Shown here: positions 1 through 64,000 of the stretch, piece after piece
How the letters are laid out: every line of letters begins with the position of its first letter
Numbering within the stretch: position 1 is the first letter of the stretch
Source: SAR86 cluster bacterium
GTDB lineage: Bacteria; Pseudomonadota; Gammaproteobacteria; Magnimaribacterales; TMED112
DNA length: 64,000 nucleotides
NCBI GenBank assembly: GCA_003331635.1
Contig: QOPH01000002.1
Coordinates: forward strand, 210,412-274,411
Direction of reading: 5' to 3'
Made by a program: the position numbers and the translations under genes
The notes under the pieces: generated by a model
Database searches by the model: none
What the model saw: the letters and a program-made list of their open reading frames with translations, nothing else
What the model was told of the DNA's origin: nothing

Positions 1-236
1 GAAAAAACAATTAATCCAGGTGTAATGTATTTGCCTTCAGAATTTATTACATTTTCTGAAACGCTTGAATCGATTTCATCCTCAATGGAAATTATTAAAC
101 CCTCATCAACTAAGATATCTTTTTTTACAAACCCTACATTTGGAAGAAATACATTTCCTCCTTTTAGTAAATACATATCATTAGCATGAGAAAAAAGAAA
201 AAAAGGAAATAAAATTAAAAACCTTATTAATCTCAT
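1..236 (-). CDS. amidohydrolase-family protein, N-terminal part only (runs off window start)
   Basis: Not in the ORF track because it is truncated. My minus-strand translation from the ATG at 236-234 gives MRLIRFLILFPFFLFSHANDMYLLKGGNVFLPNVGF...NSEGKYITPGLIVF. It has a signal-like N-terminus and a GKY(I/V)TPG motif shared with the adjacent amidohydrolase. The start overlaps the upstream stop as TAATG. Confidence 0.55.
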   Translation of the reverse strand, partial: MRLIRFLILFPFFLFSHANDMYLLKGGNVFLPNVGFVKKDILVDEGLIISIEDEIDSSVSENVINSEGKYITPGLIVF

Positions 237-1618
237 TATTTTTCCTCCCACTCTTTTATACCAATATCAAAATCTGTATGCGGCATGAAATTAGATGCTT
301 TATCAAATGTTAAAGCTCCATCGATATATACTTGTTCAGCTTTTGTGTAAATGCTAAATGGATTTCCATTCCAAATTACTAAATCAGCATCTTTTCCTAA
401 ATCCAAAGTTCCTGTCTTATCTAAAATTCCAAGTGATTTCGCAGGATTTTTAGTGAGCCAAGTCATTGCTCTAGCTTCTGAAATTACAAATCCTGCTCTT
501 CTTCCTGCCGCTAATGCTTTAGCTGCCTCTTGATTAAGTCTTTGTATTCCGCTCGCACTATCTGAGTGCACTATTGCACAACCCGTACCACCTCGAGCCT
601 GATCAACTATCGCAATGTTGGCGATAGTCATATCATATGCTTCATGTTTAAACCCCCACCAATCTGCCCAAAGAGCTGCACATATTCCCTCATCAGCAAG
701 GAGATCGGCAATTTTATAGGCTTCTACACCATGGTGAAATGTTGAAACTTTGTATCCAAACTCTTGAGATATATTGATCATAGTAGCCATTTCGTCAGCT
801 CTATAACAGTGATTATGAACAAGAATTTTTCCATCTAACACACCTACTAGAGTCTCGTTTTTTATATCTCTGTGTTCTGGATCTCTTTCTAAACGTTTTT
901 TATGATTTTCTGCTCCTATCCATGCTTTTCTATAACCAGCAACATTTCCCATTCTTGTTGATGGCCCTCTTGATCTATAAACTCTTTTGGGGTTTTCTCC
1001 ACATGCCATTTTAAGTGAATGAGGTGCATCAGGAAATTTCATATCAGGAATAGTATTTCCGGAAACATTTTTAAGGGTAACCCCTCTTCCACCAAATAAA
1101 TTTGCTGAGCCAGGCAAAACATGGAAGGTAGTTACTCCTCCAGCTAAAGCAAGTTTATATTGTGGATCTTGAGACCAAACACTATGCTCTGCCCAAACTT
1201 CAGCTGTTACTGGATTTGTTGCTTCATTACCATCACTACTAGTTCTTACACCTGGAGCAGGGTAGACTCCCATATGCGAATGATTATCAACTATTCCTGG
1301 AGTTACATATTTTCCAGTTGCATCAATCTCTCTCGCACCCTCTACCTCCAAATCAACTCCAAGATTTTTAATTTTTCCATCAGAAAAATGCACATCATAA
1401 TCAAGAAATTTGTTCCCGTTACCATCAAAAATGGTCGCATTTCTTATTACTACATTTTCAGATTTAAGAGGAGTATATGTGGAAGCATAGGTTCCATGAA
1501 TATCATCTTCAAAATTTTTTGCTGAGCCCTCAATCTCAGATTTAAAAAATGATGGAGCATCGGAACCACATCCATATAAAACAGCTAATGTAAGCAGTAC
1601 AATTAATTTTTTTATCAT
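236..1618 (-). CDS. metal-dependent amidohydrolase, probable lipoprotein
   Basis: 460-aa ORF with a lipobox-like signal (LAVLYGCGS). It carries the amidohydrolase metal-ligand motif TPGIVDNHSHMG, later HHGVEA and VHSD, and a DADLVIW C-terminal motif. Confidence 0.8.
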   Translation of the reverse strand: MIKKLIVLLTLAVLYGCGSDAPSFFKSEIEGSAKNFEDDIHGTYASTYTPLKSENVVIRNATIFDGNGNKFLDYDVHFSDGKIKNLGVDLEVEGAREIDATGKYVTPGIVDNHSHMGVYPAPGVRTSSDGNEATNPVTAEVWAEHSVWSQDPQYKLALAGGVTTFHVLPGSANLFGGRGVTLKNVSGNTIPDMKFPDAPHSLKMACGENPKRVYRSRGPSTRMGNVAGYRKAWIGAENHKKRLERDPEHRDIKNETLVGVLDGKILVHNHCYRADEMATMINISQEFGYKVSTFHHGVEAYKIADLLADEGICAALWADWWGFKHEAYDMTIANIAIVDQARGGTGCAIVHSDSASGIQRLNQEAAKALAAGRRAGFVISEARAMTWLTKNPAKSLGILDKTGTLDLGKDADLVIWNGNPFSIYTKAEQVYIDGALTFDKASNFMPHTDFDIGIKEWEEK

Positions 1619-1661
1619 GACTTTTTCCTTAGATGTATAATAGTAAACAACTATTACACCT

Positions 1662-2369
1662 ATGCAAAGAACTGATAAACGTAACTTTGATCAACTCAGA
1701 GAAATAAGTATAACTCCTACATTTAATATTCATGCAGAAGGTTCTGCTCTGACTAAATTTGGAAATACACATGTGATCTGTAATGCAACTATAGAAAAGG
1801 CAATTCCTAGATGGATGACAGATGTGAAAACAGGATGGGTAACTGCTGAATACGGGATGTTACCGAGATCAACTAATGAAAGAATGAACAGAGAAGCACA
1901 GAGAGGCAAGCAGTCTGGAAGGACTCTTGAAATACAAAGACTAATAGGCAGATCTCTGAGGCAAGTAGTAGATTTAAAAAAACTTACAGGCTATACAATA
2001 ACTGTAGATTGTGATGTTATTCAGGCAGATGGTGGAACTAGAACAGCTTCTATAACTGGCGGCACCGTTGCATTATGTCTTGCTCTTAAAAAAATAAATA
2101 TGGAAGACGCAATAAATAATTTAGTTGCAGCAGTAAGTGTTGGAGTAAATAACAAAACCTGCCTTCTAGATTTGAACTATGAGGAAGATAGCAGTGCGGA
2201 TTCAGATATTAATATTGTCATGAATGAAAATCTTGATTTAATTGAAGTTCAAGGAACTGCTGAAGAAAAACCATTCTCTAAAGAAGAATTTAGTACTTTG
2301 ATAAATTTAGCTGAAAATGGGATAAAAGATCTCATTTCCCTTCAAAGGGAGATCATAGAGGATAAGTGA
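1662..2369 (+). CDS. rph: ribonuclease PH
   Basis: 235 aa with the conserved RNase PH core DCDVIQADGGTRTASITG. It shows the classical rph-pyrE adjacency. Confidence 0.95.
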   Translation: MQRTDKRNFDQLREISITPTFNIHAEGSALTKFGNTHVICNATIEKAIPRWMTDVKTGWVTAEYGMLPRSTNERMNREAQRGKQSGRTLEIQRLIGRSLRQVVDLKKLTGYTITVDCDVIQADGGTRTASITGGTVALCLALKKINMEDAINNLVAAVSVGVNNKTCLLDLNYEEDSSADSDINIVMNENLDLIEVQGTAEEKPFSKEEFSTLINLAENGIKDLISLQREIIEDK

Positions 2370-3004
2370 AAAAATATCAGAAGAAATTCATCGAATTATC
2401 ATTACAAGCAAAAGCATTGAAATTCGGAGATTTTACGCTCAAATCCGGAAGACAAAGTCCATACTTTTTTAATGCAGCATCATTTATTGAATACGGAGAA
2501 TTATCAATATTAGCTAATTGTTTAAAGGCAAAGGTTAAAGAAGATGGTCTTAAATTTGACATGATTTTTGGACCTGCATACAAAGGTATTTTTTTAGCTA
2601 CTCTACTAGCAAATAAAATGAGTGAGAAAAAAAGAATGCCAGTTTGCTTCAATAGAAAGGAGATTAAAGATCATGGAGAAGGTGGGATGCTCATTGGTGC
2701 AAAACCAAAAGGCAAAGTTTTAATTGTTGACGATGTCTTATCATCAGGACTAGCAATAAGTGAGAGTGTAAATTTTCTTTCCTTCTATGATGTGGAGATA
2801 GTAGGTGCTTTAGTAACCCTTAATAGACTTGAAAAAGGACTCAATACAGATAACACAGCTTCAGGCGAATTGGAGCTTAAAGGAGTAAATATTTTTCAGA
2901 TAATATCTTTGGATGACCTATTGGAAGCAGATGAATTGATTAGTAAAGAAAATGCAAAAAAAATGAAAGAATACAGAGAGAACTATAGAGGTAATGATGT
3001 TTAG
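2366..3004 (+). CDS. pyrE: orotate phosphoribosyltransferase
   Basis: GTG start in a GTGA overlap with the rph stop. N-terminus is MKKYQKKFIE...FGDFTLKSGRQSPYFFN, with the PRPP loop VLIVDDVLSSG. Confidence 0.95.
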   Translation: MKKYQKKFIELSLQAKALKFGDFTLKSGRQSPYFFNAASFIEYGELSILANCLKAKVKEDGLKFDMIFGPAYKGIFLATLLANKMSEKKRMPVCFNRKEIKDHGEGGMLIGAKPKGKVLIVDDVLSSGLAISESVNFLSFYDVEIVGALVTLNRLEKGLNTDNTASGELELKGVNIFQIISLDDLLEADELISKENAKKMKEYRENYRGNDV

Positions 3005-3605
3005 TGGAATAGTTCAAACTGTAGGAAAGATTGAATCGATTAAGGATAAAAACCACATCAAAACAATAAGAATTGAAACACATGGTAACTATCTTGAAGA
3101 TATTGCTATAGGGCAAAGTGTGTCAATTGATGGGGTTTGCCTATCTTTAGTTAAAAAAAATGATGAATGCTGTGAGTTTGAAGCAGTTGAAGAAACAGTA
3201 AATAGGACTACTTTAGGAATTTATAAGCAAGGCTCAAAAGTAAATTTAGAGAAATCTCTTAAATTCGGTGACACTGTTGGCGGACATTTTGTTTCAGGAC
3301 ACATTCACACTAGAGGCAGGATAGTTGAAGTAGAGTTAGTTGGGGAATCTAAAAATATTCTTATTGAAATCGAAGAAAAATGGATTAAGTATTTAACTGA
3401 AAAAGGTTACATTTCTATTAACGGTGCCAGCATCACAATAGGAAAGGTCTCAAAAAACACTTTTTATGTTCATCTTATTCCTGAAACATTAAAGACAACA
3501 AATCTTGATGAACTTATTTACGACAACTATGTAAATTTAGAGTTTGATCAAGCAACAATAGCTATTGTTGATACAACTGAGAGACTAATCAATCAAAAGA
3601 GATAA
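2994..3605 (+). CDS. ribE: riboflavin synthase (alpha chain)
   Basis: MMFSGIVQTVGKI start; the true start may be the second ATG at 2997. Two lumazine-binding repeats are present (second is GHFVSGHIHTRG). Confidence 0.9.
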   Translation: MMFSGIVQTVGKIESIKDKNHIKTIRIETHGNYLEDIAIGQSVSIDGVCLSLVKKNDECCEFEAVEETVNRTTLGIYKQGSKVNLEKSLKFGDTVGGHFVSGHIHTRGRIVEVELVGESKNILIEIEEKWIKYLTEKGYISINGASITIGKVSKNTFYVHLIPETLKTTNLDELIYDNYVNLEFDQATIAIVDTTERLINQKR

Positions 3606-4475
3606 GATTCCTGCTCTAAGGTAAAGACCATTTTCAACTTGATCCAAAATAATTGAATTATTTGAATTAGAAACTGATTTTGTTATTTCATAATCAAGAT
3701 TTACAGGGCCAGGATGCATAATCTTTCCATTGAAATTGGTAAATTCAAGAAACTCATCATTAACTTGATAATTTTTTATGTAATTTTGTAAGTCTAAATT
3801 TTCGTCTTCATGAAATCTTTCATTTTGAATTCTAAGTACATAAAGAAAGTCAAAGCCCTCAAGACAATTTTCAGTAATATCATTTTTCTGAGGAGTAAAA
3901 TTTGATGGTATTAATTCTTTTGGACCGAAAAAATCTATTTGTTTGCAGTCCATTTTTTTAAGTCCTGAAAAAAGAGATGGAATAACTCTGGAATGTTTAA
4001 CATCTCCTATCACTGCTACTTTTGAATCAGATATTTTCTTTAATTTTGAAATTGTAAATGCATCAAGAAGTCCTTGTGTTGGATGCGCATGATTACCATC
4101 TCCGGCATTTATAAAAAGAACTTCTTTTGGCAATAATTTTGCTATTTGTTCCGATATTTTATTTTCCGGGTGTCTCATCACAAGCCCATCAATCTTTAAT
4201 GATATTAATGTATTTAATGTATCTTCTAATGACTCCCCTTTTTGAACAGATGAAAGGGATGGTGAAAAATCTAAAACATTAAAACCTAGAGCTTTAGCTG
4301 CATGTTCAAAGGAAAGTTTTGTTCTGGTACTAGGTTCCCAAAAAAAGAGACAAATTGTTTTGTTTTGTCCAACTTTTTTTAAATTAGACCAAGTTTTTTC
4401 AATGTTTAAAGCCTCAGAAAAAAAACCCTCAATTTGTTTTTTATCGAGCTTTTCAACTGTTGTTAATTTATTCAT
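3585..4475 (-). CDS. pyrB: aspartate carbamoyltransferase catalytic subunit
   Basis: 296 aa with the carbamoyl-phosphate motif STRTKLSFE, then HAHPTQGLLD and HPGPVN. No pyrI follows. Its 3' end overlaps ribE convergently by 21 nt. Confidence 0.9.
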   Translation of the reverse strand: MNKLTTVEKLDKKQIEGFFSEALNIEKTWSNLKKVGQNKTICLFFWEPSTRTKLSFEHAAKALGFNVLDFSPSLSSVQKGESLEDTLNTLISLKIDGLVMRHPENKISEQIAKLLPKEVLFINAGDGNHAHPTQGLLDAFTISKLKKISDSKVAVIGDVKHSRVIPSLFSGLKKMDCKQIDFFGPKELIPSNFTPQKNDITENCLEGFDFLYVLRIQNERFHEDENLDLQNYIKNYQVNDEFLEFTNFNGKIMHPGPVNLDYEITKSVSNSNNSIILDQVENGLYLRAGILSLLID

Positions 4476-6619
4476 GCCATTCTTCTCTTTACTTCAGTGA
4501 CAGTTTTGTTTTTTCTCAATAGATTTGTAATTTTGCTGAGATGTTTAGTATTTTTTACTGTATATTTTATGTTAAGTTCAATAAAGCTCTCATCTAATTG
4601 TTGTGTAGCAACACCTTGAATATTTGAATCGTTCTGTGAAATAATTTTTGAAATCTCTGCAAGCACTCCTGGTTCATTTCTGAGAGTAAGTTTGAGCGTT
4701 GATGTAAATTCTGCATCAGGATCTTGTTCCCAAATAACATCTGAACAGCTTCCTTGTTTGTTAATAAGAAATTTTAAATTTTTGCATCCGTTTCGATGAA
4801 CAGATATTCCTAATTCATTATGTACCGCTAGGCATGGGTCTCCTGAGACTGGATAGCAACATTCTGGGAAGCTTATAGCCCCGTATTTTTTTGAGGAACC
4901 TATTTTTATTTTTGATGTAATTTCTGCTTGCCTTTTAAATCCTCTCAAACCCTCTGCAAAACTTTGCAAAACAATATTACTTGTTCTTTTTCCTGAACCA
5001 ATATCAACCAAGAGTTGGTTAAGGTTTCTCACTCCTATGAGCTTAAAAACTCCTTTTAGACTTTCATCAGGGTAATCTTTTAATTCTATCCCAGCGTCTT
5101 CCAATGAATTTTCTAGCAAATCTTTTCCAAGAACTCTTAGATCAGCTAGCCGCATATTTTTTAACTGTCTTTTTATCGAATGAATTGCTTTTGGAGTAAC
5201 TACATAGTTAAGCCAATGGGGATTAACCGTCTTCTTTTTGCCTTTGATAATCTCAATTGTTTGTCCACTTTCAAGGATTGTTGTAACAGGTGATAATTTT
5301 TTATCTATTTCACACGATAAGCAGTGATTTCCTAGCTCATTGTGTATAGCATAGGCAAAATCGATCGGAGTGGCTCCCTGATTTAGGGAAAAGATTCTCC
5401 CATTTGGAGAGAATACATAAACTTCTTTCCCCTTCAGGTCAGTTTTTAGGTTTTGTAAAAATTCTTGAGATGAAGAACTACTCTTAGACATTTCTGTTAA
5501 TCTTTGAACTAACTGCCTAGATTTTGCTTGTATTAAATCATCACTAACATTAGTTTTATAGAGCCCATGTGAAGCTATTCCATAGTTTGCAAAAGTTTCC
5601 ATTGCTGAACTCTGAATTTGAACTTCCATAGGAACGCCATCAAAAGTCATCACTACAGTATGTAATGCTTGATACCCATTAGCTTTTGGCACCGCAACAT
5701 AATCTTTGAATCTCCCAACTAGTGGAGTAAAAATACTATGTATAAGGCCTAATGATCTGTAACAATCTCCAGCATTTTTCACAACGACTCTAAAAGCAAA
5801 AACATCATAAATATCTGAAAAAGATGTCTTTTTAGCTTTCATTTTTTGATAAATACTAAAAATTCTTTTTTCTCTTCCTGTAATTTTGACATCTATATTA
5901 TTTTCATGAAATTTTGTCTTTAAAACTTTTTTAACTTTTGAAATCATACTTTTTCTGCTTAGATCATTTTTCTTCAGCGCATCTTTTATTAATTGATATC
6001 TAACTGGATGTAATGTTTTAAAAGATATGTCTTCAAGATCTGTAGCCATTTTGTGCATTCCAATCTGATGAGCTAGGGGTGCGTAAAGTTCTAAAGTCTC
6101 TTTAGATTTTTTTATTTGTTTATCTCTAGGTAAGTGCTCGATTGTTTTTAAGTTATGTAATCTATCTGCCAATTTGATTATTACTACTCTTACATCTTCT
6201 GCTGTAGCTAAAGCCATTTTTTGAAAATATTCTGCTTGTCCTTGATCAATTAATTTTTCATCTAACTGAAGGAGCTTTGTAACTCCATTCACTAAATTGC
6301 TTACATTTTTGCCAAATAATTTTTTTACTTCTTTAAGAGATATTTCGCAGTCCTCTACAACATCATGGAGAAGGCCTGCAACAATCGTATCTCCATCCAT
6401 TTTTAATCCTGCTAGAATTATTCCAACATTTATAGGGTGTATGAGGAACGGCTCTCCACTTTTTCTGAATTGGCCGTCATGAGCCTTATCAGCAAAATCA
6501 ACTGCCTTTTGTATATTTTTTCTTGCGTTTGTTGCTAGATATTTTTTGGATAAGTCGTCTAACTCATAGCTAAGCTTTGAGGTTTTAGGTTTTTTAAAGA
6601 TATTTAAAGATTCAAGCAA
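4472..6619 (-). CDS. spoT: bifunctional (p)ppGpp synthetase/hydrolase
   Basis: 715 aa with the HD hydrolase motif (LLHDVVED), a RelA/SpoT synthetase core, and TGS and ACT-like C-terminal regions. It sits downstream of rpoZ as in gammaproteobacteria. Confidence 0.9.
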   Translation of the reverse strand: MLESLNIFKKPKTSKLSYELDDLSKKYLATNARKNIQKAVDFADKAHDGQFRKSGEPFLIHPINVGIILAGLKMDGDTIVAGLLHDVVEDCEISLKEVKKLFGKNVSNLVNGVTKLLQLDEKLIDQGQAEYFQKMALATAEDVRVVIIKLADRLHNLKTIEHLPRDKQIKKSKETLELYAPLAHQIGMHKMATDLEDISFKTLHPVRYQLIKDALKKNDLSRKSMISKVKKVLKTKFHENNIDVKITGREKRIFSIYQKMKAKKTSFSDIYDVFAFRVVVKNAGDCYRSLGLIHSIFTPLVGRFKDYVAVPKANGYQALHTVVMTFDGVPMEVQIQSSAMETFANYGIASHGLYKTNVSDDLIQAKSRQLVQRLTEMSKSSSSSQEFLQNLKTDLKGKEVYVFSPNGRIFSLNQGATPIDFAYAIHNELGNHCLSCEIDKKLSPVTTILESGQTIEIIKGKKKTVNPHWLNYVVTPKAIHSIKRQLKNMRLADLRVLGKDLLENSLEDAGIELKDYPDESLKGVFKLIGVRNLNQLLVDIGSGKRTSNIVLQSFAEGLRGFKRQAEITSKIKIGSSKKYGAISFPECCYPVSGDPCLAVHNELGISVHRNGCKNLKFLINKQGSCSDVIWEQDPDAEFTSTLKLTLRNEPGVLAEISKIISQNDSNIQGVATQQLDESFIELNIKYTVKNTKHLSKITNLLRKNKTVTEVKRRMA

Positions 6620-6628
6620 ATAAAACTC

Positions 6629-6880
6629 CTACTCATCATTTTCATTATCAAGAATTTCAGCTTCAGTGTCACTAACGTCTTCAGAAGAAATATTTTCCTC
6701 ATCTAGCAACCCCTCTTCAATCTCTCTTAATGCAATGATAGTAGGTTTATCTTCTTCAGGATCTACCAAAGGTTCAGAACTTGTTGAAATAAGATCTCGC
6801 GCTCTTTGCGCAGCTTTGAGAACAAGTTCGAATCTACTTTCAACTTGTTTTAAACAATCTTCTACTGTAACTCTAGCCAT
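6629..6880 (-). CDS. rpoZ: DNA-directed RNA polymerase subunit omega
   Basis: Track ORF trimmed to the internal ATG at 6880, giving the canonical [10 protein letters not shown]... N-terminus (83 aa). The acidic C-terminal tail is retained. Confidence 0.9.
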
Positions 6881-7457
6881 GGTTTTCTCTGAAGATGATA
6901 TTAATAAGCTTTTTAGTAGCTGTGTCAAGGGAAAAGTTAATAATTTCGTGTTTGAAGTTTGTTTTTTGCAAAATTTCTTTTTCAGCTCCACTGACTCTTT
7001 GATTTATTACGTCTTCTGAATCTAATCCTCTATCAAGAAGTCTCTGTCTTAAATCCTCTATAGATGGAGGCGATATAAAAACACTTTCAGCCTTTGGATA
7101 TGCTTTTAAAATATTTAATGCTCCTTGCCAATCTATTTCCATTATTACAATAAAATCATCTGCCAAGAAAGAATCAATTGAGTCTTTTGGTGTCCCATAT
7201 AAATTTCCATGAACCATTGCGTATTCAACGTATACCTCATTATTTATGTTTTTTTTAAATGTATTTTCGTCAATAAAACAATAATCGACACCATCTATTT
7301 CTCCTTCCCTCGGTGTTCTGGTTGTATGTGAAAGTGTTAAATGAACTTTATGTCCTTTAGTTTCTGCATGGCTTAAAATGTTTTTAATTAAACTAGTTTT
7401 TCCAGCTCCTGATGGAGCGGTAATTATAAAGAGCTGATCTTGCTTATCACTCAACAT
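6873..7457 (-). CDS. gmk: guanylate kinase
   Basis: Trimmed to the ATG at 7457 ([24 protein letters not shown]-loop). TTRTPREGE and the downstream GMP-binding region are present. Confidence 0.9.
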
Positions 7458-8292
7458 TTTGTGCGTGCTCTTTAACTCTTTCAATATAACTTTTAAGCTC
7501 AACAGACTCGTTTTTAATATCGGCAATTAATGCTTTTGATGACATAGTGTTTGCCTCTCTCAATAACTCTTGTGTGTAGAAATCTAATTTTTTACCAATT
7601 GGTTGTTTCAAATGAATTAATTCTTTAACTAAATCTAAATGTGAAACAAATCTAACAACTTCCTCATTAATATCGGATTTATTAATATTTGAAAAAACCT
7701 CTGAAAAATTAATCTCTTTCCCCTCTGCATTTAACTCTTTTCTATATTTTTTAAATTTTTTAAAGATTTGTTTTGAATTTACTTTTTCTAATTTCTTTAC
7801 TCTTTTAATAATCTTATCCATCGCCCCCAGAAGCTTTACTAAATCTTTTTTAATATTTTTTCCTTCTTTGTCTCTTGCAACTTTTAAATTAAAAATTGCT
7901 TTTGAAACAAGATCTTTTAATCCGGATGGGCTTTCAGAAATTTGCCTCGAGGAAAAATCTTGAATTTTTATTAATTGAGCTAAAGATGAAGGGCCAACAT
8001 TAACACCTTTCGATTTCAAATCTAATTCACTTTTCTTTATGAGCTTAATAAAACTTTTATCTAAAGACAGGTTCTCTGTCTGTTTGTTTGAGCTGATAAG
8101 CTCAATCTCAATCTTTCCCCTTGAAAACTTACTATTTATTTTTTCCCGCAACCAGCCTTCATTCTCTTTAAGCTCAGCTGGGAGTTTAATTGAAACCTCT
8201 AAAAACCTACTATTAAGTGATTTTAGAATACATTTATATTCAATTTTGTCTTTAGTAAGTGTTTCAACACTAAAGCCTGTCATGCTTTTCAT
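7447..8292 (-). CDS. yicC: YicC-family stress-induced protein
   Basis: 281 aa starting MKSMTGF. The C-terminal motif LLREANTMSSKA is typical of the YicC/DUF1732 family. It lies upstream of gmk as in E. coli. Confidence 0.85.
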   Translation of the reverse strand: MKSMTGFSVETLTKDKIEYKCILKSLNSRFLEVSIKLPAELKENEGWLREKINSKFSRGKIEIELISSNKQTENLSLDKSFIKLIKKSELDLKSKGVNVGPSSLAQLIKIQDFSSRQISESPSGLKDLVSKAIFNLKVARDKEGKNIKKDLVKLLGAMDKIIKRVKKLEKVNSKQIFKKFKKYRKELNAEGKEINFSEVFSNINKSDINEEVVRFVSHLDLVKELIHLKQPIGKKLDFYTQELLREANTMSSKALIADIKNESVELKSYIERVKEHAQNVE

Positions 8293-8363
8293 ATATCAAA
8301 CATTTTAAATAATTAAAATTTTCTCCACTATTATATAAATATAAACATAATAATAAGTAGCAA

Positions 8364-10424
8364 ATGTCGGAAGGAAATAAATTAAATGCAACTTCTTTAC
8401 CTATATCTTCATTAAAAGGGGTTGGTGAAAAACTTTCAAATTCTTTAATAAAACTTGGTATTAGAAACCTTGAAGACTTGCTATTTCACTTTCCAATTGA
8501 TTATTTAGACAGAACTAAGCTGGAACAAATAGCTGACTTAACTCCTGAAAATGACTTTGTAATTAGGGGTGAAATAGAAAAGGTTTCACAAACTTTTGTT
8601 CCCAGAAAAATGTTGTTGGTAAAAGTCAAAGATAAAAGTGGGCAAATCTTTTTAAGATTTTTTTATTATTTCCCAAGTTTAAGAAATATATTTAAAGAAG
8701 GAGCAAATATCCAAGTTGCTGGAAAAAGTAGATTAGGAAGATATGGTTTAGAAACAATTCATCCCGATTATGAGATTCTAAATAATGAAGATTTTATTCC
8801 AAAGATACTTCCAAAATACCGTTTAACAAAAGGAATAACACAGCAAAAAATAAGGAAAATAATATCTCAAACATGTCAACTTTTAAGAGATAAGAAAATT
8901 GAGATAGATGATTATATTAACCATCCAAATTTTCAATCCCTAAATGATGCAGTTGTAGGGATCCATCAACCAGATCATAAAAACCCGATAAATGACTATT
9001 TAATAGGAGGAGAATCAAAAGCAAGATTGAGAATTGGTTTAGAAGAAATTATTGCAAATAAAATAAGTTATCTGTCAATTAAAAAGCAGAATCAGAATAG
9101 GCCTGCTGAAAAATTTGAAAACAACACACTAGCAACAAATATTGAAGAAAATTTACCTTTTTCATTAACACCAGATCAAAAAAAGAGCTATCAAGAAATT
9201 GCTGAAGATATGGCATCGGGATCACCGATGTTAAGACTTCTTCAGGGAGACGTAGGGTCTGGTAAAACAATTGTCGCAGCACTTATTGCTGCGCATGCGG
9301 TAGAGGACCAAAAACAGGTAGTTATTCTTGCTCCAACCACCATTCTTGCAAACCAACATTATGAGAGTTTCTGTGAGTGGTATGGGGATAATAAAGATAT
9401 AGTTTTACTTACTTCAAAACTTCCAGTAAGAGAAAAAAGGGAGATTTATCAAAAAATAAGTGATGGAATAGTAAAAATAATAATAGGCACACATGCAGTA
9501 TTTCAGGATGAGTTAATTTATCAAAATTTATCGCTTGTTATATATGATGAGCAACATAGATTTGGTGTAAATCAGAGACTCAAACTTAAAGAAAAAGCAA
9601 ATGATTATCCCCATCAACTCCTTCTTTCGGCAACGCCAATACCAAGAACTATGGCAATGGGCGTTTTATCAGGTTTAGATATCTCTACAATCAAATCACT
9701 TCCACCTAATAGAATTCCGGTAACGACTTCAACCCTTGTAAATTCGAAAAGAGATGCACTAATTAAAAGAATCCAAAATGCTATTGCGAATGATTCACAG
9801 GTTTACTGGGTTTGTCCTTTAATTGAAGAAAGTGAAAATGATCTTACAGGTATAGAGGAACTAGAAAAAATTTTAAAAAAAGAATTTTCAAAAAATGATT
9901 ATGAAATTATTCATGGAAAAATGAAGGATGATGAGAAGAAGGCAATTATAAAAAACTTTAAAGATCGTAAAACTAAAATTCTTCTTGCTACTACTGTAAT
10001 AGAAGTTGGAATAGATGTACCTGATGCGAATATTATGGTAATTGAAAATGCAGAGAGATTTGGTCTTTCACAATTGCATCAATTAAGAGGAAGAGTAGGA
10101 AGAGGAACAAAAGAGAGTTTCTGTATATTAATGCATAGTGAAACTCTTTCGGAAATATCAAAGGAAAGATTAAGAATTATTACAGAAACTTCAGATGGAT
10201 TTTCAATCGCAGAGTCAGATTTAAAATTACGTGGCCCTGGTGATATATTAGGGCTTTCGCAAACTGGGCTACCTAGTTTTACTTTTTACGATCTTTTATC
10301 TAATAAAGAATTGCAGAATGAAGCAGATAAATATGCAAAAGAAATTATAAAACTACCAGTTGAATCCCAAAGAAAAATTATTGAGAGGTGGTTCCCAGCG
10401 CATCTTGAGTTATCTGATGTTTAG
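8364..10424 (+). CDS. recG: ATP-dependent DNA helicase RecG
   Basis: 686 aa with an N-terminal wedge/OB region, Walker A GDVGSGKT, motif II DEQHRFG, and QLHQLRGRVGRG. Confidence 0.95.
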   Translation: MSEGNKLNATSLPISSLKGVGEKLSNSLIKLGIRNLEDLLFHFPIDYLDRTKLEQIADLTPENDFVIRGEIEKVSQTFVPRKMLLVKVKDKSGQIFLRFFYYFPSLRNIFKEGANIQVAGKSRLGRYGLETIHPDYEILNNEDFIPKILPKYRLTKGITQQKIRKIISQTCQLLRDKKIEIDDYINHPNFQSLNDAVVGIHQPDHKNPINDYLIGGESKARLRIGLEEIIANKISYLSIKKQNQNRPAEKFENNTLATNIEENLPFSLTPDQKKSYQEIAEDMASGSPMLRLLQGDVGSGKTIVAALIAAHAVEDQKQVVILAPTTILANQHYESFCEWYGDNKDIVLLTSKLPVREKREIYQKISDGIVKIIIGTHAVFQDELIYQNLSLVIYDEQHRFGVNQRLKLKEKANDYPHQLLLSATPIPRTMAMGVLSGLDISTIKSLPPNRIPVTTSTLVNSKRDALIKRIQNAIANDSQVYWVCPLIEESENDLTGIEELEKILKKEFSKNDYEIIHGKMKDDEKKAIIKNFKDRKTKILLATTVIEVGIDVPDANIMVIENAERFGLSQLHQLRGRVGRGTKESFCILMHSETLSEISKERLRIITETSDGFSIAESDLKLRGPGDILGLSQTGLPSFTFYDLLSNKELQNEADKYAKEIIKLPVESQRKIIERWFPAHLELSDV

Positions 10425-10624
10425 TTATGAGCAATTGAATAAATAGTATTAAATATGATTCCTGTCCCAAGTGTTCCAAAAATTAAAATTAAATAATCTA
10501 TAAGAGTTACTGCAAACAATTTTTTCCAACTCTGCTCAGGATTTACTTTTTTAAACGCAGCTATCTTAAAAAAAGTGAAAGCAAATAGGAATACAACTGA
10601 ACCAAGAATAAAAATACTTGTCAT
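10421..10624 (-). CDS. small two-helix membrane protein (67 aa), hypothetical
   Basis: Two hydrophobic helices. The start codon overlaps the pyrophosphatase stop (TAATG), and the stop overlaps the recG stop convergently. No family recognised. Confidence 0.45.
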   Translation of the reverse strand: MTSIFILGSVVFLFAFTFFKIAAFKKVNPEQSWKKLFAVTLIDYLILIFGTLGTGIIFNTIYSIAHN

Positions 10625-12633
10625 TAAAGTAATGGAGCTATCACTAGACTAACAATAGCCATAACATTAATTAATATATTCATTGAAGGTCCTGAAGTGT
10701 CTTTAAAAGGATCACCAACAGTATCACCTACAACGGTTGCTGAATGTGTATCAGTACCCTTTCCACCGAAGTTACCCTTCTCAACAAATTTCTTAGCATT
10801 ATCCCAAGCGCCTCCAGCATTAGCCATCATGAGAGCCATTAAAACACATCCAAGTAGTGCTCCAGCTAACATACCGCCAAGATGAATTGGTCCTAAAACA
10901 AAACCTATAATTACTGGTGAAAGTATTGCAATTGCTCCAGGCAATAACATTTTATTTAAAGCAGCTTTAGTTGCTATATCTACACACTTTGCATTATCTG
11001 GTTCGGCTTTTCCCTCCAGTAAGCCTGGAATTTCTCTAAATTGTCTTCTAATTTCTTCGATCATTTCAAATGCTGCATCACCAACTGCTGTCATAGTAAT
11101 TGATGAAACCAAAAATGGAATTGAGCCTCCAATAAACATGCCCATTAAAACTTTTGGATCATCTAATGAAAGCTGTTCTACATCTGCAGCTAGCATATAA
11201 GCTGCAATAATCGCTAATGCTGCAAGAGCTGCAGCTCCAATTGCAAACCCCTTCCCTATTGCTGCTGTAGTATTTCCAAGTTCATCTAATGAATCTGTTA
11301 TTTCTCTAACTTCACTTTTCATACCGCTCATTTCTGCAATACCGCCAGCATTATCTGCAACAGGCCCATATGCATCTATTGCCATTGTTATTCCTACTGT
11401 TGACAACATTCCAACTGCTGCAATGCCTACGCCGTATAAACCCGAGAAATATGTAGACAATCCAACTATACCTGCGATTACAAATAAAGGCAGAACTACT
11501 GATTGCATCCCTACACTTAAACCAGTAATCATTACAGTTGCTGGTCCAGTTTCACCAGATTTTGCTATTTTGCCAACTGGAGAATTTTCTGTATTTCCCC
11601 CTGTGTAGTATTCAGTAATGAGTCCAATTAAAATTCCACCAACCGCTCCAGTAAGCACAGAATAGAAATATTTCATTTCTATAGGAGAGTAGTAAATACT
11701 TACACCAGCAAATACAAGGAAAATTACTGGTGACAAAAATGTTCCCCATCTTAGAGCAACTGCAGGTGATCTAGACACTTGAGTTCTTACAATACCTATA
11801 CCAATCAAAGAACAAAATAACCCAGAGGCTGCAAGCCATAAAGGTAAAAACATCAAATTTGGATCTAACATTGTTGCTGCAATTGCGATTGATGCAATCA
11901 TTGCACCGCAATAAGATTCAAAAATGTCTGAACCCATTCCAGCAATATCGCCAACATTATCGCCAACATTATCTGCGATAACACCTGGATTTCTTGGATC
12001 ATCTTCAGGTATTCCAGCTTCAATTTTTCCTACTAGGTCAGCACCAACATCTGCACTTTTTGTGAAAATTCCTCCACCCACTCTTGAAAATAATGCTACT
12101 GCTGAAGCACCAACACCAAAACCTTCTAGGGCTTTTGCAATTTTATCAAGATCATCCATTACTCCGGAGAAGTAGAAAAACAATCCACCTAAGCCAACTA
12201 AACCCATCGATGCAACACATAGTCCCATGATTGAACCACCAAAAAATGATATTGATAAAGCTTGCTCTTGACCATGATTTTCTGCAGCTGTAGCTGTTCT
12301 TACATTAGCTTTTGTTGCTGAATACATTCCTATAAATCCTGCAATTGCAGATGAAAGTGCGCCAACTGCGATCGCCAAGGCTGTATACCAACCTAGTGGT
12401 GAAAGTCCACAAGCTAAAACTAAAGCTAGAACTACTGGAGCAAGGATTTTGTATTCAGTTATCATGAATACTTTAGCTCCTAAATGTATTTGATCTCCAA
12501 TTTTAACGACTGACTGTTTGCCAGCCGGAAATTTCATTATCAGTCCGTATAAAATAAATGCGAATATTAGCCCTATAAAACCTGTTGCAAATGGTCCCCA
12601 AGGGTCCATTGGTCCAATTATTAAAGTCTCCAT
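10624..12633 (-). CDS. hppA: membrane-bound pyrophosphatase (K+-dependent type by GNTTAA motif; H+ or Na+ pumping undetermined)
   Basis: 669 aa and polytopic. Motifs seen: [41 protein letters not shown], and [14 protein letters not shown]. Confidence 0.95.
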
Positions 12634-12635
12634 CG

Positions 12636-13898
12636 TTATCCCAACTTGTTAAATGTTTTTTCTTCTAATTCACTTTCAGATTTAGCTACTATACATGAGA
12701 CAGCAGCATCTCCGCAAACATTTACTGCGGTTCTAATCATGTCTAAAATTCTGTCTACAGCTAAAATTAATCCAATTGCATCTAAAGGCAATCCTACTGA
12801 CCCTAAAATAAGTGCAAGAGTCACAGTCCCAGCCGATGGTACTGCCGCAGTTCCAATTGAAGTCACCATTGCAAGCAAAATAATTTGGCCATACTGAATA
12901 AGAGAAAGGTCTACTCCGACTGTGCTCGCAATAAACATTGTAGCTAGCCCCTGCATTATTGCTGTTCCATCCATATTTATGGTAGCGCCGACGGGCACAA
13001 CAAAAGAGGCAACATCTTTTTTTACACCCAGATCATCGGATACGGTTTTCAAAGTAACAGGAATTGTTGCAGCACTTGATGATGTTGAAAAAGCGAATAA
13101 AGCTACATTTTTCATTTTTCTAAAGAAAATAATTGGATTTAAATTTGCAAAAATTTTAAGTATTAATGAATAGGTAAAAAATAAATGAAAAAATAAGACA
13201 AACATTAAAATTAAAACATATTGAGCAAGATCTCCAAAAACATTCAGTCCTTTTGCCATTACATAACTTCCAATTAAGCAAAATACTCCAAAAGGTGCAA
13301 AATTCATGATCAATAAAACGATTTTTAAAAAGACAATATTCATTTTTTCAAAAGCTTTTGAAAGCCCTGAAGTCAAATCATCTGTGAGATTTAATGCAAT
13401 ACCAAATAAAATACTTATAAAAACAATACCCAACATATTATTCTCTACAAAGGCTCCAAAAATATTACTTGGAAATATTCTTAGTACAGTTTGATAAAGA
13501 TCTGCACTTCCCTGTACAGGTTCATAAGATTCAACTTCACCCTCATAACCAGATAAATTAAATACCCAGCCGAAAAATAAGGCTAAAGAAACAGCCAATC
13601 CTGTAGTCAGCAGATATAAACCAATTGTTTTAGTTGCTATAGAACCAAGCTTCACCATGTTTGAAAGAGAGGATATACCTGAGACCAATGAGAAAAATAC
13701 TAAAGGAACTACGATTAATAAAAGAAGATTCTTAAATACTTGTCCACCGAGATTAAAAATATATTTTTCAACAGCTTGAAACACATCAACAGGTATTTGT
13801 GCTTGGAAATAGAAAAAAATGGAAGCAATTATTACCCCAAGGGTCATACCTAATAAGACATTTCTTGTTAAATTTTTTGGTGCATCTAATGTTTTCAT
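12636..13898 (-). CDS. dicarboxylate/amino acid:cation symporter (DAACS family)
   Basis: 420 aa and polytopic. Motifs seen: [24 protein letters not shown] and [17 protein letters not shown], typical of GltP/GltT-type carriers. Confidence 0.9.
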
Positions 13899-14065
13899 AT
13901 TTCTACCATATCAAAATCTTCTTTACCTACTCCACATTCGGGACAAACCCAGTCTTCGGGTACATCTTCCCATCTAGTGCCAGGTTCCAGACCATCCTCT
14001 GGATGTCCTTTTTCTTCATCATACACCCAACCGCAGACAATGCATTCCCATTTTTTAAATTCCAT
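13895..14065 (-). CDS. rubA: rubredoxin
   Basis: Trimmed to the ATG at 14065 ([18 protein letters not shown]...). Two CxxCG knuckles are present (CIVCG, CPECG). ATGA overlap with the symporter start. Confidence 0.9.
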
Positions 14066-14113
14066 AAATATCTCTTTTCTAAGGATGGTATTATAATCAA
14101 TCCTCACATATTT

Positions 14114-14590
14114 ATGACACCTTTAATTGAAACAAACTGGGAGCTTTTCGATGAAAAAGAGGATGTTGACTTCAAGCAAATGAATGGATGGATAAGTGAA
14201 GATAAATCACTAATTAGTCGACTAGAAAATAAGTATGGAACAATTAATTTAGAGGTTCTTAGTGAGGAAGAAACTGAATATTCAGATAAAGAATTAGACT
14301 TTGAACAGGTTAAAGGGAACTTAAGAAAAGTTTTTCTCAAAGCACAAAAAAATATTGTTTATGCGGAATCTTTTTTTAGTTCAAAAGTTTATAAAAAATT
14401 TCCTAAATTTAAGCGGCTAGCTAAAGAGCCCTTAGGAAAATATCTTTTTAATAACCCTTTGATATCAAAAAAAGAAACTTATGTTGCAAAATATTCTTTA
14501 GGAAATAATAAATACTTAGGTAGAAAATGTATTTATGATTTAGATGGAGAAAGATTTTTTGTAGTAGAAGTTTTTTTATTTCATGAATAA
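14114..14590 (+). CDS. ubiC: chorismate pyruvate-lyase
   Basis: The track ORF 13799..14590 is trimmed to the ATG at 14114. [13 protein letters not shown] and [20 protein letters not shown] align by eye with E. coli UbiC LGKTPLGRYLF and [20 protein letters not shown]. It overlaps the ubiA start. Confidence 0.75.
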
Positions 14591-15431
14591 ATTAAATGCA
14601 TATTTGAATCTCATAAGATTCTATAATCCTATTGGTTTTTGGTTATTGTTGTGGCCTGGAATGTGGGGGCTCTTTACGAGTGAAAATTTTGAAATTAAGC
14701 ACTTTGCGATAGTTTTGCTGGGGACATTTCTAACAAGATCTCTAGGTTGTGCAATAAATGATTATTTTGACATTGGTTTTGATAGTCAGGTCAAAAGAAC
14801 AAAGGACAGACCACTTGCAAATAAAACATTAACTAAAGTTGAAGCCTTAATTTGTGTTATTTTTTTAGGAATGATGTGTCTGTTTATTCTCTATTTGACA
14901 AACGTATTTGTGATCTTATTTGTTCTACTTGTGGCTGCACCATTAATAATTGTCTATCCACTTACAAAAAGATTTCTTCCAATACCACAGTTATTTTTGG
15001 GATTTACTTTCGGTTTATCTTTGCCTATTTCATATGCCATAGTCGAGCAAAATATTTCTTTTGATGTTCTGTTGATGTATTTGGCATGTGTATTTTGGAT
15101 TACTGCATATGACAGTCTCTATGCAATGAACGATATAGAGGATGATAAAAAAATTTCCATAAACTCACTTCCGATATTTTTTGGACAAAACAAATACACT
15201 GCTATACAAGTCTTCTTTGGAGTCTTTTTGGCGATAATGTTTTTCATTTCTACTAAAAACTCTTTGAGCATTTTATCGATAGGTATTTTTTTCATAATTT
15301 ACCAAGTTTATTTTCAAATTAAATTGTCAAAATCTGGTCAACATTTTGAAGCCTTTCAATCTAACAGCCATATAGGACTTGTTATTGCTACTTTAATATT
15401 TTTAGAAAATCATCATGACTTACTCTATTAA
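14583..15431 (+). CDS. ubiA: 4-hydroxybenzoate polyprenyltransferase
   Basis: 282 aa and polytopic. Prenyltransferase Asp-rich motifs are NDYFDIGFD and YAMNDIEDD. Confidence 0.9.
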   Translation: MNKLNAYLNLIRFYNPIGFWLLLWPGMWGLFTSENFEIKHFAIVLLGTFLTRSLGCAINDYFDIGFDSQVKRTKDRPLANKTLTKVEALICVIFLGMMCLFILYLTNVFVILFVLLVAAPLIIVYPLTKRFLPIPQLFLGFTFGLSLPISYAIVEQNISFDVLLMYLACVFWITAYDSLYAMNDIEDDKKISINSLPIFFGQNKYTAIQVFFGVFLAIMFFISTKNSLSILSIGIFFIIYQVYFQIKLSKSGQHFEAFQSNSHIGLVIATLIFLENHHDLLY

Positions 15432-16512
15432 AAAAAATTGTAAGCAACTCAAGACGACAATAAGTCAAAACCAAAAAAAGGAAGACATATTTTTTTCATT
15501 TGAATTCTTAAGTGCCCTAGAAGAATCAGACTGCTTAGATGCAGATTCTGGTTGGACACCAAATTATTTAGTTCATGAGACAGATACAGTTATTCCATTC
15601 TATGAGAAAGAAAATAGTCATGGAGAGTTTGTATTCGATTATGCCTGGGCAAACGCTTATTTTAGATATGGTCAAAGATATTATCCAAAACTTGTAATGA
15701 GTGTGCCTTTCACACCAGTAGACGGTAATAGAATTTTTTCTAAATCAAATGAAGATGGAAGATCTGCTCTAAAATGTCTTGTTGATTACACAAGGCAAAA
15801 TGATTTCTCATCATTACATGCTTTATTTGTTGCGAAAGAACAGAGAGACATCTTTAGCTCTCAAGAATTTATTGAAAGAAATGATTGCAATTTTGTATGG
15901 AAAAACCAATCTTACAGTGATTTTGATGATTTTTTAGAGGCTCTCTCCTCTAGACACAGAAAGAATATTAAGAAAGAAAGAAAATATATTAATTCTCTAG
16001 GGATAGAGTTTGAGATTATTAAAAAAATTAAAAAGGAGGATTGGGATGATTTTTATCTTTTCTATGCTCTTACATATGTAAAGAGAGGTCAAAAACCATA
16101 TTTAAATGAAAACTTTTTCTTAAAATTATCAAGTCTAAAGCCTCAGATTATTTTTGCTCACAAAGGAGGTTACAGAATAGCAGCAGCTCTATTCTTTGAT
16201 AATAAAGACACTCTTTATGGTAGGTACTGGGGAGCTAAAGAGGAAATTAATTATCTTCATTTTGAGATGTGCTACTACCAGGGAATTGAACTTGCTATTA
16301 AGCAAAAAAACCAAAATTTTGATCCTGGGATACAGGGCCATCATAAGCTCAAAAGAGGTTTTGAGCCAATAATAAATACTTCATTCCATTGGATAAAAAA
16401 TTCAGAATTTCGCAAAGCAATAAGAAAGTTCTGTGATGAAGAATCTAGAAATATCCTCCAGTATTTTGAGCAATCAAAAAAATATTTACCATTTAAAAAT
16501 GCAGGAATATGA
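15415..16512 (+). CDS. DUF482/FemAB-like GNAT-fold acyltransferase family protein
   Basis: 365 aa. The C-terminal motif DPGIQGHHKLKRGFEP and overall length match the COG3146/DUF482 family. Confidence 0.7.
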   Translation: MTYSIKKNCKQLKTTISQNQKKEDIFFSFEFLSALEESDCLDADSGWTPNYLVHETDTVIPFYEKENSHGEFVFDYAWANAYFRYGQRYYPKLVMSVPFTPVDGNRIFSKSNEDGRSALKCLVDYTRQNDFSSLHALFVAKEQRDIFSSQEFIERNDCNFVWKNQSYSDFDDFLEALSSRHRKNIKKERKYINSLGIEFEIIKKIKKEDWDDFYLFYALTYVKRGQKPYLNENFFLKLSSLKPQIIFAHKGGYRIAAALFFDNKDTLYGRYWGAKEEINYLHFEMCYYQGIELAIKQKNQNFDPGIQGHHKLKRGFEPIINTSFHWIKNSEFRKAIRKFCDEESRNILQYFEQSKKYLPFKNAGI

Positions 16513-16912
16513 GAAAACAAATCATCATATTGTAATTTGTTCGGCAAATTATCTTAGGCTAAAAAAAATTCTAAAAAATTTTTCTAAAACTAAGATAGAG
16601 CTAAATAGAAAAGAAAAAAAAAGTAGATTCAAAGCTAAATTTTTATTAAAAAAATTGTCAAAACATACTACAGATTCAATTCTTGAGTTTTCAAACCTTG
16701 ATTCGTCTTTTCTAAACGTATTCAATATTGAAATAAATATATATCATGATGTTGAACTTGCTGAGGTAAAATCTCTTAATGGTTTTCATCCGAATAAATT
16801 TCCATTCCAAAGTGAAAATATTCCTAAATCTGAAGATGAAAAGTCTCAACAAAATAGATTTTTAACGGAAGTTCTTGATACCATCTTAACAGGAGATTTT
16901 TATGAAGAATAA
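16499..16912 (+). CDS. yqiB: DUF1249 (YqiB-like) protein
   Basis: Track ORF trimmed to the ATG at 16499. ICSANYLRLKKIL, INIYHDVELAEV and DEKSQQNRFLTEVL align by eye with E. coli YqiB LCEMNFSQLRRLL, VRLYHDAMVAEV and DEKHQINQFLADWL. It lies immediately upstream of yqiA. Confidence 0.65.
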   Translation: MQEYEKTNHHIVICSANYLRLKKILKNFSKTKIELNRKEKKSRFKAKFLLKKLSKHTTDSILEFSNLDSSFLNVFNIEINIYHDVELAEVKSLNGFHPNKFPFQSENIPKSEDEKSQQNRFLTEVLDTILTGDFYEE

Positions 16913-17477
16913 AAAACTAATTATTTATGTTCATGGCTGGAATTCGCATAAGAAAGCACGTAAAGCAGTTCTTATTGCCGATCAACTCAAATCAAATGTA
17001 GATTTTGAGGTATGTTCACTTACCCTTCATCACCATCCTAGAGAAGCAATAAACCAACTTACAGAAATTATAGAAATAGAGAGAAAAAACAGAGAGGTTT
17101 GTCTAATTGGGAGCTCACTCGGTGGTTATTTTTCTGTTTACTTAGCAGAAAAGTACAATTTGAAAGCTGCAATGATTAATCCTGCAGTTTGGGCATACAA
17201 AATTTTTAAGAATAATATGGGGAAAAATATTAATGGCAATACTGGTGTAGAGTACATCGTTGATGACGAATGGGTTAATAGTCTCAAAGAAATATTTATT
17301 GAAAAAATAACTCATGAAAATTATTTGGTTTTACTTCAAACCGGAGATGAGACCCTTAATTATGAGTTTGCAGAAAAATACTTTAGAGGTTCAAAAATAG
17401 AAATTGATGAAGGTGGTAATCATAGTTTTGAAAATTTAGAATCAAAAATTCCAAATATTCTTGATCATTTCTCATAA
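16902..17477 (+). CDS. yqiA: YqiA-type esterase (alpha/beta hydrolase)
   Basis: 191 aa with IIYVHGWNS and the nucleophile elbow GSSLGGY. The C-terminal GGNHSF supplies the catalytic His. Confidence 0.8.
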   Translation: MKNKKLIIYVHGWNSHKKARKAVLIADQLKSNVDFEVCSLTLHHHPREAINQLTEIIEIERKNREVCLIGSSLGGYFSVYLAEKYNLKAAMINPAVWAYKIFKNNMGKNINGNTGVEYIVDDEWVNSLKEIFIEKITHENYLVLLQTGDETLNYEFAEKYFRGSKIEIDEGGNHSFENLESKIPNILDHFS

Positions 17478-17596
17478 AAACTCCTAATACTGAAATTTCC
17501 TTGCTTATAAAGACAAAAAGTTTTAAATTAAAATTGCATTTAGACTTTGCACCATACTCCTTATATTTGAGGAGCCCTATAGGGTAAAAGGTTAAA

Positions 17597-17650
17597 ATCG
17601 TTCATCTTCGAAAGAAGACGGAAGTAAGCGAAAGCTGAAGGAACGCGGCG
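17597..17650 (+). promoter_or_regulatory. glutamine riboswitch aptamer (glnA RNA motif)
   Basis: CGUUC (17598-17602) pairs with GAACG (17640-17644). UCUUC-GAAA-GAAGA hairpin at 17604-17617. Conserved ACGGAAGUA at 17617-17625. AGC-GAAA-GCU hairpin at 17626-17635. GAAGGAACGCG at 17636-17646. It sits about 78 nt upstream of the GS start codon. Confidence 0.85.
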
Positions 17651-17723
17651 TTAAACCCGATCGAGTTTAACTTCATTACTCCTGCAGATAAAAATGCAAA
17701 AAGTTTTATTTTAAGGAGACTTT

Positions 17724-18704
17724 ATGAGTGATATTAAAACTTATGAATACATTTGGCTTGATGGTTTTAAACCTGAGCCTTCTATGAGGAGTAAAATTAA
17801 GGCAACAACCGAAGATTCTGCTCCTGAATGGTCCTTTGATGGATCTTCAACAGAACAAGCAGAGGGAAGCAGTTCAGACTGTTTACTTCTTCCAGTTCAA
17901 ACGTACGATAATCCAACCTTTTCTGACTTCCTAGTTATGTGCCAGGTACATGCTGCAGATCATACTGTTCATCCCTCAAACACAAGGGCAGCGGCTGAAG
18001 CAGTTGTAACTGATGATTGGTGGTTTGGTTTTGAGCAAGAATACTTTTTTACCACTAAAGATGGATCACCTCTAGGTTGGGAAGAAGGTGAGCCTAGACC
18101 GCAAGGTGATTACTATTGTGGAGTAGGTGCAGATAATGTCTCAGGTAGAGAAGTATCTGAAGCACATCTTGAAGCATGTCTAGATGCTGGTATCACCTTG
18201 ACCGGAACAAATGCGGAAGTAGCTCTTGGTCAATGGGAGTACCAATGCTTCGGAAAAGGTATCAAAGCGGCAGATGATCTTTGGGTATCGAGATACCTTC
18301 TATATAAAATCGCTGAAGAATATGGCGTAGGAGTGAATATTCATCCTAAACCAAAAAAAGGTGATTGGAATGGTTCAGGCATGCACACAAACTTTTCTAA
18401 TGAAGAAATGAGATCAAAGGGTTCGGAAGAACTTTTTTCTTCTATATGTGAAAAGCTAGGAAAAGTGCATCAGGATGGTATTGCAGCTTATGGTTCTGAT
18501 AATGATCAAAGACTAACAGGACTGCATGAAACTCAAAAAATTTCAGAGTTTTCATATGGTGTTAGTGACAGAGGAGCTAGTATACGTATACCTGTTTACA
18601 CAGTTGAACATGATTGGAATGGTTACTTGGAAGACAGAAGACCAGCTTCAAATGCCGATCCATATAAAATTCTTGCTCATATAGTAGGAACTTTAACTAA
18701 GTAA
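17724..18704 (+). CDS. glnII: glutamine synthetase, type II (eukaryote-like)
   Basis: 326 aa. Motifs seen: YIWLDG...MRSK, FGFEQEYFF, NAEVALGQWEYQ, HPKPKKGDWNGSGMHTNFS and LEDRRPASNADPY. Strong SD (AAGGAG) 6 nt upstream. Confidence 0.9.
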   Translation: MSDIKTYEYIWLDGFKPEPSMRSKIKATTEDSAPEWSFDGSSTEQAEGSSSDCLLLPVQTYDNPTFSDFLVMCQVHAADHTVHPSNTRAAAEAVVTDDWWFGFEQEYFFTTKDGSPLGWEEGEPRPQGDYYCGVGADNVSGREVSEAHLEACLDAGITLTGTNAEVALGQWEYQCFGKGIKAADDLWVSRYLLYKIAEEYGVGVNIHPKPKKGDWNGSGMHTNFSNEEMRSKGSEELFSSICEKLGKVHQDGIAAYGSDNDQRLTGLHETQKISEFSYGVSDRGASIRIPVYTVEHDWNGYLEDRRPASNADPYKILAHIVGTLTK

Positions 18705-18717
18705 ACTCTTTAGCCTT

Positions 18718-19122
18718 CTACTTAACCAGTGGAAGGCTTTCTTCTTGCCAAGAAAGAAGACCATGTTTGAGAAGATAAACTTTTTCAATACCTAACTTTT
18801 TCAACTCAACCCCCGCGCCGCCTGAATCAATGCCATTTTCAGAGACTACAATAAGTGCTTTTTCTTTTTTTAATAAATGCTCTTGCTGTTTGAACGCATC
18901 TTTTAAAATATTTAAAGATCCACTGATATGGCCAGTTTCAAAATCTTCCTTCTTTCTAATGTCCAAAAATTTTGCTTCACCACTGTTTATTAGTAAAACA
19001 GCTTCTGCTGGAGAAATTTTCTTACCCCCTTTATTACTTTCATAAAACCACCAGCTTATTAAAGTTACGATAAGTGGAACTGAAAAATACCATCTAGAAA
19101 TTAAGAAATCGAATAAATCCAT
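18718..19122 (-). CDS. membrane-anchored rhodanese-domain protein
   Basis: 134 aa with an N-terminal TM helix followed by a single rhodanese-like domain (FLDIRKKEDFETGHISGSLNI). Confidence 0.75.
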   Translation of the reverse strand: MDLFDFLISRWYFSVPLIVTLISWWFYESNKGGKKISPAEAVLLINSGEAKFLDIRKKEDFETGHISGSLNILKDAFKQQEHLLKKEKALIVVSENGIDSGGAGVELKKLGIEKVYLLKHGLLSWQEESLPLVK

Positions 19123-19169
19123 ATCAAATCAATCTTAAGCTTATACAATATATATTTAAATATACTCAA

Positions 19170-19784
19170 ATGGAAACAAATTATCTTGTTCTAGTAAGGC
19201 ATGGCCAAAGTACTTGGAATCAAAAAAATTTATTCACTGGTTGGAAAGACCCAGGGTTAACAGAATTAGGTAAAGAAGAGGCATTTAAGGCTGGCCAACA
19301 TATAAAAAAACAAAACATTAAATTTAATTTACTTTTCACTTCTGCTTTAAAAAGAGCACAAGATACAGCTTCGATAATTCTAGAAGTAATTGAAGACAGT
19401 GGTATCAATATTTTAAAAAACGAAGCATTAAACGAACGTGATTATGGTGACCTTACCGGATTAAATAAAGATACGGCTAGACAAGAGTTTGGTAAAGAAC
19501 AGGTTCAAATTTGGCGTAGGTCTTATTCAGACGGTCCACCAAATGGTGAAAGTCTTGAAGATACATATAACAGAGTTATCCCCTACTTTGAAAATGAGAT
19601 TATGCCTGTTTTACAAAAAAATAAGAATGTAATTATTTCTGCTCACGGCAATTCATTAAGAGCTTTAGTAAAATTTATTGAAGAAATCTCTAAAGAAGAA
19701 ATAGTGAAGTTAGAAATTGCTACGGGCGAACCGATTTTTTATGAATTTAATGAAAACAAATTACAAAGAAAGCTCAACTGGTAA
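19170..19784 (+). CDS. gpmA: 2,3-bisphosphoglycerate-dependent phosphoglycerate mutase (short form)
   Basis: 204 aa with the histidine-phosphatase motif LVRHGQSTWN, then NLFTGW and SAHGNSLRAL. Confidence 0.9.
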   Translation: METNYLVLVRHGQSTWNQKNLFTGWKDPGLTELGKEEAFKAGQHIKKQNIKFNLLFTSALKRAQDTASIILEVIEDSGINILKNEALNERDYGDLTGLNKDTARQEFGKEQVQIWRRSYSDGPPNGESLEDTYNRVIPYFENEIMPVLQKNKNVIISAHGNSLRALVKFIEEISKEEIVKLEIATGEPIFYEFNENKLQRKLNW

Positions 19785-20724
19785 GCAAATAACAAAATGG
19801 TACAGGGCAAAGGGTCGAAATAATTTGCCCTGGCGAGAAAATATTACTCCCTACAAAGTGTGGATTTCTGAAATTATGTTACAGCAGACACAGGCTAAGA
19901 CTGTTGTAAATTATTTTGAAAACTTTATCTCTCATTATCCTACATTTGAAGATTTTAAATCTGCTTCTGAAGAGGACGTGCTTTCTCTTTGGAAAGGTTT
20001 AGGTTTTTATAGAAGAGCTCGTAATTTATACAAAGCAAAAGAAATAATCCTCAAAAAGTTTAATGGGAAGCTGCCAAATTCTTTTGAAAATTTGATTACA
20101 CTTCCGGGTATTGGCAAATCTACTGCTGGAGCTATTCTTTCAATAGCCTACAAACTACCATATCCAATACTTGATGCAAATGTAAAGAGAGTTCTAACAC
20201 GATTATTCTTCAAAACCGATAGTAATGAAAAAGAACTCTGGGATCTTTCAAGTCAGATGCTTGATAAAAAAAATGTCGATGATTTTCAGCAAGGAATAAT
20301 GGATTTAGGAGCAACTGTATGTACTCCAAAAAATGCCTTGTGTGGAGAGTGCCCATTGAACAAACAATGTGTATCGTTTTCTAAGGGAGAGCTGCCAAAT
20401 GTAAATGTTAAAAAAATTAATAAAAAAAATGTATATATTGAATTTGAAATATATGAAAAAAATAAAAAAATATTTTTAGTTAAAAATAATAAACTTGGTT
20501 TTTGGGATGGTTTATGGATTATGCCTATGGCAAAAACTAAACAACTCAAGACTGAGCTTATTCATAAACTTTCTCATAGAAATTTACATATTTCATTTGC
20601 AAATAAATCAAAAGATGAATTAAAGAGTGAAGGAAAGTGGTTTGATATTGCTCAGTTAAGTAAACTTCCCACACCAAAACCAATATCTGATAAATTATCT
20701 GTATATGTCCAAAATTTTTTGTAA
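19750..20724 (+). CDS. mutY: A/G-specific adenine DNA glycosylase
   Basis: HhH-GPD motifs (MLQQTQ, LPGIGKSTAGAI), the 4Fe-4S cluster CTPKNALCGECPLNKQC, and a NUDIX-like C-terminal domain. The start is ambiguous (19741 or 19750); both lie inside the gpmA 3' end. Confidence 0.88.
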   Translation: MKTNYKESSTGKQITKWYRAKGRNNLPWRENITPYKVWISEIMLQQTQAKTVVNYFENFISHYPTFEDFKSASEEDVLSLWKGLGFYRRARNLYKAKEIILKKFNGKLPNSFENLITLPGIGKSTAGAILSIAYKLPYPILDANVKRVLTRLFFKTDSNEKELWDLSSQMLDKKNVDDFQQGIMDLGATVCTPKNALCGECPLNKQCVSFSKGELPNVNVKKINKKNVYIEFEIYEKNKKIFLVKNNKLGFWDGLWIMPMAKTKQLKTELIHKLSHRNLHISFANKSKDELKSEGKWFDIAQLSKLPTPKPISDKLSVYVQNFL

Positions 20725-20968
20725 AAAATATCAAACAGAACTAGATGCTTTAGATATTGCTCCAGTTCCTGGTGAAAAAGGTCAATATATTAAAGATAAC
20801 TACTCCGCAAAAGCATGGTCTGATTGGTTAGATTTACAGACAATGCTTATCAACGAAAATCAACTAGATTTGTCGAATAAAGATAATAGAAAATGGCTGA
20901 ATGATCAAATGGAAAAGTATCTAAATAATGCTGACTATCAGAAGCCTTCAGGTTATATACCTCAATAG
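20705..20968 (+). CDS. yggX: Fe(II)-trafficking / oxidative damage protection protein YggX
   Basis: 87 aa. MSKIFCKKYQ...AWSDWLDLQTMLINENQL aligns by eye with E. coli YggX. mutY-yggX synteny is present. Confidence 0.9.
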   Translation: MSKIFCKKYQTELDALDIAPVPGEKGQYIKDNYSAKAWSDWLDLQTMLINENQLDLSNKDNRKWLNDQMEKYLNNADYQKPSGYIPQ

Positions 20969-22078
20969 TTAAGAATTTTCGGCAAGTCTTAATGATGTTG
21001 AAGATATGTCGTCTCTGAATATCTGCTCATCAAATCCTGTAAAACGTTCTTTTATAAAGTCAGGTACATCAATATCAGCTAAAGTAATGAACTTTTCATT
21101 TAGTTTCCTACCAAAAACTAAGAACTTATTATTATTCTCATTGAATATACTAAATTCACTAAGCATATCCTTATAGCTAGGATAAAATCTCTCATCTAAC
21201 ATTCTAGTTAAAGTGTCTGCTCCAATCACAAAAGTAGACCCTTTAAACATCTTGGCTTTATCAGGAAATTTACCTGCTTTAGTTAAAACCCAGCAATCTT
21301 TGTTTGTAAATTGAGATAAGGTGTCTTTAATGTGGTGATAGCTAAGAGGTGGCTTGTCTGCATTCTGAATACAAATTTCAAAATAAGCTTTATCGCCAGT
21401 TTTTTTCTCAGCTAATTCTTGCATTTTTCTATGGCCTTCATGAATAGGATTAAATGTTCCAGGAAATATTAAATTTGGCATTTGATCATTTGAAGAAACA
21501 AATAAAGAATCATCGCTCATAAGGTCGATCCATTCCTTTTTGCCCTCAACTTTTTCAGCTTTAAACTCCTCTGAAATTTTTGGATATGAGTATTCAAGTG
21601 CAGAAGACTCGGCGAGTAGTGCTATGACAAATTCAGTTACAAGTGCTTCCTCTTCCTCTCTTGTCCTTTCACCTTTTTTCAAAACACACGAAATACTTTT
21701 TGAATATGTTTCAGTCTGTAAGGCAATATGGAATCTGTGCTCTCCTCTTTTCTCATAAGTTGTTGATAATGTTGCTGTAATTGCCACCCCAAAAAGTTTA
21801 CTAACATCAGAATCAGGATCTATTTTTTTAGCGGCACTATAAGCTCTTGCTGCCATACGCAAGGTTGTATCTTTAGAGCAGTAAAAATCTGGTTTTCTAA
21901 GAAGATAAAAATCCAATGATTCTTTAGCATAAGGAATATATGCTTCAAGAACAGAATTGCTAGCACCAGGAACTTTAAGCAAAGTCCCAACTGCATTGCT
22001 CCCACCTCCACTAGAAACAATTACAAATTTAAAATCTGTCTTATGCAGTTCTTGAATTATTTTTAAATTATCTTTCAT
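20969..22078 (-). CDS. fusion protein: CinA C-terminal/PncC-like domain + HxGH nucleotidyltransferase (NMNAT/NadD-like) domain
   Basis: 369 aa. The N-terminal half has VSSGGGSNAVGTLLKVPGASNSVLEAYIPY, resembling the PncC ESCTGG...VPGSS region. The C-terminal half has the GTFNPIHEGHRKM HIGH-type motif and a downstream IGADT-type region. Confidence 0.7.
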   Translation of the reverse strand: MKDNLKIIQELHKTDFKFVIVSSGGGSNAVGTLLKVPGASNSVLEAYIPYAKESLDFYLLRKPDFYCSKDTTLRMAARAYSAAKKIDPDSDVSKLFGVAITATLSTTYEKRGEHRFHIALQTETYSKSISCVLKKGERTREEEEALVTEFVIALLAESSALEYSYPKISEEFKAEKVEGKKEWIDLMSDDSLFVSSNDQMPNLIFPGTFNPIHEGHRKMQELAEKKTGDKAYFEICIQNADKPPLSYHHIKDTLSQFTNKDCWVLTKAGKFPDKAKMFKGSTFVIGADTLTRMLDERFYPSYKDMLSEFSIFNENNNKFLVFGRKLNEKFITLADIDVPDFIKERFTGFDEQIFRDDISSTSLRLAENS

Positions 22079-22151
22079 TTTTCTACATTCACATTTTATC
22101 AGGAAGTTGTATTATATTGAGCTTGTTAATTTTTTTAAATTAATTTGGTTT

Positions 22152-22227
22152 GCCCAGATAGCTCAGTTGGTAGAGCAAAGGACTGAAAATCCTTGTGTCG
22201 GTAGTTCGATTCTACCTCTGGGCACCA
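22152..22227 (+). tRNA. tRNA-Phe (anticodon GAA)
   Basis: GCCCAGATAGCTCAGTTGGTAGAGCAAAGGACTGAAAATCCTTGTGTCGGTAGTTCGATTCTACCTCTGGGCACCA. It folds as a cloverleaf with a 7-bp acceptor stem, anticodon loop CTGAAAA, a GTTCGATTC T-loop and an encoded CCA. Confidence 0.95.
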
Positions 22228-22261
22228 TTAATGTTAAGTTCAATTTAACAGTCTTCGATTT

Positions 22262-22564
22262 TTAAAGAACTCTATCAGTAGAATATTCTACTTTGAATTC
22301 ATCACATAAATTTCTAAGGTCTTCAACTGTAAATTTTTCCTCAAAATTAAATGCTTTCCAAAAACAGCAAATAATAAACTTCGCCACATGTTTTTGATGA
22401 ACTGTCAAAAAATATTCATATTCATCAGTTCCCCAAAATTCTTTTACGCCCTCTCCCAGATCATGTTCGCAAAAATGTAGGTTGCCCTGGTTATCAAAAT
22501 CACAATGGACATTATGATTAATTTTTCCTAAATTACATTTAAATACTTGCATATTTTCCTCCAT
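22262..22564 (-). CDS. hypothetical Cys/His-rich cytoplasmic protein (100 aa)
   Basis: No family recognised. The N-terminal 35 residues carry C10, H17, H20, C21, H30, C32 and H34. It is divergent from the metal operon. Confidence 0.5.
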   Translation of the reverse strand: MEENMQVFKCNLGKINHNVHCDFDNQGNLHFCEHDLGEGVKEFWGTDEYEYFLTVHQKHVAKFIICCFWKAFNFEEKFTVEDLRNLCDEFKVEYSTDRVL

Positions 22565-22702
22565 AAATTATGTGCCCATAATTAGGCATATTGATGTGAG
22601 TAATGGGATTTGAAATAAGGATTTATTTCTATAGTTACACTTATATATATGTGGGTTTTATAAAGAAGTTCAATATTACTGATAGAATATATTTATGTTA
22701 TT

Positions 22703-22719
22703 ATACCCCCCATGGGTAT
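22703..22719. promoter_or_regulatory. candidate CsoR/RcnR-family operator (ATACCC-N5-GGGTAT palindrome containing a C6 tract)
   Basis: ATACCCCCCATGGGTAT has perfect 6-bp inverted arms and a G/C tract flanked by AT-rich arms, as in known CsoR/RcnR operators. It overlaps the ATG (22712) of the first gene of an operon that ends in a csoR-like gene. Confidence 0.6.
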
Positions 22720-23311
22720 TAGGATTTTTTTAATTTTGGCTGCTATATCATTTGGACTTGATGCAAGGCCTATTTCTTATACAGGTGGTTCAACTGTCAT
22801 GGCATTTTCAGAAAACATGAAAAATTCTATCTACTATCACTATTCGCCATCTTATAAATATTCGATTGGAATAGAAAAACTTAAAGATAAATATTTTAAT
22901 GATGATTATTCATACGCAAGATTTACATATCTAATTAATAGAAAAAATACAGAAAAATCCCAAAGAAACTTGTATTTTCAGTCAGGTATTAGTTCAGAAG
23001 GGTTAAGTGAGTATTTTTATGGTGTGCATGGAGATTGGGAGACAAGAAGGTTATTCATTGGTTTTGGATTAAAAGAAACCAAAAAACAAATACAAGAATA
23101 TTTCGAACAATACTACCAAGTTGGTATAGCACCATATCTTGGTGATTATGGTGATTTGCATACTTGGGTAATGTTAAAGTCTAAAAAAAACTCTCTCACA
23201 GAAAAATGGTCAACTTATCCAGTGTTGAAGTTTTTTAAAGGTAACTCTTTAATAGAAATTGGTTATAACAATATAACTAATTGGGATGTTCACTTAATGT
23301 ATAGATTTTAG
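22712..23311 (+). CDS. secreted protein, putative small outer-membrane beta-barrel
   Basis: 199 aa with a signal peptide (MGIRIFLILAAISFGLDA). It has repeated short amphipathic aromatic-rich segments and ends in LMYRF, with a C-terminal Phe as in OM barrels. No family recognised. Confidence 0.55.
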   Translation: MGIRIFLILAAISFGLDARPISYTGGSTVMAFSENMKNSIYYHYSPSYKYSIGIEKLKDKYFNDDYSYARFTYLINRKNTEKSQRNLYFQSGISSEGLSEYFYGVHGDWETRRLFIGFGLKETKKQIQEYFEQYYQVGIAPYLGDYGDLHTWVMLKSKKNSLTEKWSTYPVLKFFKGNSLIEIGYNNITNWDVHLMYRF

Positions 23312-23319
23312 GAGGAATT

Positions 23320-23721
23320 ATGAAAAAACTATTTTTATTAAGTATTTTTACGTTGATAACTTGGGCAGAGAACCCACACGATCATATGCATCATTCGCAT
23401 GAAGGTCATCTTCATGAACAGCTAGTAGATGGAAAAAAACTAGAAGTTGATCCGATTAGGTTTGATAACTTTGTTATGGGTCTAGAGAATTCTCAAATTG
23501 CAATCGTAAATGTCAAAGGAATGGTATGTGATTTTTGTGCCAGAGGAATAGAGAAGACATTTAAAAAAGACATAAATGTTAAAAAAATTGATGTTGACCT
23601 TAGCAAGGGAAAGGTTTTGATTGCCTACAAAAATAATAAAAAAATTAAATTTGATGAGATCAAAGAGAAAATTTTGATTAACGGTCAAAATGCAATTGAT
23701 ATGGCAATCTTAAATCTTTAA
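23320..23721 (+). CDS. periplasmic heavy-metal-associated (HMA) domain protein with His-rich N-terminal stretch
   Basis: 133 aa with the signal peptide MKKLFLLSIFTLITWA, the His-rich run HDHMHHSHEGHLHE, and an HMA fold with GMVCDFCARGIEK (CxxC). AGGAGG RBS at 23310-23315. Confidence 0.85.
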   Translation: MKKLFLLSIFTLITWAENPHDHMHHSHEGHLHEQLVDGKKLEVDPIRFDNFVMGLENSQIAIVNVKGMVCDFCARGIEKTFKKDINVKKIDVDLSKGKVLIAYKNNKKIKFDEIKEKILINGQNAIDMAILNL

Positions 23722-23726
23722 ATACT

Positions 23727-24092
23727 ATGCAAGATAGATCGGCAAATTTTTTATCTCTATTTGCATCTTCGTCAACTTTAATTTGTTGTGCGCTGCCTTC
23801 TTTATTTGTTGTTATTGGTGCTGGTGCTTCTTTTGCAAACTTAATTACAGTTTTTCCATTTCTAATTGTCTTATCACAATATAAGCTGTACATAACCATA
23901 TTTGCATTTGTAGTAATTGTTTTTGCTGGATATGTTAATTATAAAACCTATTACATGCCTTGCCCTGCTGATCCTGAATTGGGTAGGTTATGCATGCAAA
24001 CAAGAAAACGTTCAAGATATATTTACTACTTTTCTGCAGCATTATTTATTTTTGCGACAATATTTACCTACATTATTCCAATGATCATATGA
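23727..24092 (+). CDS. MerT-like three-helix metal permease
   Basis: 121 aa with three TM helices. There is a vicinal Cys pair in TM1 (LICCALPSLF) and a second Cys pair in the TM2-TM3 loop (PCPADPELGRLC). This is the MerT layout. Confidence 0.7.
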   Translation: MQDRSANFLSLFASSSTLICCALPSLFVVIGAGASFANLITVFPFLIVLSQYKLYITIFAFVVIVFAGYVNYKTYYMPCPADPELGRLCMQTRKRSRYIYYFSAALFIFATIFTYIIPMII

Positions 24093-24349
24093 AACATCCA
24101 TGTCATAAAAAACAAGTTCCTAGCCTAAAAAGAGTCGAAGGACAAATTCGTGGAATAATCAAAATGATTGATGATGACAAATACTGTATTGATATTTTAA
24201 ATCAAATTAAAGCAGTAAAAAGTGCTATAACAAGTGTTGAAGGAAAAGTATTAAAAACGCACATGAAAGAATGTGTTAAAGATGCTTTAAAAAGTGAAAA
24301 GGACTTTGACAATAAAGTTAATGAAATATTCAAATCTTTGAAAAGGTAG
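24089..24349 (+). CDS. csoR: CsoR/RcnR/FrmR-family metal-sensing transcriptional repressor
   Basis: Track ORF trimmed to the ATG at 24089 (ATGA overlap with the MerT-like stop). The sequence MKHPCHKKQVPSLKRVEGQIRGIIKMIDDDKYCIDILNQIKAV...LKTHMKEC carries C33, H58 and C62 (the x-C-H-C pattern) plus His3. Confidence 0.85.
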   Translation: MKHPCHKKQVPSLKRVEGQIRGIIKMIDDDKYCIDILNQIKAVKSAITSVEGKVLKTHMKECVKDALKSEKDFDNKVNEIFKSLKR

Positions 24350-24495
24350 TATCCAAAACTAAAATCAAATATTCAGATATAATTTTGAACTGTGAAAAAA
24401 TTTAAAATCCATTTAGCCACCTACGCATCAAAAGTTCTAGTATTTATTATGAATCTTTATATGAAATACAAAGCTAAAGTAAGATAACATTTCCT

Positions 24496-25512
24496 ATGAA
24501 TTATGTGAATAACCGTTTTTTACTTCAAAAAAGACCAACTGGAATGCCAGAAGATGATTGTTGGATAATGGACTCAGAAAAAATTACTGATCTAAAAGGA
24601 CAAGAGATTCTGATTAAGGCTGAATATCTCTCAATTGATCCGTATATGAGAGGCAAGATGAACGATAGTATCTCGTATACTCCTCCATTAAAAATTGGAG
24701 AAGTTATGGTTGGTGAAAGTGTAGGTAGAGTAATTGAATCAAAGTCAAAAAATTATGCAGTTGGAGATTTAGTAACAGTTCATCAGGGTTGGCAAACTTA
24801 TATAAGAACTAAAGATTCAGACCCTTCCATTCTTAAAGTGCCTGGAAGTAAATTAAATAGCAGTGTATTTTTAGGAACATTGGGCATGCCAGGTAGAACA
24901 GCATATTTTGGATTAAATTATGTTGGCAAACCTCAACCTGGAGAAACCCTTGTAGTATCTGCAGCATCAGGAGCAGTTGGAGGTGTAGTTGGACAACTTG
25001 GAAAACTTACGGGCTGCAAAGTTATTGGAATTGCTGGTGGACCAGAAAAATCAAAATACGTTACTGAAGAATTGAAGTTTGATCAGTGTATTGATTATAA
25101 AAACGAAAGTGTTGTAGAGAAGCTGGAAAAATATTGTCCCAATGGGATTGATATCTATTTTGAAAATGTTGGTGGTGAAATAACAAAAATGGTATCTAAA
25201 TTCTTAAATAAGAATGCTCGGGTTCCAATATGTGGTTTTATCTCAAAATATAATTCAACAAATATTGCTGGTGAGGAAACACCTTTTCATGTCCTTGGTG
25301 CTTTGAACCCAATGCCAAAACATAGATTTTTTGTTGTGACTGAGTGGTTAAATCAGTTTGAAAAAGCAACATCCATTCTTCATGAGCATGTTAAAAATAG
25401 TGATATAAAATTTAGAGAAACTATTACAGCTGGGTTTGAGAATGCACCACAAGGCTTGAGAGATGTTTTAAGTGGTAGAAACTTTGGCAAACAAATTATT
25501 AAAATTGCTTAA
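24496..25512 (+). CDS. NADP-dependent alkenal/enone oxidoreductase (MDR family, YncB/PTGR1-like)
   Basis: 338 aa with the nucleotide-binding motif AASGAVGGVVGQLGKLTGCKVIGIAG. The N-terminus (NRFLLQKRPTGMP) and C-terminus (GKQIIKI) are typical of this subfamily. Confidence 0.85.
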   Translation: MNYVNNRFLLQKRPTGMPEDDCWIMDSEKITDLKGQEILIKAEYLSIDPYMRGKMNDSISYTPPLKIGEVMVGESVGRVIESKSKNYAVGDLVTVHQGWQTYIRTKDSDPSILKVPGSKLNSSVFLGTLGMPGRTAYFGLNYVGKPQPGETLVVSAASGAVGGVVGQLGKLTGCKVIGIAGGPEKSKYVTEELKFDQCIDYKNESVVEKLEKYCPNGIDIYFENVGGEITKMVSKFLNKNARVPICGFISKYNSTNIAGEETPFHVLGALNPMPKHRFFVVTEWLNQFEKATSILHEHVKNSDIKFRETITAGFENAPQGLRDVLSGRNFGKQIIKIA

Positions 25513-25529
25513 AAACTGACTGTTAATCT

Positions 25530-26006
25530 TTATTTTCTTCTGTCTCTACTTGATGAATGTGTATGTAGCACCTTCCAGTTGCCTTCAATACGCTTTAGCA
25601 GAAAAGTTTGATGGCCTGTTTTATCGAATTCATAATCATTACGTCTTACCTTCCCTCTAACTTCTGTATCTGCAATAACCCAAGCAAAATCTCCCTCAAT
25701 CCTTATATCTATATTCAGAAAATTTAATTCTAGAAAATATAATGCATCTTTTTCAGGCTCAACGTGATTTTCTATTAAATCTTGTAGGCCTATATTTTGT
25801 CCACCAGACTCAAAATACTTAGCTCCTTCAAAATCAAGAAAATGCTTTGAAAATGGTGCTCCATCGCCATTTTCCCAACCGTACTTAATATCATCAATAA
25901 TTGCCATTATTTTTTTCTCATCTGAAGCGTTCAAACTAATGGCAAACATCAAAGTACAAAAGAAAAAGGCTTTCAATTTTAGTGAAATAAATTTCGTTTT
26001 ACTCAT
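25530..26006 (-). CDS. secreted NTF2-like (SnoaL/DUF4440-type) protein
   Basis: 158 aa with a signal peptide. The cone-fold pattern is W..GD...F...F, ending in NWKVLHTHSS. Confidence 0.55.
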   Translation of the reverse strand: MSKTKFISLKLKAFFFCTLMFAISLNASDEKKIMAIIDDIKYGWENGDGAPFSKHFLDFEGAKYFESGGQNIGLQDLIENHVEPEKDALYFLELNFLNIDIRIEGDFAWVIADTEVRGKVRRNDYEFDKTGHQTFLLKRIEGNWKVLHTHSSSRDRRK

Positions 26007-26406
26007 TCCTGTATTTTATTAAAAAATAGCCCATTAAAGCTGAAAAAATTTCAATTACTGTATAGAAAAGAAATATTGGATAGGGAAAGCCATCAATTAT
26101 AATGCTAAGTATTCGTCCAAGAGCAATACCTGTCATAAAAATTGTCATGCTCCAAAGTGCTGCTAGTCTCAAAGATTTCTTAAAAGCACCAGCTACCCAA
26201 AAAATTGATAAAGCGATATATAAACCCATAATTGCTCGAAAAATATTGGCAAGATTTGCACTGTTAACTTCTATATCGTAAAGATACTTTAATGTTATCT
26301 CAGGGTATAAACCATAACTAAGTGAAACAGCTAACACACCGGGTGCAATTAATAATAAACAAAGTGATTCTCTAGTCATAATCTTTAAAAGTTTTCTCTT
26401 ATCCAC
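25999..26406 (-). CDS. four-helix membrane protein (DUF4345-like)
   Basis: 135 aa and hydrophobic. The start may instead be the ATG at 26379. It is tightly coupled to its flanking genes. Confidence 0.5.
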   Translation of the reverse strand: MDKRKLLKIMTRESLCLLLIAPGVLAVSLSYGLYPEITLKYLYDIEVNSANLANIFRAIMGLYIALSIFWVAGAFKKSLRLAALWSMTIFMTGIALGRILSIIIDGFPYPIFLFYTVIEIFSALMGYFLIKYRNE

Positions 26407-27413
26407 TTCTCAATGGCAATATTTACTTCCTGTGGTTTTTCTCTTTGCATCCAATGGCCACATGCAATTTCATCTTCAGTTAAATTTGTGCACACCATTT
26501 TATTATGTGTATTCAGATTCTTAGTTAAAACACTATCATAGGTTGCTTGAATGAATAAAACTGGGCAATCAATAGTTGTAAAATTTTTTAACTCTTTTGC
26601 ATACTCATCATTGGCTTTACCATTTACGTACCAAGAATTTGGCCCAAAGAAACCGTTGGTTTTAAGAAAATCACCATAAATTTTTATTTCTTCAGGTGAG
26701 ATTACATCTTCATCGACTGACACTTCGGGTATTGTATTTAGACCTTTGAAACCATAATGTCTAAACCAACCACCATTTTTAATTATCGATGCAGTCATAG
26801 ATCTTGCACCTCCTTTTGTATTAAAAACTCCTCTAAATTCATCTGTTGGCTGAGTAAAATTTAATGTAAGCATTTTATGGGGATCTTCTTCCATTTGTTG
26901 GCAAGCTAAATCAAAATTTTCGTAGTAGAAATATTGATAGTCCCATTGACCATATGAGTATTCATCTTCTGGATAGAGATTTCTATCAATATGATCTAAG
27001 TAGCTGTCTGGATGCCCTCCCCAGCCAAAAGGCACACATAAGCTTGCTAATCCTTTGACAGTTTCTGGATGATGAAGGCCAATATTCCAAACGACTGGAG
27101 AACCCCAATCATGACCAATCCATATAGCTTCCTTTATATTAAAGCTATCAAATAACTCCATCATATCTGCAACAATTTCTTTTTGACAATACGCTGATTT
27201 ATCTTGGTGAATTGTGCTCTTACCATATCCCCGCATGTCAGGTGCAATAGCGTGGAACCCTAAACCTCCAAGATGTTTTAGTTGATGATGCCATCCTAAA
27301 GATAAATCTGGCCATCCATGAATAAAAATTGCCAATGGTCCATCTTCAGGACCACATGATAAATAAAATGTAGTATGCCTTTGTGTTGATAACTTATTTT
27401 CTTTAATTTTCAT
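26385..27413 (-). CDS. epoxide hydrolase-like alpha/beta hydrolase
   Basis: 342 aa with the oxyanion motif HGWPDLSLGWHHQ, the Asp nucleophile elbow GHDWGS, and the C-terminal catalytic His in CGHWMQRE. Confidence 0.8.
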   Translation of the reverse strand: MKIKENKLSTQRHTTFYLSCGPEDGPLAIFIHGWPDLSLGWHHQLKHLGGLGFHAIAPDMRGYGKSTIHQDKSAYCQKEIVADMMELFDSFNIKEAIWIGHDWGSPVVWNIGLHHPETVKGLASLCVPFGWGGHPDSYLDHIDRNLYPEDEYSYGQWDYQYFYYENFDLACQQMEEDPHKMLTLNFTQPTDEFRGVFNTKGGARSMTASIIKNGGWFRHYGFKGLNTIPEVSVDEDVISPEEIKIYGDFLKTNGFFGPNSWYVNGKANDEYAKELKNFTTIDCPVLFIQATYDSVLTKNLNTHNKMVCTNLTEDEIACGHWMQREKPQEVNIAIEKWIRENF

Positions 27414-27475
27414 ATTAATTTTATCTAAATGAAAATTTTACTGTACATAATCTAAATGTCATGTATCGTATTGCA

Positions 27476-27503
27476 TTAAGATTTCATTTTTTGGAAATCT
27501 TAA
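27476..27503 (+). promoter_or_regulatory. AU-rich 10-bp hairpin in the cold-shock gene leader, abutting the SD
   Basis: TTAAGATTTC (27476-27485) pairs perfectly with GAAATCTTAA (27494-27503) around an 8-nt loop. The 3' arm runs into the SD AAGAGGAG (27502-27509). Confidence 0.35.
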
Positions 27504-27514
27504 GAGGAGATAGT

Positions 27515-27718
27515 ATGAAAAAAGGAGTTGTAAAATTTTTTAACAATTCTAAGGGTTTTGGTTTCATTGCACCTGAAGATGGATCAAAAGATGTTTTTGT
27601 TCACATAAGTGCATTACAAAAATGTGGAATCGATACTCTAAACGAAAACGATGCAGTTGAATTTACTCTTGAAGAATTCAAGGGTAGAGAAGGCGTCGGT
27701 GAAATTAAATTAGTCTAG
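27515..27718 (+). CDS. cspA: cold-shock protein (CspA family)
   Basis: Track ORF trimmed to the ATG at 27515 ([18 protein letters not shown]). RNP1 is KGFGFI and RNP2 is VFVHIS. 67 aa. Confidence 0.9.
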
Positions 27719-27731
27719 TTTAAATTCCCAA

Positions 27732-28871
27732 TTAGTTTTGAGCACTGTTTTCAAAAACAGAGGATATCTCTTGCTCAATTTCTTCCTGTGTCTCATAAGG
27801 CTTTGAAATCTCTGCCCAGTCTACATTGAAGTTATCTTCAAGTTCTTGATAACTTAAAACACCAAGTTTTTCATATTTTGGTTTTACCTTATCAGTGATT
27901 AAGCCAATTCTAGTGAGATTTGGAATTATCTTAGTGAAAAGTAAGTTTTTGAAATTTTCACCTTGTTCAGATTCTTCAGCTATCTTGTGAGCATCCTTTG
28001 GAGTGTAATCAAGAAATTTAGATATTACTTCGCCTGAAATAAGTCTGTCTCTCATTACGACACAAGCTTCAAAAGCAAATTGTGCTCTATCTTCGATTTC
28101 GCTTTTGCTTAGAGTCTTTAAATAATCTTCAAGGTAATTAACTCCAAAAGTAACATGTCGCGCTTCATCTCTTATCACGTAGTGAAGAAGTTGTTTTAAA
28201 AGGCCATCATTTAGAATTAATTTCAAATTGTTAAAAGCTGCCAGAGCAAGACCCTCGATAATAATTTGCATACCTATAAACTTCAGATCCCATCTTTCAT
28301 CTGTGAGAATCTTATCCATTAAGGATTTAAGACCATCAGTTGAAGGATACTGGAAACCTATTTTCTCTTTTAAATATCTATTAAAACAATTTACATGTCT
28401 TGCCTCATCAAAAGTTTGAGAAGCTGCATAAAGTTTTGCGTTGAAGGTTGGTGCACACGAAACAAGCTGAGACGCTACTAGTAATGCTCCTTGTTCGCCA
28501 TGAAGAAATTGACTTAAATTCCAAGATACCCTGTGTCTGTCCATCTCAATTTTTTTCTCAAAGGAGAGATCGTCGTAGCCATCGAGCTCAACTTCTGGTG
28601 TTTTAAAAATATCTGAATTTATAAGAAACTGATCTTTAGGAAAGTCTTGAGACCAATCTAAATCAAAGTCCTCATTCCAATTGAGTTTTTTGCCTAACTC
28701 ATAAAGTTTTTTTATTCTGTCATCAACTACGATATAGTCCCAGTTATACGCGCCTGTTAAAGGTGTTTTAAATATTTCATTTACACTTTCAACTGCATCC
28801 TGTTCTTTTGGGTCTATTTCAGGGTACTTTGTAATTTGTTTTGGTTGATTTTTAACTTTTTTAATTTTCAT
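27732..28871 (-). CDS. ferritin-like diiron oxygenase family protein (AurF-like fold)
   Basis: 379 aa with four-helix diiron ligand spacing: HGEQGA, FDEARHVNCF, IIIEGLA and RDEARHVTFG (an E, ExxH, E, ExxH pattern). Confidence 0.7.
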   Translation of the reverse strand: MKIKKVKNQPKQITKYPEIDPKEQDAVESVNEIFKTPLTGAYNWDYIVVDDRIKKLYELGKKLNWNEDFDLDWSQDFPKDQFLINSDIFKTPEVELDGYDDLSFEKKIEMDRHRVSWNLSQFLHGEQGALLVASQLVSCAPTFNAKLYAASQTFDEARHVNCFNRYLKEKIGFQYPSTDGLKSLMDKILTDERWDLKFIGMQIIIEGLALAAFNNLKLILNDGLLKQLLHYVIRDEARHVTFGVNYLEDYLKTLSKSEIEDRAQFAFEACVVMRDRLISGEVISKFLDYTPKDAHKIAEESEQGENFKNLLFTKIIPNLTRIGLITDKVKPKYEKLGVLSYQELEDNFNVDWAEISKPYETQEEIEQEISSVFENSAQN

Positions 28872-28903
28872 GTTTTTACTATAAAACAGCTGCTTCCTTA
28901 ATT

Positions 28904-29179
28904 CTAGTCTCTAAATATGGTTTGTTTTTTCTTTAAATTTGCCCTGTGAGTAAAAATTGCTAGGACTAAAAAGAAAATACTCAACAAAATTCTAAAATCA
29001 AAATTTACACCATGTACAAATTCAAGAATTAAAAATGCAAATACCTCAAAAAAAACACATGTATAAAAAAATATTACAACTGGGCCCAATGAGGATATAG
29101 GTCTTTTATCATTGAGGTAATTTATAATGAGCGCACAAAACGTCACATGAGCAGACGATCTCATCACATGTAAGTACAT
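28904..29179 (-). CDS. hypothetical membrane protein (possibly 5'-truncated or non-canonical start)
   Basis: 91 aa and hydrophobic. The in-frame upstream 48 codons (to 29323) also encode TM-like sequence but contain no ATG, GTG or TTG. Confidence 0.4.
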   Translation of the reverse strand: MYLHVMRSSAHVTFCALIINYLNDKRPISSLGPVVIFFYTCVFFEVFAFLILEFVHGVNFDFRILLSIFFLVLAIFTHRANLKKKQTIFRD

Positions 29180-29348
29180 TAATCTTGAGTCTTCAAGATT
29201 AACTTTCTCAAAACTTAATGGGAAATACCAAGCTAATCCAGAGTATGGAAAAAATGATGAAATTAAGCCGTAAATGACGATTAAAATTAAAACTATTTTG
29301 ATTTTTCCTCTCCCTGCATTTCTTTAACTATGTGATAAAATCCACAAA

Positions 29349-31061
29349 ATGCGTTATATCTTTTTTTTATTAGCATTATTTTTTACCAATTTAGAAGCTA
29401 AAAATCAACCAAACTTCATATTGATATTAGTAGATGACCTAGGTCTAACTGATCTTCAGACTTTTGGCGGGGAAATAGATACACCAAATATTAATTCCTT
29501 AGCTGAAAAAGGTTTAATGTTCACAAATTATCATACTTCACCTGAATGTGCGCCATCCAGAGCAATGCTTCTGACAGGTATGGACAATCACAAAACAGGA
29601 ATTCCAATGATTCCCGAGGTATTGCCTAGAAATCTAAGGAAAAATAACGGCTACGAAGGGTATCTTTTGCCAGAGGCTTTAACAATTGCAGAAGTTTTAA
29701 AAAAGTCAGGTTATAGAACTTACATGACTGGAAAATGGCATTTGGGTTTTGGTGGAGAGCATATTCCGTCTCTGCCCATAAATAGAGGCTTCGATAAAAC
29801 TTTCATTCTTGATGCAACAGGAGGTGATAATTACAGCAATCATTCCTATCTACCCTACTATCTTGAAGCTCCTTGGTTTAAGAATGGTGAAGAGGTCGAA
29901 TTACCAGAAGATTTTTATTCATCAGAATTTTTCATAGATCAAATGATTGATTTCATAGATGAAGATGGATCAAAATCACCTTTTTTTGCTTATGTTTCTT
30001 TTCAAGCACAACACATACCAGTACAAGCTCCCAAGGAATTTACCGAAAAATATTTAGATCTCTATCAAGATGGTTGGAGTGCTTTAAGGGAGAGAAGACT
30101 CAAACGAGCACAGGAATTAGGAATTTTTCCTAAAAATAAAAGTGCTGTTAATTCTTTAGAGAATTACCCATGGGAAGAAGAGACTCCAGAAGAAAAAGAG
30201 CTTTTAGTAAAGAGTATGGCTGTCTTCGCTGGCATGTTAAATGCAATGGATTTTCATATAGGAAGATTGATAGAGTATTTAAAAAATAATGGATTGTATG
30301 AAGATACAATTTTTATTATTACCTCAGATAATGGACCAGAAGGCAATGACCCTAGAGATCATGCTACCTGGCGAGCCTGGTACGAAACATCCCGCTGGAA
30401 TAACAATCTTGAAACATTGGGTGAAAAAGATAGTTATGTTTTTATTGGAACTGAATTTGCACAAGCAATGGCAAGTCCAAGTCACCTTTATAAATTTCAT
30501 ATGTCTGAGGGCGGCCTGAGAGTTCCTCTTATAATTTCTGGAAAAGGTATTCCCTCAGGAAAGTATAAAGGTTTAACATTTGTAACAGATGTAGCTCCTA
30601 CAATTGCTGATCTAGCGTCTAGCGAAAAAGAGGATCAAATGATAGGAAAGTCACTTAAAGCTTTATTTAATGACTTTGACATTGATTTATACAACGAAAA
30701 CGAGCCAGTAGGTCTTGAGGTTTCTGGAAATTCAGCGCTTTTTCTTGGAGATTATAAAATCGTAAAAAATAAACCTCCTGTTGGCGATAGCAAATGGAGA
30801 TTATTCAATTTAAAAAATGATCCTGGAGAAACGCAAGATTTACGACTAATTGAACCTGAAATTTTTAAAACTTTAATTCAAAAATACTCAGAATATGTTG
30901 AAAAAAATGGTGTGATTGAACTTGGCGAATCTTATAGATGGTACGATGAAATGACAATTAATACGGCTAAAAGGCACTTCATGCCATATATATACGCTGT
31001 ATCAGCTCTTTTTTTTATATTAATAGCAACTTTAATTTATTTCTTTAGGAGAAAATTATGA
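29349..31061 (+). CDS. Cys-type (formylglycine) sulfatase with C-terminal membrane anchor
   Basis: 570 aa with a signal peptide, LVDDLG, the FGly motif CAPSRAMLLTG, GKWHLG, and the C-terminal TM segment YIYAVSALFFILIATLIYFF. Confidence 0.9.
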   Translation: MRYIFFLLALFFTNLEAKNQPNFILILVDDLGLTDLQTFGGEIDTPNINSLAEKGLMFTNYHTSPECAPSRAMLLTGMDNHKTGIPMIPEVLPRNLRKNNGYEGYLLPEALTIAEVLKKSGYRTYMTGKWHLGFGGEHIPSLPINRGFDKTFILDATGGDNYSNHSYLPYYLEAPWFKNGEEVELPEDFYSSEFFIDQMIDFIDEDGSKSPFFAYVSFQAQHIPVQAPKEFTEKYLDLYQDGWSALRERRLKRAQELGIFPKNKSAVNSLENYPWEEETPEEKELLVKSMAVFAGMLNAMDFHIGRLIEYLKNNGLYEDTIFIITSDNGPEGNDPRDHATWRAWYETSRWNNNLETLGEKDSYVFIGTEFAQAMASPSHLYKFHMSEGGLRVPLIISGKGIPSGKYKGLTFVTDVAPTIADLASSEKEDQMIGKSLKALFNDFDIDLYNENEPVGLEVSGNSALFLGDYKIVKNKPPVGDSKWRLFNLKNDPGETQDLRLIEPEIFKTLIQKYSEYVEKNGVIELGESYRWYDEMTINTAKRHFMPYIYAVSALFFILIATLIYFFRRKL

Positions 31062-32674
31062 AAAAAGTATTACTTTTTTTATTAGTGGCAGGATTATTGG
31101 TCGCTGTTTTTTGGAAAGAACTTTTTCTTAGTTTTGTAGTTATAACAGGGAAATTTAATGTTTCTGAAAATAAAGAAATTATTTGGGAAAAAGGCCCTGA
31201 AAATAGAATTGATGATAGACCTAACTTTATTGTTTTTGTTGCTGATGATTTAGGGATTAATGACTTAACATCATTTGGAAGTGGCATTGCAAATGGTAAA
31301 TTACCAACACCTAACATAGATTTCATCGCAAATACTGGAATTAAGTTTTCAAATGCCTATGCAGGAACAGGAATGTGTGCTCCATCTAGAGCAATGATTG
31401 TTACTGGAAGATATGCTACTTCAACTGGCTATGAATTTACTCCTTTACCAGATGGTATGGGGAGAAGTTTGCAATTATTTGCTCCATTCCAAAGTGTTGA
31501 GGTAAATACTGAAGCTTTAAGATCTAACCCAAAATTTGAGCTCCAAGGTCTGCCTAACGAAGAGATTACATTTGCTGATCAATTAAGCAATGCTGGGTAT
31601 CACACTACACATATTGGTAAATGGCATTTAGGTCGCGGTGAAGGTGAACATCCGAATGCCCAAGGGTTTAAAGAGAGTCTTTTAATGGCAAGTGGATTAT
31701 TTCTTCCAGTAAATGATCCTAATGTTGTGAATGCATATCTTGATCATGATCCTGTAGATAAATTTTTATGGGCAAGAATGCAATATGCTGCTTCTTTTAA
31801 CCAAGTGAAAATAGGAGAAAATTGGTTTGAACCAGAGGGATATTTAACTGATTACTACACAAATGAAGCCAGAAAAGTAATTAGAGCTAATAAAAATAGA
31901 CCATTTCTTCTATATCTGGGTCACTGGGGAGTGCATACCCCTTTGCAAGCCCTAAAATCTGATTATGATGAACTTTCAAATATTGAGGATCATACAGAAA
32001 GAGTTTATGCGGCTATGATCAAAGCCTTAGATAGAAGTATTGAAGGGATTTTAGATGAGCTGAATATTCAAGGATTAGCTGATAACACATGGATTATTTT
32101 TACTAGTGACAATGGAGGGGCTGGCTACCTTGGATTGAGATATATTAATGCTCCCTATAGAGGATGGAAGTTAAGTCTTTTTGAAGGAGGAATTAAAGTG
32201 CCACTTATCTTTTGGAAAGAGGGGATATCTGAAAAAGAGATTTTTGAAAGAGCAGCACATATCGATATAGCCCCAACAATTTATGCTTTAGCAAAAGAGG
32301 TACCAGAACATAGCATTGATGGAATAGACTTATTTAGTAACTCATCTGAGGCAATGGATAGGGCCCTCTTTTGGAGAACTGGACATAATAAAGTTGTTAT
32401 TAAAGATGGATGGAAACTTCAATTATCCGATCATCCAAAGAGAGAGTGGCTGTTCAATTTAAATAATGATCCAACTGAAAGAGTCGATTTATCTAAAGAA
32501 AATTTAACGAAAGTAACCGAACTAAAAATAATATTAAATGAACATCTTAAAAATTCTAAAGGACCTCTTTTTCAATCGAGTCTAAAAGCTAAAATCTCTA
32601 TAGATAGAACTCTTAAAGAAGTAGTTGAGGATGGTTGGGATGAAGATGAAGATTATGTTATGTGGCCTAACTAA
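31058..32674 (+). CDS. Cys-type (formylglycine) sulfatase with N-terminal anchor
   Basis: 538 aa with an ATGA overlap to the upstream sulfatase. Motifs seen: VADDLG, CAPSRAMIVTGR, GKWHLG and TSDNGG. Confidence 0.9.
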   Translation: MKKVLLFLLVAGLLVAVFWKELFLSFVVITGKFNVSENKEIIWEKGPENRIDDRPNFIVFVADDLGINDLTSFGSGIANGKLPTPNIDFIANTGIKFSNAYAGTGMCAPSRAMIVTGRYATSTGYEFTPLPDGMGRSLQLFAPFQSVEVNTEALRSNPKFELQGLPNEEITFADQLSNAGYHTTHIGKWHLGRGEGEHPNAQGFKESLLMASGLFLPVNDPNVVNAYLDHDPVDKFLWARMQYAASFNQVKIGENWFEPEGYLTDYYTNEARKVIRANKNRPFLLYLGHWGVHTPLQALKSDYDELSNIEDHTERVYAAMIKALDRSIEGILDELNIQGLADNTWIIFTSDNGGAGYLGLRYINAPYRGWKLSLFEGGIKVPLIFWKEGISEKEIFERAAHIDIAPTIYALAKEVPEHSIDGIDLFSNSSEAMDRALFWRTGHNKVVIKDGWKLQLSDHPKREWLFNLNNDPTERVDLSKENLTKVTELKIILNEHLKNSKGPLFQSSLKAKISIDRTLKEVVEDGWDEDEDYVMWPN

Positions 32675-32727
32675 CTTAAAGGCTTTAGCCACTCTAATCT
32701 TGAGATGCTAAATGATAAAATTAAGAT

Positions 32728-33372
32728 ATGAAAGTTGATTTTTATTTCTCATACAGAAGTCCGTATTCTTACTTTATTCTTCCCAGATTAAAAAAATTAA
32801 TAAAAGAATATGATGTAGATGTGAACTTTAGATTGGTTTATCCATTAGCTATAAGGAAGCCCAGTTTTTTTAAAAATAAAAATATGCTGACCTACTTCTT
32901 TTGGCGTCTATTGGACTATCGTAAAGTTGCAAAAAGACATAAAATGCCATTTTTTAGACCTAAACCGGACCCAATTGTGCAAAATATACTCACGGGAAAA
33001 ATATCACCAGAACAACCTTATATATTTTATATTTGTCATTTAGGTCAAGCGGCTCACTATCATGGCCAAGGAATTAACTTTGCACAAGCTTTGTCTAATA
33101 ATATATTTGGCAGCAAAGAAGGATGGTTTGATAGAAAAAACCTAAGTAAAGTATGTAATTCTGTTGGTTTAAATTTAGATGATCTAGAAAAAGAGGCTAA
33201 TGAGCAAGAAGCGAAAATAATTTCTGATATTAAACATAACCAAAAGCAGCAGTTAGTTGCAGGTCATCACGGAGTACCCTTATTAGTGCATGGTGATCAG
33301 TATTTTTTTGGGCAAGATAAATTTGATGAATTCTTAAACTTTATGCATAAAAATGGAATGCAAAGAAAGTGA
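32728..33372 (+). CDS. 2-hydroxychromene-2-carboxylate isomerase / DsbA-like thioredoxin-fold protein
   Basis: 214 aa with the N-terminal motif DFYFSYRSPYSY (SPY in place of CxxC). The C-terminal motif is HGVPLLVHGDQYFFGQDKF. Confidence 0.7.
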   Translation: MKVDFYFSYRSPYSYFILPRLKKLIKEYDVDVNFRLVYPLAIRKPSFFKNKNMLTYFFWRLLDYRKVAKRHKMPFFRPKPDPIVQNILTGKISPEQPYIFYICHLGQAAHYHGQGINFAQALSNNIFGSKEGWFDRKNLSKVCNSVGLNLDDLEKEANEQEAKIISDIKHNQKQQLVAGHHGVPLLVHGDQYFFGQDKFDEFLNFMHKNGMQRK

Positions 33373-33965
33373 ACAAAGCTGTTTATGACGAAGGAGTTAA
33401 GCACCTTCTTCAAGTTGAGCCTAATTTTAAAAAAATCCTTCCAGAAGAAGAAATAAACTTCTTTGTTCGTCCTCAAGGTTTTGCTGGTATATTGCACCTC
33501 GTAATTGAACAACAAGTTTCAGTCCAATCTGCTAATGCAATTAAAAAAAAGGTGCAGGCATTAATGAGCAATGTTAATTCTCAAAGCTTTTTGGAATTAC
33601 CTACAAATAAATTAAGAGAAGCAGGCCTTAGTAGGCCGAAAATCTCCTACTTAAATGGCATTGCAACTGAAGAAATAAATGGCATTTTGAATTACTCCAA
33701 TATTGCAAAAATGGAGGATGAGGAGGCAAGAATTTATTTATGCCAGTTTAAAGGTATAGGGAAATGGACAGCTGATTGTTATCTTATGGCCTCTTTAGAT
33801 CGACCAGATGTTTGGCCGGAAAATGATATTGGTCTTCAAGAAGGGGTAAAAAGACTAAAAGATCTGAAAGAACGGCCAAGCATTGAGGATATGACTTCGA
33901 TAGCAAGAGATTGGCGTCCTTTCAGATCGGTTGCTGCTAACCTTATATGGGCAGACTACGATTGA
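33369..33965 (+). CDS. DNA-3-methyladenine glycosylase II family (HhH-GPD, AlkA-like)
   Basis: 198 aa with a GTG start in a GTGA overlap. The HhH motif is FKGIGKWTADCYLM and the catalytic Asp region is WPENDIGLQEG. Confidence 0.8.
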   Translation: MNKAVYDEGVKHLLQVEPNFKKILPEEEINFFVRPQGFAGILHLVIEQQVSVQSANAIKKKVQALMSNVNSQSFLELPTNKLREAGLSRPKISYLNGIATEEINGILNYSNIAKMEDEEARIYLCQFKGIGKWTADCYLMASLDRPDVWPENDIGLQEGVKRLKDLKERPSIEDMTSIARDWRPFRSVAANLIWADYD

Positions 33966-34008
33966 ACTCTTATCTTTCTGTCATCTTCTTAGACTGCTAG
34001 AAATAAAA

Positions 34009-35205
34009 TTAGTTCAATTTTTTTACGACTTTTGAAAATATTTCCATGCATCTCTCTAAATTTTCGAGATTTGGAAATGTTGGAGCAATTCTAATATTGC
34101 TATTTTTAGGATCTTTCTGATAAGGAAAGCAAGAACCTATTGGCAAAAGCTTGAGACCTAACTTTGAACAGTGTTCAATTATTTGCTCAGCATTAGAAGT
34201 TGATGATTCAAATGAGATAAAGTAGCCACCAGATGGCTGAATATAATGGCATAAACCGTCTTTTTTTAGTTCATCAAGGTATTTTTCAACCAATTTAAAT
34301 TTTGGCAGTATAACCTCTTTTAAACTCTCCATTTGACTTTGTAGAGAGCTTTTTTTGAAATAATTTACATGCATTCCTTGATTCAATTTATTTGGACCTG
34401 GAGTTAATGAATTTCTATATTCTATAAACTTTGAAATATTTGCTTCACTGCTTGCAAAAAAAGCCAGTCCTGAACCTGCAAGTGTAATCTTTGATGTCGA
34501 GCCAACAATAAATAAATTATCTTTTAACTCATACTCATCTGCTATCTTCATCACGGGTGTTTGGTTTATAGTTTCTCTGAAATCATGACAAGCATAAGCA
34601 TTATCCCAAAAAACCATAAAATTTCTTTTTTTGTTAGCAATTAACTCAAAGATTTCCTTCACATTTTGATCAGAGTAAACATGTCCAGTGGGATTTGAAT
34701 GTCTTGGTACACAGACTATTCCACTAATATCATCGTCTTTAAAAATAAGGTCATTAATCACATTTACATCAGGGCCATCGTCTTGAAATGGCATTGCAAT
34801 CATTTCAACACCAAAATTTTCAAGAAGTTTGAAGTGTCTGTCATACCCAGGCACGGGACATAAAAACTTAGTTTTTTTTGACAATTTACTTTTTGGAAAT
34901 CCAAGGTGGTAAGCACATGAAACTAATTGTTGCATTATAGTTAAGGACGAATTATCTAAAGCTATTGTTTCGTCAAACTCTGTTGAAAGAATTTGTGCAC
35001 CAAGTTTTCTTGCAGAAGGTATGCCTTCTGGATTTCCATAATTTCTAAGATCAATTCCATCCATTTCAAAGGGAATTTCAATATGCTTAAAATTCTTTTG
35101 AGTAACATTAAGCTGATCAGCAGATGGCTTTCCTCTTGTTAAATCAAAAGAAACTTTATCATCAAGCCAAGGGAGTTCAGACTTAATTTGTTCTAAAATA
35201 CTCAT
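34009..35205 (-). CDS. PLP-dependent aminotransferase, class I/II fold
   Basis: 398 aa with PRHSNPTG, FWDNAY and the PLP-lysine motif GSTSKITLAGSGLAF. Substrate is unknown. Confidence 0.75.
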   Translation of the reverse strand: MSILEQIKSELPWLDDKVSFDLTRGKPSADQLNVTQKNFKHIEIPFEMDGIDLRNYGNPEGIPSARKLGAQILSTEFDETIALDNSSLTIMQQLVSCAYHLGFPKSKLSKKTKFLCPVPGYDRHFKLLENFGVEMIAMPFQDDGPDVNVINDLIFKDDDISGIVCVPRHSNPTGHVYSDQNVKEIFELIANKKRNFMVFWDNAYACHDFRETINQTPVMKIADEYELKDNLFIVGSTSKITLAGSGLAFFASSEANISKFIEYRNSLTPGPNKLNQGMHVNYFKKSSLQSQMESLKEVILPKFKLVEKYLDELKKDGLCHYIQPSGGYFISFESSTSNAEQIIEHCSKLGLKLLPIGSCFPYQKDPKNSNIRIAPTFPNLENLERCMEIFSKVVKKLN

Positions 35206-36300
35206 ATGGAATCTGGTTTTTTAATTGCTGCGGTAATACTTTTTGTATTTTCCACATTAGTACTTACTATTTTACTTATACTACAGAGAAATTCTAACCT
35301 CAAACCAGAAGAGTTTTCAGAAACAATTGAAAATATTTATAAAAAAAGGGAAGAAGAATTCAAAGTCTCATCAAAAGAAAGTATTGAAAAGATCATAGAC
35401 CCGCTTAGAGAGCGTATGAAAGAGTACGAGACAGAAATTAGAAAAAATTCTGAGCAACAGATAAAAATTCATGCTCAAACAAAAACAACTATTGACGGGT
35501 TAATAGAACAAACAAATCAAATAACATCAGATACAACAAATCTTGCTAATGCTTTGAGAGGTGACAGTAAAACTCAAGGGGATTATGGCGAAATGACTTT
35601 AAAACTCTTGTTTGACAAATCAGGGTTAGAGGAAGATCTACATTATGTTCTACAAGAAAACTATAAGGTCAGCGATGGTGAGGGTTTAAAAGATCAAAGA
35701 CCTGACGCTATAGTATACCTTCCTCATGAAAGACACTTGGTAATTGATTCAAAGTTTTCATTTCGAGCATATTATGACTATTGCTCAGTGAGCGACGAGA
35801 AAGAAAGAGATAAATTTGGCAAACTTCATTCACAAAGAGTAAAAGAGAGAATAAAAGAGTTAAGTGAGAAAAAATACAGCGATATTAAAGAATTAAAAAC
35901 ACCTGGAATGACTTTTTTATTCATTGGAATTGATGATGCATTAAATATAGCCCTTAAATATGATAACTCCTTACTTTCCTTTGCAACTAAGAAAAATATT
36001 GCCCTTCTGAGCCCTACTCAACTACATATGGCATTACATATGTTTGAAAATTTATGGAGGATCGACAAACAAAGTGAACAAGCATTCAAAATTTATGAAG
36101 AGGCTAGAAAGTTAGTAGAAAAATTAGCTGGATTTGTAGATTCTATGGATAGTCTTGGAAATACAATCGCATTAAGTCAAAAGAAATTTACAGACGCTAA
36201 GAATAAATTAGTAGATGGAACAGGATCAATAAGCTCAAGAATAAATAAACTTATTTCACTCGGAGAAAAAGAAACAAAAAAAATTAAAAATGATGATTGA
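35206..36300 (+). CDS. rmuC: DNA recombination protein RmuC
   Basis: 364 aa with an N-terminal TM helix, a coiled-coil region and the nuclease-like core RPDAIVYLPHERHLVIDSKF. Confidence 0.85.
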   Translation: MESGFLIAAVILFVFSTLVLTILLILQRNSNLKPEEFSETIENIYKKREEEFKVSSKESIEKIIDPLRERMKEYETEIRKNSEQQIKIHAQTKTTIDGLIEQTNQITSDTTNLANALRGDSKTQGDYGEMTLKLLFDKSGLEEDLHYVLQENYKVSDGEGLKDQRPDAIVYLPHERHLVIDSKFSFRAYYDYCSVSDEKERDKFGKLHSQRVKERIKELSEKKYSDIKELKTPGMTFLFIGIDDALNIALKYDNSLLSFATKKNIALLSPTQLHMALHMFENLWRIDKQSEQAFKIYEEARKLVEKLAGFVDSMDSLGNTIALSQKKFTDAKNKLVDGTGSISSRINKLISLGEKETKKIKNDD

Positions 36301-37081
36301 ATTTCTTATTTACCCTCTAATAGGTATAGTTGCCGGTTTTTTAGCTGGTTTTTTTGGGGTTGGTGGAGGTTTAGTAATTGTTCCATCATTGCATTTCCTC
36401 TACTCCACAATGGGTTACTCTGATGAAATTAGTATCCCTCTCTCTTTAGGTACAGCATTAGCTTGTATTGTAATTAATTCACTTTCGGCAATAAGTGTGC
36501 ATTTGAAAAATAAAACTATTTTGTGGGAAAGCTTTCTTAAAATATTCTTTGGTCTGGTTATAGGTTCTTTGTTTGGAGCATTAATTTCAACTAATGCTGA
36601 CAAAGAAGTTTTTAAGAAAGTTTTTGCTTTGTTCATCTTTCTGGTATCTATGAGAATGTTTTTTAAAATTAAAGATTCTGAAAAAGATACACAAATTAAT
36701 ATTTTTATTGCTGCACCTTACGGAGGAGCAGTTGGACTAGTTTCGACAATGTTTGCTGTAGGAGGAGGAATCTTTATTGGCCCTTTTTTAAGGCTTATAG
36801 GGAAAAAAATGAAAAATGCAGTAGCAACATCTGTGGCCCTTACACTACCAGTTGGTATTTTTGGTTCAATTTCATATGTTCTTTTAGGTTTAGATGCTAA
36901 AGGCCTTCCAGATTTTTCTTTTGGTTATGTTAATTTATTAAGTTTGTTTGCAATAGCAATCTTTAGTTCCTTTGCTTCAAGATTTGGAGCCAAAATGACT
37001 CAAAAAGTTGATGATAAAATTTTTCAGAGGTTGTATGCTTTTCAACTAGTCCCTATTTTTATTTATTGGGTATTAGCTTAA
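36290..37081 (+). CDS. TauE/SafE (TSUP) family anion exporter
   Basis: 263 aa and polytopic. It has internally repeated GVGGGLVIVP and AVGGGIFIGP motifs. Confidence 0.8.
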   Translation: MMIEFLIYPLIGIVAGFLAGFFGVGGGLVIVPSLHFLYSTMGYSDEISIPLSLGTALACIVINSLSAISVHLKNKTILWESFLKIFFGLVIGSLFGALISTNADKEVFKKVFALFIFLVSMRMFFKIKDSEKDTQINIFIAAPYGGAVGLVSTMFAVGGGIFIGPFLRLIGKKMKNAVATSVALTLPVGIFGSISYVLLGLDAKGLPDFSFGYVNLLSLFAIAIFSSFASRFGAKMTQKVDDKIFQRLYAFQLVPIFIYWVLA

Positions 37082-37914
37082 TGATTAATTATCCTGATAT
37101 AAATCCAGTAGCAATTTCAATTCCATTTTCGGGATTTTGGGGCAATTCAATAGATATACATTGGTATGCTTTGGCATATGTCTTTGGAGCTTACTTAATT
37201 TATTTTCATATGCTTAGAACTAGAAAAAAGTTTGGCATTAACCTAGATAATGAAAAGGTATCAGATTTAGTTATTACTTACGGCCTTTTTTTTGGTGCTG
37301 TTATTGGCGGAAGATTGGGCCATGTGTTGTTCTATGATTTTCATCTTCAATTGCAAGATCCAATTTATTTTTTAAAAATTTGGGAAGGAGGTATGTCCTT
37401 TCACGGTGGTTTAATTGGGGTTATGATGGCAATCTACTTTTTTGCAAAATCTAATGGATATAAATTTTTTCAAATATCAGATTGGATATGTGTTTCAGTC
37501 CCAATAGCACTTTTTTTAGGAAGGATAGCTAACTTTATAAATGCTGAGCTTTACGGTCGTCCCACTGATGTATCTTGGGGAATGGTTTTCCCCTCCGATC
37601 CTGATCAGCTTGTTCGTCATCCTTCTCAGATCTATGAAGCTATATTAGAGGGATTTTTATTATTTTTAATTCTAAATTTTGTTATTAAAAGTAAAAAAAT
37701 TGGAACCTATTCAGCTTTCTTTTTGATTGGCTATGCCGTGGCTAGATCTATTGCGGAAATATTTAAACAACCAGATTATGTATGGGGAGAAGAATTTTTA
37801 CTCTTAAGTTTCATAACACAAGGCCAATTATTATCTATTCCTATGTTAATATTAGGACTCATAGTTCTTTACAGAAATAATGAATCAATATCTAGATTTA
37901 CTAAAAAAAGTTAG
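37081..37914 (+). CDS. lgt: prolipoprotein diacylglyceryl transferase
   Basis: Trimmed to the ATG at 37081 (TAATG overlap with the upstream stop). Motifs seen: [28 protein letters not shown] and [14 protein letters not shown]. Confidence 0.9.
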
Positions 37915-38668
37915 ACAAGAGGGAAAGGAGAAAGGTGACAGAACAGGCACTGGAACCATATCGGTTTTTGGATACCAAATGAGATATGATCTATCTCAAA
38001 ACTTCCCGTTACTTACAACCAAAAAAGTTCATTTTAAGTCTATGGCCTATGAACTTTTATGGTTTTTAAAGGGCGATACAAATATTAGTTATCTTAAAGA
38101 TAATGGAGTTTCCATTTGGGATGAATGGGCTGATGATAATGGTGATTTAGGTCCTGTCTACGGTAAGCAGTGGAGAAAATGGGAAGGTCTGAATGGCGCT
38201 CATGATCAAATCAAACAAGTGATAGAAAAAATAAAATCTAACCCTAACAGCAGAAGACATATTGTGAGTGCATGGAATGTAAGTGATATACAGAGCATGG
38301 CTTTAGCTCCCTGTCATATATTATTTCAATTTTATGTTGTTGAAGGAAAGCTATCTTGCCAACTTTATCAAAGAAGTGCTGATATTTTCTTGGGAGTTCC
38401 GTTTAATATTGCATCATATGCATTGCTTACACATATGGTTGCTAAAGTATGTAATCTTGAAGTAGGAGAATTTATCCATACTCTAGGCGATGCTCATTTG
38501 TATAAGAATCATTTTGAACAAGCAGATGAACAGCTATCAAGAACGCCTCTCACACCACCGCAAATAAAAATTAAACCAAGAAATAATATTGATGATTTTG
38601 TTTATGAAGACTTTGAACTTATAAATTATGAACATCATCCTCATATAGCTGCAAAAGTTGCAGTATGA
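37880..38668 (+). CDS. thyA: thymidylate synthase (ThyA)
   Basis: 262 aa. Motifs seen: [11 protein letters not shown]...DRTGTGT, the nucleophile region [12 protein letters not shown], and [17 protein letters not shown]. Confidence 0.95.
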
Positions 38669-39168
38669 TTATTTCAATTCTCGTTGCTATGAATGAAGAT
38701 CTCCTTATAGGGGTAAATAATGATTTGCCATGGAAATTACAAGATGATCTGGAACACTTTAAAAATTATTCGCTTAATAAACCAATAATTATGGGTAGAA
38801 AGACATTTGAATCAATCGGAAGGCCATTGCCAAATAGAAAAAATATTGTTGTTTCTTCATCAATGATAAAACAAGACGGTATTAAGGTTTTCAACAATCT
38901 AAATGACGCTATAGCTTTTTCTAAAAAATATAACGAAGAAAATAATATTGATGAGATTATTTTAATTGGGGGTGCCAAAGTCTTTGCTGAAGGCCTTAAG
39001 GAAACTACAAAACTTGTCATCAGTTGGGTAGATGCTAGCAGCATTAAAGGAGATGTTTACTTTCCTGAATTTAATATACACGAATGGAAGGAAGTTAATT
39101 CAAAAAAATTTTTTAAATCAGAAAAAAATCAGTATGATTTTGAAATTAAAGAATATTTAAGAAAGTGA
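38665..39168 (+). CDS. folA: dihydrofolate reductase
   Basis: 167 aa with [32 protein letters not shown] and LIGGAKVF. Confidence 0.9.
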
Positions 39169-40731
39169 TTCTTTTCTTAATTCTAGATTTCTAACTCTTT
39201 CTTGTTCCGCATCAGTATAACGCAGCCAAGCCTTAGCAGATTTCTTTACACTTTCTTTGTCACTTTCTCTTATTTGCTTAAATATCTCTCTTGCCTCATC
39301 AAATCTTTGTAGTTCAAAATATGCTTGACCCAAAGTAAGCTGTGCAAAATCTACGTTTTTAAGATTCCCTTTTTTAATTCCTTTATTAATTGCCTCAACA
39401 GCTTTATCAATTCTATTCTGTTGATAATGTAGGTTTCCAATAGCTATAAAAGCTTCACCATCATCGGTAATTTTTGCTAAATTTTCATAAACTTCAATAG
39501 CAGCATCTCGCTCTTTTGCTGCTCTTAGTGCTTGAGCTAAAATAGTTAAATTTCTTTTATCCTCCTCTAAAAAAGGCTTATCTTCAGGATCGTTTGCCAT
39601 ATCAGTTCCAGGTCTTACAAAGCCAGGTCCATAAACATCTAAACAGACCACCTCTTCGATAAAATTGCCCCTTCTATCTTTCTTAAATTCACCATTTTCA
39701 TCTAACACCTTTCCAATAGCACAATCCTGTTCAACTACTACAGTCCCCTCAACTGATGTTAGGCCAGTTAAAATTACTTCTGCTCCCCAATATGGATTGT
39801 CGGAGCCAATTAACATTTGAGCTAATGATTGAAATTCACCTGGTTTGTTAAGAAGCTGCTTAGTATATGCAGTTTTAAGCAAATAAATGTAATCCTCTAC
39901 TCTATCTAAGTCATTATATAAACCTGCTAAGTTGATGAAATATTTCTTCTTAGGATACAGCTCTAGTGCTTCCTCATAAAAAGGCACCTGCTCATATCGA
40001 AGACCAAGATCGGTATGTGTGGCAAACAATATATTGAACCAATTTTCTCTAAATGTAATGCCAGTTTCATCAGCTAGACGTTTAGCCTCCATGATTACGT
40101 TAAATGATTTTTGAGTATCCCCTTTTATGTAATATGCTTGAGATAAGAATACATAAGCTTGAGGAGTTGGCTCAGGAGTTGTTTTAAACCATATTTTTAA
40201 ATATCTAATTCCACCATCAACGTCTTCTTCAGATAAGGCTAACTGCGCTAAAGTATAATAAGCTGCAAGTTTAATTTGTGGAGTTGCATCTTCCTCTTTA
40301 ACTAATTTTAAATAGTTACTTCTTGCAGCTGACATATTATCGTTATAAGCAAGATTTAGATAAGCTTGATAATACCAAACCATAGATCTGTCATAACTTT
40401 TCATATCAGCTAAACCTTTCTTTAAAACGTCAACTTCTTGTTGTGCAATTTTTACAAATTTCGCAATATCTTTATCGAGTGCTTTTGCTTGCTCTTCTTT
40501 TTTCTCTTTTCGTAAAATTGTTTGAGCTTCCTCGTATTGTCCAGCTAAATCTAAATTTTCAACTACTTTTGTAACCCTTCTTGCAACAGACGTTGCTAGA
40601 ACTTTTGATCTTCTAACTTGCATCTTTCTTTTTTCTTTCTCACTTGCCAGTTCTGGTAGACCATCAACTTCATCAGCATAAAAATCAAAAGAAAATGCGA
40701 AAATAATTAATAAAAGTAACCTGCTAAACAT
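39157..40731 (-). CDS. periplasmic TPR-repeat protein of TonB2-type cluster (TtpD-like)
   Basis: 524 aa with a signal peptide and multiple TPR-like repeats. It is the last gene of the cluster, and its start overlaps the tonB stop by 1 nt. Confidence 0.7.
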   Translation of the reverse strand: MFSRLLLLIIFAFSFDFYADEVDGLPELASEKEKRKMQVRRSKVLATSVARRVTKVVENLDLAGQYEEAQTILRKEKKEEQAKALDKDIAKFVKIAQQEVDVLKKGLADMKSYDRSMVWYYQAYLNLAYNDNMSAARSNYLKLVKEEDATPQIKLAAYYTLAQLALSEEDVDGGIRYLKIWFKTTPEPTPQAYVFLSQAYYIKGDTQKSFNVIMEAKRLADETGITFRENWFNILFATHTDLGLRYEQVPFYEEALELYPKKKYFINLAGLYNDLDRVEDYIYLLKTAYTKQLLNKPGEFQSLAQMLIGSDNPYWGAEVILTGLTSVEGTVVVEQDCAIGKVLDENGEFKKDRRGNFIEEVVCLDVYGPGFVRPGTDMANDPEDKPFLEEDKRNLTILAQALRAAKERDAAIEVYENLAKITDDGEAFIAIGNLHYQQNRIDKAVEAINKGIKKGNLKNVDFAQLTLGQAYFELQRFDEAREIFKQIRESDKESVKKSAKAWLRYTDAEQERVRNLELRKESLS

Positions 40732-41399
40732 TAAGCTTCATCCTCCAATTCAAAAGTAAATTTATGAGGGACATCATCGACTGCAACAGCTCTGCCATCC
40801 CTCACTGTTGGTTTATATTTTAACTTACTTGCTGCTCTCATGGCAGCACTATTGAACATTGAACATTCTCTAAAATCACCATCACGATTGTTTGCAGATC
40901 GACATTTGCCCTCCATTATATATGGGTTTTCTATAGTGCCTGATTCTGTAATTGTGAAAGCTAAAATAACATATCCTTCTGTTCCTCTTTCTTGTGCTCT
41001 TCTAGGATAAACAGGCTGAACCTTAAAAAGAGGAATATATTCACCGTCTCTAAACAGTGTCCCTGAACCTGAATTAAAATTGATTTGAGGTTTAGTTGAG
41101 ACAGCAGAAATTGCTAGTGGCTCAACATCCATTTGAGGAGGAGCTATATCAGGCGGTGCAACTTCTGGATCCTCTGGTGGCTCCATTAATTCTTCAAGCA
41201 AAGTATCTATTTCTCTATCAGGCATAATTACATCTGTAATTTTCCTACCTTTAACAATATCCCCAGCGTCGCCGGTGTAAATAAGTGCAACCATAAAAAG
41301 AAATAAGAAGAATCCAATAAATGGAGCGCCCGCAATGAAAAGGTGTTTTTTTGTTAGATAGATTCCGTATTTTTCTAATTCTGCAACTAGACTAGTCAT
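40731..41399 (-). CDS. tonB: energy transducer TonB
   Basis: 222 aa with an N-terminal TM anchor and the Pro/Glu-rich spacer EPPEDPEVAPPDIAPPQ. The TonB C-terminal domain is YPRRAQERGTEGYVILAFTITESG...LKYKP. Confidence 0.85.
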   Translation of the reverse strand: MTSLVAELEKYGIYLTKKHLFIAGAPFIGFFLFLFMVALIYTGDAGDIVKGRKITDVIMPDREIDTLLEELMEPPEDPEVAPPDIAPPQMDVEPLAISAVSTKPQINFNSGSGTLFRDGEYIPLFKVQPVYPRRAQERGTEGYVILAFTITESGTIENPYIMEGKCRSANNRDGDFRECSMFNSAAMRAASKLKYKPTVRDGRAVAVDDVPHKFTFELEDEA

Positions 41400-41405
41400 A
41401 ATTTA

Positions 41406-41816
41406 TTACTTTGGATCAGCAGCTAAAGATATATCATAGACACCCGCATCTCGAGCCCCATCCATAGCTTTAATAATGGCATCTGCACTAGCTTCTTCAT
41501 CAGCTTGTATAACAACAGTGCCTTGTGGATTATCTGCCAACAATTTAATTACATTTGCTTTTACTTGCCTCACGTCAATTCTTCTACCGTCCATATATAT
41601 TTCATCATTAGAGCCGATAGCTATAAGAATTGCAGCGTTTTCTTGTATTTCTGATGTATCTGAATCAGGCCTGTTTACTTCAAGACCTGGTTCTTTAATA
41701 AAGTTTGCAGTCACAATAAAGAATATAAGCATAATGAAAACTACATCTAACATTGGTGTTAAATTAATTTCGCTTTCTTCTTCTCTAGCAGCTGCTGATA
41801 TTGCGCTTCTTCTCAT
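41406..41816 (-). CDS. exbD: biopolymer transport protein ExbD
   Basis: 136 aa with INLTPMLDVVFIMLIFFIV and a periplasmic ExbD/TolR domain. Confidence 0.9.
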   Translation of the reverse strand: MRRSAISAAAREEESEINLTPMLDVVFIMLIFFIVTANFIKEPGLEVNRPDSDTSEIQENAAILIAIGSNDEIYMDGRRIDVRQVKANVIKLLADNPQGTVVIQADEEASADAIIKAMDGARDAGVYDISLAADPK

Positions 41817-42380
41817 TTAACTTACTCCTTTTTCAATATTATGAGTTACATACTCACCCATAAGCAACTCATTTTCTTCAACCTTATTTTTTAACCATAT
41901 CATTACTAAAACACCTGACAACGCAGAAACCATTCCAGCCATAGTTGGAAGTGTTGCTTTTGAGACACCTCCAGCCATTGATCTTGCATCACCACCACCA
42001 GTGAATGCCATAATTTGAAAAACCTCAATCATTCCTGTAACAGTTCCCATAAGACCAAACAAAGGACATAAAGCAATACAAACTTGTATTAACTGCATGT
42101 TTTTATTAATAGAAATCTTACCTTCAGAAATTAATCTAGTTTTGATTTGGAATTTATGCCAAGGAGATTTGAAATTCATAGCTAGATATTTCTTTTGAAT
42201 TCCGTTTGCTATCTCATCATGAACAAAAAGAAAATAATAAACTCTCTCAAGAATTAAGGCCCACATAAAAGTAACAAGTAAGGCTATGTACCATAAGACC
42301 GTGCCACCTGATTCCATAAAATCACGTAGAGCTATATAAACTTCAGAGAGCCAGTACATTTTACTTTGCTTTTTCTGCAA
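41817..42380 (-). CDS. exbB: MotA/TolQ/ExbB proton-channel protein
   Basis: 187 aa with three TM helices and the conserved GLMGTVTGMIEVF region. Confidence 0.85.
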   Translation of the reverse strand: MQKKQSKMYWLSEVYIALRDFMESGGTVLWYIALLVTFMWALILERVYYFLFVHDEIANGIQKKYLAMNFKSPWHKFQIKTRLISEGKISINKNMQLIQVCIALCPLFGLMGTVTGMIEVFQIMAFTGGGDARSMAGGVSKATLPTMAGMVSALSGVLVMIWLKNKVEENELLMGEYVTHNIEKGVS

Positions 42381-43737
42381 CCATACCAGTTGCTTGCTCT
42401 TCTAATACATCAACAACTGATCTGGCTGATGACTGTAAGAAAGAGTGGGCTAAAGTTGTAGGTATTGCCACAACTAATCCTAGTACTGTTGTTACAAGAG
42501 CTTGTGAAATACCGCCAGCCATAATCTTAGGATCACCAGTTCCGAACAAGGTGATCTGTTGGAAGGTAATAATCATACCTGTAACTGTACCTAACAGACC
42601 TGCTAATGGAGCAACGACTGAAACAATTTTTACGAAACTAATTCCCTGTTCGATTTTTGGTCGCTCTGCCATAATTTGCTCTGCTAATTTAAGCTCTAAT
42701 CTATCTATAGCGTCTTTCATATGCGCTTCTCCAACTTTTAAAACTCTGCCAAGAGGATTATTACCATATGAGCTTGATCCCATTTGTGCTACAACAGATC
42801 TATTTAACATAAAGAGTACAAAATATTTATATATAGCAAATGCCATGGTTATAGAACCAAGGCCAAGGATTATGTAACCAATTAATCCTCCCTGTTGGAT
42901 TCTTTCCCAGAGCGATGGATTCTGAATAAGGTTAGCTAATAATGCTCCACCTGAAGGACCACTTGGATCGACAGCAAAACTAGCATATCCACCACCAAGA
43001 CTTGAATTAGATATTCTACCTGCTGAACCAGTGTATCTACCTGCAGGCTGTCTAGCTAAAAATTGGTATTGTCCTTTTGAAGGCACATATTCTAAATATC
43101 TTTTTCCACATACTGCGTTGTATACACCTACCCTTACAACTTCACATTCTGATTGTGAACCGTCTACATTAATAACATTTGTTTTAAATTTTGATACAGA
43201 ACCAGTAGCAACCATTTCTTCTGTAATAAGAGACATTACTCTTTCAAGTTCAGAAATTGTTGGTAATTCAGTTGATTCACCCATTTTTCTTGTTAAATTA
43301 TCTAGGAAAACTTCACGTGCTTTACCAAACTCCGCTGCTGTTAAAGAAGACTCAAAAGTCACTCTTGAGTCTGTACTAATACTTGTTATGTGACCAAATA
43401 ATTCATTTAAAGAACCTAAAGCTTTTAGATAAACTTCTTCAGCAACTCTTAATAACTCCTGATTTTCTTTAAAAGTTTTATCTAATCTATCAGCAATTTC
43501 CTCTTGCCTAGCTAATTCTGCAAGCTCCTCGTTTAGTAATACTTGCTGTCTGTCTCTATTTGATAAAAATTCACTCTCTCGTTTTTGGTTTTCAGCTTTT
43601 TCTTTCGAACGACCTTCTCTAACAACTTCAAGAAGCTTATCCATATTGGTTGGCTGAGCCTCTTCATCACTTTGAGCAATACTTTGAAATGAGATTGATG
43701 AGAAAAGAAGTAATAAAATTATTCTAAAATTTTTCAT
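42361..43737 (-). CDS. MotA/TolQ/ExbB-family protein with large periplasmic N-terminal domain (TtpC-like)
   Basis: 458 aa with a signal peptide, about 270 aa of periplasmic/coiled-coil region, and an ExbB-like channel domain (GLLGTVTGMIITF). Confidence 0.8.
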   Translation of the reverse strand: MKNFRIILLLLFSSISFQSIAQSDEEAQPTNMDKLLEVVREGRSKEKAENQKRESEFLSNRDRQQVLLNEELAELARQEEIADRLDKTFKENQELLRVAEEVYLKALGSLNELFGHITSISTDSRVTFESSLTAAEFGKAREVFLDNLTRKMGESTELPTISELERVMSLITEEMVATGSVSKFKTNVINVDGSQSECEVVRVGVYNAVCGKRYLEYVPSKGQYQFLARQPAGRYTGSAGRISNSSLGGGYASFAVDPSGPSGGALLANLIQNPSLWERIQQGGLIGYIILGLGSITMAFAIYKYFVLFMLNRSVVAQMGSSSYGNNPLGRVLKVGEAHMKDAIDRLELKLAEQIMAERPKIEQGISFVKIVSVVAPLAGLLGTVTGMIITFQQITLFGTGDPKIMAGGISQALVTTVLGLVVAIPTTLAHSFLQSSARSVVDVLEEQATGMVAEKAK

Positions 43738-44486
43738 TACTCACCTCCTTCGTTTGTAACTTTAACTGGTAAGAAAAGTAAATCTAAAGGAGCTGTTTTA
43801 TTTGCCATTCTTATTCCATCTCTGACAGGAATTCTATAACCACTTACCTCTTCCCACTCTGTACCATTCCATACACCTGTTTCACTCTGATCCTTGAGTT
43901 GGTACATAAGAGCTAATCTTCCAATTCTCAGAATGTTTACAACCTTTTCTTCCCCGTCTAAAACAATACTATCTTCATATGTTTCAATGGTTCTGCCATA
44001 TTCTCTTTCTATATTGTAGGCTTCAAGCACTTGTCTTACATTCTCTGAGGCTGTAACTTTCGGGTTGTCGAAAGTAGCTAAGACTTGCGCGATTCTTTTA
44101 TTTCTTTCATCCATTAAAAAAGGTACATCATCGTTTATGAAAACAAGTAAATCTTCCAGGGCTGTTTTCATAACTGGTGGCACCTGTCTCTGCATTTTTT
44201 CAACTGCTATTGTCTGCTCATCAAGAAGGACAAGTCTCTCTTCTTGAGCTTTTATTTGTCTTCTTTTTTGGGCATTGTAGATTTTCAAACCCTCAACTTG
44301 TTTTACTGTTACTTTCCATTCAGCAAGAAGAGAATCTTTCTCTAATTGAAGATCATCAATTGTAACTTGTGACTGTTCTGATTCAGTGATTGTCTCACTA
44401 TTTTCATTTAAAATTTGTTCCAGTTCCGCATTATTTGCATGTGCAAATATGGAAAGCAGAACAAGGATGTATATGTATAATCTCAT
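43737..44486 (-). CDS. DUF3450-like periplasmic coiled-coil protein (first gene of TonB2-type cluster)
   Basis: 249 aa with a signal peptide and a long coiled-coil region. Its position and size match the first ORF of Vibrio-type TonB2 clusters. Confidence 0.65.
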   Translation of the reverse strand: MRLYIYILVLLSIFAHANNAELEQILNENSETITESEQSQVTIDDLQLEKDSLLAEWKVTVKQVEGLKIYNAQKRRQIKAQEERLVLLDEQTIAVEKMQRQVPPVMKTALEDLLVFINDDVPFLMDERNKRIAQVLATFDNPKVTASENVRQVLEAYNIEREYGRTIETYEDSIVLDGEEKVVNILRIGRLALMYQLKDQSETGVWNGTEWEEVSGYRIPVRDGIRMANKTAPLDLLFLPVKVTNEGGE

Positions 44487-44580
44487 ATTACTTACACTCC
44501 GTTAATTTACTTGGCTGTTAATAATAAAAATATAATCCAATAACTTCAACTTTTATAGCCAACTTATTTAATAAAGTCCT

Positions 44581-45477
44581 TTATTTAGCGATTTTTGGGA
44601 AAAAAATAGGCGTATTTCTTTTATACTCCTGATATTTCTCATTATTACCCCATTTTTTGTTAGCGCGAGCTTCAAGCATTCTTACGCCACTTACATAATA
44701 GATTAGCAAAAATGAGAACAAAGGAGAAATTAAAGAGCCGTACTGATAACCTGTTAAGACTGGTAAAGCCATAATTGAAATTCCAATCCATAACATTATC
44801 TCTCCGACATAGTTAGGATGTCTTGAAAGACTCCACAATCCTGTTGTAATAAATTTATCTTTATTTTTGGGATCAGATCTAAACTTAGTTTTTTGGTTGT
44901 CAGCCACAACTTCCACAGAAAATCCCATTACCCAAAAAATTAAACCTAAAGCTCCAAGCAAACCAAAATCTGCTTTATTAAGAGTAGTGATAGCTACAAG
45001 TGCTGTAAGTGACTGAATAAATACCCAAGTTGCAGAAAGCATCCATGTCATAAATAATTGAGAAAAATTTGGAAGGATTGATCTGAACCTTTTATCCTCT
45101 CCGTCTTTGAGAACTCTCCAAAATAAAAAACTTCCTAATCTAAATGTCCATATCATTACACATGCGAATATTAATATCGACCTTAATTCAAGATTTGAGC
45201 TTACTGCTAAATATTTAAGATAAAGTACAGAACTCAGTGTTAAAAAATATGTAAAAGACCCAGTTAGATCATAAAATTTTTCAGTTTGAAAAATATAAGA
45301 AGGGATGTAGAGAACAATATGAACTGCGAATGAAATGAACATTGCAATCATTACTAAGGATGTTTGGCCTTGGCCAATTGTATTCTCATCAACTAGTGAA
45401 CCGATTAAATAACAAAAAACAAAACATAAAATAGAAAAGAATATATTTCTGAAATGTCCTAAAAGTGCACTGCCCAT
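44581..45477 (-). CDS. DUF1295 / steroid 5-alpha-reductase-like membrane protein
   Basis: 298 aa and polytopic. The C-terminal motif GLWSLSRHPNYVGEIMLWIG is typical of the DUF1295/ICMT-like fold. Confidence 0.75.
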   Translation of the reverse strand: MGSALLGHFRNIFFSILCFVFCYLIGSLVDENTIGQGQTSLVMIAMFISFAVHIVLYIPSYIFQTEKFYDLTGSFTYFLTLSSVLYLKYLAVSSNLELRSILIFACVMIWTFRLGSFLFWRVLKDGEDKRFRSILPNFSQLFMTWMLSATWVFIQSLTALVAITTLNKADFGLLGALGLIFWVMGFSVEVVADNQKTKFRSDPKNKDKFITTGLWSLSRHPNYVGEIMLWIGISIMALPVLTGYQYGSLISPLFSFLLIYYVSGVRMLEARANKKWGNNEKYQEYKRNTPIFFPKIAK

Positions 45478-45519
45478 AACTGATTACTTCTGCCTTATAA
45501 TACATAATTATCATAAAGT

Positions 45520-46086
45520 ATGAAATTTACAACGAATCAATTAAAACAAGGTCTAAAAATTTTAATTGATGGAGAGCCGTGTTCAGTAATATCTCACGAA
45601 TTTCACAAACCTGGAAAGGGACAAGCAGTTGTAAGAACAAAATTATATAACCTAAGAACTGAAAAGGTTTGGGAAAGAACATTTAAATCAGGAGAAACAA
45701 TAGAAAGTGCTGATATTTCTGAAAAAAGTTTTCAATTTTTATATAAAGAAGGACAAACCTATATTTTCATGAACTCAGATACTTTTGATCAAATTGAAAT
45801 TGACTCCACTATTCTTGGCTCTGTAAGTGATTGGCTTGATGGTGAGGAAGAATGCAAAATTTTATTTTGGAACGATTCAGTTTTAAGAGTTGAGCCTCCA
45901 ACTTTTGTTTTTAAAGATATTATTGATACTGAGCCTGGGTTGAAAGGTGATACAGTTTCGAATACTTTAAAGCCTGCAAAGATAGTGAGTGGTAAAGAGA
46001 TTCAAGTTCCAATTTTTATAAATATTGGTGACACTATAAAAATTGATACAAGAGACGGAAGTTATGTATCACGTAATAATGAATAA
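45520..46086 (+). CDS. efp: elongation factor P
   Basis: 188 aa with the KPGKGQA loop carrying the modifiable Lys and a three-domain length. Confidence 0.95.
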   Translation: MKFTTNQLKQGLKILIDGEPCSVISHEFHKPGKGQAVVRTKLYNLRTEKVWERTFKSGETIESADISEKSFQFLYKEGQTYIFMNSDTFDQIEIDSTILGSVSDWLDGEEECKILFWNDSVLRVEPPTFVFKDIIDTEPGLKGDTVSNTLKPAKIVSGKEIQVPIFINIGDTIKIDTRDGSYVSRNNE

Positions 46087-47792
46087 TGATTATTGAAGAA
46101 CTAAATCAAGAGTTAAGAGAAGCAGTAAAAAAACTCAGTAAAGAAAGGGATTTAGATATCATTCCTAAAGATAAAGATATTGAGTTTGAGATAAGCGATG
46201 ATATTAATAGAGCTCACTTTTCATCGAGCTCTCCATTAAAACTTGCTAAATTTTTTAAAACAAATCCGGTAGAGTTAGCAAAAGATATTAGTGCAAAAAT
46301 AAATCATAAAGCTATTTCAAAATACTCCGTGGAAGGTGCTGGTTTTATAAATATATTTATTAATAAAAATTACATCTCTGATGAAGTTAAAAAAGTACTA
46401 AAGTACAACGAAGAGTGGGGAAAGAAAAAATTAAAAAAAGAGAGAGTTTTAGTAGAGTTTGTTTCCTCTAACCCGACTGGACCTCTTCATATTGGGCATG
46501 CAAGAGGAGCTGTTCTGGGAAATATAATTTCAAATTTACTCAGCAATCAAGGTCATGAAGTGACTAAAGAATATTACGTTAATGATGCTGGCAGACAAAT
46601 TAATATTCTCGCTTTGAGCATAATGCTTGAAACTTTTCAAAATAAAATTAATAAAGAAGGCTTGTATCAAGGCAGCTACATTAAAGATTTAGCTAAGAAA
46701 TTTATGGAAGCTAAACTGGTTGATGAAATTAATAATCCATTAGATAAATTTTCTGATGATCCTGATGAAAGAATTGACCAACTCATCTCACACTATAAAA
46801 AAGATTCACCAAAAACCTGGATTCAAATTAGATATTTTTCTGTTAATGAGATGATCAAGCTAATAAAGGATGACCTATTAAGAATGGGAATTCTTCATGA
46901 TGAATGGTTTTATGAAAGCTCTCTTGGTTCAATTGAAAAAAAAGGATCTAGTGTTACTAAAGCTTTAGATGAACTTGTTAAGTCAAAGAATACTTTTGAG
47001 AAGGATGGCGCCATATGGTTTGAGGGAACAAAATATGGGGATGATAAAGACAGAGTTTTATTAAGGGCCAATAAGGAGCCTACTTATTACCTAACAGATG
47101 TTGGATATCATAAAGATAAAATTGATAGAAACTATGACCATTACATAAATATTTTTGGTGCCGATCATCACGGATATGTAACTAGACTTACTTCGGCTTT
47201 TAATTTAATTAAAAAACCAAACCAAAATATTGAACATATTCTTTATCAATTAGTGAATCTTTACGAGGGTGGAAGAAAGAACACTATGTCTACCAGAAAA
47301 GGTAAATTTTTATCTTTAAATGATTTATTGAGTGAATATAATTCAGATCTTATCAAATTCTTTTTTCTCGAAAAGAAATATGACCACGAAATAGATTTTG
47401 ATACCAAACTTGCAAAAGAAAATAGTAAAAATAATCCTTATTTCTACACAATGTATGCATATGTAAGATCTTGTTCAATTTTAGAAAAGAGAAAACCAAA
47501 TTTAGACAAAAATTTAGATAAAAATGAGCTAATTAAAAATTATGATCTACTCTCAAAAATAATAAATTTCCCAATCTATTTAGAAAAGTTTACTTTAGAG
47601 AGGTCTCCTCACTCTCTTGTTCATTTTACAAAAGAACTTGCAGCAAATTATCATTCATTCTACGAGCAAAACCCCGTAATAACAGATAATCAGGAAGAAT
47701 CTAATGCAAGACTTTTAATTACAAAAGCAACAAGTATTGTCCTAAAAAATAGCTTTAAAATAATTGGGGTTACTCCTTTGGAGAAAATGTAA
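46086..47792 (+). CDS. argS: arginine--tRNA ligase
   Basis: 568 aa with the class I HIGH motif (NPTGPLHIGHARG), an MSTRKG KMSK-like motif, and a C-terminal DALR-type anticodon-binding region. Confidence 0.95.
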   Translation: MIIEELNQELREAVKKLSKERDLDIIPKDKDIEFEISDDINRAHFSSSSPLKLAKFFKTNPVELAKDISAKINHKAISKYSVEGAGFINIFINKNYISDEVKKVLKYNEEWGKKKLKKERVLVEFVSSNPTGPLHIGHARGAVLGNIISNLLSNQGHEVTKEYYVNDAGRQINILALSIMLETFQNKINKEGLYQGSYIKDLAKKFMEAKLVDEINNPLDKFSDDPDERIDQLISHYKKDSPKTWIQIRYFSVNEMIKLIKDDLLRMGILHDEWFYESSLGSIEKKGSSVTKALDELVKSKNTFEKDGAIWFEGTKYGDDKDRVLLRANKEPTYYLTDVGYHKDKIDRNYDHYINIFGADHHGYVTRLTSAFNLIKKPNQNIEHILYQLVNLYEGGRKNTMSTRKGKFLSLNDLLSEYNSDLIKFFFLEKKYDHEIDFDTKLAKENSKNNPYFYTMYAYVRSCSILEKRKPNLDKNLDKNELIKNYDLLSKIINFPIYLEKFTLERSPHSLVHFTKELAANYHSFYEQNPVITDNQEESNARLLITKATSIVLKNSFKIIGVTPLEKM

Positions 47793-47794
47793 AA

Positions 47795-48289
47795 ATGGCG
47801 AGAATTGATTACAAATCTAATAAATTTCCCCTTAAACTTGCCCCAACACTATTTGTTACTGCAGTGGCCACCTTCACTATGTCTTTACTAGTGATTTTTG
47901 TTCTGGATGGAAAAAAAGATTATTTAGATCTAAGCAAGTTTAAAGTTCAAGAAATAAGTTATGAATTTCAAACTATTTTAGAAAATGACTCTTTCGAAGA
48001 AGTTAATTTTATAAAGGAGTTACCAAATGAGATTTGTGAATTCTTTGCTCAATCAGGAAGTTTTAGAACTTTCGAAGCAGCACAGAGTCAGGTTGTTCAA
48101 TTAGATAAAATTGGTTATGAAGCATTTCCAGAGAAAGTAAGAAGTTCAAATGATTTCAACTACAGAGTAATAGTAGGTCCATTCGAAAATAAATCAGAAA
48201 TGAATAATGCTAGAGAGGACTTTCGAAGATTAAATATGGATTCTAGAGCAATTAAAAATTGTAAGAAAATATCAGATGTCTCTGATTAG
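47795..48289 (+). CDS. SPOR-domain membrane protein (FtsN/DedD-like)
   Basis: 164 aa with an N-terminal TM helix. The C-terminal SPOR-like beta-alpha-beta repeat is FRTFEAAQSQV...YRVIVGPFENKSEMNNA. Confidence 0.7.
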   Translation: MARIDYKSNKFPLKLAPTLFVTAVATFTMSLLVIFVLDGKKDYLDLSKFKVQEISYEFQTILENDSFEEVNFIKELPNEICEFFAQSGSFRTFEAAQSQVVQLDKIGYEAFPEKVRSSNDFNYRVIVGPFENKSEMNNAREDFRRLNMDSRAIKNCKKISDVSD

Positions 48290-48914
48290 CTACCAAAAAA
48301 TTAAAGAAGAACTTGCCAACAAGCAAAAATTAATTGCTGTCTCAAAAGGTCAAGATATTTCAAAGATAAAAAAGTTATATGATTTGGGACATCGAGACTT
48401 TGGAGAAAATTATTTACAAGAATTAATCAAAAAAAGCTCAATTTTACCTGCAGATATTCATTGGCATTTTTTAGGCAAAATTCAAACAAATAAAATCAAA
48501 AACATAATTAAGTTTTCTAGCTTGATACACTCAGTATCACGAAAAAAGGTTTATCAAAAAATTTTAAATACGGATGTTAAAAAAAAATGTAATTTTCTTC
48601 TTCAATTAAAACTTGGGAATGAAGGCTCTAAAGATGGATTGTCTGCAGAGGAGCTTATAAATATTGTTGAAAATCATGATAATGAATCATTGTTTTGTAT
48701 AAAGGGCATTATGGGAATTGCGCAGAATAATATTTCTGAAAAAGAAAAAAATAATCAATTTCAAATATGTAGAGAATTATTTTTTACATTAAAAGAAAAT
48801 TATAAAAACATTGATACACTTTCTTTAGGGATGTCTAATGACTATTCTTTAGCTATGTCCTATGGCTCAACAATGGTTAGGATTGGAACGAAGATTTTTG
48901 GAGAAAGAAAATAG
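48276..48914 (+). CDS. yggS: YggS-family PLP homeostasis protein
   Basis: 212 aa with LIAVSKGQ (PLP Lys), FGENYLQE, HFLGKIQTNK and a RIGTKIFGER C-terminus. Confidence 0.9.
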   Translation: MSLISYQKIKEELANKQKLIAVSKGQDISKIKKLYDLGHRDFGENYLQELIKKSSILPADIHWHFLGKIQTNKIKNIIKFSSLIHSVSRKKVYQKILNTDVKKKCNFLLQLKLGNEGSKDGLSAEELINIVENHDNESLFCIKGIMGIAQNNISEKEKNNQFQICRELFFTLKENYKNIDTLSLGMSNDYSLAMSYGSTMVRIGTKIFGERK

Positions 48915-49441
48915 TGTTGGTTCAGTTTATAAATATTTTTATATATTTAATCTTAATATTATTTCTTTCTGAATTGGCTAGAGCAGATAGTTACAACAAG
49001 ATCTCTAGGATAATCAAGATTTTGCTTTATCCTTTCCTGATTGTATTCAATATAAATTACAAAAAAATAAATATAGGACTACTTATTCTTTCTTCGCTTC
49101 TAGCTTTTATCTTCTATTATATTTCCTTTCCCAGTATTGGTTTTGTAGCTCAAGCAAACTTAGCAATCTTTAAGGTATCTATGGCACTTTTAGGAATTCT
49201 TAAATTTGTAATTATTGCTGGTGTAATAATTAGCTGGATTTATGCTTTTGGAATTAACTTTAGTAATTCTTTTACTTCTCTTATTCAACAGCTGTATGAG
49301 GTTACAGTTTCCGTATTTAGAAATATAATTCCTCCAGCAGGAGGTTTTGATCTAAGTCCGCTAATCGCTTTTTTTGCATTTCAGTTGGCAGAAAGACTGC
49401 TTTCTATTCTTTTATTTGAAATATTGCCAAACTTAACTTGA
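48914..49441 (+). CDS. yggT: YggT-family membrane protein
   Basis: 175 aa with four or more TM helices and a GTG start abutting the yggS stop. yggS-yggT synteny is present. Confidence 0.7.
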   Translation: MLVQFINIFIYLILILFLSELARADSYNKISRIIKILLYPFLIVFNINYKKINIGLLILSSLLAFIFYYISFPSIGFVAQANLAIFKVSMALLGILKFVIIAGVIISWIYAFGINFSNSFTSLIQQLYEVTVSVFRNIIPPAGGFDLSPLIAFFAFQLAERLLSILLFEILPNLT

Positions 49442-50050
49442 TTTTTGCAAAATAAGTTCTTTAATCTTATTTTTTTTAATTAAAGCTTTTTTGTAAAAAC
49501 TTGATTCATTATAAGTTATAGGAAATAGCCTTTTACTTAGTGAAAGTTTATTTTGTAATTTTATTTCTTCTTCTATATGGTTCTGATACTTTTGTGAATC
49601 CGTGATAATTTGTATAAGTCCATTATCAGATAATTTATTTGATAAATAGATTAAAAATTCTTTGGTAACCAATCTTCTCTTAATGTGTTTTTTTTTAGGC
49701 CACGGGTCAGGGAAATGAATGCGAATGAAATCAAAACAAAATTTAACTTTTTCCAAAAGCTCTCTTACATCTCCGTTAAATAAGATCATATTTTCAACAT
49801 CATTTTTCTCGAAAAATTCCACGGCTCTAGAAAAACCTTTTTTATATGGTTCAACTCCAAAAAAGAGAAAGTCGTTATTTTCAATAATATCCTTACAAAA
49901 GGAAGCACTATCCCCGAAACCAACATCAAGAACTTTTTGTTCATGAATTATTAATTTTTTCTCAGAAAACATGCATTTTGATTTTTTATGTAAATAAAAT
50001 TTATTTGTTTCAGATAGTCTTCCTGCTCTAGAACTAAAAGTCTTTATCAT
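49433..50050 (-). CDS. trmB: tRNA (guanine46-N7)-methyltransferase
   Basis: 205 aa with the SAM motif VLDVGFGDS and the characteristic HFPDPWPKKKHIKRR motif. Confidence 0.85.
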   Translation of the reverse strand: MIKTFSSRAGRLSETNKFYLHKKSKCMFSEKKLIIHEQKVLDVGFGDSASFCKDIIENNDFLFFGVEPYKKGFSRAVEFFEKNDVENMILFNGDVRELLEKVKFCFDFIRIHFPDPWPKKKHIKRRLVTKEFLIYLSNKLSDNGLIQIITDSQKYQNHIEEEIKLQNKLSLSKRLFPITYNESSFYKKALIKKNKIKELILQKSS

Positions 50051-50838
50051 TTTAAAAACTTCGTTGGAGAACTAGCAATAGAACTTTTTGATCTTGACAT
50101 TCTTCCTGCTAAAAAAGTTTTCCTTCCTGACTTCACTCCATTTTTAAATGCAGATGCCATAAGAATTGGTTCTTTAGCATATGCAATTGCGCTATTCACT
50201 AAAACCGCATCATATCCTAGTTCCATGACTCTTGCTGCCTCTGATGGAACTCCTATACCTGCATCAACAATTAAAATTTGTTCAATTTTATTTCTAAGCA
50301 AAATTAGATCATCGAGATCATCAAACCCTCTCCCTGAGCCAATTGATGATCCAAGTGGCATAATTGCAACACAACCTAAATCTTCAAGTTTTAGACAATT
50401 ATTTAGATCTCTATCGCAATAAACATAAACCTCAAAATTATCTTTTACCATCATTTCTGCAGCTTTAATTGTTTCTGGCATATTTGGGTCTAAATTTTCG
50501 GAGGAGGTAATTATTTCTAACTTTATTAAATTTGTTTTAAATAACTCTCTTGATAATTGTGCAGACCTAAGAGCTTCTTTTGCATTAAGAGTGCCCGCAG
50601 TATTAGGAAGAACTTTTTTATCTCCAATAACCTCTAAAATATTACTTATTGCGTCGTGTTGAGAAAAACGCTTTATAGCCAAAGTGACTAATTCAGCACC
50701 AGAAGAATTAATTGCTTTTGAAGCTATATTTTCAGAGGTATATTTTCCTGTTCCAACTATCAGTCTTGATGAATAAACGTGTGAACCAATTTTTAAGTTA
50801 TCCACCGCCAACTGCTGAGATAATTTCGATTTTGTCAT
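50047..50838 (-). CDS. thiG: thiazole synthase
   Basis: 263 aa with SSRLIVGTGKY, an IKLE region, VMPLGSSIGSGRG and VDAGIGVPSEAA. The true start may be the downstream TTG or GTG (50811 or 50805); all options overlap thiS. Confidence 0.9.
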   Translation of the reverse strand: MTKSKLSQQLAVDNLKIGSHVYSSRLIVGTGKYTSENIASKAINSSGAELVTLAIKRFSQHDAISNILEVIGDKKVLPNTAGTLNAKEALRSAQLSRELFKTNLIKLEIITSSENLDPNMPETIKAAEMMVKDNFEVYVYCDRDLNNCLKLEDLGCVAIMPLGSSIGSGRGFDDLDDLILLRNKIEQILIVDAGIGVPSEAARVMELGYDAVLVNSAIAYAKEPILMASAFKNGVKSGRKTFLAGRMSRSKSSIASSPTKFLK

Positions 50839-51004
50839 TTTCTTGAATACTATAATCAGAAAATTTTACACTAGGAACTATTTCTCCATTTATTTCAACT
50901 GCAAAGGGTCTGTCTTTTGGAGCAAAAGTATTCAATATAATTTCCAGATTTGTGGATTCTACTTGTTCAACTGTTCCGTTTAATTGGATTTTGATTCTAG
51001 ACAT
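50798..51004 (-). CDS. thiS: sulfur-carrier protein ThiS
   Basis: 68 aa with a ubiquitin-like length and a C-terminal ...AVGGG (Gly-Gly end). It lies immediately upstream of thiG. Confidence 0.8.
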   Translation of the reverse strand: MSRIKIQLNGTVEQVESTNLEIILNTFAPKDRPFAVEINGEIVPSVKFSDYSIQENDKIEIISAVGGG

Positions 51005-51845
51005 TTACTAAAGCTGTTTTGAGTTTCTTAAACGCAGTAGCTTCAATCTGTCTAATTCTCTCAGCGGAAACAGAATATTTATCCGCTAATTCATTTAGGG
51101 TAGTTTTATTATCATCTAGCCATCTAGCTCTGATGATATCTTGTGATCTTTTATCGAGTGCTGAAATATTTTTAATTAATGCTGTGTGATTTACATCTTC
51201 ATAATTTTTTTGTTCAGCAATATCTTCTGGATTAAAACTATTATCTTCAAGATACTGGCTAGGTGAGAATGCTTTTTCATTATCTTCTACTTCAGTAGGT
51301 GCATCGAAAGGCGAATCTGCTGAATTTAATCTATTTTCCATATGCATTACTTCTTTAACTGAAACATCTAATTCTTTTGCGATTCTTTTGGCCTCTTCAT
51401 CTGTAAGCCAGCCAGTGTTCTTTTTCTTACTTCTTAAATTAAAAAAGAGTTTTCTTTGTGCTTTTGTGGTGGCTATTTTAACTATTCTCCAGTTTTTGAG
51501 AATAAATTCATGAATCTCAGCCTTAATCCAATGGACTGCAAAAGAAACTAGTCTAACGCCTTTATTTGGATCAAATTTTGTGACAGCTTTTAGTAATCCA
51601 ACATTACCCTCTTGAATAATGTCAGCTAGAGGCAGTCCATAACCTGCATAACTTTTTGCGATATGCACAACAAATCTAAGATGTGAAATCACAAGCTTGT
51701 GAGCAAGTTTTACATCTTCGGTTTCAAAAAATTCAGTGGTAAGCTCTAACTCTTCTTCTCTAGTTAGAACTGGAATTTTATAAACTTGACTCAGATATTT
51801 ATCAATATCTGAACCAGGATTCGAAAGGGCTAACGCGTAACTCAT
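50997..51845 (-). CDS. rpoH: RNA polymerase sigma-32 (heat-shock sigma factor)
   Basis: 282 aa with sigma-70 regions 2 and 4 and the diagnostic RpoH box TKAQRKLFFNLRSKK. Confidence 0.92.
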   Translation of the reverse strand: MSYALALSNPGSDIDKYLSQVYKIPVLTREEELELTTEFFETEDVKLAHKLVISHLRFVVHIAKSYAGYGLPLADIIQEGNVGLLKAVTKFDPNKGVRLVSFAVHWIKAEIHEFILKNWRIVKIATTKAQRKLFFNLRSKKKNTGWLTDEEAKRIAKELDVSVKEVMHMENRLNSADSPFDAPTEVEDNEKAFSPSQYLEDNSFNPEDIAEQKNYEDVNHTALIKNISALDKRSQDIIRARWLDDNKTTLNELADKYSVSAERIRQIEATAFKKLKTALVNV

Positions 51846-51979
51846 AACAAATTTCTATATTGTATTATAAACTCTGTTTATCTTTTTACAACAGGATTGA
51901 CATATTAGCATTTAAATTTGCAATAAATCAAGAAATATTAAGCACTTGGAAATTAATTAATTTAGAATATTTTGCAGAT

Positions 51980-52126
51980 ATGAATAATGAGAAAAAATTA
52001 AAAAAACTTAAAGCTGGCTTACTGCTACTTAGCAGAGATAGAGAAGTAGTTTACTCTTTTCATGAGACTTTTGATTTAGTTGATGAACTTATCGAAATTG
52101 TTGATGAATTGCTAGAAAAAGATTAG
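51980..52126 (+). CDS. possible small acidic protein (48 aa), hypothetical
   Basis: Track ORF 51860..52126 trimmed to the first ATG (MNNEKKLKKLKAG...DELLEKD). A TTGACA hexamer lies at 51897-51902 upstream. No SD or family is recognised, so it may be spurious. Confidence 0.2.
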   Translation: MNNEKKLKKLKAGLLLLSRDREVVYSFHETFDLVDELIEIVDELLEKD

Positions 52127-52132
52127 TTATTT

Positions 52133-52876
52133 TTAACTGTTCGAAAAGAAGAAGGTATTACCTTCGAAATTTTTTAGCTTAAAGCCTAATCCTTCAAACT
52201 CTTTAATATCTTCGAGCTTATCAATTCTGTTTTGTATTAAGAATCTAGCCATTTCACCTCGAGCTCTTTTTGCTATAACTCCTATTACCTTCTCTTTGCC
52301 TCCAGACATACTTAGAAATTTAAACTCAATAACTTTTTTAGGATCTACATTTTTTTTGACTACTGAAAAATATTCTTCGGATGCAAGATTAAAAATATTT
52401 TCTCTTGGAAAATCAGAATTAATTGAATTTGCTACTTTATCTCCCCAAAATTCATATAGGTTGCCGGCAGAATTTACTGAAAAATTTGTACCCATTTCAA
52501 GTCTGTAAGGATTAATCTCATCAGATGGTTTCAAGATTCCATATATACCCGACAAAATTCTAAGTTTTTTATTCATATAATTTAAATCCTCTGCGCTCAT
52601 TCCTTTCGCATTAAGGTTCTTAAATACATCTCCCTCAAAAAGAAAAATAGCTCTTTTCTCTTGTTGATTTGGTTTGTTCCAGTTTTTGTATCTGTCTGCG
52701 TTTATTTTTGCTATGTCATCGCTTACCTTCATTAATGATTTAAGGCCCGATATATCAAGCTTTGTTAATTCTGATGCAATTAAATCAGCTTCTTTAGCGA
52801 ATAATGGTTTTGTTGAATTTAGACTTGAATCAAATGATTCTGTTTGTAATCTTTTTGCTGGTGAAATTAAAATCAT
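52133..52876 (-). CDS. yaaA: peroxide stress protein YaaA (UPF0246)
   Basis: 247 aa. [10 protein letters not shown]..., [10 protein letters not shown] and NPYRLEMG align by eye with E. coli YaaA. Confidence 0.9.
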
Positions 52877-53844
52877 GCTAAACCTACGTTATTAAATTCT
52901 AAAGCTCTTTCTGCCCTATAACTTGATCTAACAAAAGGGCCAGATACAACTTCTTTAAATCCATATTCTAAACCTTCTTTTCTATATTTCTCAAACTCAT
53001 CTGGGGTAACCCATCTATCAATTGGCAAATGATTTAAAGTTGGTCTCAGGTACTGTCCTAAGGTAACAATGTCTACTTCATGCAACCTTAAATCTTCAAA
53101 AGTTTTATTAATTTCTTCGTCTGTTTCTCCCATCCCCAAAATAATGCTAGATTTTGTAATAATATTTGAGTTGAGTTCTTTTGCCTTTTTTAAGACTGTT
53201 AAAGTCTTTTGATAGCCAGCTCTTGGATCGCGTATAGGATGTGTCAGCCTCTCTACAGTCTCAAGATTTTGTGCAAAAACTTTAATGGACGATTCAACAA
53301 CTGTTTTTATTGATTCAATAGAACCATTAAAGTCTGAGGTTAATACTTCTACAGCTATAGTCGAATCTTTCTTTTTAATTTCTTCTACTGTTTTTGCAAA
53401 ATGTTCTGCTCCGCCATCAGCTAAATCATCACGGTTTACACAAGTCAAAACTATATACTTCAACCCCATCTTAAAAACAGTGTCTGCAATATTCTTTGGC
53501 TCGTCTTCATCTAACCAACCTTTTGGATTACCAGTATTGACTGAACAAAATTGACAGGCTCTGGTGCAAGTATCACCCATTAACATAAATGTTGCTGTAC
53601 CCCTTGACCAACATTCAGACAAATTTGGACATTTTGCTTCCTCACATACAGTGCTTAATTTTAAATCAGCAACAGAGTTTTTAATTTCTGAAAAATTTTT
53701 ATTCACTTGGTGAGCAGTCATTCTTATCCATTTGGGTTTATTTTCCCTTTCTATTAAAGAATAATCATTGCCCTTCATTCCATCTTTGATTGATGAAACT
53801 CCAACATGATTAATAATTTTGACTGTAGGTATTATCTCTTTCAT
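52873..53844 (-). CDS. lipA: lipoyl synthase
   Basis: 323 aa with the auxiliary cluster motif [13 protein letters not shown] and the radical-SAM motif CTRACQFC. Confidence 0.95.
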
Positions 53845-54431
53845 TTATTAATTACTTTTTTAAAACCTTGTAGAAGTTTTTTCAATAGCTCTTTTTTATC
53901 TATATCTATATAGTCTATTAAATTACAAGCCTCCACATCTAGACCACAAGGGCTAATTGAATTAAAAGTTTTCAAATCTGTTTCAAAATTAATGCTCAAG
54001 CCATGATATGAAACATGGTTTTTAATTCTCATACCAATTGAAGCAAGCTTTTTATTATTTATGTATATACCAGGATCCTCAAGATTGATTTGATGTTCAA
54101 GGCCAAATGACCAAAGTGTATCTGATGTTGAATTAAGTATTGTGCTTGTAAGGTTTGTAGGTTTAAAGGAGACTTCTTTCAAATTTAAAATAAAGTAAAT
54201 AATAATTTGACCTGGAGCATGAAAAGTAATTTTTCCACCCCTATCAGTTTTTATAACTGGAGGATTTTTTGACATGTCTTCTTCTATATTTTTTTCACTT
54301 ATTCCGATAGTAAAAACTGGTGGATGTTCAACAACCCAAATATGATGAATTTTTGGAGAAGATTTAACTAGAGCAATCATTTCATCTCTACATTCTTGAT
54401 AATTAACCAATCCTTTGTGTTCGATAATCAA
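53841..54431 (-). CDS. lipB: lipoyl(octanoyl) transferase
   Basis: 196 aa with [13 protein letters not shown], and KLASIGMRI followed by HGLSINF. Confidence 0.9.
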
Positions 54432-56605
54432 TTAGTTTTCTCCAGGTTTGCATAGCCTAGAACTAACCATTTTGTTCCAAAATCTGCAAAATTAACTTGT
54501 ACTTTCGAAAGCTCTCCCTCACCCTCAATGCTGAGTATTGTACCCAGACCAAATTTCTCATGAACAACTGAATCTCCTAAAGAAAACTCATGGGAATTTT
54601 CATCACCTGAGTCGAAGCTGTTTGCTGTTCCATAATAACTTGTTTTATAGGACTGTCTTGGACGAACAAAGTCTGTATGCTCATCAGGAATCTCTTTAAT
54701 AAATCTTGAGGGTGGGTTGTATGAGTCATTTCCGTACATTCTTCTATATTCTGCATAACTCAAATACAATTTCTGTCTAGCTCTTGTAATTCCTACATAG
54801 CACAAACGACGCTCTTCTTCCAATTCACTTATATTCTCAACAGATCTAGAATGAGGAAATAAATTTTCTTCCATCCCAACTAAGAAAACATGTTTGAATT
54901 CCAAACCTTTTGCAGAATGGATAGTCATCAGCTGGACAGCATCATCGTATTTATCTGCTTGAGTCTCGCCCATATCTAAGGAGACTGAAGAAAGAAAAGC
55001 TGCAAGCATTGAGTCATAGTCTGATAAATCCTCATTCTTATTTAGAATCTCAAAAGATTTTACAGCTGTTATTAATTCATTAATATTTTCAACACGAATC
55101 TTTCCTTTTTCACCTGACTCTTTCATGTGGTGATCAATCAAACCACTATGATTAATAACAAATTCAACTAGTTCTGATGCTGAGATTTCTTGAAGTTTTT
55201 CGTTATATGTTTCAAATTGGGAAGTGAAATTTTTTATTGAATTTTGAGCTTTACCTTTAATCTTATCCTCACTCGCCATTTGCTCTGATGATGCAAATAA
55301 AGATAGGTTATTCTCATTGCTGTAATTCCTAATGTTCTCAATCGTTTTTTCTCCAACTCCTCTAGATGGAACTCCAATAGCCCTCTCGAAAGCAGTATTA
55401 TCATTTTTATTTACTATTAATCTTAGATAGCTTATGACATTTTTAATCTCGAGCCTTTCATAAAATCTTACTCCTCCATAAATTACATATGGAATATTAT
55501 TTCTTAAAAGGTACTCCTCAATAATCCTTGATTGCGCATTAGATCTATACAAAACTGCAACTTCTTTATAGTTGTCATTATTGTCGACAATTCTATGTAC
55601 TGATTCAGATACATAACTTGCCTCTTCTTGCTCACTATAAGCTTCAAAAATATCGATTTTATCTCCCTCACCTAAAGCAGTCCAAAGCTTCTTTCCAAGT
55701 CTATTTGTATTCTTATCTATTACAGCATTTGCAGCATCTAATATGTTTGATGTAGACCTATAGTTCTGTTCAAGCCTCGTTACCTCTGTTCCTTTATCTT
55801 TTGCAAAATGATTAATATTTTCAATTTTAGCTCCCCGCCACCCATATATTGATTGGTCATCGTCTCCGACTGTAGTAACAAAAGTTTTTTCATCTAAAAG
55901 ATTTCTCATCCATTTATATTGAAGAGTGTTTGTATCTTGAAACTCATCTACTAAGACACATCTAAATTTTTTTTGATATAGAGAACGAATTTCAGCATTA
56001 TCTCGAATTAGTTCGTAAGATCTTAGTATTAGTTCGTTAAAATCAACTAAATTTTCTTGTTCAAGATACTTTTCATACGCAATATAAATCTTCTTTAGAA
56101 CTTCTATATTAAAGTCGCCTTTATCATCAATATCTTTGGGGCGAAGAGCATCATCTTTCCAAGTATTAATTTGCCATCTTACTTTCTCGGGAACCCATTG
56201 GTCATCATCTAATTCAAGAATTTTTAAGATTCTTTTAATCACTCTTAACTGATCATCGCTGTCAAGAATAGCAAAATCTCTATCAAGATTTGCCTCAGAA
56301 AAATGTCTTCTTAGCAGTCTATTTGAAATGGAATGAAATGTTCCACACCACATTTCAGGAATAGGCTGCTCGAGAATCTCTTCAATTCTTCCTTTCATTT
56401 CACTGGCAGCCTTATTTGTAAAAGTTACGGCGAGAATACTGTGTGTTGAAAAAGACAGAGCTTTATTTAGCCAAGCGATACGATGAACTAAAACTTTAGT
56501 TTTGCCTGAGCCTGCTCCTGCAAGTACAAGTAATTTTTTTGAATCCGAAGTAACAGCATCTCTTTGTGCTTCATTAAGTCCATCTAAAATGAATGAAACA
56601 TCCAT
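54428..56605 (-). CDS. uvrD: DNA helicase II (UvrD/Rep family)
   Basis: 725 aa with Walker A AGAGSGKT, VDEFQDTN, and the conserved UvrD C-terminal tudor-like segment GDSVVHEKFGLGTI. Confidence 0.9.
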   Translation of the reverse strand: MDVSFILDGLNEAQRDAVTSDSKKLLVLAGAGSGKTKVLVHRIAWLNKALSFSTHSILAVTFTNKAASEMKGRIEEILEQPIPEMWCGTFHSISNRLLRRHFSEANLDRDFAILDSDDQLRVIKRILKILELDDDQWVPEKVRWQINTWKDDALRPKDIDDKGDFNIEVLKKIYIAYEKYLEQENLVDFNELILRSYELIRDNAEIRSLYQKKFRCVLVDEFQDTNTLQYKWMRNLLDEKTFVTTVGDDDQSIYGWRGAKIENINHFAKDKGTEVTRLEQNYRSTSNILDAANAVIDKNTNRLGKKLWTALGEGDKIDIFEAYSEQEEASYVSESVHRIVDNNDNYKEVAVLYRSNAQSRIIEEYLLRNNIPYVIYGGVRFYERLEIKNVISYLRLIVNKNDNTAFERAIGVPSRGVGEKTIENIRNYSNENNLSLFASSEQMASEDKIKGKAQNSIKNFTSQFETYNEKLQEISASELVEFVINHSGLIDHHMKESGEKGKIRVENINELITAVKSFEILNKNEDLSDYDSMLAAFLSSVSLDMGETQADKYDDAVQLMTIHSAKGLEFKHVFLVGMEENLFPHSRSVENISELEEERRLCYVGITRARQKLYLSYAEYRRMYGNDSYNPPSRFIKEIPDEHTDFVRPRQSYKTSYYGTANSFDSGDENSHEFSLGDSVVHEKFGLGTILSIEGEGELSKVQVNFADFGTKWLVLGYANLEKTN

Positions 56606-56610
56606 TTAAT

Positions 56611-57396
56611 TTAGACGAATTTATTCTCTCTGAACCAAAGATTAAATGCATACTTTTCACCCTTAGTTACAGGTCTACCAGCATGCAATGAGTCTGGGTG
56701 AACTTTTGTTGTTCCAGGAAGTACGTTTTTCCAAACGAGTAAAGAACCTTTTTTTGGAGCCACAGATATATTTAAATCAGGAAACTCTGTTGAACCTCCT
56801 TCTTCAACATCATTAAGATAGCCCAAGGCAGTGTAAATTCTTTGGCCTCCTCTTTTAAGATGTTTTTTTCCTTCATCTGTATCTGCATTAAAAGCATCAT
56901 GGTGGTCGTTATATTCTGTACCACCTGTGTAATAGACCACTTGGAATGATTCAGCATTTTTAAGAGGAAAACCAACTAAATCTGCTATTCTTTGTCCTAA
57001 GTTTGTAGTTATATTTGAGTGACTGTGTGCTATCCAACAATTACTTCCCGTTCTATTCAGATGGTATATTCCGTCTTTTCCACCAATAGTTTTTGCCCTT
57101 TCTAAATTGCCATCTGATACATTTCTAATATGTTCACATTCCTCATCTGAAATAAAGTTTTCAATAACATATACCAAAGGATCTTCGTTATAAATAATTT
57201 TTTCACCTTCTGTACGTATAGGTTTTTTTGGTGTGAATTTTTTTGGCGTTTGGATTGTAGGTTTTTCTTTGTTTTCTTGAGGTTTTGCAAGACCAGAATT
57301 TACGCCAATTATATACAAGGCTCGCATTGATAAGCCAAGTCCAAGCATGGCAAACAAAAGTGCTAGTATTGATAAAACAAATGCTGCTACGTCCAT
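56611..57396 (-). CDS. membrane-anchored prolyl 4-hydroxylase-like 2OG-Fe(II) oxygenase
   Basis: 261 aa with an N-terminal TM helix and the Lys/Pro-rich linker KPTIQTPKKFTPKKP. The HxD...H facial triad is HHDAF...HAG, and the 2OG-binding Lys lies in KGEKYAFNLWF. Confidence 0.8.
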   Translation of the reverse strand: MDVAAFVLSILALLFAMLGLGLSMRALYIIGVNSGLAKPQENKEKPTIQTPKKFTPKKPIRTEGEKIIYNEDPLVYVIENFISDEECEHIRNVSDGNLERAKTIGGKDGIYHLNRTGSNCWIAHSHSNITTNLGQRIADLVGFPLKNAESFQVVYYTGGTEYNDHHDAFNADTDEGKKHLKRGGQRIYTALGYLNDVEEGGSTEFPDLNISVAPKKGSLLVWKNVLPGTTKVHPDSLHAGRPVTKGEKYAFNLWFRENKFV

Positions 57397-57447
57397 AAAA
57401 ATATTATACTTTAAAGATAGTGTTCAACAGAATAAAGCTTAACTAAA

Positions 57448-58422
57448 TTAATACTTACTTACTTTTTCAGTAAGTTCTTTATTTGCAGAATTAAATTCTT
57501 GTCTCATTTGAGCCACCAATTCATCAACTGTTGGTGAGTTTTTAATTGAACTTATTCCTTGGCCAGCTCCATAAATATCTTTCCAAACTTTAGCAGAAGC
57601 ATTTCCACCTGAGTTAAAATTCATTTTTGTTTTATCTGCTTCAGGCAAACTTTCAGGATCCATTCCAGCTCTACTAATTGAAGGTCCTAAGTAGTTGCCT
57701 TTAACCCCACTAAAATAATTTGTATAAACGATATCTTTTGCAGCGGATTCAATAAGCATTTTCTTATAATCATCATCTGCTTCGGATTCTTTAGTAGCAA
57801 TAAACCTTGTGCCTATGTAGGCTAAATCCGCTCCCATAGCTAGTGCACTGGATATCGAGAATCCATCTGATATAGAGCCCGATAGAAGTATGGTTCCGTC
57901 ATACCATTCTCTAGTTTCTCTAAGCAAGGCAAAAGGTGATAAATTCCCAGCATGTCCACCAGCTCCAGCACAGACTAAAATAAGCCCATCGACCTCTTGC
58001 TCGACAGCTTTTTGTGCATGTCTTGTACTTATAACATCATGAAAAACTAAGCCACCGTAAGAGTGAATTGCTTTAACTAAATCCTCTGGTGGTCTTAGAG
58101 AGGTGATGATTATAGGTGCCTCATGTTTGACACATGTCTCTACATCTTTGAAAAGTCTGTCATTCGATAAATGGCAAATTTGATTTACAGCAAAAGGCGC
58201 AACTTTTTTATCAGGATTATCTTCTTTAAATTGTCCAAGCTCATCTTTAATTTGTCTAATCCAATCACTTAGTAATTCTTGAGGTCGGGCATTTAAAGCA
58301 GGAAAAGAACCAACAACTCCAGCTTTGCATTGTGCAATTACTAAATCTGGCCTGGAAATAATAAATAAGGGAGCTCCAACTACAGGAATAGATAAATTGT
58401 CTTCTAAAATTTTTGGTAACAT
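57448..58422 (-). CDS. nitronate monooxygenase / NPD-family FMN oxidoreductase
   Basis: 324 aa with a TIM-barrel FMN enzyme pattern: VGAPLFIIS, CAGAGGHAGN and ALAMGADLAYIGTRF. Confidence 0.85.
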   Translation of the reverse strand: MLPKILEDNLSIPVVGAPLFIISRPDLVIAQCKAGVVGSFPALNARPQELLSDWIRQIKDELGQFKEDNPDKKVAPFAVNQICHLSNDRLFKDVETCVKHEAPIIITSLRPPEDLVKAIHSYGGLVFHDVISTRHAQKAVEQEVDGLILVCAGAGGHAGNLSPFALLRETREWYDGTILLSGSISDGFSISSALAMGADLAYIGTRFIATKESEADDDYKKMLIESAAKDIVYTNYFSGVKGNYLGPSISRAGMDPESLPEADKTKMNFNSGGNASAKVWKDIYGAGQGISSIKNSPTVDELVAQMRQEFNSANKELTEKVSKY

Positions 58423-59127
58423 TTAATTTTGCTTGCTATTTAAATGGTCAGTGAGCCAACTTATCGACCAATTATGGCCTAACCTATTGCCATTATATTC
58501 CTCTGGTAATCTTTTTGCTACAACTCCCTCTATTTCGAGTAATTGGGGATCTGATTTTAGATTTCTAAACTCACCATCAAGCTCTTTAATAGTCATCCAA
58601 TTAAAACCAAGATTATTTTCGTTAATTTTTCTTGGTGGAGTGTATCCACAAAAGGTTCTGATTAAAAAATTGCCTTTTAGAGGTGCTGCGACAAAATGTC
58701 CTTCAACTTTAGAATCAAAATCATCTGTTAAAATTTTAGAAACAACCAGCCCACCATAGCTGTGTCCGACAAGCACTATTTTTTTGTATCTTTCTTTTAG
58801 TCGATCAATTTCTAATGAGATCTTTCTTATTGCTTCATTAGGACATCCAATAGTATTCCATCTGTAAAAGGATATTCTATTGTTTTTTTTATCTAAATTT
58901 ATGAGCGGGTAAACCCATTCATACCCTTCAGTGCCTCTTCCATGAATTGCGATTAATAAAGTGTTTTGGAAATCCCTCTCTTTTTCAAGAAAATGTAATC
59001 CATTGTTTAATTTGGTAAGAATTTTGCCAGTAACAAAAGCTCCATCTTCCTCAAAAGATATTCTCAGGTCATCAATATCAAGAGCAAATAGATTTAGAGA
59101 AAATAATGACAGAAAAATTAAACGCAT
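58423..59127 (-). CDS. secreted alpha/beta hydrolase (lipase/esterase-like)
   Basis: Trimmed to the ATG at 59127 (MRLIFLSLFSLNLFA signal peptide). It has the nucleophile elbow GHSYGG and abuts the NMO start with no gap. Confidence 0.7.
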   Translation of the reverse strand: MRLIFLSLFSLNLFALDIDDLRISFEEDGAFVTGKILTKLNNGLHFLEKERDFQNTLLIAIHGRGTEGYEWVYPLINLDKKNNRISFYRWNTIGCPNEAIRKISLEIDRLKERYKKIVLVGHSYGGLVVSKILTDDFDSKVEGHFVAAPLKGNFLIRTFCGYTPPRKINENNLGFNWMTIKELDGEFRNLKSDPQLLEIEGVVAKRLPEEYNGNRLGHNWSISWLTDHLNSKQN

Positions 59128-59131
59128 GAAT

Positions 59132-59425
59132 CTATTTAAACTTTTTAACCAAATAAAAACCAAGCCATGTGCTTAAAATAGTTTTTAACGTAAGCATTAT
59201 AAATGCAGGAAACTGCCACCAGAAATCAAGATATGCATTCCAAAACCAAGAATAGATCCAGTCGTGAAAAAAATCTAAGTTTTGTTTCAAAAAAATCTTA
59301 GAACTTAAATCTAAAAAACCATATGGGGTTTGAAATATGTATAGCAAAATCCATCCAAGTAAAAATAACTGTATGGGGGTTGTATAAATACAGAAATAAC
59401 CAAACCCTAGGCCTAAACTTTTCAT
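59132..59425 (-). CDS. small Trp-rich membrane protein (97 aa), hypothetical
   Basis: Three hydrophobic segments and eight Trp residues. No family recognised. It is tightly packed between neighbouring genes. Confidence 0.45.
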   Translation of the reverse strand: MKSLGLGFGYFCIYTTPIQLFLLGWILLYIFQTPYGFLDLSSKIFLKQNLDFFHDWIYSWFWNAYLDFWWQFPAFIMLTLKTILSTWLGFYLVKKFK

Positions 59426-59433
59426 ATTGTAAA

Positions 59434-60372
59434 TTATAGTTTTTTTTCAGTTCTGAAGAAAAAGAAAAAAGATAAAGTTGCTAGTGAGCTTAAAATGTGC
59501 CAAATACCATGTGGTTGAATAATGCTATCAGGATTGCAAAGTGGCATATTTGGATAGCCTTGAAGCCAAATTGCAAATGCTGACATATAGAACCCAACAC
59601 CTAAGAAAAACCATGGATTATATTTCTTTTTTATCTTTGGTTTTTTATTCATAAGAATGCCTGGAAGCCAAAAAAATGGCACCCACCAATATAAATTAGG
59701 ATTCTGAATTATCTCATTAGGAAATATGCCAAATACTGCCATCACTGCAATTGCTATAAAGCCAGATAAAATTCTTAATGTGTTAGACCAGAAATTAAGT
59801 AAGACCTCTGTAATTATCCACCATCCAATAGACAGTGACCAAAGATTGAAATTAATTCCTAAGTCATACCCAAAAAACCAGCTCAACATCGAATATACAA
59901 AAATTATTGATAAGTACGTTTTTGCAAATGACTGATCTGACCAGCCTTGGCTTCCGAATAAATTTATTAACCAAGGGATAGAAATATAAAGAATCATACT
60001 TAACCAGTCTGCCCATTGGCCCCATTCAGTATGTGTCCCATGCATTAAAAGTGAGCCTGGGCCAAGAAATACTGCAGTAGCAGCATACAAAATTGCAACA
60101 GGTGTAGGTCCCACAAATCTGCTTTCTTGATTTTTAGGCTCATGAGCAATAATCCAAAACATTATTAAACCAGTTGTTATAAATCCTAAATTACTTAGAG
60201 CATTAAATGGCTCCCTAAAAAAACCACCGCTTATTCTTTCGCACCATCTTGATACCTCTCCTATGGCATATCCTTTCTCAACGGATAAAAATGAAGTTGT
60301 ACTTGCTAGAACAAAGTAAAGAACGAAAAAAGCAATTACAGTTACTAAAGGAAGCAGGAAAACTCTGTTCAT
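59434..60372 (-). CDS. ceramidase-like (alkaline phytoceramidase/CREST-type) seven-TM hydrolase
   Basis: 312 aa with about seven TM helices. Motifs seen: EPFNALSNLGF, HGTHTEWGQWADWLSM, and a C-terminal HGIWHILSS (HxxxH) as in alkaline ceramidases. Confidence 0.6.
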   Translation of the reverse strand: MNRVFLLPLVTVIAFFVLYFVLASTTSFLSVEKGYAIGEVSRWCERISGGFFREPFNALSNLGFITTGLIMFWIIAHEPKNQESRFVGPTPVAILYAATAVFLGPGSLLMHGTHTEWGQWADWLSMILYISIPWLINLFGSQGWSDQSFAKTYLSIIFVYSMLSWFFGYDLGINFNLWSLSIGWWIITEVLLNFWSNTLRILSGFIAIAVMAVFGIFPNEIIQNPNLYWWVPFFWLPGILMNKKPKIKKKYNPWFFLGVGFYMSAFAIWLQGYPNMPLCNPDSIIQPHGIWHILSSLATLSFFFFFRTEKKL

Positions 60373-60560
60373 TAAAAACCAGTTTCCTCTTTAGCTGTTT
60401 CAATATTAATTGTGTCACCGAAAGAAGAAATTCTTAAGAGTATTGGATTACAACATACCTGACAGTCTTCTACATATTCTTGGTTAGGCTCTGATAAATC
60501 TATCTCAAAATATATGCTTTCCCAACAATAAGGACACTGAGCTAACTTTTCTTCAAGCAT
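60372..60560 (-). CDS. CPXCG-motif cysteine-rich zinc-ribbon protein
   Basis: 62 aa with CPYCWE...CQVCCNP, the Cys_rich_CPXG-type pattern. Its stop overlaps the downstream start by 1 nt. Confidence 0.7.
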   Translation of the reverse strand: MLEEKLAQCPYCWESIYFEIDLSEPNQEYVEDCQVCCNPILLRISSFGDTINIETAKEETGF

Positions 60561-62498
60561 CTATAAATACTTCTCAAAAAACATTAATGTGACTTGTTGA
60601 GATACATCGCTGTTTTCTTTTTTCCTGAAACCATGCCCCTCATTTAAGGCGTTCATATACCAGACTGTTTTACCCTCTTTTCTTAAAGCTTCAACAACTT
60701 GTTCAGATTCCGTTACAGGAACTCTAGGATCATTTTCACCTTGAACAACTAGCATAGGAATATCAATTTCAGCAACGTTATTATTTGGGCTTATTTTTTC
60801 AAGAAATGCTCTCATTTCTGGGTCTCTTTCATCACCATACTCAACTCTTCTCAAGTCCCTTCTATAATCTTCAGTATTTTTTAAGAAAGTAACAAAATTA
60901 GAAATACCTACTCTATCAACTGCTCCAACAAGTTGATCGCTGTAGTAAACGGCGCTTGCAAGAACCATATATCCACCATACGAGCCACCAATAACAGCCA
61001 CTCTATCTGAATCTAAATCTGGCTGTGTTTTAACCCAATCTAGGAGAGCGCCAATATCTTTTACAGAGTCTTCTCTCTTAAAGCCATTATCCATTTTTAA
61101 ATAGTCTTTCCCATAGCCATTGCTTCCTCTCACATTAGGAGCGATGACAGCAGCACCTAGTCTTTTCACCCATTGCTGAATCGAACTGGAAAATCTTGGT
61201 CTATATTGACTCTCTGGTCCGCCATGAATTGTAATAATTACTGGAACTGGCTCTTTAATATTTTCAGGCTTATAGATAAATGCAGGTACCTCTAAATCAT
61301 CAAATGATTTGAATGATATTAAATTTGGTAGGACAAATTCATCTGTATTTAAGCCTCCCACTTCAGATTCTGTCCATTGAACAACATCTAAGTAATCTAA
61401 ATTTCTTTTTCCTAAATTGACTATATGTGTTTCGGATGGCGATTTAGCATTATTTAATGAAAGACCTAATTTTTTTCCATTATCACTAAACTTAATTCCA
61501 CCAATTAAGCCCTTACTCTTCATCTCTACTTTTTTAAATTTAAAGCTTCTTGCGTCCATAAGGTAAAGAACACTAAAACCACCCTCATTTGCAGTAAATG
61601 CTGCTCTTTTTCTATCTTTTGATATGGCGAAGCCTTCAATATTCCACGGAATAGTTTCACTTATAATTTTTACTCTTCCGTTTGTGAGACTTTTATATGC
61701 AAGTTGCCTAAACTGTCCAAATTGATCAGTAAGGAAAAAGAATCCTCTTCCAGAAGTGCCAAATGCAAGTGCTAAATTTGAAGAGTCTTCCTTATCAGTT
61801 ACAAGTTCGCTCTCTCCAGTCTCAGTGTCAACAATGAAGATTCTGGAAGAAGTAACAGAAATATAATTTTGCAATAAGATTTTTTTTGAATCTTTCGACC
61901 AATCTGCAGGAGTCCAACTCGTGCCATCAGGTGAAGCAAAAACCATCTTAGCTTGCTCTGGATATTTATAGTCCATTACCCAAACATCGTTTGAGGCTCC
62001 ATTTCTTCTTGTAGTTCCAAAAGCAATTTTTTCACCATCCCTACTCCACAAAACAGAACCATTTCTAGACTCACCATCAGAAACTAATACTGTTCTGCCA
62101 TTTTCTGGATTCATAACATATATTTGTGCATTTTCTGAACCGCCGCTATCCATAGTGAAAGCAATTAGTTCTCCTTTTGGCTGTACTGAAACAGAACCAA
62201 TAGGTTCATCAAAAAAAGTAACTTGTTTTCTCATTCCCAGTGGTTTATCAACGACGTGAAGCTGGCCTACATCACCAAATCTTGTTGATATGAATACACC
62301 CTCATTATCAGATTTAAAGCCACGAAAAGATGCTGATCTGATATTTTGATAGCCTTTCAATTCTTTTTTAATCTCTTCAGGTATATTTGGAACATCTTCT
62401 AAAATGAGATTTCCATTATTGAACGTTCTAGTTTCAACTTGTGTTTGAACAAATATAGACGCAAAAAACAAAATTAAAATTATTTTTTTCATACTCAC
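60561..62498 (-). CDS. S9-family serine peptidase (prolyl oligopeptidase/DPP-type) with beta-propeller
   Basis: 645 aa with a signal peptide and a TolB-like propeller N-terminal half. The catalytic Ser is in GGSYGGYM, followed by the GENDPRV Asp and the NEGHGF His. Confidence 0.9.
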   Translation of the reverse strand: MSMKKIILILFFASIFVQTQVETRTFNNGNLILEDVPNIPEEIKKELKGYQNIRSASFRGFKSDNEGVFISTRFGDVGQLHVVDKPLGMRKQVTFFDEPIGSVSVQPKGELIAFTMDSGGSENAQIYVMNPENGRTVLVSDGESRNGSVLWSRDGEKIAFGTTRRNGASNDVWVMDYKYPEQAKMVFASPDGTSWTPADWSKDSKKILLQNYISVTSSRIFIVDTETGESELVTDKEDSSNLALAFGTSGRGFFFLTDQFGQFRQLAYKSLTNGRVKIISETIPWNIEGFAISKDRKRAAFTANEGGFSVLYLMDARSFKFKKVEMKSKGLIGGIKFSDNGKKLGLSLNNAKSPSETHIVNLGKRNLDYLDVVQWTESEVGGLNTDEFVLPNLISFKSFDDLEVPAFIYKPENIKEPVPVIITIHGGPESQYRPRFSSSIQQWVKRLGAAVIAPNVRGSNGYGKDYLKMDNGFKREDSVKDIGALLDWVKTQPDLDSDRVAVIGGSYGGYMVLASAVYYSDQLVGAVDRVGISNFVTFLKNTEDYRRDLRRVEYGDERDPEMRAFLEKISPNNNVAEIDIPMLVVQGENDPRVPVTESEQVVEALRKEGKTVWYMNALNEGHGFRKKENSDVSQQVTLMFFEKYL

Positions 62499-62519
62499 CT
62501 CTTTTTTATATTTTAATAA

Positions 62520-63173
62520 TTAAGCAGTTTTTTTGAAGAATAAAACTATACCAGTAATGGCACTTAAAAGCGCTAGTACTGAAAAGATTTTGAGAAAAAT
62601 ATTTCCTATATTATCTCTATCTTGCCAATCCATTATGTGAAAACCCCAAAGCAAATCCCAAATTCTCCACTGAGTTGACCTTACTGCGCTTATATCTCCA
62701 GAATATGGATTTACATAAACATTTATCTCTTCATTTTTTTTGTTTTTTGATACAACACGATAGATAGGAAGGTCTCTTCCTCTGTACTCTGCTCTTTTCT
62801 TAGCCTCTGTTACTTCCTCTACTAATAAAGGTGATAAATTTGTTTTAGTCTTGACGACTTTAAGAGCATCTTCAAAAGAAATTTTATCTATTAAATTTCC
62901 GTCAAAATCAAAATATTTCTTACCTTGTGTGTCCCTTATAACAACAACTCTTTCATTGAGTCTGTTGGCAAAACTTAATGTACTTATATCTTCAACTTCA
63001 AAATTTATTTTACTGAGATCTACTGAAAAAGATGTTTGTTCCCTATACTGTTCGCCTCTAACATTCTCAATCTTGTTATAAGCAAAATAAATGCCTGAAG
63101 CAGTCCAAAGTAAGAGCTGCAGAGAAATAAATAAACTTAAATATTTATGAATTTTTCTAATAGTAAATTTCAT
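62520..63173 (-). CDS. PepSY-domain membrane protein
   Basis: 217 aa with the N-terminal PepSY-associated TM helix IHKYLSLFISLQLLLWTASGIYF. It has a periplasmic PepSY-like domain and a C-terminal TM helix. Confidence 0.6.
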   Translation of the reverse strand: MKFTIRKIHKYLSLFISLQLLLWTASGIYFAYNKIENVRGEQYREQTSFSVDLSKINFEVEDISTLSFANRLNERVVVIRDTQGKKYFDFDGNLIDKISFEDALKVVKTKTNLSPLLVEEVTEAKKRAEYRGRDLPIYRVVSKNKKNEEINVYVNPYSGDISAVRSTQWRIWDLLWGFHIMDWQDRDNIGNIFLKIFSVLALLSAITGIVLFFKKTA

Positions 63174-63197
63174 AATTTTTATATGAGGATAATTTCT

Positions 63198-63995
63198 TTA
63201 AAAAGAACCACTTCTGTTTCTCGTGTTAGGTGGACCAAAAATTATTGAGAAAACTTCCCTACAATTTTTAGCTTTTTGAATATCTTGCATCATAGATTGC
63301 CAGCCCATGAATGTAATTTTTATGGGATTAAAAGTATTTACATTATTTACTAAACCATATTTAACTTTAGCTTTTTCTGGTTCAAAAGTTCCAAACATAC
63401 GGTCCCAAATTATTAATAAATTGCCGTAATTTTTGTCTATGTATTCTGCGTTTGCTCCGTGATGAACTCTATGATGTGATGGCGTGTTTAAGATCCACTC
63501 CAGAGGACCTAATTTCCCTACTATTTGTGTATGTCCAACAACTCCCCATAAAGTACTAATTACACCAGCAACTGCAATAATTGTTGGATCTAGGCCTAAT
63601 ATTGGTAGAACAATGAAAAATGGAATTTTTGAAACAGGTCCCAGCCAAGCTTGCCTCATTGAAACAGCAAAATTCATTTCTTCACTAGAGTGATGACTCA
63701 TATGTATTGCCCATAAAAACCTTACTCTGTGAGAGAACCTGTGATAAATATAAAAGACAAAATCGATCAAAATAAATGTCATTAACCACATAGCCCACAA
63801 AGGAACCACATTAGCAAGATCAAAAACCCTGAATTGATATAAAAATATATGCAATCCAAGCGTTGCTCCTTTTATTGCAAAGCCAATTAGGATGTTGCCA
63901 AAGAGTAATCCACTCGTGCAAAGTGTGTCTTTGTTTTTATAAAAAGATTTTTTGTTAAAACCTGAAATTAAAGTCTCAATCAATATCATGGCCAA
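63198..63995 (-). CDS. fatty acid hydroxylase / sterol desaturase-family membrane di-iron enzyme
   Basis: 265 aa with the histidine boxes HRFSHRV, HMSHHSSEE and HHRVHH. The start lies 5 nt from the window end, so an upstream extension cannot be excluded. Confidence 0.8.
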   Translation of the reverse strand: MAMILIETLISGFNKKSFYKNKDTLCTSGLLFGNILIGFAIKGATLGLHIFLYQFRVFDLANVVPLWAMWLMTFILIDFVFYIYHRFSHRVRFLWAIHMSHHSSEEMNFAVSMRQAWLGPVSKIPFFIVLPILGLDPTIIAVAGVISTLWGVVGHTQIVGKLGPLEWILNTPSHHRVHHGANAEYIDKNYGNLLIIWDRMFGTFEPEKAKVKYGLVNNVNTFNPIKITFMGWQSMMQDIQKAKNCREVFSIIFGPPNTRNRSGSF

Positions 63996-64000
63996 AATTA

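What the first reader, a model, noticed from the sequence alone, without database searches (positions are those of the whole stretch)
17597..17723. Glutamine riboswitch (glnA RNA motif) in the leader of a type II glutamine synthetase gene
Seen in the sequence:
- P1 is CGUUC (17598-17602) paired with GAACG (17640-17644).
- There are two GAAA-capped hairpins, UCUUC/GAAGA at 17604-17617 and AGC/GCU at 17626-17635.
- The conserved joining strands are ACGGAAGUA and GAAGGAACGCG.
- A single aptamer copy is present. I found no second copy in 17478-17596.
- Downstream is a 7-bp hairpin, GUUAAAC (17649-17655) with GUUUAAC (17664-17670).
- CUCCU (17678-17682) could pair with the SD AGGAG (17714-17718).

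Established knowledge: the glnA motif binds L-glutamine (Ames and Breaker 2011). It was described from cyanobacteria and marine metagenomes. The experimentally dissected cases control the GS-inactivating factor gene gifB in cyanobacteria.

Inference: here the aptamer directly precedes a GSII structural gene in what looks like a heterotrophic gammaproteobacterial genome. That implies direct product feedback on GS synthesis with an undefined expression platform, which may be SD sequestration. No PII, NtrBC or amt genes are nearby.
Basis: partly seen in the sequence, partly recalled or inferred. Interest (0 to 1): 0.6.

Follow-up and report, generated by a model that had tools for sequence, protein, structure and literature searches.

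The report
Glutamine riboswitch before SAR86 glutamine synthetase
This is a genuine glutamine-sensing RNA switch in the leader of the glutamine synthetase gene of a SAR86 marine bacterium, a known kind of element that here occupies the place where sister lineages have a sigma-54 promoter.

Summary
Rfam's glutamine riboswitch model (RF01739) matches window 17597-17649 (+) over its full length at 69.6 bits (threshold 35, E 2e-13). The gene 75 nt downstream (17724-18704) is a type II glutamine synthetase. The genome is a SAR86 gammaproteobacterium. The aptamer is conserved in about 19 of 80 species-level glnII loci, single or tandem, with compensatory changes in P2 and P3.

The kind is known. glnA-RNA aptamers upstream of GS genes were reported from marine metagenomes in 2010 and 2018, with organism and regulatory sign unknown. 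RF01739 in SAR86 was mentioned in passing in 2025.

Three things are new here:
- A conserved platform: hairpin H1, an invariant CUUC, and an alternative anti-P1 helix.
- Reuse of the same cassette in front of a TonB-dependent receptor operon.
- A clean alternation at both genes, where orthologues without the riboswitch carry canonical sigma-54 promoters.

That context argues for repression by glutamine. No structural analysis showed how the switch reaches the ribosome-binding site, so sign and output step remain inferred.

Verdict: real, a new member of a known kind, moderate interest.

The parts
17539..17567 (+). Candidate sigma-70-type promoter (TTTAGA, 17 nt, TATATT). The position of the transcription start is unverified.
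   Evidence: Consensus scan only, and the region holds fewer such sites than shuffles. An alternative -10 (TAGACT 17541-46), placed just before the conserved GCACCAUACUCC block, is suggested by comparing leaders. Neither was tested.
17557..17584 (+). Two small 5' hairpins upstream of the aptamer: CUCCUUA/UGAGGAG (17557-74) and CCC/GGG (17575-84).
   Evidence: MFE -12.0 kcal/mol, z -2.8. The stems change compensatorily between leaders: CUCC/GGAG, CUCC/GGGG, UUCC/GGAA, and CCC/GGG, CCUU/AAGG, CUCAA/UUGAG. They are present in both glnII and TBDR leaders.
17589..17598 (+). Conserved 5' flank AGGUUAAAAU. It is the 5' half of the alternative helix C and a copy of the H1 5' strand sequence GUUAAA.
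   Evidence: GUUAAAAUCG is conserved beyond the Rfam model in all SAR86 leaders. See the helix C entry.
17597..17649 (+). Glutamine-I riboswitch aptamer (glnA RNA, RF01739). P1 is 17599-603/17641-45, P2 is 17605-18, P3 is 17627-36. The core strands are ACGGAAGUA and GAAGGAAC.
   Evidence: 69.6 bits against GA 35, E 2e-13, full length. Covariation in P2 and P3.
17650..17671 (+). Platform hairpin H1: GUUAAAC / GUUUAAC, with loop CCGAUCGA.
   Evidence: Seen directly in the sequence. MFE -6.0 kcal/mol. Nearly invariant in 18 glnII leaders and in the TBDR leaders, with one U-A to U-G change.
17659..17673 (+). 3' strand of the alternative 'helix C' (GAUCGAGUUUAACUU). It pairs with 17589-17603 and is mutually exclusive with P1 and H1.
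   Evidence: Duplex -10.6 kcal/mol, z -4.3, 0.2% of shuffles as good. It is the MFE of the 86-nt domain 17589-17674. 96.4% of cells are paired in 13 distinct leaders, with 6 pairs changed on one side only and still pairing. There are no double compensatory changes, so it is not proven.
17671..17674 (+). Invariant CUUC immediately 3' of and overlapping H1. Candidate anti-SD.
   Evidence: Invariant in all leaders. Extended complementarity to the SD region of 7-9 bp in L005-8, L028 and L042, but only 4 bp in the window.
17679..17683 (+). CUCCU, perfectly complementary to the SD AGGAG.
   Evidence: Seen in the sequence. (C/A/G)UCCUG is present in leaders whose CUUC is followed by A, and absent in most leaders with CUUCU. 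The duplex with the RBS is -7.5 kcal/mol, not significant against shuffles.
17683..17698 (+). Small conserved element CUGCAGA...UGCA (possible 4-bp hairpin H2).
   Evidence: Picked by RNAalifold and invariant, so uninformative. In TBDR leaders the stem is instead GUC/GAC around a CUGCA loop. Function unknown.
17714..17726 (+). Shine-Dalgarno AGGAG (17714-18) and start codon ATG (17724-26) of glnII.
   Evidence: Sequence and ORF list.
17724..18704 (+). glnII, type II glutamine synthetase, 326 aa.
   Evidence: NCBIfam NF041605 at 380.8 bits, full length but below the curated cut-off. Pfam Gln-synt_N and Gln-synt_C. PDB GSII relatives at E 1e-95 to 1e-82.
18712..18738 (+). Intrinsic-terminator-like hairpin plus T-run after glnII. 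The gene appears to be monocistronic.
   Evidence: Terminator scan: 11 pairs, 5 G-C.

Best explanation
Window 17597-17649 is a functional glutamine-I riboswitch aptamer in the 5' leader of the monocistronic glnII (GSII) mRNA of a SAR86 bacterium.

The leader can adopt two mutually exclusive folds:
- With glutamine bound, P1 (17599-603/17641-45) closes and the adjacent hairpin H1 (17650-71) forms.
- Without glutamine, the 5' flank plus the P1 5' strand (17589-17603) pairs with the H1 loop and 3' strand (17659-17673). This 'helix C' destroys the aptamer.

The net effect is most probably lower GS expression when glutamine is high. The cassette would then do in cis what NtrC and sigma-54 do at the same gene in sister lineages. 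The last step is probably occlusion of the SD by the pyrimidine tracts just 3' of H1 (CUUC 17671-74, CUCCU 17679-83).

Status of each step:
- Shown: aptamer identity, its conservation and covariation, the gene, the host, and the riboswitch/sigma-54 alternation.
- Supported but not proven: helix C.
- Inferred: negative sign and translational output.
For: Aptamer:
- 69.6 bits, E 2e-13.
- Compensatory changes in P2 and P3 across 18 leaders.

Context:
- GSII gene 75 nt downstream on the same strand.
- SAR86 host.

Conservation:
- Aptamer, single or tandem, plus the same platform in about 19 of 80 species-level glnII loci, placed in at least 4 separate positions of a GSII tree.

Helix C:
- -10.6 kcal/mol, z -4.3.
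- It is the MFE of the 86-nt domain.
- 96% of cells paired, with one-sided changes that keep pairing.
- It explains why the 3' part of the H1 'loop' (CGAG) and the flank GUUAAAAU are conserved.
- The helix C state is predicted to be on average 3.1 kcal/mol more stable than aptamer plus H1, the right order for a ligand-tipped switch.

Sign:
- 16 riboswitch-less glnII loci carry TGGCAY-N5-TTGCA at -51 to -63. Fourteen of these also have a GCAC-N7-GTGC site. None of 17 riboswitch loci has either.
- The same tandem-aptamer cassette precedes a TonB-dependent receptor/phosphoribosyltransferase operon.
- All four riboswitch-less orthologues of that receptor carry the sigma-54 consensus.
- By established knowledge, NtrC/sigma-54 promoters of glnA/glnII are switched on under nitrogen limitation. 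Klahn 2018 (PMC6212724) also judged negative regulation 'reasonable' for GS-linked aptamers.
Against: - Every experimentally tested glutamine riboswitch (Synechocystis gifB, Prochlorococcus DP type) is an ON switch (PMC6212724).
- Constrained partition-function folding of 15 leaders shows no consistent change in SD or AUG accessibility between the two states. Mean SD unpaired is 0.30 against 0.28, p 0.42.
- Anti-SD:SD complementarity beats shuffles in only 3 of 13 leaders.
- The aptamer's GAAGGA 'SD mimic' does not pair with the downstream leader better than chance.
- UCCU is absent from 7 of the 18 glnII leaders.
- Helix C has no double compensatory change, because both strands are almost invariant.
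- Both states leave the same downstream sequence single-stranded, so the path from switch to RBS is not explained.
Confidence: 0.5

Rival explanations
1. ON switch, as in cyanobacteria. Without glutamine the freed P1 5' strand AUCGUUCAU (17597-17605) pairs with the start region AUGAGUGAU (17724-17732) and blocks initiation. Glutamine closes P1 and releases the start codon.
For: - The pairing is 9 of 9, with two G-U pairs. RNAalifold chooses this long-range helix as the consensus.
- Riboswitch-bearing glnII genes have codon 2 as AGU, AGC, GGU, AAU or ACU, which keeps pairing with GUU in all but the one leader with ACU (L042). 59 of 61 riboswitch-less orthologues use UCA/GCA/ACA-type codons that do not pair. 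Mean duplex energy is -6.5 against -3.4 kcal/mol.
- The RBS-complementarity profile peaks on the P1/P2 5' strands.
- All tested glutamine riboswitches are ON (PMC6212724).
Against: - More GS at high glutamine is positive feedback and makes no physiological sense. It is also the opposite of the sigma-54/NtrC logic at the orthologous loci.
- The same cassette in TBDR leaders has only the trivial 5-bp UUCAU:AUGAA match.
- The model gives the strongly conserved H1/CUUC platform no role.
- In helix C the P1 5' strand is already occupied.
- With a longer 5' flank the predicted effect on the AUG disappears.
- The codon pattern may simply be linked to the cassette through recombination.
Confidence: 0.2
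2. Negative switch whose output is not SD occlusion. The two folds would differ in exposure of an RNase E site or a Rho entry site. For example, the AU-rich flank UAAAAGGUUAAAAU is single-stranded only in the glutamine-bound fold, so glutamine would lower mRNA level rather than initiation.
For: - The only segments whose pairing differs between the two folds are 17585-17598, which is free when bound, and 17637-17658, which is free when unbound.
- No consistent RBS effect was found.
- The region between H1 and the SD is poorly conserved, as expected if the decision is taken upstream.
- By established knowledge there are precedents in the E. coli lysC (RNase E) and ribB/mgtA (Rho) riboswitches.
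Against: - No C-rich, G-poor rut-like tract is differentially exposed.
- There is no test of RNase E sites.
- H1 is not a terminator. Its stem is 7 bp with 2 G-C pairs, it is followed by UUCAUUAC, and the terminator scan finds nothing there.
- The model is purely inferential.
Confidence: 0.15
3. The aptamer is a relic or neutral passenger with no present regulatory role, or a chance resemblance.
For: - Patchy distribution within SAR86.
- No demonstrated output mechanism.
Against: - CM E-value 2e-13.
- Core nucleotides are invariant, and P2 and P3 covary, across species whose GSII is only 79-90% identical.
- The platform is conserved as strongly as the aptamer, and is reused at a second gene.
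Confidence: 0.03

Closest known systems
Glutamine-I riboswitch (glnA RNA motif, Rfam RF01739), type case Synechocystis gifB 5' UTR (Klahn et al. 2018, PMC6212724)
   Same: - Same aptamer: P1 CGUUC/GAACG, P2 and P3 hairpins, ACGGAAGUA/GAAGGAAC core, full-length model match.
- Sits in a 5' leader of a gene of GS regulation.
- Tandem copies occur in relatives, as is known for the class (PMC9481103).
   Different: - The host is a heterotrophic SAR86 gammaproteobacterium, not a cyanobacterium.
- The target is the GS structural gene (GSII), not the inhibitor IF17.
- The expected sign is negative, whereas gifB is ON.
- The expression platform (H1, CUUC, helix C) differs from the gifB-type and phage-type platforms seen.
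glnA-RNA aptamers upstream of glutamine synthetase genes in marine metagenomes (Weinberg et al. 2010, PMC2864571; re-confirmed by Klahn 2018)
   Same: This is very probably the same population of elements: a type-1 aptamer directly 5' of a GS gene in marine surface-water DNA.
   Different: Those reports gave no organism, GS type, platform or sign. Here the organism (SAR86), the GS type (GlnII), a conserved platform and a second regulated operon are identified.
NtrC/sigma-54 control of glnII and nitrogen-scavenging genes in Proteobacteria
   Same: It controls the same orthologous genes at the same chromosomal positions in sister SAR86 lineages. Both read out nitrogen status, ultimately glutamine.
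   Different: That system is a protein two-component system plus an alternative sigma factor acting on transcription initiation. This one is a cis-acting RNA that senses glutamine directly. Whether riboswitch-bearing genomes have lost ntrBC or rpoN was not testable.
Glutamine riboswitches of marine T4-like phages (Melnitz, pelagimyophages; Buchholz et al. 2022, PMC9004378)
   Same: Same aptamer class in streamlined marine systems. At least 120 IMG/VR contigs match the core pattern exactly.
   Different: The phage copies sit directly behind TATAAATA late-type promoters. They use a short platform in which CACC after P1 pairs with GGUG after the SD, with clear covariation. Their target genes are small unknown proteins and DUF4278-like proteins.
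Glutamine-II riboswitch (Downstream-peptide motif, RF01704)
   Same: Same ligand and a related binding core.
   Different: It has a pseudoknot architecture restricted to marine picocyanobacteria. The window scores only 14.8 bits against GA 33.

Membership tests
Glutamine-I riboswitch (RF01739) | Covariance-model score at or above the curated gathering threshold, over the full model | tested here: met
   69.6 bits against 35, model positions 1-53 of 53, E 2.1e-13.
Glutamine-I riboswitch (RF01739) | Three-stem junction: P1 CGUUC/GAACG, P2 hairpin, 3-bp P3 hairpin | tested here: met
   All pairs are present. It is the MFE of the isolated 53-mer. P2 has 4 of 5 pairs and P3 has 1 of 3 pairs with double compensatory changes. 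P1 is invariant.
Glutamine-I riboswitch (RF01739) | Conserved joining strands forming the E-loop and binding core (ACGGAAGUA ... GAAGGAAC) | tested here: met
   They match the model consensus exactly and are invariant in 18 homologous leaders. The three-dimensional fold itself was not tested.
Glutamine-I riboswitch (RF01739) | Location in the 5' leader, same strand, of a nitrogen-metabolism gene | tested here: met
   75 nt upstream of glnII on the + strand. The upstream gene, a yqiA-like esterase, ends at 17477.
Glutamine-I riboswitch (RF01739) | Selective binding of L-glutamine | not testable with these tools
   Needs in-line probing or ITC.
Glutamine-I riboswitch (RF01739) | Glutamine-dependent change in expression of the downstream gene | not testable with these tools
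   Only modelling was possible. An alternative fold (helix C) is supported. No consistent RBS effect was found.
Type II glutamine synthetase (GlnII) | GS beta-grasp and catalytic domains, about 330 aa, closest to decameric GSII enzymes | tested here: met
   Pfam PF03951 and PF00120. NCBIfam GlnII alignment 5-328 of 333. Best PDB relatives are 4BAX, 3FKY and 2D3A, E 1e-95 to 1e-84.
Type II glutamine synthetase (GlnII) | Score above NCBIfam's equivalog cut-off | tested here: not met
   380.8 bits against 500. The protein is a divergent but full-length member. Catalytic activity was not tested.
Sigma-54 (RpoN) promoter, considered for the leader and for orthologous loci | TGGCAC-N5-TTGCA with fixed GG-N10-GC spacing | tested here: not met
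   No match in the 300 nt upstream of the window's glnII or of any of the 17 riboswitch loci. The TGCA...TGCA elements in the leader have variable spacing. The feature is met in 16 riboswitch-less glnII loci and 4 riboswitch-less TBDR loci.
Intrinsic terminator / transcriptional attenuator, considered for H1 | G+C-rich stem followed directly by a U-run | tested here: not met
   The stem is 7 bp with 2 G-C pairs and is followed by UUCAUUACU. The terminator scan reports nothing in the leader.

The most novel reading that the evidence does not exclude
In some SAR86 lineages a portable glutamine-riboswitch cassette has replaced NtrC/sigma-54-dependent promoters at two or more nitrogen-regulated genes: glnII and a TonB-receptor/purine-salvage operon. 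The cassette comprises 5' hairpins, one or two aptamers, and the H1/CUUC platform with an anti-P1 helix. It would work as the first negative (OFF) glutamine riboswitch. A cis-RNA sensor would then be substituting for a two-component system plus an alternative sigma factor in a genome-streamlined, globally abundant bacterioplankton clade.
Probability: 0.4. Interest if true: 0.65.

Novelty: new member of a known kind. Interest (0 to 1): 0.42.

Why it matters
Klahn et al. (2018) left two questions open about GS-linked glutamine aptamers in the sea: which organisms carry them, and what glutamine does to GS expression. This locus answers the first. The carriers are SAR86, one of the most abundant heterotrophs of the surface ocean, and the enzyme is a GlnII-type GS.

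The locus also makes the second question directly testable. It offers defined elements to mutate: helix C, H1 and CUUC/CUCCU. A second regulated operon provides an internal control.

The riboswitch/sigma-54 alternation at two genes gives a natural experiment on how streamlined genomes trade protein regulators for RNA sensors. If the switch proves negative, it would extend a riboswitch class so far known only as ON.

Tried and rejected
1. Metagenome scan with GAAGGAACG-N15-35-TTTARCTTC. The pattern was too loose.
2. Leader peptide from the conserved ATG(CA) at 17695 (MQKVLF*, with its stop overlapping the SD). Rejected because L004 has CTG there and the TBDR leaders have TTGCA/TTACA, so no ATG.
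3. A sigma-54 promoter inside the leader (CTGCAG..ATGCA, or TTGCAT..TTGCAC upstream). Rejected because the GG is missing and the spacing varies between 5 and 8.
4. H1 as an intrinsic terminator. Rejected.
5. An alternative helix between the aptamer 3' half GAAGGAAC and GUUUAACUUC. It appears in many MFE folds but is not better than shuffles, z -1.1.
6. The aptamer's GAAGGA as an SD mimic that titrates the anti-SD. There is no excess complementarity, z 0.3 or higher.
7. Covariation between the GUAGG/GUAAG aptamer variants and the CCUAAC/CUUAAC platform in phages. None was seen.
8. Thermodynamic prediction of sign. Competing folds lie within about 5 kcal/mol of each other. Accessibility results changed with flank length. 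One search contained an indexing error and must be ignored. The corrected run shows no effect.
9. Ames & Breaker 2011 and Ren et al. 2015 are not held in the library. The supplements of the two relevant papers are not held either.
10. SAR86-type platform in viral contigs. This gave one redundant hit and two chance hits.
Full report
**Observation**

The sequence at 17597-17649 (+) reads AUCGUUCAUCUUCGAAAGAAGACGGAAGUAAGCGAAAGCUGAAGGAACGCGGC. Rfam 15 assigns it to RF01739, the glutamine riboswitch aptamer (glnA leader). The score is 69.6 bits against a gathering score of 35, E 2.1e-13, covering model positions 1-53 of 53.

- P1 is C17599-C17603 with G17641-G17645.
- P2 is 17605-09 with 17614-18, with a GAAA loop.
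- P3 is 17627-29 with 17634-36, with a GAAA loop.
- The downstream hairpin, here called H1, is G17650-C17656 with G17665-C17671.
- CUCCU is 17679-83.
- The SD AGGAG (17714-18) and the ATG (17724) are as stated.

A permissive scan of 17380-17800 (E up to 10) finds no second copy. The glutamine-II model scores only 14.8 bits. The isolated 53-mer folds into P1/P2/P3 as its MFE but is not unusually stable (z -0.46). The case therefore rests on the covariance model and on comparative data.

**Gene and organism**

The ORF at 17724-18704 (326 aa) is a type II glutamine synthetase:
- NCBIfam GlnII aligns over 5-328 of 333 at 380.8 bits, below that model's strict 500-bit cut-off.
- Pfam finds both GS domains.
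- The closest solved structures are decameric GSII enzymes: 4BAX at E 1e-95, then yeast, plant and human GS.

A terminator-like hairpin follows the gene at 18712-38. The upstream gene (16902-17477) is a YqiA-like esterase.

Within 4.5-32.7 kb of the window there is no PII, NtrB/C or Amt gene. The neighbours include RelA/SpoT, RecG, an H+-pyrophosphatase, an SDF-family symporter, UbiA, a FemAB-like protein, a rhodanese, GpmA, MutY and sulfatases.

The GSII protein is 98% identical to that of SAR86 single-cell genome AG-337-J15. The 80 best species-level loci are almost all labelled SAR86 or Gammaproteobacteria.

**Conservation and covariation**

Of the 80 loci, about 19 carry the aptamer upstream of glnII:
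- Single copy: L001, L004-8, L012-14.
- Tandem: L003, L009, L010, L028, L075-77.
- L015 and L042 also carry it, but their contigs are cut at the 5' end, so copy number is at least one.

In an alignment of 18 leaders (A1):
- P2 shows double compensatory changes at 4 of 5 pairs, and P3 at 1 of 3.
- 98.8% of cells are paired, against 32-44% when the 3' partners are slid.
- None of 500 column shuffles reaches the observed covariation.
- P1 and H1 never vary, apart from one U-A to U-G change in H1. They neither support nor contradict the structure.

On a neighbour-joining tree of the GSII proteins, the riboswitch-bearing loci fall in at least four separate places. The distribution within SAR86 is therefore patchy.

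**What stands in its place elsewhere**

At the same syntenic position (yqiA-glnII), 16 riboswitch-less loci have a canonical sigma-54 promoter, TGGCAY-N5-TTGCA, at -51 to -63. Fourteen of these 16 also have one or two GCAC-N7-GTGC sites of the NtrC type further upstream. None of the 17 riboswitch loci has either. Eleven loci, labelled Pelagibacteraceae, have a PII gene directly upstream instead.

The same alternation is seen at a second gene:
- One true hit of the otherwise wasted metagenome scan (L226) has two aptamers and the same platform in front of a 785-aa TonB-dependent receptor.
- Homologues of that receptor at 80-87% identity, including ones from two NCBI genome assemblies whose contig accessions resemble those of the SAR86 single-cell genomes (taxon not shown by the tool), all carry the tandem cassette.
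- Four orthologues at 70-77% identity lack the cassette, and every one has TGGCAY-N5-TTGCA 45-65 nt before the ATG.

The receptor is followed by a phosphoribosyltransferase gene and is divergent from a xanthine/uracil permease gene. This looks like a nucleobase-scavenging unit.

**Anatomy of the leader**

From 5' to 3':
- A conserved block, GCACCAUACUCC.
- Two small hairpins (17557-74 and 17575-84) whose stems covary between leaders.
- The conserved flank GUUAAAAU.
- The aptamer or aptamers.
- A 3-4 nt variable linker.
- H1.
- An invariant CUUC.
- A short variable spacer carrying either CUUCU... or (C/A/G)UCCUGCAG.
- A small CUGCA-centred element.
- An AU-rich variable stretch.
- The SD and the ATG.

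The platform up to CUUC is conserved as strongly as the ligand-binding core, and it is the same in front of two unrelated genes. It is therefore a module in its own right.

The best-supported alternative structure is what I call helix C. The flank plus the P1 5' strand (17589-17603, AGGUUAAAAUCGUUC) pairs with the 3' part of the H1 loop, the H1 3' strand and UU (17659-17673, GAUCGAGUUUAACUU).
- The duplex energy is -10.6 kcal/mol, z -4.3. Only 0.2% of shuffles are as good. H1 itself, and pairings with other aptamer segments, are within chance.
- Helix C is the MFE of the 86-nt domain 17589-17674.
- It is compatible with 96.4% of cells in 13 distinct leaders. Six pairs change on one side only and still pair, A-U to G-U or U-A to U-G.
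- It explains two otherwise odd conservations: the loop nucleotides CGAG of H1, and the GUUAAA repeated on both sides of the aptamer.
- It excludes both P1 and H1, giving a four-strand exchange. Bound, the pairings are a:b and a':b'. Free, a:b' forms, and the P1 3' strand AACG can also form a 4-bp mini-hairpin with the CGUU that begins H1, as seen in the sequences.
- In 15 leaders the helix C state is predicted to be on average 3.1 kcal/mol more stable than aptamer plus H1. Ligand binding could plausibly overcome a gap of that size.
- In tandem leaders helix C would enclose both aptamers. Escape from it would then need both to be occupied, which fits the known steeper response of tandem glutamine riboswitches (PMC9481103).
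- There are no double compensatory changes, because both strands are nearly invariant. Helix C is supported, not proven.

**How the switch reaches gene expression is unresolved**

I tested several ideas.
- An intrinsic terminator role for H1 is excluded. The stem is weak, there is no U-run, and the scan finds nothing.
- Anti-SD pairing. CUCCU (17679-83) matches AGGAG perfectly. In other leaders the invariant CUUC extends into 7-9 bp with the SD region (L005-8, L028, L042). Leaders seem to have either CUUCU or a separate UCCU. However, the complementarity beats shuffles in only 3 of 13 leaders.
- The aptamer's own GAAGGA as an SD mimic that would hold the anti-SD in the free state shows no excess complementarity.
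- Partition-function folding with either state enforced gives no consistent difference in SD or AUG accessibility. Mean SD unpaired is 0.30 against 0.28, p 0.42. An earlier version of that script had an indexing error and should be disregarded.
- All competing folds of the window leader lie between -30 and -36 kcal/mol. Nearest-neighbour modelling cannot decide between them.

The ON-type alternative is that AUCGUUCAU (17597-605) pairs with AUGAGUGAU (17724-32).
- It is chosen by RNAalifold.
- It is reflected in a striking codon-2 difference between riboswitch-bearing and riboswitch-less glnII genes, -6.5 against -3.4 kcal/mol.
- It is absent from the TBDR leaders.
- It leaves the conserved platform without a role.
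- It would create positive feedback on GS.

**Sign of regulation**

I judge negative regulation by glutamine to be the most likely reading, at about 0.65 summed over mechanisms. At two independent genes the cassette occupies exactly the place of a sigma-54 promoter. In Proteobacteria such a promoter is activated by NtrC under nitrogen limitation. Both targets, GS and a nucleobase-uptake receptor, are useful when glutamine is scarce.

This is an argument from context, not a demonstration. Every glutamine riboswitch tested so far is an ON switch (PMC6212724; PMC6698751).

**Comparison with what is known**

- The aptamer is an ordinary member of RF01739.
- Its association with GS genes is the origin of the name 'glnA RNA' (Weinberg 2010, PMC2864571).
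- Klahn et al. 2018 found such cases only in marine metagenomes, never in cyanobacterial genomes. They wrote that neither the effect of glutamine nor the taxonomic affiliation was known.
- A 2025 long-read metagenomics paper mentions RF01739 inside deletions in SAR86 populations, without further analysis. Single/tandem copy-number variation like that seen here could in principle produce such deletions, but I could not check this.
- A 2024 comparative genomics study of SAR86 does not mention riboswitches or Ntr regulation.

The instance is therefore a new member of a known kind. The additions made here are the host, the GS type, the platform with helix C, the second target operon and the riboswitch/sigma-54 alternation. 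I did not find these in the searchable literature.

**Limits**

The size of the regulon, and the presence or absence of rpoN and ntrBC in riboswitch-bearing lineages, remain unknown. The transcription start is not mapped. Nothing here tests ligand binding.

Noticed in passing
Most sit 5-10 nt behind a T4-late-type TATAAATA box. They are followed by a short platform in which the 4-5 nt after P1 (CACC, CACU, CAUC, CAAUC) covary with the nucleotides just after the SD (GGUG, AGUG, GAUG, GAUUG). A 2017 survey (PMC5473149) knew of only two phage examples.
   Followed up: partly
window 17666-17674; phage leaders in L081-L200; second copies near the SD in L003, L010, L012: The motif UUAACUU(C/U), placed 6-12 nt before an SD in phage and some SAR86 leaders and forming the H1 3' strand here, resembles from memory the 'epsilon' translational enhancer UUAACUUUA of the phage T7 gene 10 leader. 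It may be coincidence in AU-rich leaders.
   Followed up: no
L226 273-3255; L324-L333: A SAR86 TonB-dependent receptor is followed by a phosphoribosyltransferase gene and is divergent from a xanthine/uracil permease gene. It is controlled either by tandem glutamine aptamers or by a sigma-54 promoter, depending on lineage. In the sigma-54 lineages IMP dehydrogenase and GMP synthase genes follow (L330; IMPDH also in L332 and L333). This suggests purine or nucleobase scavenging tied to nitrogen status.
   Followed up: partly
window 17546-17584 and the equivalent in all cassette-bearing loci: The block TTGCACCAT(A/C)(C)TCC plus two covarying hairpins is conserved upstream of the aptamer at both glnII and the TBDR gene. 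It probably includes the transcript 5' end. In many leaders a -10-like box (TAGACT, TATAAC, TTTAAT) lies immediately before TTGCACC. The hairpin CUCC/GGAG mimics an anti-SD/SD pair.
   Followed up: partly
L030, L031, L036, L041, L044, L045, L047, L048, L053, L071, L072: In loci labelled Pelagibacteraceae, a GSII gene 83-84% identical to the SAR86 one lies directly downstream of a PII (glnB-like) gene. It has neither a riboswitch nor a sigma-54 consensus. The labels may reflect mis-sorted single-cell genomes or gene transfer.
   Followed up: no
L011, L016, L019, L023, L040, L069: A further glnII leader type has one GCAC-N7-GTGC site, followed in most of these loci (L011, L016, L023, L069) by a strong terminator-like hairpin (AGCCCTG..AGGGCTTTTTTT) about 45 nt before the SD. 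This could be a transcription attenuator of a different kind.
   Followed up: no
window 22152-22227 (+): This is the only tRNA gene in the window: tRNA-Phe (GAA).
   Followed up: yes
window 40782-40797 (-): TGGCAGAGCTGTTGCA is a one-mismatch sigma-54-like site about 50 nt upstream of the start of the ORF 39157-40731 (-). The window has no exact TGGCAY-N5-TTGCW match, and 10 one-mismatch matches against 4.1 expected. Whether this genome still uses sigma-54 is open.
   Followed up: no
window 12636-13898 (-) and 10624-12633 (-): A sodium:dicarboxylate (SDF, GltP-like) symporter gene lies next to a membrane H+-pyrophosphatase gene, 4 kb from glnII. The symporter is a possible glutamate/aspartate importer. 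No regulatory RNA was detected in front of it.
   Followed up: no
window 20969-22078 (-): A 369-aa ORF has only a faint nucleotidyltransferase signature (HxGH region, TIGR00125 at E 7e-5) and no family assignment.
   Followed up: no

What the first reader, a model, noticed from the sequence alone, without database searches (positions are those of the whole stretch)
22565..24349. CsoR-family-controlled envelope metal module (OM-barrel-like protein, His-rich periplasmic HMA protein, MerT-like permease) with no efflux pump, reductase or MerR
Seen in the sequence: four plus-strand ORFs are packed with 5-8 nt gaps and one ATGA overlap.
- 22712-23311 has a signal peptide, aromatic-rich amphipathic segments and a terminal ...MYRF, as in OM barrels.
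- 23320-23721 has a signal peptide, the His-rich run HDHMHHSHEGHLHE, and an HMA domain with GMVCDFC.
- 23727-24092 has three TM helices, a vicinal CC in TM1 and a C-x9-C in the TM2-TM3 loop, which is the MerT layout.
- 24089-24349 is a CsoR/RcnR-family repressor with C33/H58/C62 plus His3. That H-C-H-C pattern fits either Cu(I) sensors or InrS-like Ni sensors.

No P1B-ATPase, MerA, MerR, multicopper oxidase or RND pump occurs anywhere in the window.

Established knowledge: MerP/MerT move thiophilic metal inward toward the cytoplasm. CsoR-family repressors normally derepress efflux or detoxification genes when metal rises.

Inference: a metal-derepressed, inward-directed, three-compartment relay is paradoxical. 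It could be an uncharacterised Cu/Ni/Ag/Hg handling or scavenging route in a trace-metal-limited oligotroph. This is the best candidate in the window for an undescribed system, but it rests on motif-level recognition only.
Basis: partly seen in the sequence, partly recalled or inferred. Interest (0 to 1): 0.72.

Follow-up and report, generated by a model that had tools for sequence, protein, structure and literature searches.

The report
Copper-switched three-layer envelope metal relay
A small, unannotated four-gene operon in SAR86-type marine bacteria is most likely switched on by copper, and it encodes an outer-membrane channel, a periplasmic metal carrier and a MerT-like inner-membrane protein that probably pass copper across the cell envelope.

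Summary
The 86-aa protein is a CsoR of the Cu(I) type. A 17-bp CsoR operator, ATACCCCCCATGGGTAT (22703-22719), overlaps the -10 box and the start codon of the first gene. It recurs in 76 of 80 related genomes.

The 199-aa protein has no family assignment. AlphaFold models it confidently as a 12-stranded outer-membrane barrel with a conserved polar interior. The 133-aa protein is an exported HMA/CopZ-like carrier. The 121-aa protein is a remote MerT relative that scores below Pfam's cut-off.

Gene order is conserved in all 81 untruncated CsoR-type loci, which are SAR86, the PS1 clade, OM182 and others. Flanking genes differ. In distant Alpha- and Gammaproteobacteria the barrel-HMA-MerT triad has no csoR. 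There it is usually headed by a CutF/CruR-like copper-sensing leader peptide. A PepSY_TM gene is often attached in the CsoR-type loci.

Copper is therefore the likely metal, and the module is most likely induced by copper excess. The direction of transport is unresolved; MerT homology favours inward movement at the inner membrane. Induced inward relays have precedents in MerTP and CopBCD, so the "paradox" is softened. The system appears undescribed. I rate it a new variant of a known kind.

The parts
22676..22704 (+). Promoter. It has a weak -35-like TTACTG (22676-22681), a 17-nt spacer, a TG at 22696-22697, and a -10 TATTAT (22699-22704). The last two bases of the -10 are the first two bases of the operator.
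   Evidence: Consensus of 80 unique orthologous upstream regions: the -10 TAatAT is nearly invariant, and 'TTt' lies 17 nt upstream. Window sequence. Inferred; the transcription start was not mapped.
22703..22719 (+). CsoR operator ATACCCCCCATGGGTAT, of the form TAC-N9-GTA. It contains the ATG of the first gene (22712-22714).
   Evidence: It is unique in the window, with 0.06 expected. It is invariant in L001-L005 while the flanks diverge. It sits at the same place in 76 of 80 genome loci and is absent from the 4 csoR-less loci. It matches the type-2 CsoR consensus ATATACCCCTNAGGGGTATAT / TAC-X9-GTA (PMC3902906).
22712..23311 (+). 199-aa exported protein, predicted to be a 12-stranded outer-membrane beta-barrel. 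It belongs to a new family with no Pfam or NCBIfam model. The signal peptide is MGIRIFLILAAISFGLDA|RP and the C-terminus ends in YRF.
   Evidence: AF2 gives pLDDT 85.7, pTM 0.77 and 12 strands. The best Foldseek matches are KdgM, VhGalP, FapF and intimin/invasin barrels. No family hit. The family has 519 clusters at 50% identity. Invariant residues lie on the polar strand faces.
23320..23721 (+). 133-aa periplasmic HMA protein. It has a Sec signal peptide (…LITWA|ENP), a His-rich stretch HDHMHHSHEGHLHE, and an HMA domain with GMVCDFC. A strong SD (AGGAGG) lies upstream.
   Evidence: Pfam HMA at 3e-7, above cut-off. G[ML]VCDFC is present in 92 of 92 loci. The profile is closest to CopZ and Cu-ATPase metal-binding domains, and further from MerP.
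23727..24092 (+). 121-aa MerT-like inner-membrane protein. It has a CC in TM1 (STLICCALP) and PCPADPELGRLC in a Lys/Arg-rich loop, which is inferred to be cytoplasmic.
   Evidence: Pfam MerT E 3.9e-4, 20.9 bits against a 32.9-bit cut-off, aligned over profile positions 15-114 of 116. NCBIfam MerT E 0.002. Relatives reach E 3.5e-5. The CC and the Cys loop are present in 88 of 88 orthologues.
24089..24349 (+). 86-aa CsoR-family repressor of the Cu(I) type, with Y32-C33, H58, C62, E79 and Q39. It is translationally coupled to the preceding gene by an ATGA overlap.
   Evidence: Pfam PF02583 at 6.7e-28. The best solved relatives are the S. lividans and Geobacillus Cu-CsoRs, at 8.8e-17 and 1e-14. 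Y-C-x24-H-x3-C is present in 82 of 82 orthologues.
62520..63173 (-). PepSY_TM-family membrane protein (217 aa). It is an orthologue of the gene that is fused to, or divergent from, this operon in about 27 related loci. In this window it lies 38 kb away and has no operator.
   Evidence: A family HMM built from the loci hits it at 2.7e-102. Pfam PF03929 at 7e-11. In 19 loci its start overlaps the csoR stop, and in about 7 it lies 52-74 bp divergent from the barrel gene.

Best explanation
This is a copper-responsive operon, autoregulated by a Cu(I)-sensing CsoR. It encodes a three-compartment thiol/His relay for copper.

Regulation:
- Without copper, CsoR tetramers sit on the TAC-N9-GTA operator. 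The operator covers the -10 box, the transcription start and the start codon, so the genes are silent.
- Rising cytoplasmic Cu(I) releases CsoR.
- The operator and the sensor residues are shown by sequence. DNA binding and copper response are inferred from the family.

Products:
- A 12-stranded outer-membrane channel with a conserved His/Met/Asp/Glu/Arg-lined interior.
- A periplasmic CopZ/MerP-like carrier with a CxxC site and a His-rich tail.
- A MerT-like inner-membrane protein with a membrane CC pair and a cytoplasmic Cys pair.

Proposed mechanism (inferred):
- The carrier collects periplasmic copper and hands Cu(I) to the MerT-like protein.
- That protein passes it inward to cytoplasmic thiols and to CsoR. 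This clears the vulnerable periplasm, as MerP/MerT do for Hg and CopC/CopD do for Cu.
- The barrel gives copper a dedicated route through an outer membrane in which TonB-dependent receptors are prominent (background knowledge for SAR86).
- Where present, the PepSY_TM partner may reduce Cu(II) to Cu(I).

The direction of net flux is the weakest step.
For: Regulator:
- PF02583 at 6.7e-28; the closest relatives are Cu-CsoRs.
- Y32/C33/H58/C62/E79/Q39 align to the S. lividans CsoR ligands and second shell.
- The ligand pattern is present in 82 of 82 orthologues.

Operator:
- It is unique in the window, lies on the conserved -10, and is found in 76 of 80 genomes.
- It is absent where csoR is absent.
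- It matches the published type-2 consensus.
- In the divergent lineage L090 a perfect ATACCCCTATGGGGTAT lies immediately downstream of a TTGACA -35 box.

Module:
- The four-gene order is kept in 81 of 81 untruncated loci with unrelated flanks.
- Barrel and HMA are adjacent in 10 of 10 distant loci, and the MerT-like gene is present in 8 of 10.

Copper:
- The HMA domain is closest to CopZ.
- Seven of 9 csoR-less loci start with a CutF/CruR-like leader. It has a Sec signal, a Cys/His/Met motif and a C-terminal PPPPRA or IPPKRPPK, against CutF's GPPPRL.
- In L091 the SD of the barrel gene pairs with the end of the leader ORF, z = -3.5.
- PepSY_TM is linked in about 27 loci. This family accompanies copper TonB receptors.

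Inward step:
- MerT homology and the Cys layout.
- Cu-induced importers CopC/CopD exist.
Against: - No experiment of any kind supports this; metal specificity and direction are inferred.
- The MerT match is below Pfam's and NCBIfam's curated cut-offs. The AF2 model of that protein is poor (pLDDT 64).
- Importing copper when copper is already high needs a cytoplasmic sink, and none was identified in the window or in the loci.
- An induced outer-membrane entry channel looks counter-productive for defence.
- CutF-like leaders can also act negatively, as CruR does, so 'induced by copper' in the csoR-less lineages rests on resemblance (short intergenic region, Sec signal, PPPR).
- I could not check whether these genomes carry CopA, CueO or Cus elsewhere.
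Confidence: 0.55

Rival explanations
1. The parts and the copper induction are the same, but the net flow is outward or the copper stays in the periplasm. The HMA protein buffers Cu(I) in the periplasm; the copper could come from a CopA encoded elsewhere, or from the MerT-like protein running in reverse. The HMA protein then hands it to the barrel, which acts as an exit valve. This would be a low-cost substitute for CusCFBA or PcoB.
For: - Both regulatory devices resemble types that switch on at high copper. That is the logic of detoxification or efflux genes.
- The His-rich tail plus CxxC site suits a periplasmic sponge.
- The barrel is passive, so efflux down a gradient is feasible.
- No Cus or RND pump is seen in the window.
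Against: - The MerT family is known only for inward transfer.
- No energy-coupling domain is present.
- Cytoplasmic Cu(I) is buffered so tightly that passive export through thiols is uphill.
- A CopA partner was not found in the window or the loci.
Confidence: 0.22
2. The MerT-like protein does not carry metal. It is a small thiol-disulfide conduit, in the spirit of DsbD/CcdA/ScsB, that keeps the CxxC of the periplasmic HMA protein reduced during copper stress. The HMA protein and the barrel do the copper handling.
For: - Two conserved Cys pairs lie on opposite sides of the membrane.
- The periplasm oxidises CxxC motifs, and copper-stress systems such as Scs work through periplasmic thiol redox (my own background knowledge, not checked here).
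- The HMA and MerT-like genes are always adjacent.
Against: - The only detectable homology is to MerT, a metal transporter.
- There is no similarity to DsbD or CcdA, and no thioredoxin-like partner in the operon.
- MerP works in the periplasm without such a helper.
Confidence: 0.08
3. The metal is not copper. The system is either a Ni/Co-responsive (InrS/RcnR-like) system or an Hg(II) uptake system.
For: - The window protein has His3 in the RcnR position, giving H-C-H-C.
- The His-rich tail of the HMA protein would suit Ni or Zn.
- MerT and MerP are the nearest named families for two of the genes.
- Some CutF-like leaders are not Cu-specific.
Against: - His3 is replaced in many orthologues.
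- Cu-CsoRs score far better than InrS, RcnR or FrmR: 8.8e-17 against 8.5e-10 and 1.5e-9.
- The Tyr/Glu second shell and the type-2 operator are CsoR-like.
- The HMA domain is closer to CopZ than to MerP.
- There is no MerA or MerR.
- Cys-rich CutF-like leaders and PepSY_TM track with copper.
Confidence: 0.08
4. The system acquires or hoards copper. It is an uptake and storage route used when copper becomes available, feeding cuproenzymes in a metal-poor ocean.
For: - The architecture reads as an uptake path: OM channel, periplasmic binder, then IM MerT-like protein.
- PepSY_TM and DUF2946 are typical of copper-uptake loci such as OprC and BfrG.
- B. subtilis CsoR also touches the uptake gene ycnJ (reference list seen).
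Against: - A CsoR-type repressor turns genes on at high Cu. That would give runaway positive feedback for a toxic metal.
- The leader peptides resemble the Cu-induced CutF type rather than the Cu-repressed CruR type, which has a long intergenic region and does not need a signal sequence.
Confidence: 0.07

Closest known systems
MerP-MerT mercury uptake pair of mer operons
   Same: - A periplasmic HMA protein with a CxxC site sits next to a small three-helix membrane protein.
- That protein has a vicinal Cys pair in TM1 and a second Cys pair in the cytoplasmic loop.
- Expression is induced by the metal that is carried inward.
   Different: - The MerT match is below the curated cut-offs, and the loop is C-x9-C.
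- The HMA domain is closer to CopZ.
- There is no MerR, MerA or other mer gene.
- The regulator is a CsoR.
- A dedicated outer-membrane barrel is added, and the gene order is HMA then MerT-like.
CopB/PcoB - CopC/PcoC - CopD/PcoD of the cop/pco copper-resistance operons
   Same: - It is a copper-induced set with one outer-membrane protein, one periplasmic copper carrier and one inner-membrane protein thought to move copper inward (PMC7558416).
- It raises the same puzzle: import within a resistance system.
   Different: - None of the three proteins is homologous. No CopB, CopC or CopD Pfam hit appears at E <= 1.
- There is no multicopper oxidase.
- Control is by CsoR or a leader peptide, not by CopRS/PcoRS.
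csoR-copZ-copA type operons (B. subtilis, S. lividans, M. tuberculosis, Thermus)
   Same: - An autoregulated Cu(I) CsoR with x-C-H-C ligands.
- A TAC-N9-GTA G-tract operator.
- An HMA protein in the regulon.
   Different: - There is no P1B-ATPase.
- The HMA protein is exported rather than cytoplasmic.
- The regulon is made of envelope proteins.
- The host is a Gammaproteobacterium, a class where MerR-family CueR is the usual copper sensor (background knowledge).
CutF-CutO-CutG (R. capsulatus) and CruR-BfrG-Bp2921 (B. pertussis) leader-peptide control
   Same: - In csoR-less relatives the triad is headed by a small ORF with a Sec signal, a Cys/His motif and a C-terminal Pro-rich arrest-like motif.
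- PepSY_TM is a frequent partner.
   Different: - The regulated genes are this barrel-HMA-MerT-like triad, not a multicopper oxidase or a TonB receptor.
- The leader is not present in the window itself.
KdgM/NanC-type 12-stranded monomeric porins
   Same: - The predicted fold and size match: 12 short strands and about 180 mature residues.
- The best Foldseek hits have TM about 0.54-0.60.
   Different: - Only about 12% identity, and no KdgM Pfam hit.
- The conserved interior residues differ, and the operon context is metal rather than sugar.

Membership tests
CsoR/RcnR family (PF02583, DUF156) | Match to the family profile above the curated cut-off | tested here: met
   97.3 bits against a cut-off of 22.8, E 6.7e-28.
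Cu(I)-sensing CsoR subgroup | x-C-H-C ligand set (Cys, then His and Cys 25 and 29 residues later) | tested here: met
   C33, H58 and C62 are present. Y-C-x24-H-x3-C occurs in 82 of 82 orthologues. These residues align to C75/H100/C104 of S. lividans CsoR.
Cu(I)-sensing CsoR subgroup | Second-shell Tyr before the Cys, and a Glu in helix 3 (allosteric network) | tested here: met
   Y32 is invariant. E79 aligns with the Glu of S. lividans CsoR in the HMMER alignment. The roles of these residues come from my own knowledge of the M. tuberculosis and S. lividans work.
Cu(I)-sensing CsoR subgroup | Type-2 operator: G/C-tract pseudopalindrome with TAC-N9-GTA | tested here: met
   ATACCCCCCATGGGTAT at 22703-22719. 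The published consensus is in PMC3902906.
Cu(I)-sensing CsoR subgroup | Cu(I) binding releases the protein from DNA | not testable with these tools
   Needs EMSA or ITC with purified protein.
InrS/RcnR Ni/Co sensors | Conserved N-terminal His as the first ligand (H-C-H-C or H-C-H-H) | tested here: not met
   His3 is Asn or another residue in many orthologues (MKNPCHK in 10 of 82). NCBIfam RcnR scores 38 bits against a cut-off of 138.
HMA domain (PF00403) | Profile match above cut-off, with a CxxC metal site | tested here: met
   31.1 bits against 24.8. GMVCDFC or GLVCDFC is present in 92 of 92 loci.
CopZ (cytoplasmic chaperone) / MerP equivalogs | NCBIfam equivalog score. CopZ should be cytoplasmic and about 70 aa. 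| tested here: not met
   CopZ_Bs scores 43.7 against 91, and MerP 17.8 against 92.55. The protein has a signal peptide and a 45-residue N-terminal extension.
MerT (PF02411 / PRK13751) | Profile match above the curated cut-off | tested here: not met
   20.9 bits against 32.9 (E 3.9e-4), and 18.3 against 150. Relatives score 24.2 and 21.9 bits. This is remote homology only.
MerT (PF02411 / PRK13751) | Three TM helices, a vicinal Cys pair in TM1 and a second Cys pair in the cytoplasmic loop | tested here: inconclusive
   The CC and the C-P/A-x8-9-C loop are present in 88 of 88 orthologues. The loop is Lys/Arg-rich, which suggests it is cytoplasmic. The AF2 topology model is poor (pLDDT 64). The loop spacing differs from the MerT spacing I recall from memory.
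mer operon | MerR regulator and MerA reductase linked to the transport genes | tested here: not met
   Neither is present in the operon, and none is seen among the conserved neighbours in about 90 loci. No ORF of MerA size in the window has such domains.
Outer-membrane beta-barrel | Signal peptide, even number of amphipathic strands closing a barrel, and a C-terminal aromatic residue | tested here: met
   AF2 gives 12 strands at pLDDT 85.7. Foldseek probability is 1.0 to OM barrels. The protein ends in YRF. Polar and apolar faces alternate along the strands. Localisation itself is not testable here.
CopB/PcoB and KdgM families | Sequence-profile membership | tested here: not met
   No Pfam family hit at E <= 1 for the window protein, and none for 47 diverse members apart from two chance-level hits.
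CutF/CruR-like (DUF2946) leader peptides (relatives only) | Under 150 aa, Sec signal, Cys/His motif, PP within 15 residues of the C-terminus, same-strand downstream gene with a short spacer | tested here: met
   Met in seven loci: L006, L008, L009 and L091-L094. The criteria are from PMC9973294. Pfam DUF2946 is only weak, E 0.005-0.02. The leader is absent from the window.

The most novel reading that the evidence does not exclude
The barrel-HMA-MerT-like triad is a self-contained copper defence route with no ATP or proton-motive-force coupling. It would stand in for CopA, CueO and Cus in streamlined marine bacteria. Copper would be handed from site to site through Cys/His ligands across the inner membrane, the periplasm and a dedicated 12-stranded outer-membrane channel. 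Direction would be set only by ligand affinity and redox. That would be a new mode of trans-envelope metal transport, with a new outer-membrane protein family as its exit or entry gate.
Probability: 0.18. Interest if true: 0.9.

Novelty: new variant of a known kind. Interest (0 to 1): 0.68.

Why it matters
- SAR86 (Magnimaribacterales) is among the most abundant bacterial groups in the surface ocean, and how it handles copper is not described.
- This operon is widespread in the group. Of the best 80 genome matches, which are mostly SAR86, every untruncated locus carries all four genes. Relatives occur in 516 species-level genomes.
- Three of its four products are annotated as 'hypothetical' or only generically.
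- It joins a sensor usually tied to P-type ATPases with an ATPase-free envelope relay.
- It defines a new outer-membrane barrel family with a conserved interior.
- The same triad has been captured by two different copper-sensing devices: a cytoplasmic CsoR and a periplasmic CutF-like leader.
- It could explain copper tolerance or copper entry in streamlined plankton.
- It offers a test case for how MerT-like proteins move soft metals.
- A cultured host now exists (HIMB1674, locus L073), so the questions can be tested directly.

Tried and rejected
- AF2 of the MerT-like protein gave pLDDT 64 with TM1 unresolved. I therefore did not use it for fold search or topology.
- A profile of the MerT-like family found no solved relative.
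- A DKTGT motif near window position 420 looked like a P-type ATPase. It lies in an amidohydrolase.
- tblastn of a Hyphomonas barrel protein against 72,556 plasmids found nothing, so there is no annotated resistance-island context.
- The SAR86 genome papers (PMC3358033, PMC11582366) say nothing on copper, CopA or efflux. A search for 'MerT-like' with 'copper' returned no paper.
- The 100-aa Cys/His-rich ORF upstream (22262-22564, minus strand) was tested as a possible fifth member. It recurs in only one other locus, so I rejected it.
- The hairpin at 22703-22719, which the scanner flagged as a terminator, is reinterpreted as the operator.


Full report
**Observation**

- The gaps are 8 nt and 5 nt, followed by an ATGA overlap.
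- Every quoted motif is present.
- Profile searches confirm HMA (31.1 bits against a 24.8-bit cut-off) and the CsoR/RcnR family (97.3 bits, E 6.7e-28).
- MerT gives only a sub-threshold but near full-length match: 20.9 bits against 32.9, E 3.9e-4, profile positions 15-114 of 116.
- The 199-aa protein matches nothing in Pfam or NCBIfam.
- No P-type ATPase, RND pump, MerA-sized reductase or multicopper oxidase is in the window. The largest ORF is 725 aa. The one DKTGT motif lies in an amidohydrolase. Twenty large ORFs that were scanned are housekeeping genes. Small MerR-like genes were not scanned exhaustively.

**Regulatory region**

This is the main addition to the finding.

- A perfect 17-bp palindrome, ATACCCCCCATGGGTAT (22703-22719), contains the ATG of the first gene.
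- It occurs once in the window, against 0.06 expected.
- It has the TAC-N9-GTA, G-tract form of the type-2 CsoR operator. The published streptomycete consensus is ATATACCCCTNAGGGGTATAT (PMC3902906).
- In five metagenomic relatives it is invariant while the flanks diverge.
- In the genome survey it sits at the same position in 76 of 80 loci. It is missing from the four relatives that lack csoR.
- A consensus of 80 distinct upstream regions shows a nearly invariant -10 (TAatAT). Its last two bases are the first two of the operator, and a weak -35 lies 17 nt upstream.
- In the window these elements are TATTAT (22699-22704), preceded by TG (22696-22697).
- The ATG lies 8 nt after the -10 and has no Shine-Dalgarno sequence, whereas the second gene has AGGAGG. 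The first gene is therefore probably translated from a leaderless mRNA. This is an inference.
- In a divergent lineage (L090) a perfect ATACCCCTATGGGGTAT lies immediately downstream of a TTGACA -35 box, which is a second solution to the same repression problem.

**The repressor**

- Its best solved relatives are the Cu(I) sensors of S. lividans (8.8e-17) and Geobacillus (1e-14). InrS (8.5e-10) and FrmR score worse.
- The best NCBIfam model is RicR.
- Y32-C33, H58, C62, E79 and Q39 align with the copper ligands, the second-shell pair and the DNA-contact Gln of S. lividans CsoR.
- Y-C-x24-H-x3-C is present in 82 of 82 orthologues.
- The N-terminal His3 that suggested an InrS-like H-C-H-C set is replaced in many orthologues.
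- Copper(I) is therefore the best-supported effector.

**The three structural proteins**

The 199-aa protein:
- It belongs to a family of about 519 clusters at 50% identity. All members are annotated as hypothetical.
- With a 66-sequence alignment, AlphaFold2 gives pLDDT 85.7 and pTM 0.77, with twelve strands.
- The best Foldseek matches are 12-stranded outer-membrane barrels: KdgM, VhGalP, FapF and intimin/invasin. TM is about 0.5-0.6 at roughly 10% identity.
- The fold is therefore supported, but family membership is not.
- The invariant residues (H43, S51, R77, N79, Q84, N86, Y88, D108, E110, H150, W152, M154, E182, R198) fall on the polar faces of the strands. This suggests a conserved lumen and possibly a His/Met metal site.

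The HMA protein:
- It has a Sec signal peptide.
- G[ML]VCDFC is present in 92 of 92 loci.
- Its profile is closest to CopZ and Cu-ATPase metal-binding domains (1e-11 to 1e-29). MerP scores 1e-6.
- The His-rich extension is specific to the SAR86-type clade.

The MerT-like protein:
- It keeps STL[IV]CCALP and PCP.DP…C in 88 of 88 orthologues.
- Its AF2 model was too poor to use.

**Comparative genomics**

- A scan of one genome per GTDB species found relatives of the barrel in 516 genomes.
- The best 80 (61-79% identity) are mostly SAR86. They also include the PS1 clade (IMCC14465), Rhodobiaceae, OM182, K189A and HTCC2089.
- All 81 loci of this type that are not cut by a contig end carry barrel-HMA-MerT-like-csoR in the same order.
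- Flanking genes differ widely.
- A PepSY_TM-family gene is attached in about 27 loci. In 19 its start overlaps the csoR stop, and in about 7 it is divergent 52-74 bp from the barrel gene. In this window its orthologue lies at 62520-63173, 38 kb away.
- In ten more distant loci (about 35-42% identity; Hyphomonas and other Alpha- and Gammaproteobacteria) barrel and HMA are always adjacent. The MerT-like gene is present in eight.
- One of these ten (L090) has csoR.
- Seven of the other nine begin with a small ORF that meets the published criteria for CutF/CruR-like copper-sensing leader peptides. These are a Sec signal, a Cys/His/Met motif, and a C-terminal PPPPRA or IPPKRPPK, compared with GPPPRL in CutF.
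- In L091 the Shine-Dalgarno sequence of the barrel gene pairs with the end of that ORF (z = -3.5), as in the CutF mechanism (PMC9973294).
- Two unrelated copper sensors attached to the same triad, plus a copper-associated PepSY_TM partner (PMC9426467), make copper the likely substrate. They also suggest the module is switched on by copper excess.

**Mechanism**

Shown by sequence and comparison:
- A CsoR-type repressor with Cu(I) ligands.
- Its operator on the promoter.
- An operon of three envelope proteins, one per compartment, that are inherited together.

Inferred:
- Cu(I) derepresses the operon.
- The periplasmic HMA protein collects copper and exchanges it with the MerT-like protein.
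- The barrel is a copper-selective passage.

Direction:
- By homology to MerP/MerT, the inner-membrane step should be inward, and thermodynamics favours this.
- The effect would be to clear the periplasm.
- This has precedents in mer operons and in CopC/CopD with CopB/PcoB, which are induced by the metal they import (PMC7558416).
- The arrangement is therefore unusual rather than paradoxical.
- I give this reading 0.55.

Rivals:
- The main rival (0.22) is outward or periplasmic handling with the barrel as an exit valve.
- Smaller rivals are a redox-conduit role for the MerT-like protein, a non-copper metal, and copper hoarding.

**Novelty and limits**

- The library I could search describes no such operon, and public records give no functional names.
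- The parts are known kinds, apart from the barrel family. The combination, the CsoR control without an ATPase, and the alternative leader-peptide control are new.
- I therefore rate it a new variant of a known kind.
- Key gaps: there are no expression or transport data, the direction is unresolved, and I could not test whether these genomes carry CopA, CueO or Cus elsewhere.

Noticed in passing
window 22696-22714: The start codon of the first gene is embedded in the operator. It lies 8 nt after a conserved -10 and has no Shine-Dalgarno sequence, so the operon mRNA is probably leaderless. The first three codons (M-G-I) are fixed by the operator half-site in nearly all orthologues.
   Followed up: partly
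window 62520-63173 (-): A PepSY_TM-family gene is orthologous to the gene that is translationally coupled to csoR, or divergent from the barrel gene, in about 27 related loci. Here it sits behind a fatty-acid-hydroxylase-like gene (63198-63995) and has no CsoR operator.
   Followed up: partly
L014:8167-10592 and about 9 other SAR86 loci (e.g. L020, L068, L073): A TonB-dependent receptor (644 aa) and/or a MerC-family membrane protein (135 aa, PF03203 at 1e-24) lie within a few kb of the operon in about 10 genomes each. Where the two are adjacent, as in L014, they may form a second, separate metal-uptake pair.
   Followed up: partly
window 22262-22564 (-): A 100-aa Cys/His-rich ORF with no family match lies 147 bp divergent from the operon. 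A homologue lies about 560 bp downstream of csoR in L057 only, so it is not a consistent member.
   Followed up: yes
window 22152-22227: tRNA-Phe lies 485 nt upstream of the operon. Together with the unrelated flanks in other genomes, this suggests the four-gene cassette sits in variable regions. There is no GC anomaly (0.29-0.32 against 0.30-0.36).
   Followed up: partly
L045, L046, L053 (PS1 clade / Rhodobiaceae Alphaproteobacteria): These Alphaproteobacteria carry the SAR86-type operon with barrel proteins 62-63% identical, the same operator and csoR. This points to horizontal transfer between classes of marine plankton.
   Followed up: no
L091:128-3664 and 10814-12000: The csoR-less triad in this metagenomic genome is bracketed by transposase genes (DDE_Tnp_1, and rve/HTH_Tnp_1 pairs in inverted orientation). 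It may be on a composite mobile element.
   Followed up: no
L006:5964-5990, L009:5955-5985: A conserved hairpin (UGAUCCU…AGGAUCA) starts at the stop codon of the CutF-like leader ORF. Its stem is extended by one extra base pair in L009. It does not cover the downstream SD, so its role is unclear.
   Followed up: partly
L016:6279-6851: csoR appears as two ORF fragments (6279-6557 and 6585-6851) in this MAG. This could be a frameshift, a duplication or an assembly error.
   Followed up: no
window 10624-12633 (-), 29349-32674 (+), 27732-28871 (-), 20705-20968 (+): Other genes in the window include an H+-pyrophosphatase, two adjacent sulfatases, an AurF-like di-iron oxygenase, and a YggX-type Fe(2+)-trafficking protein whose gene overlaps mutY.
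   Followed up: no
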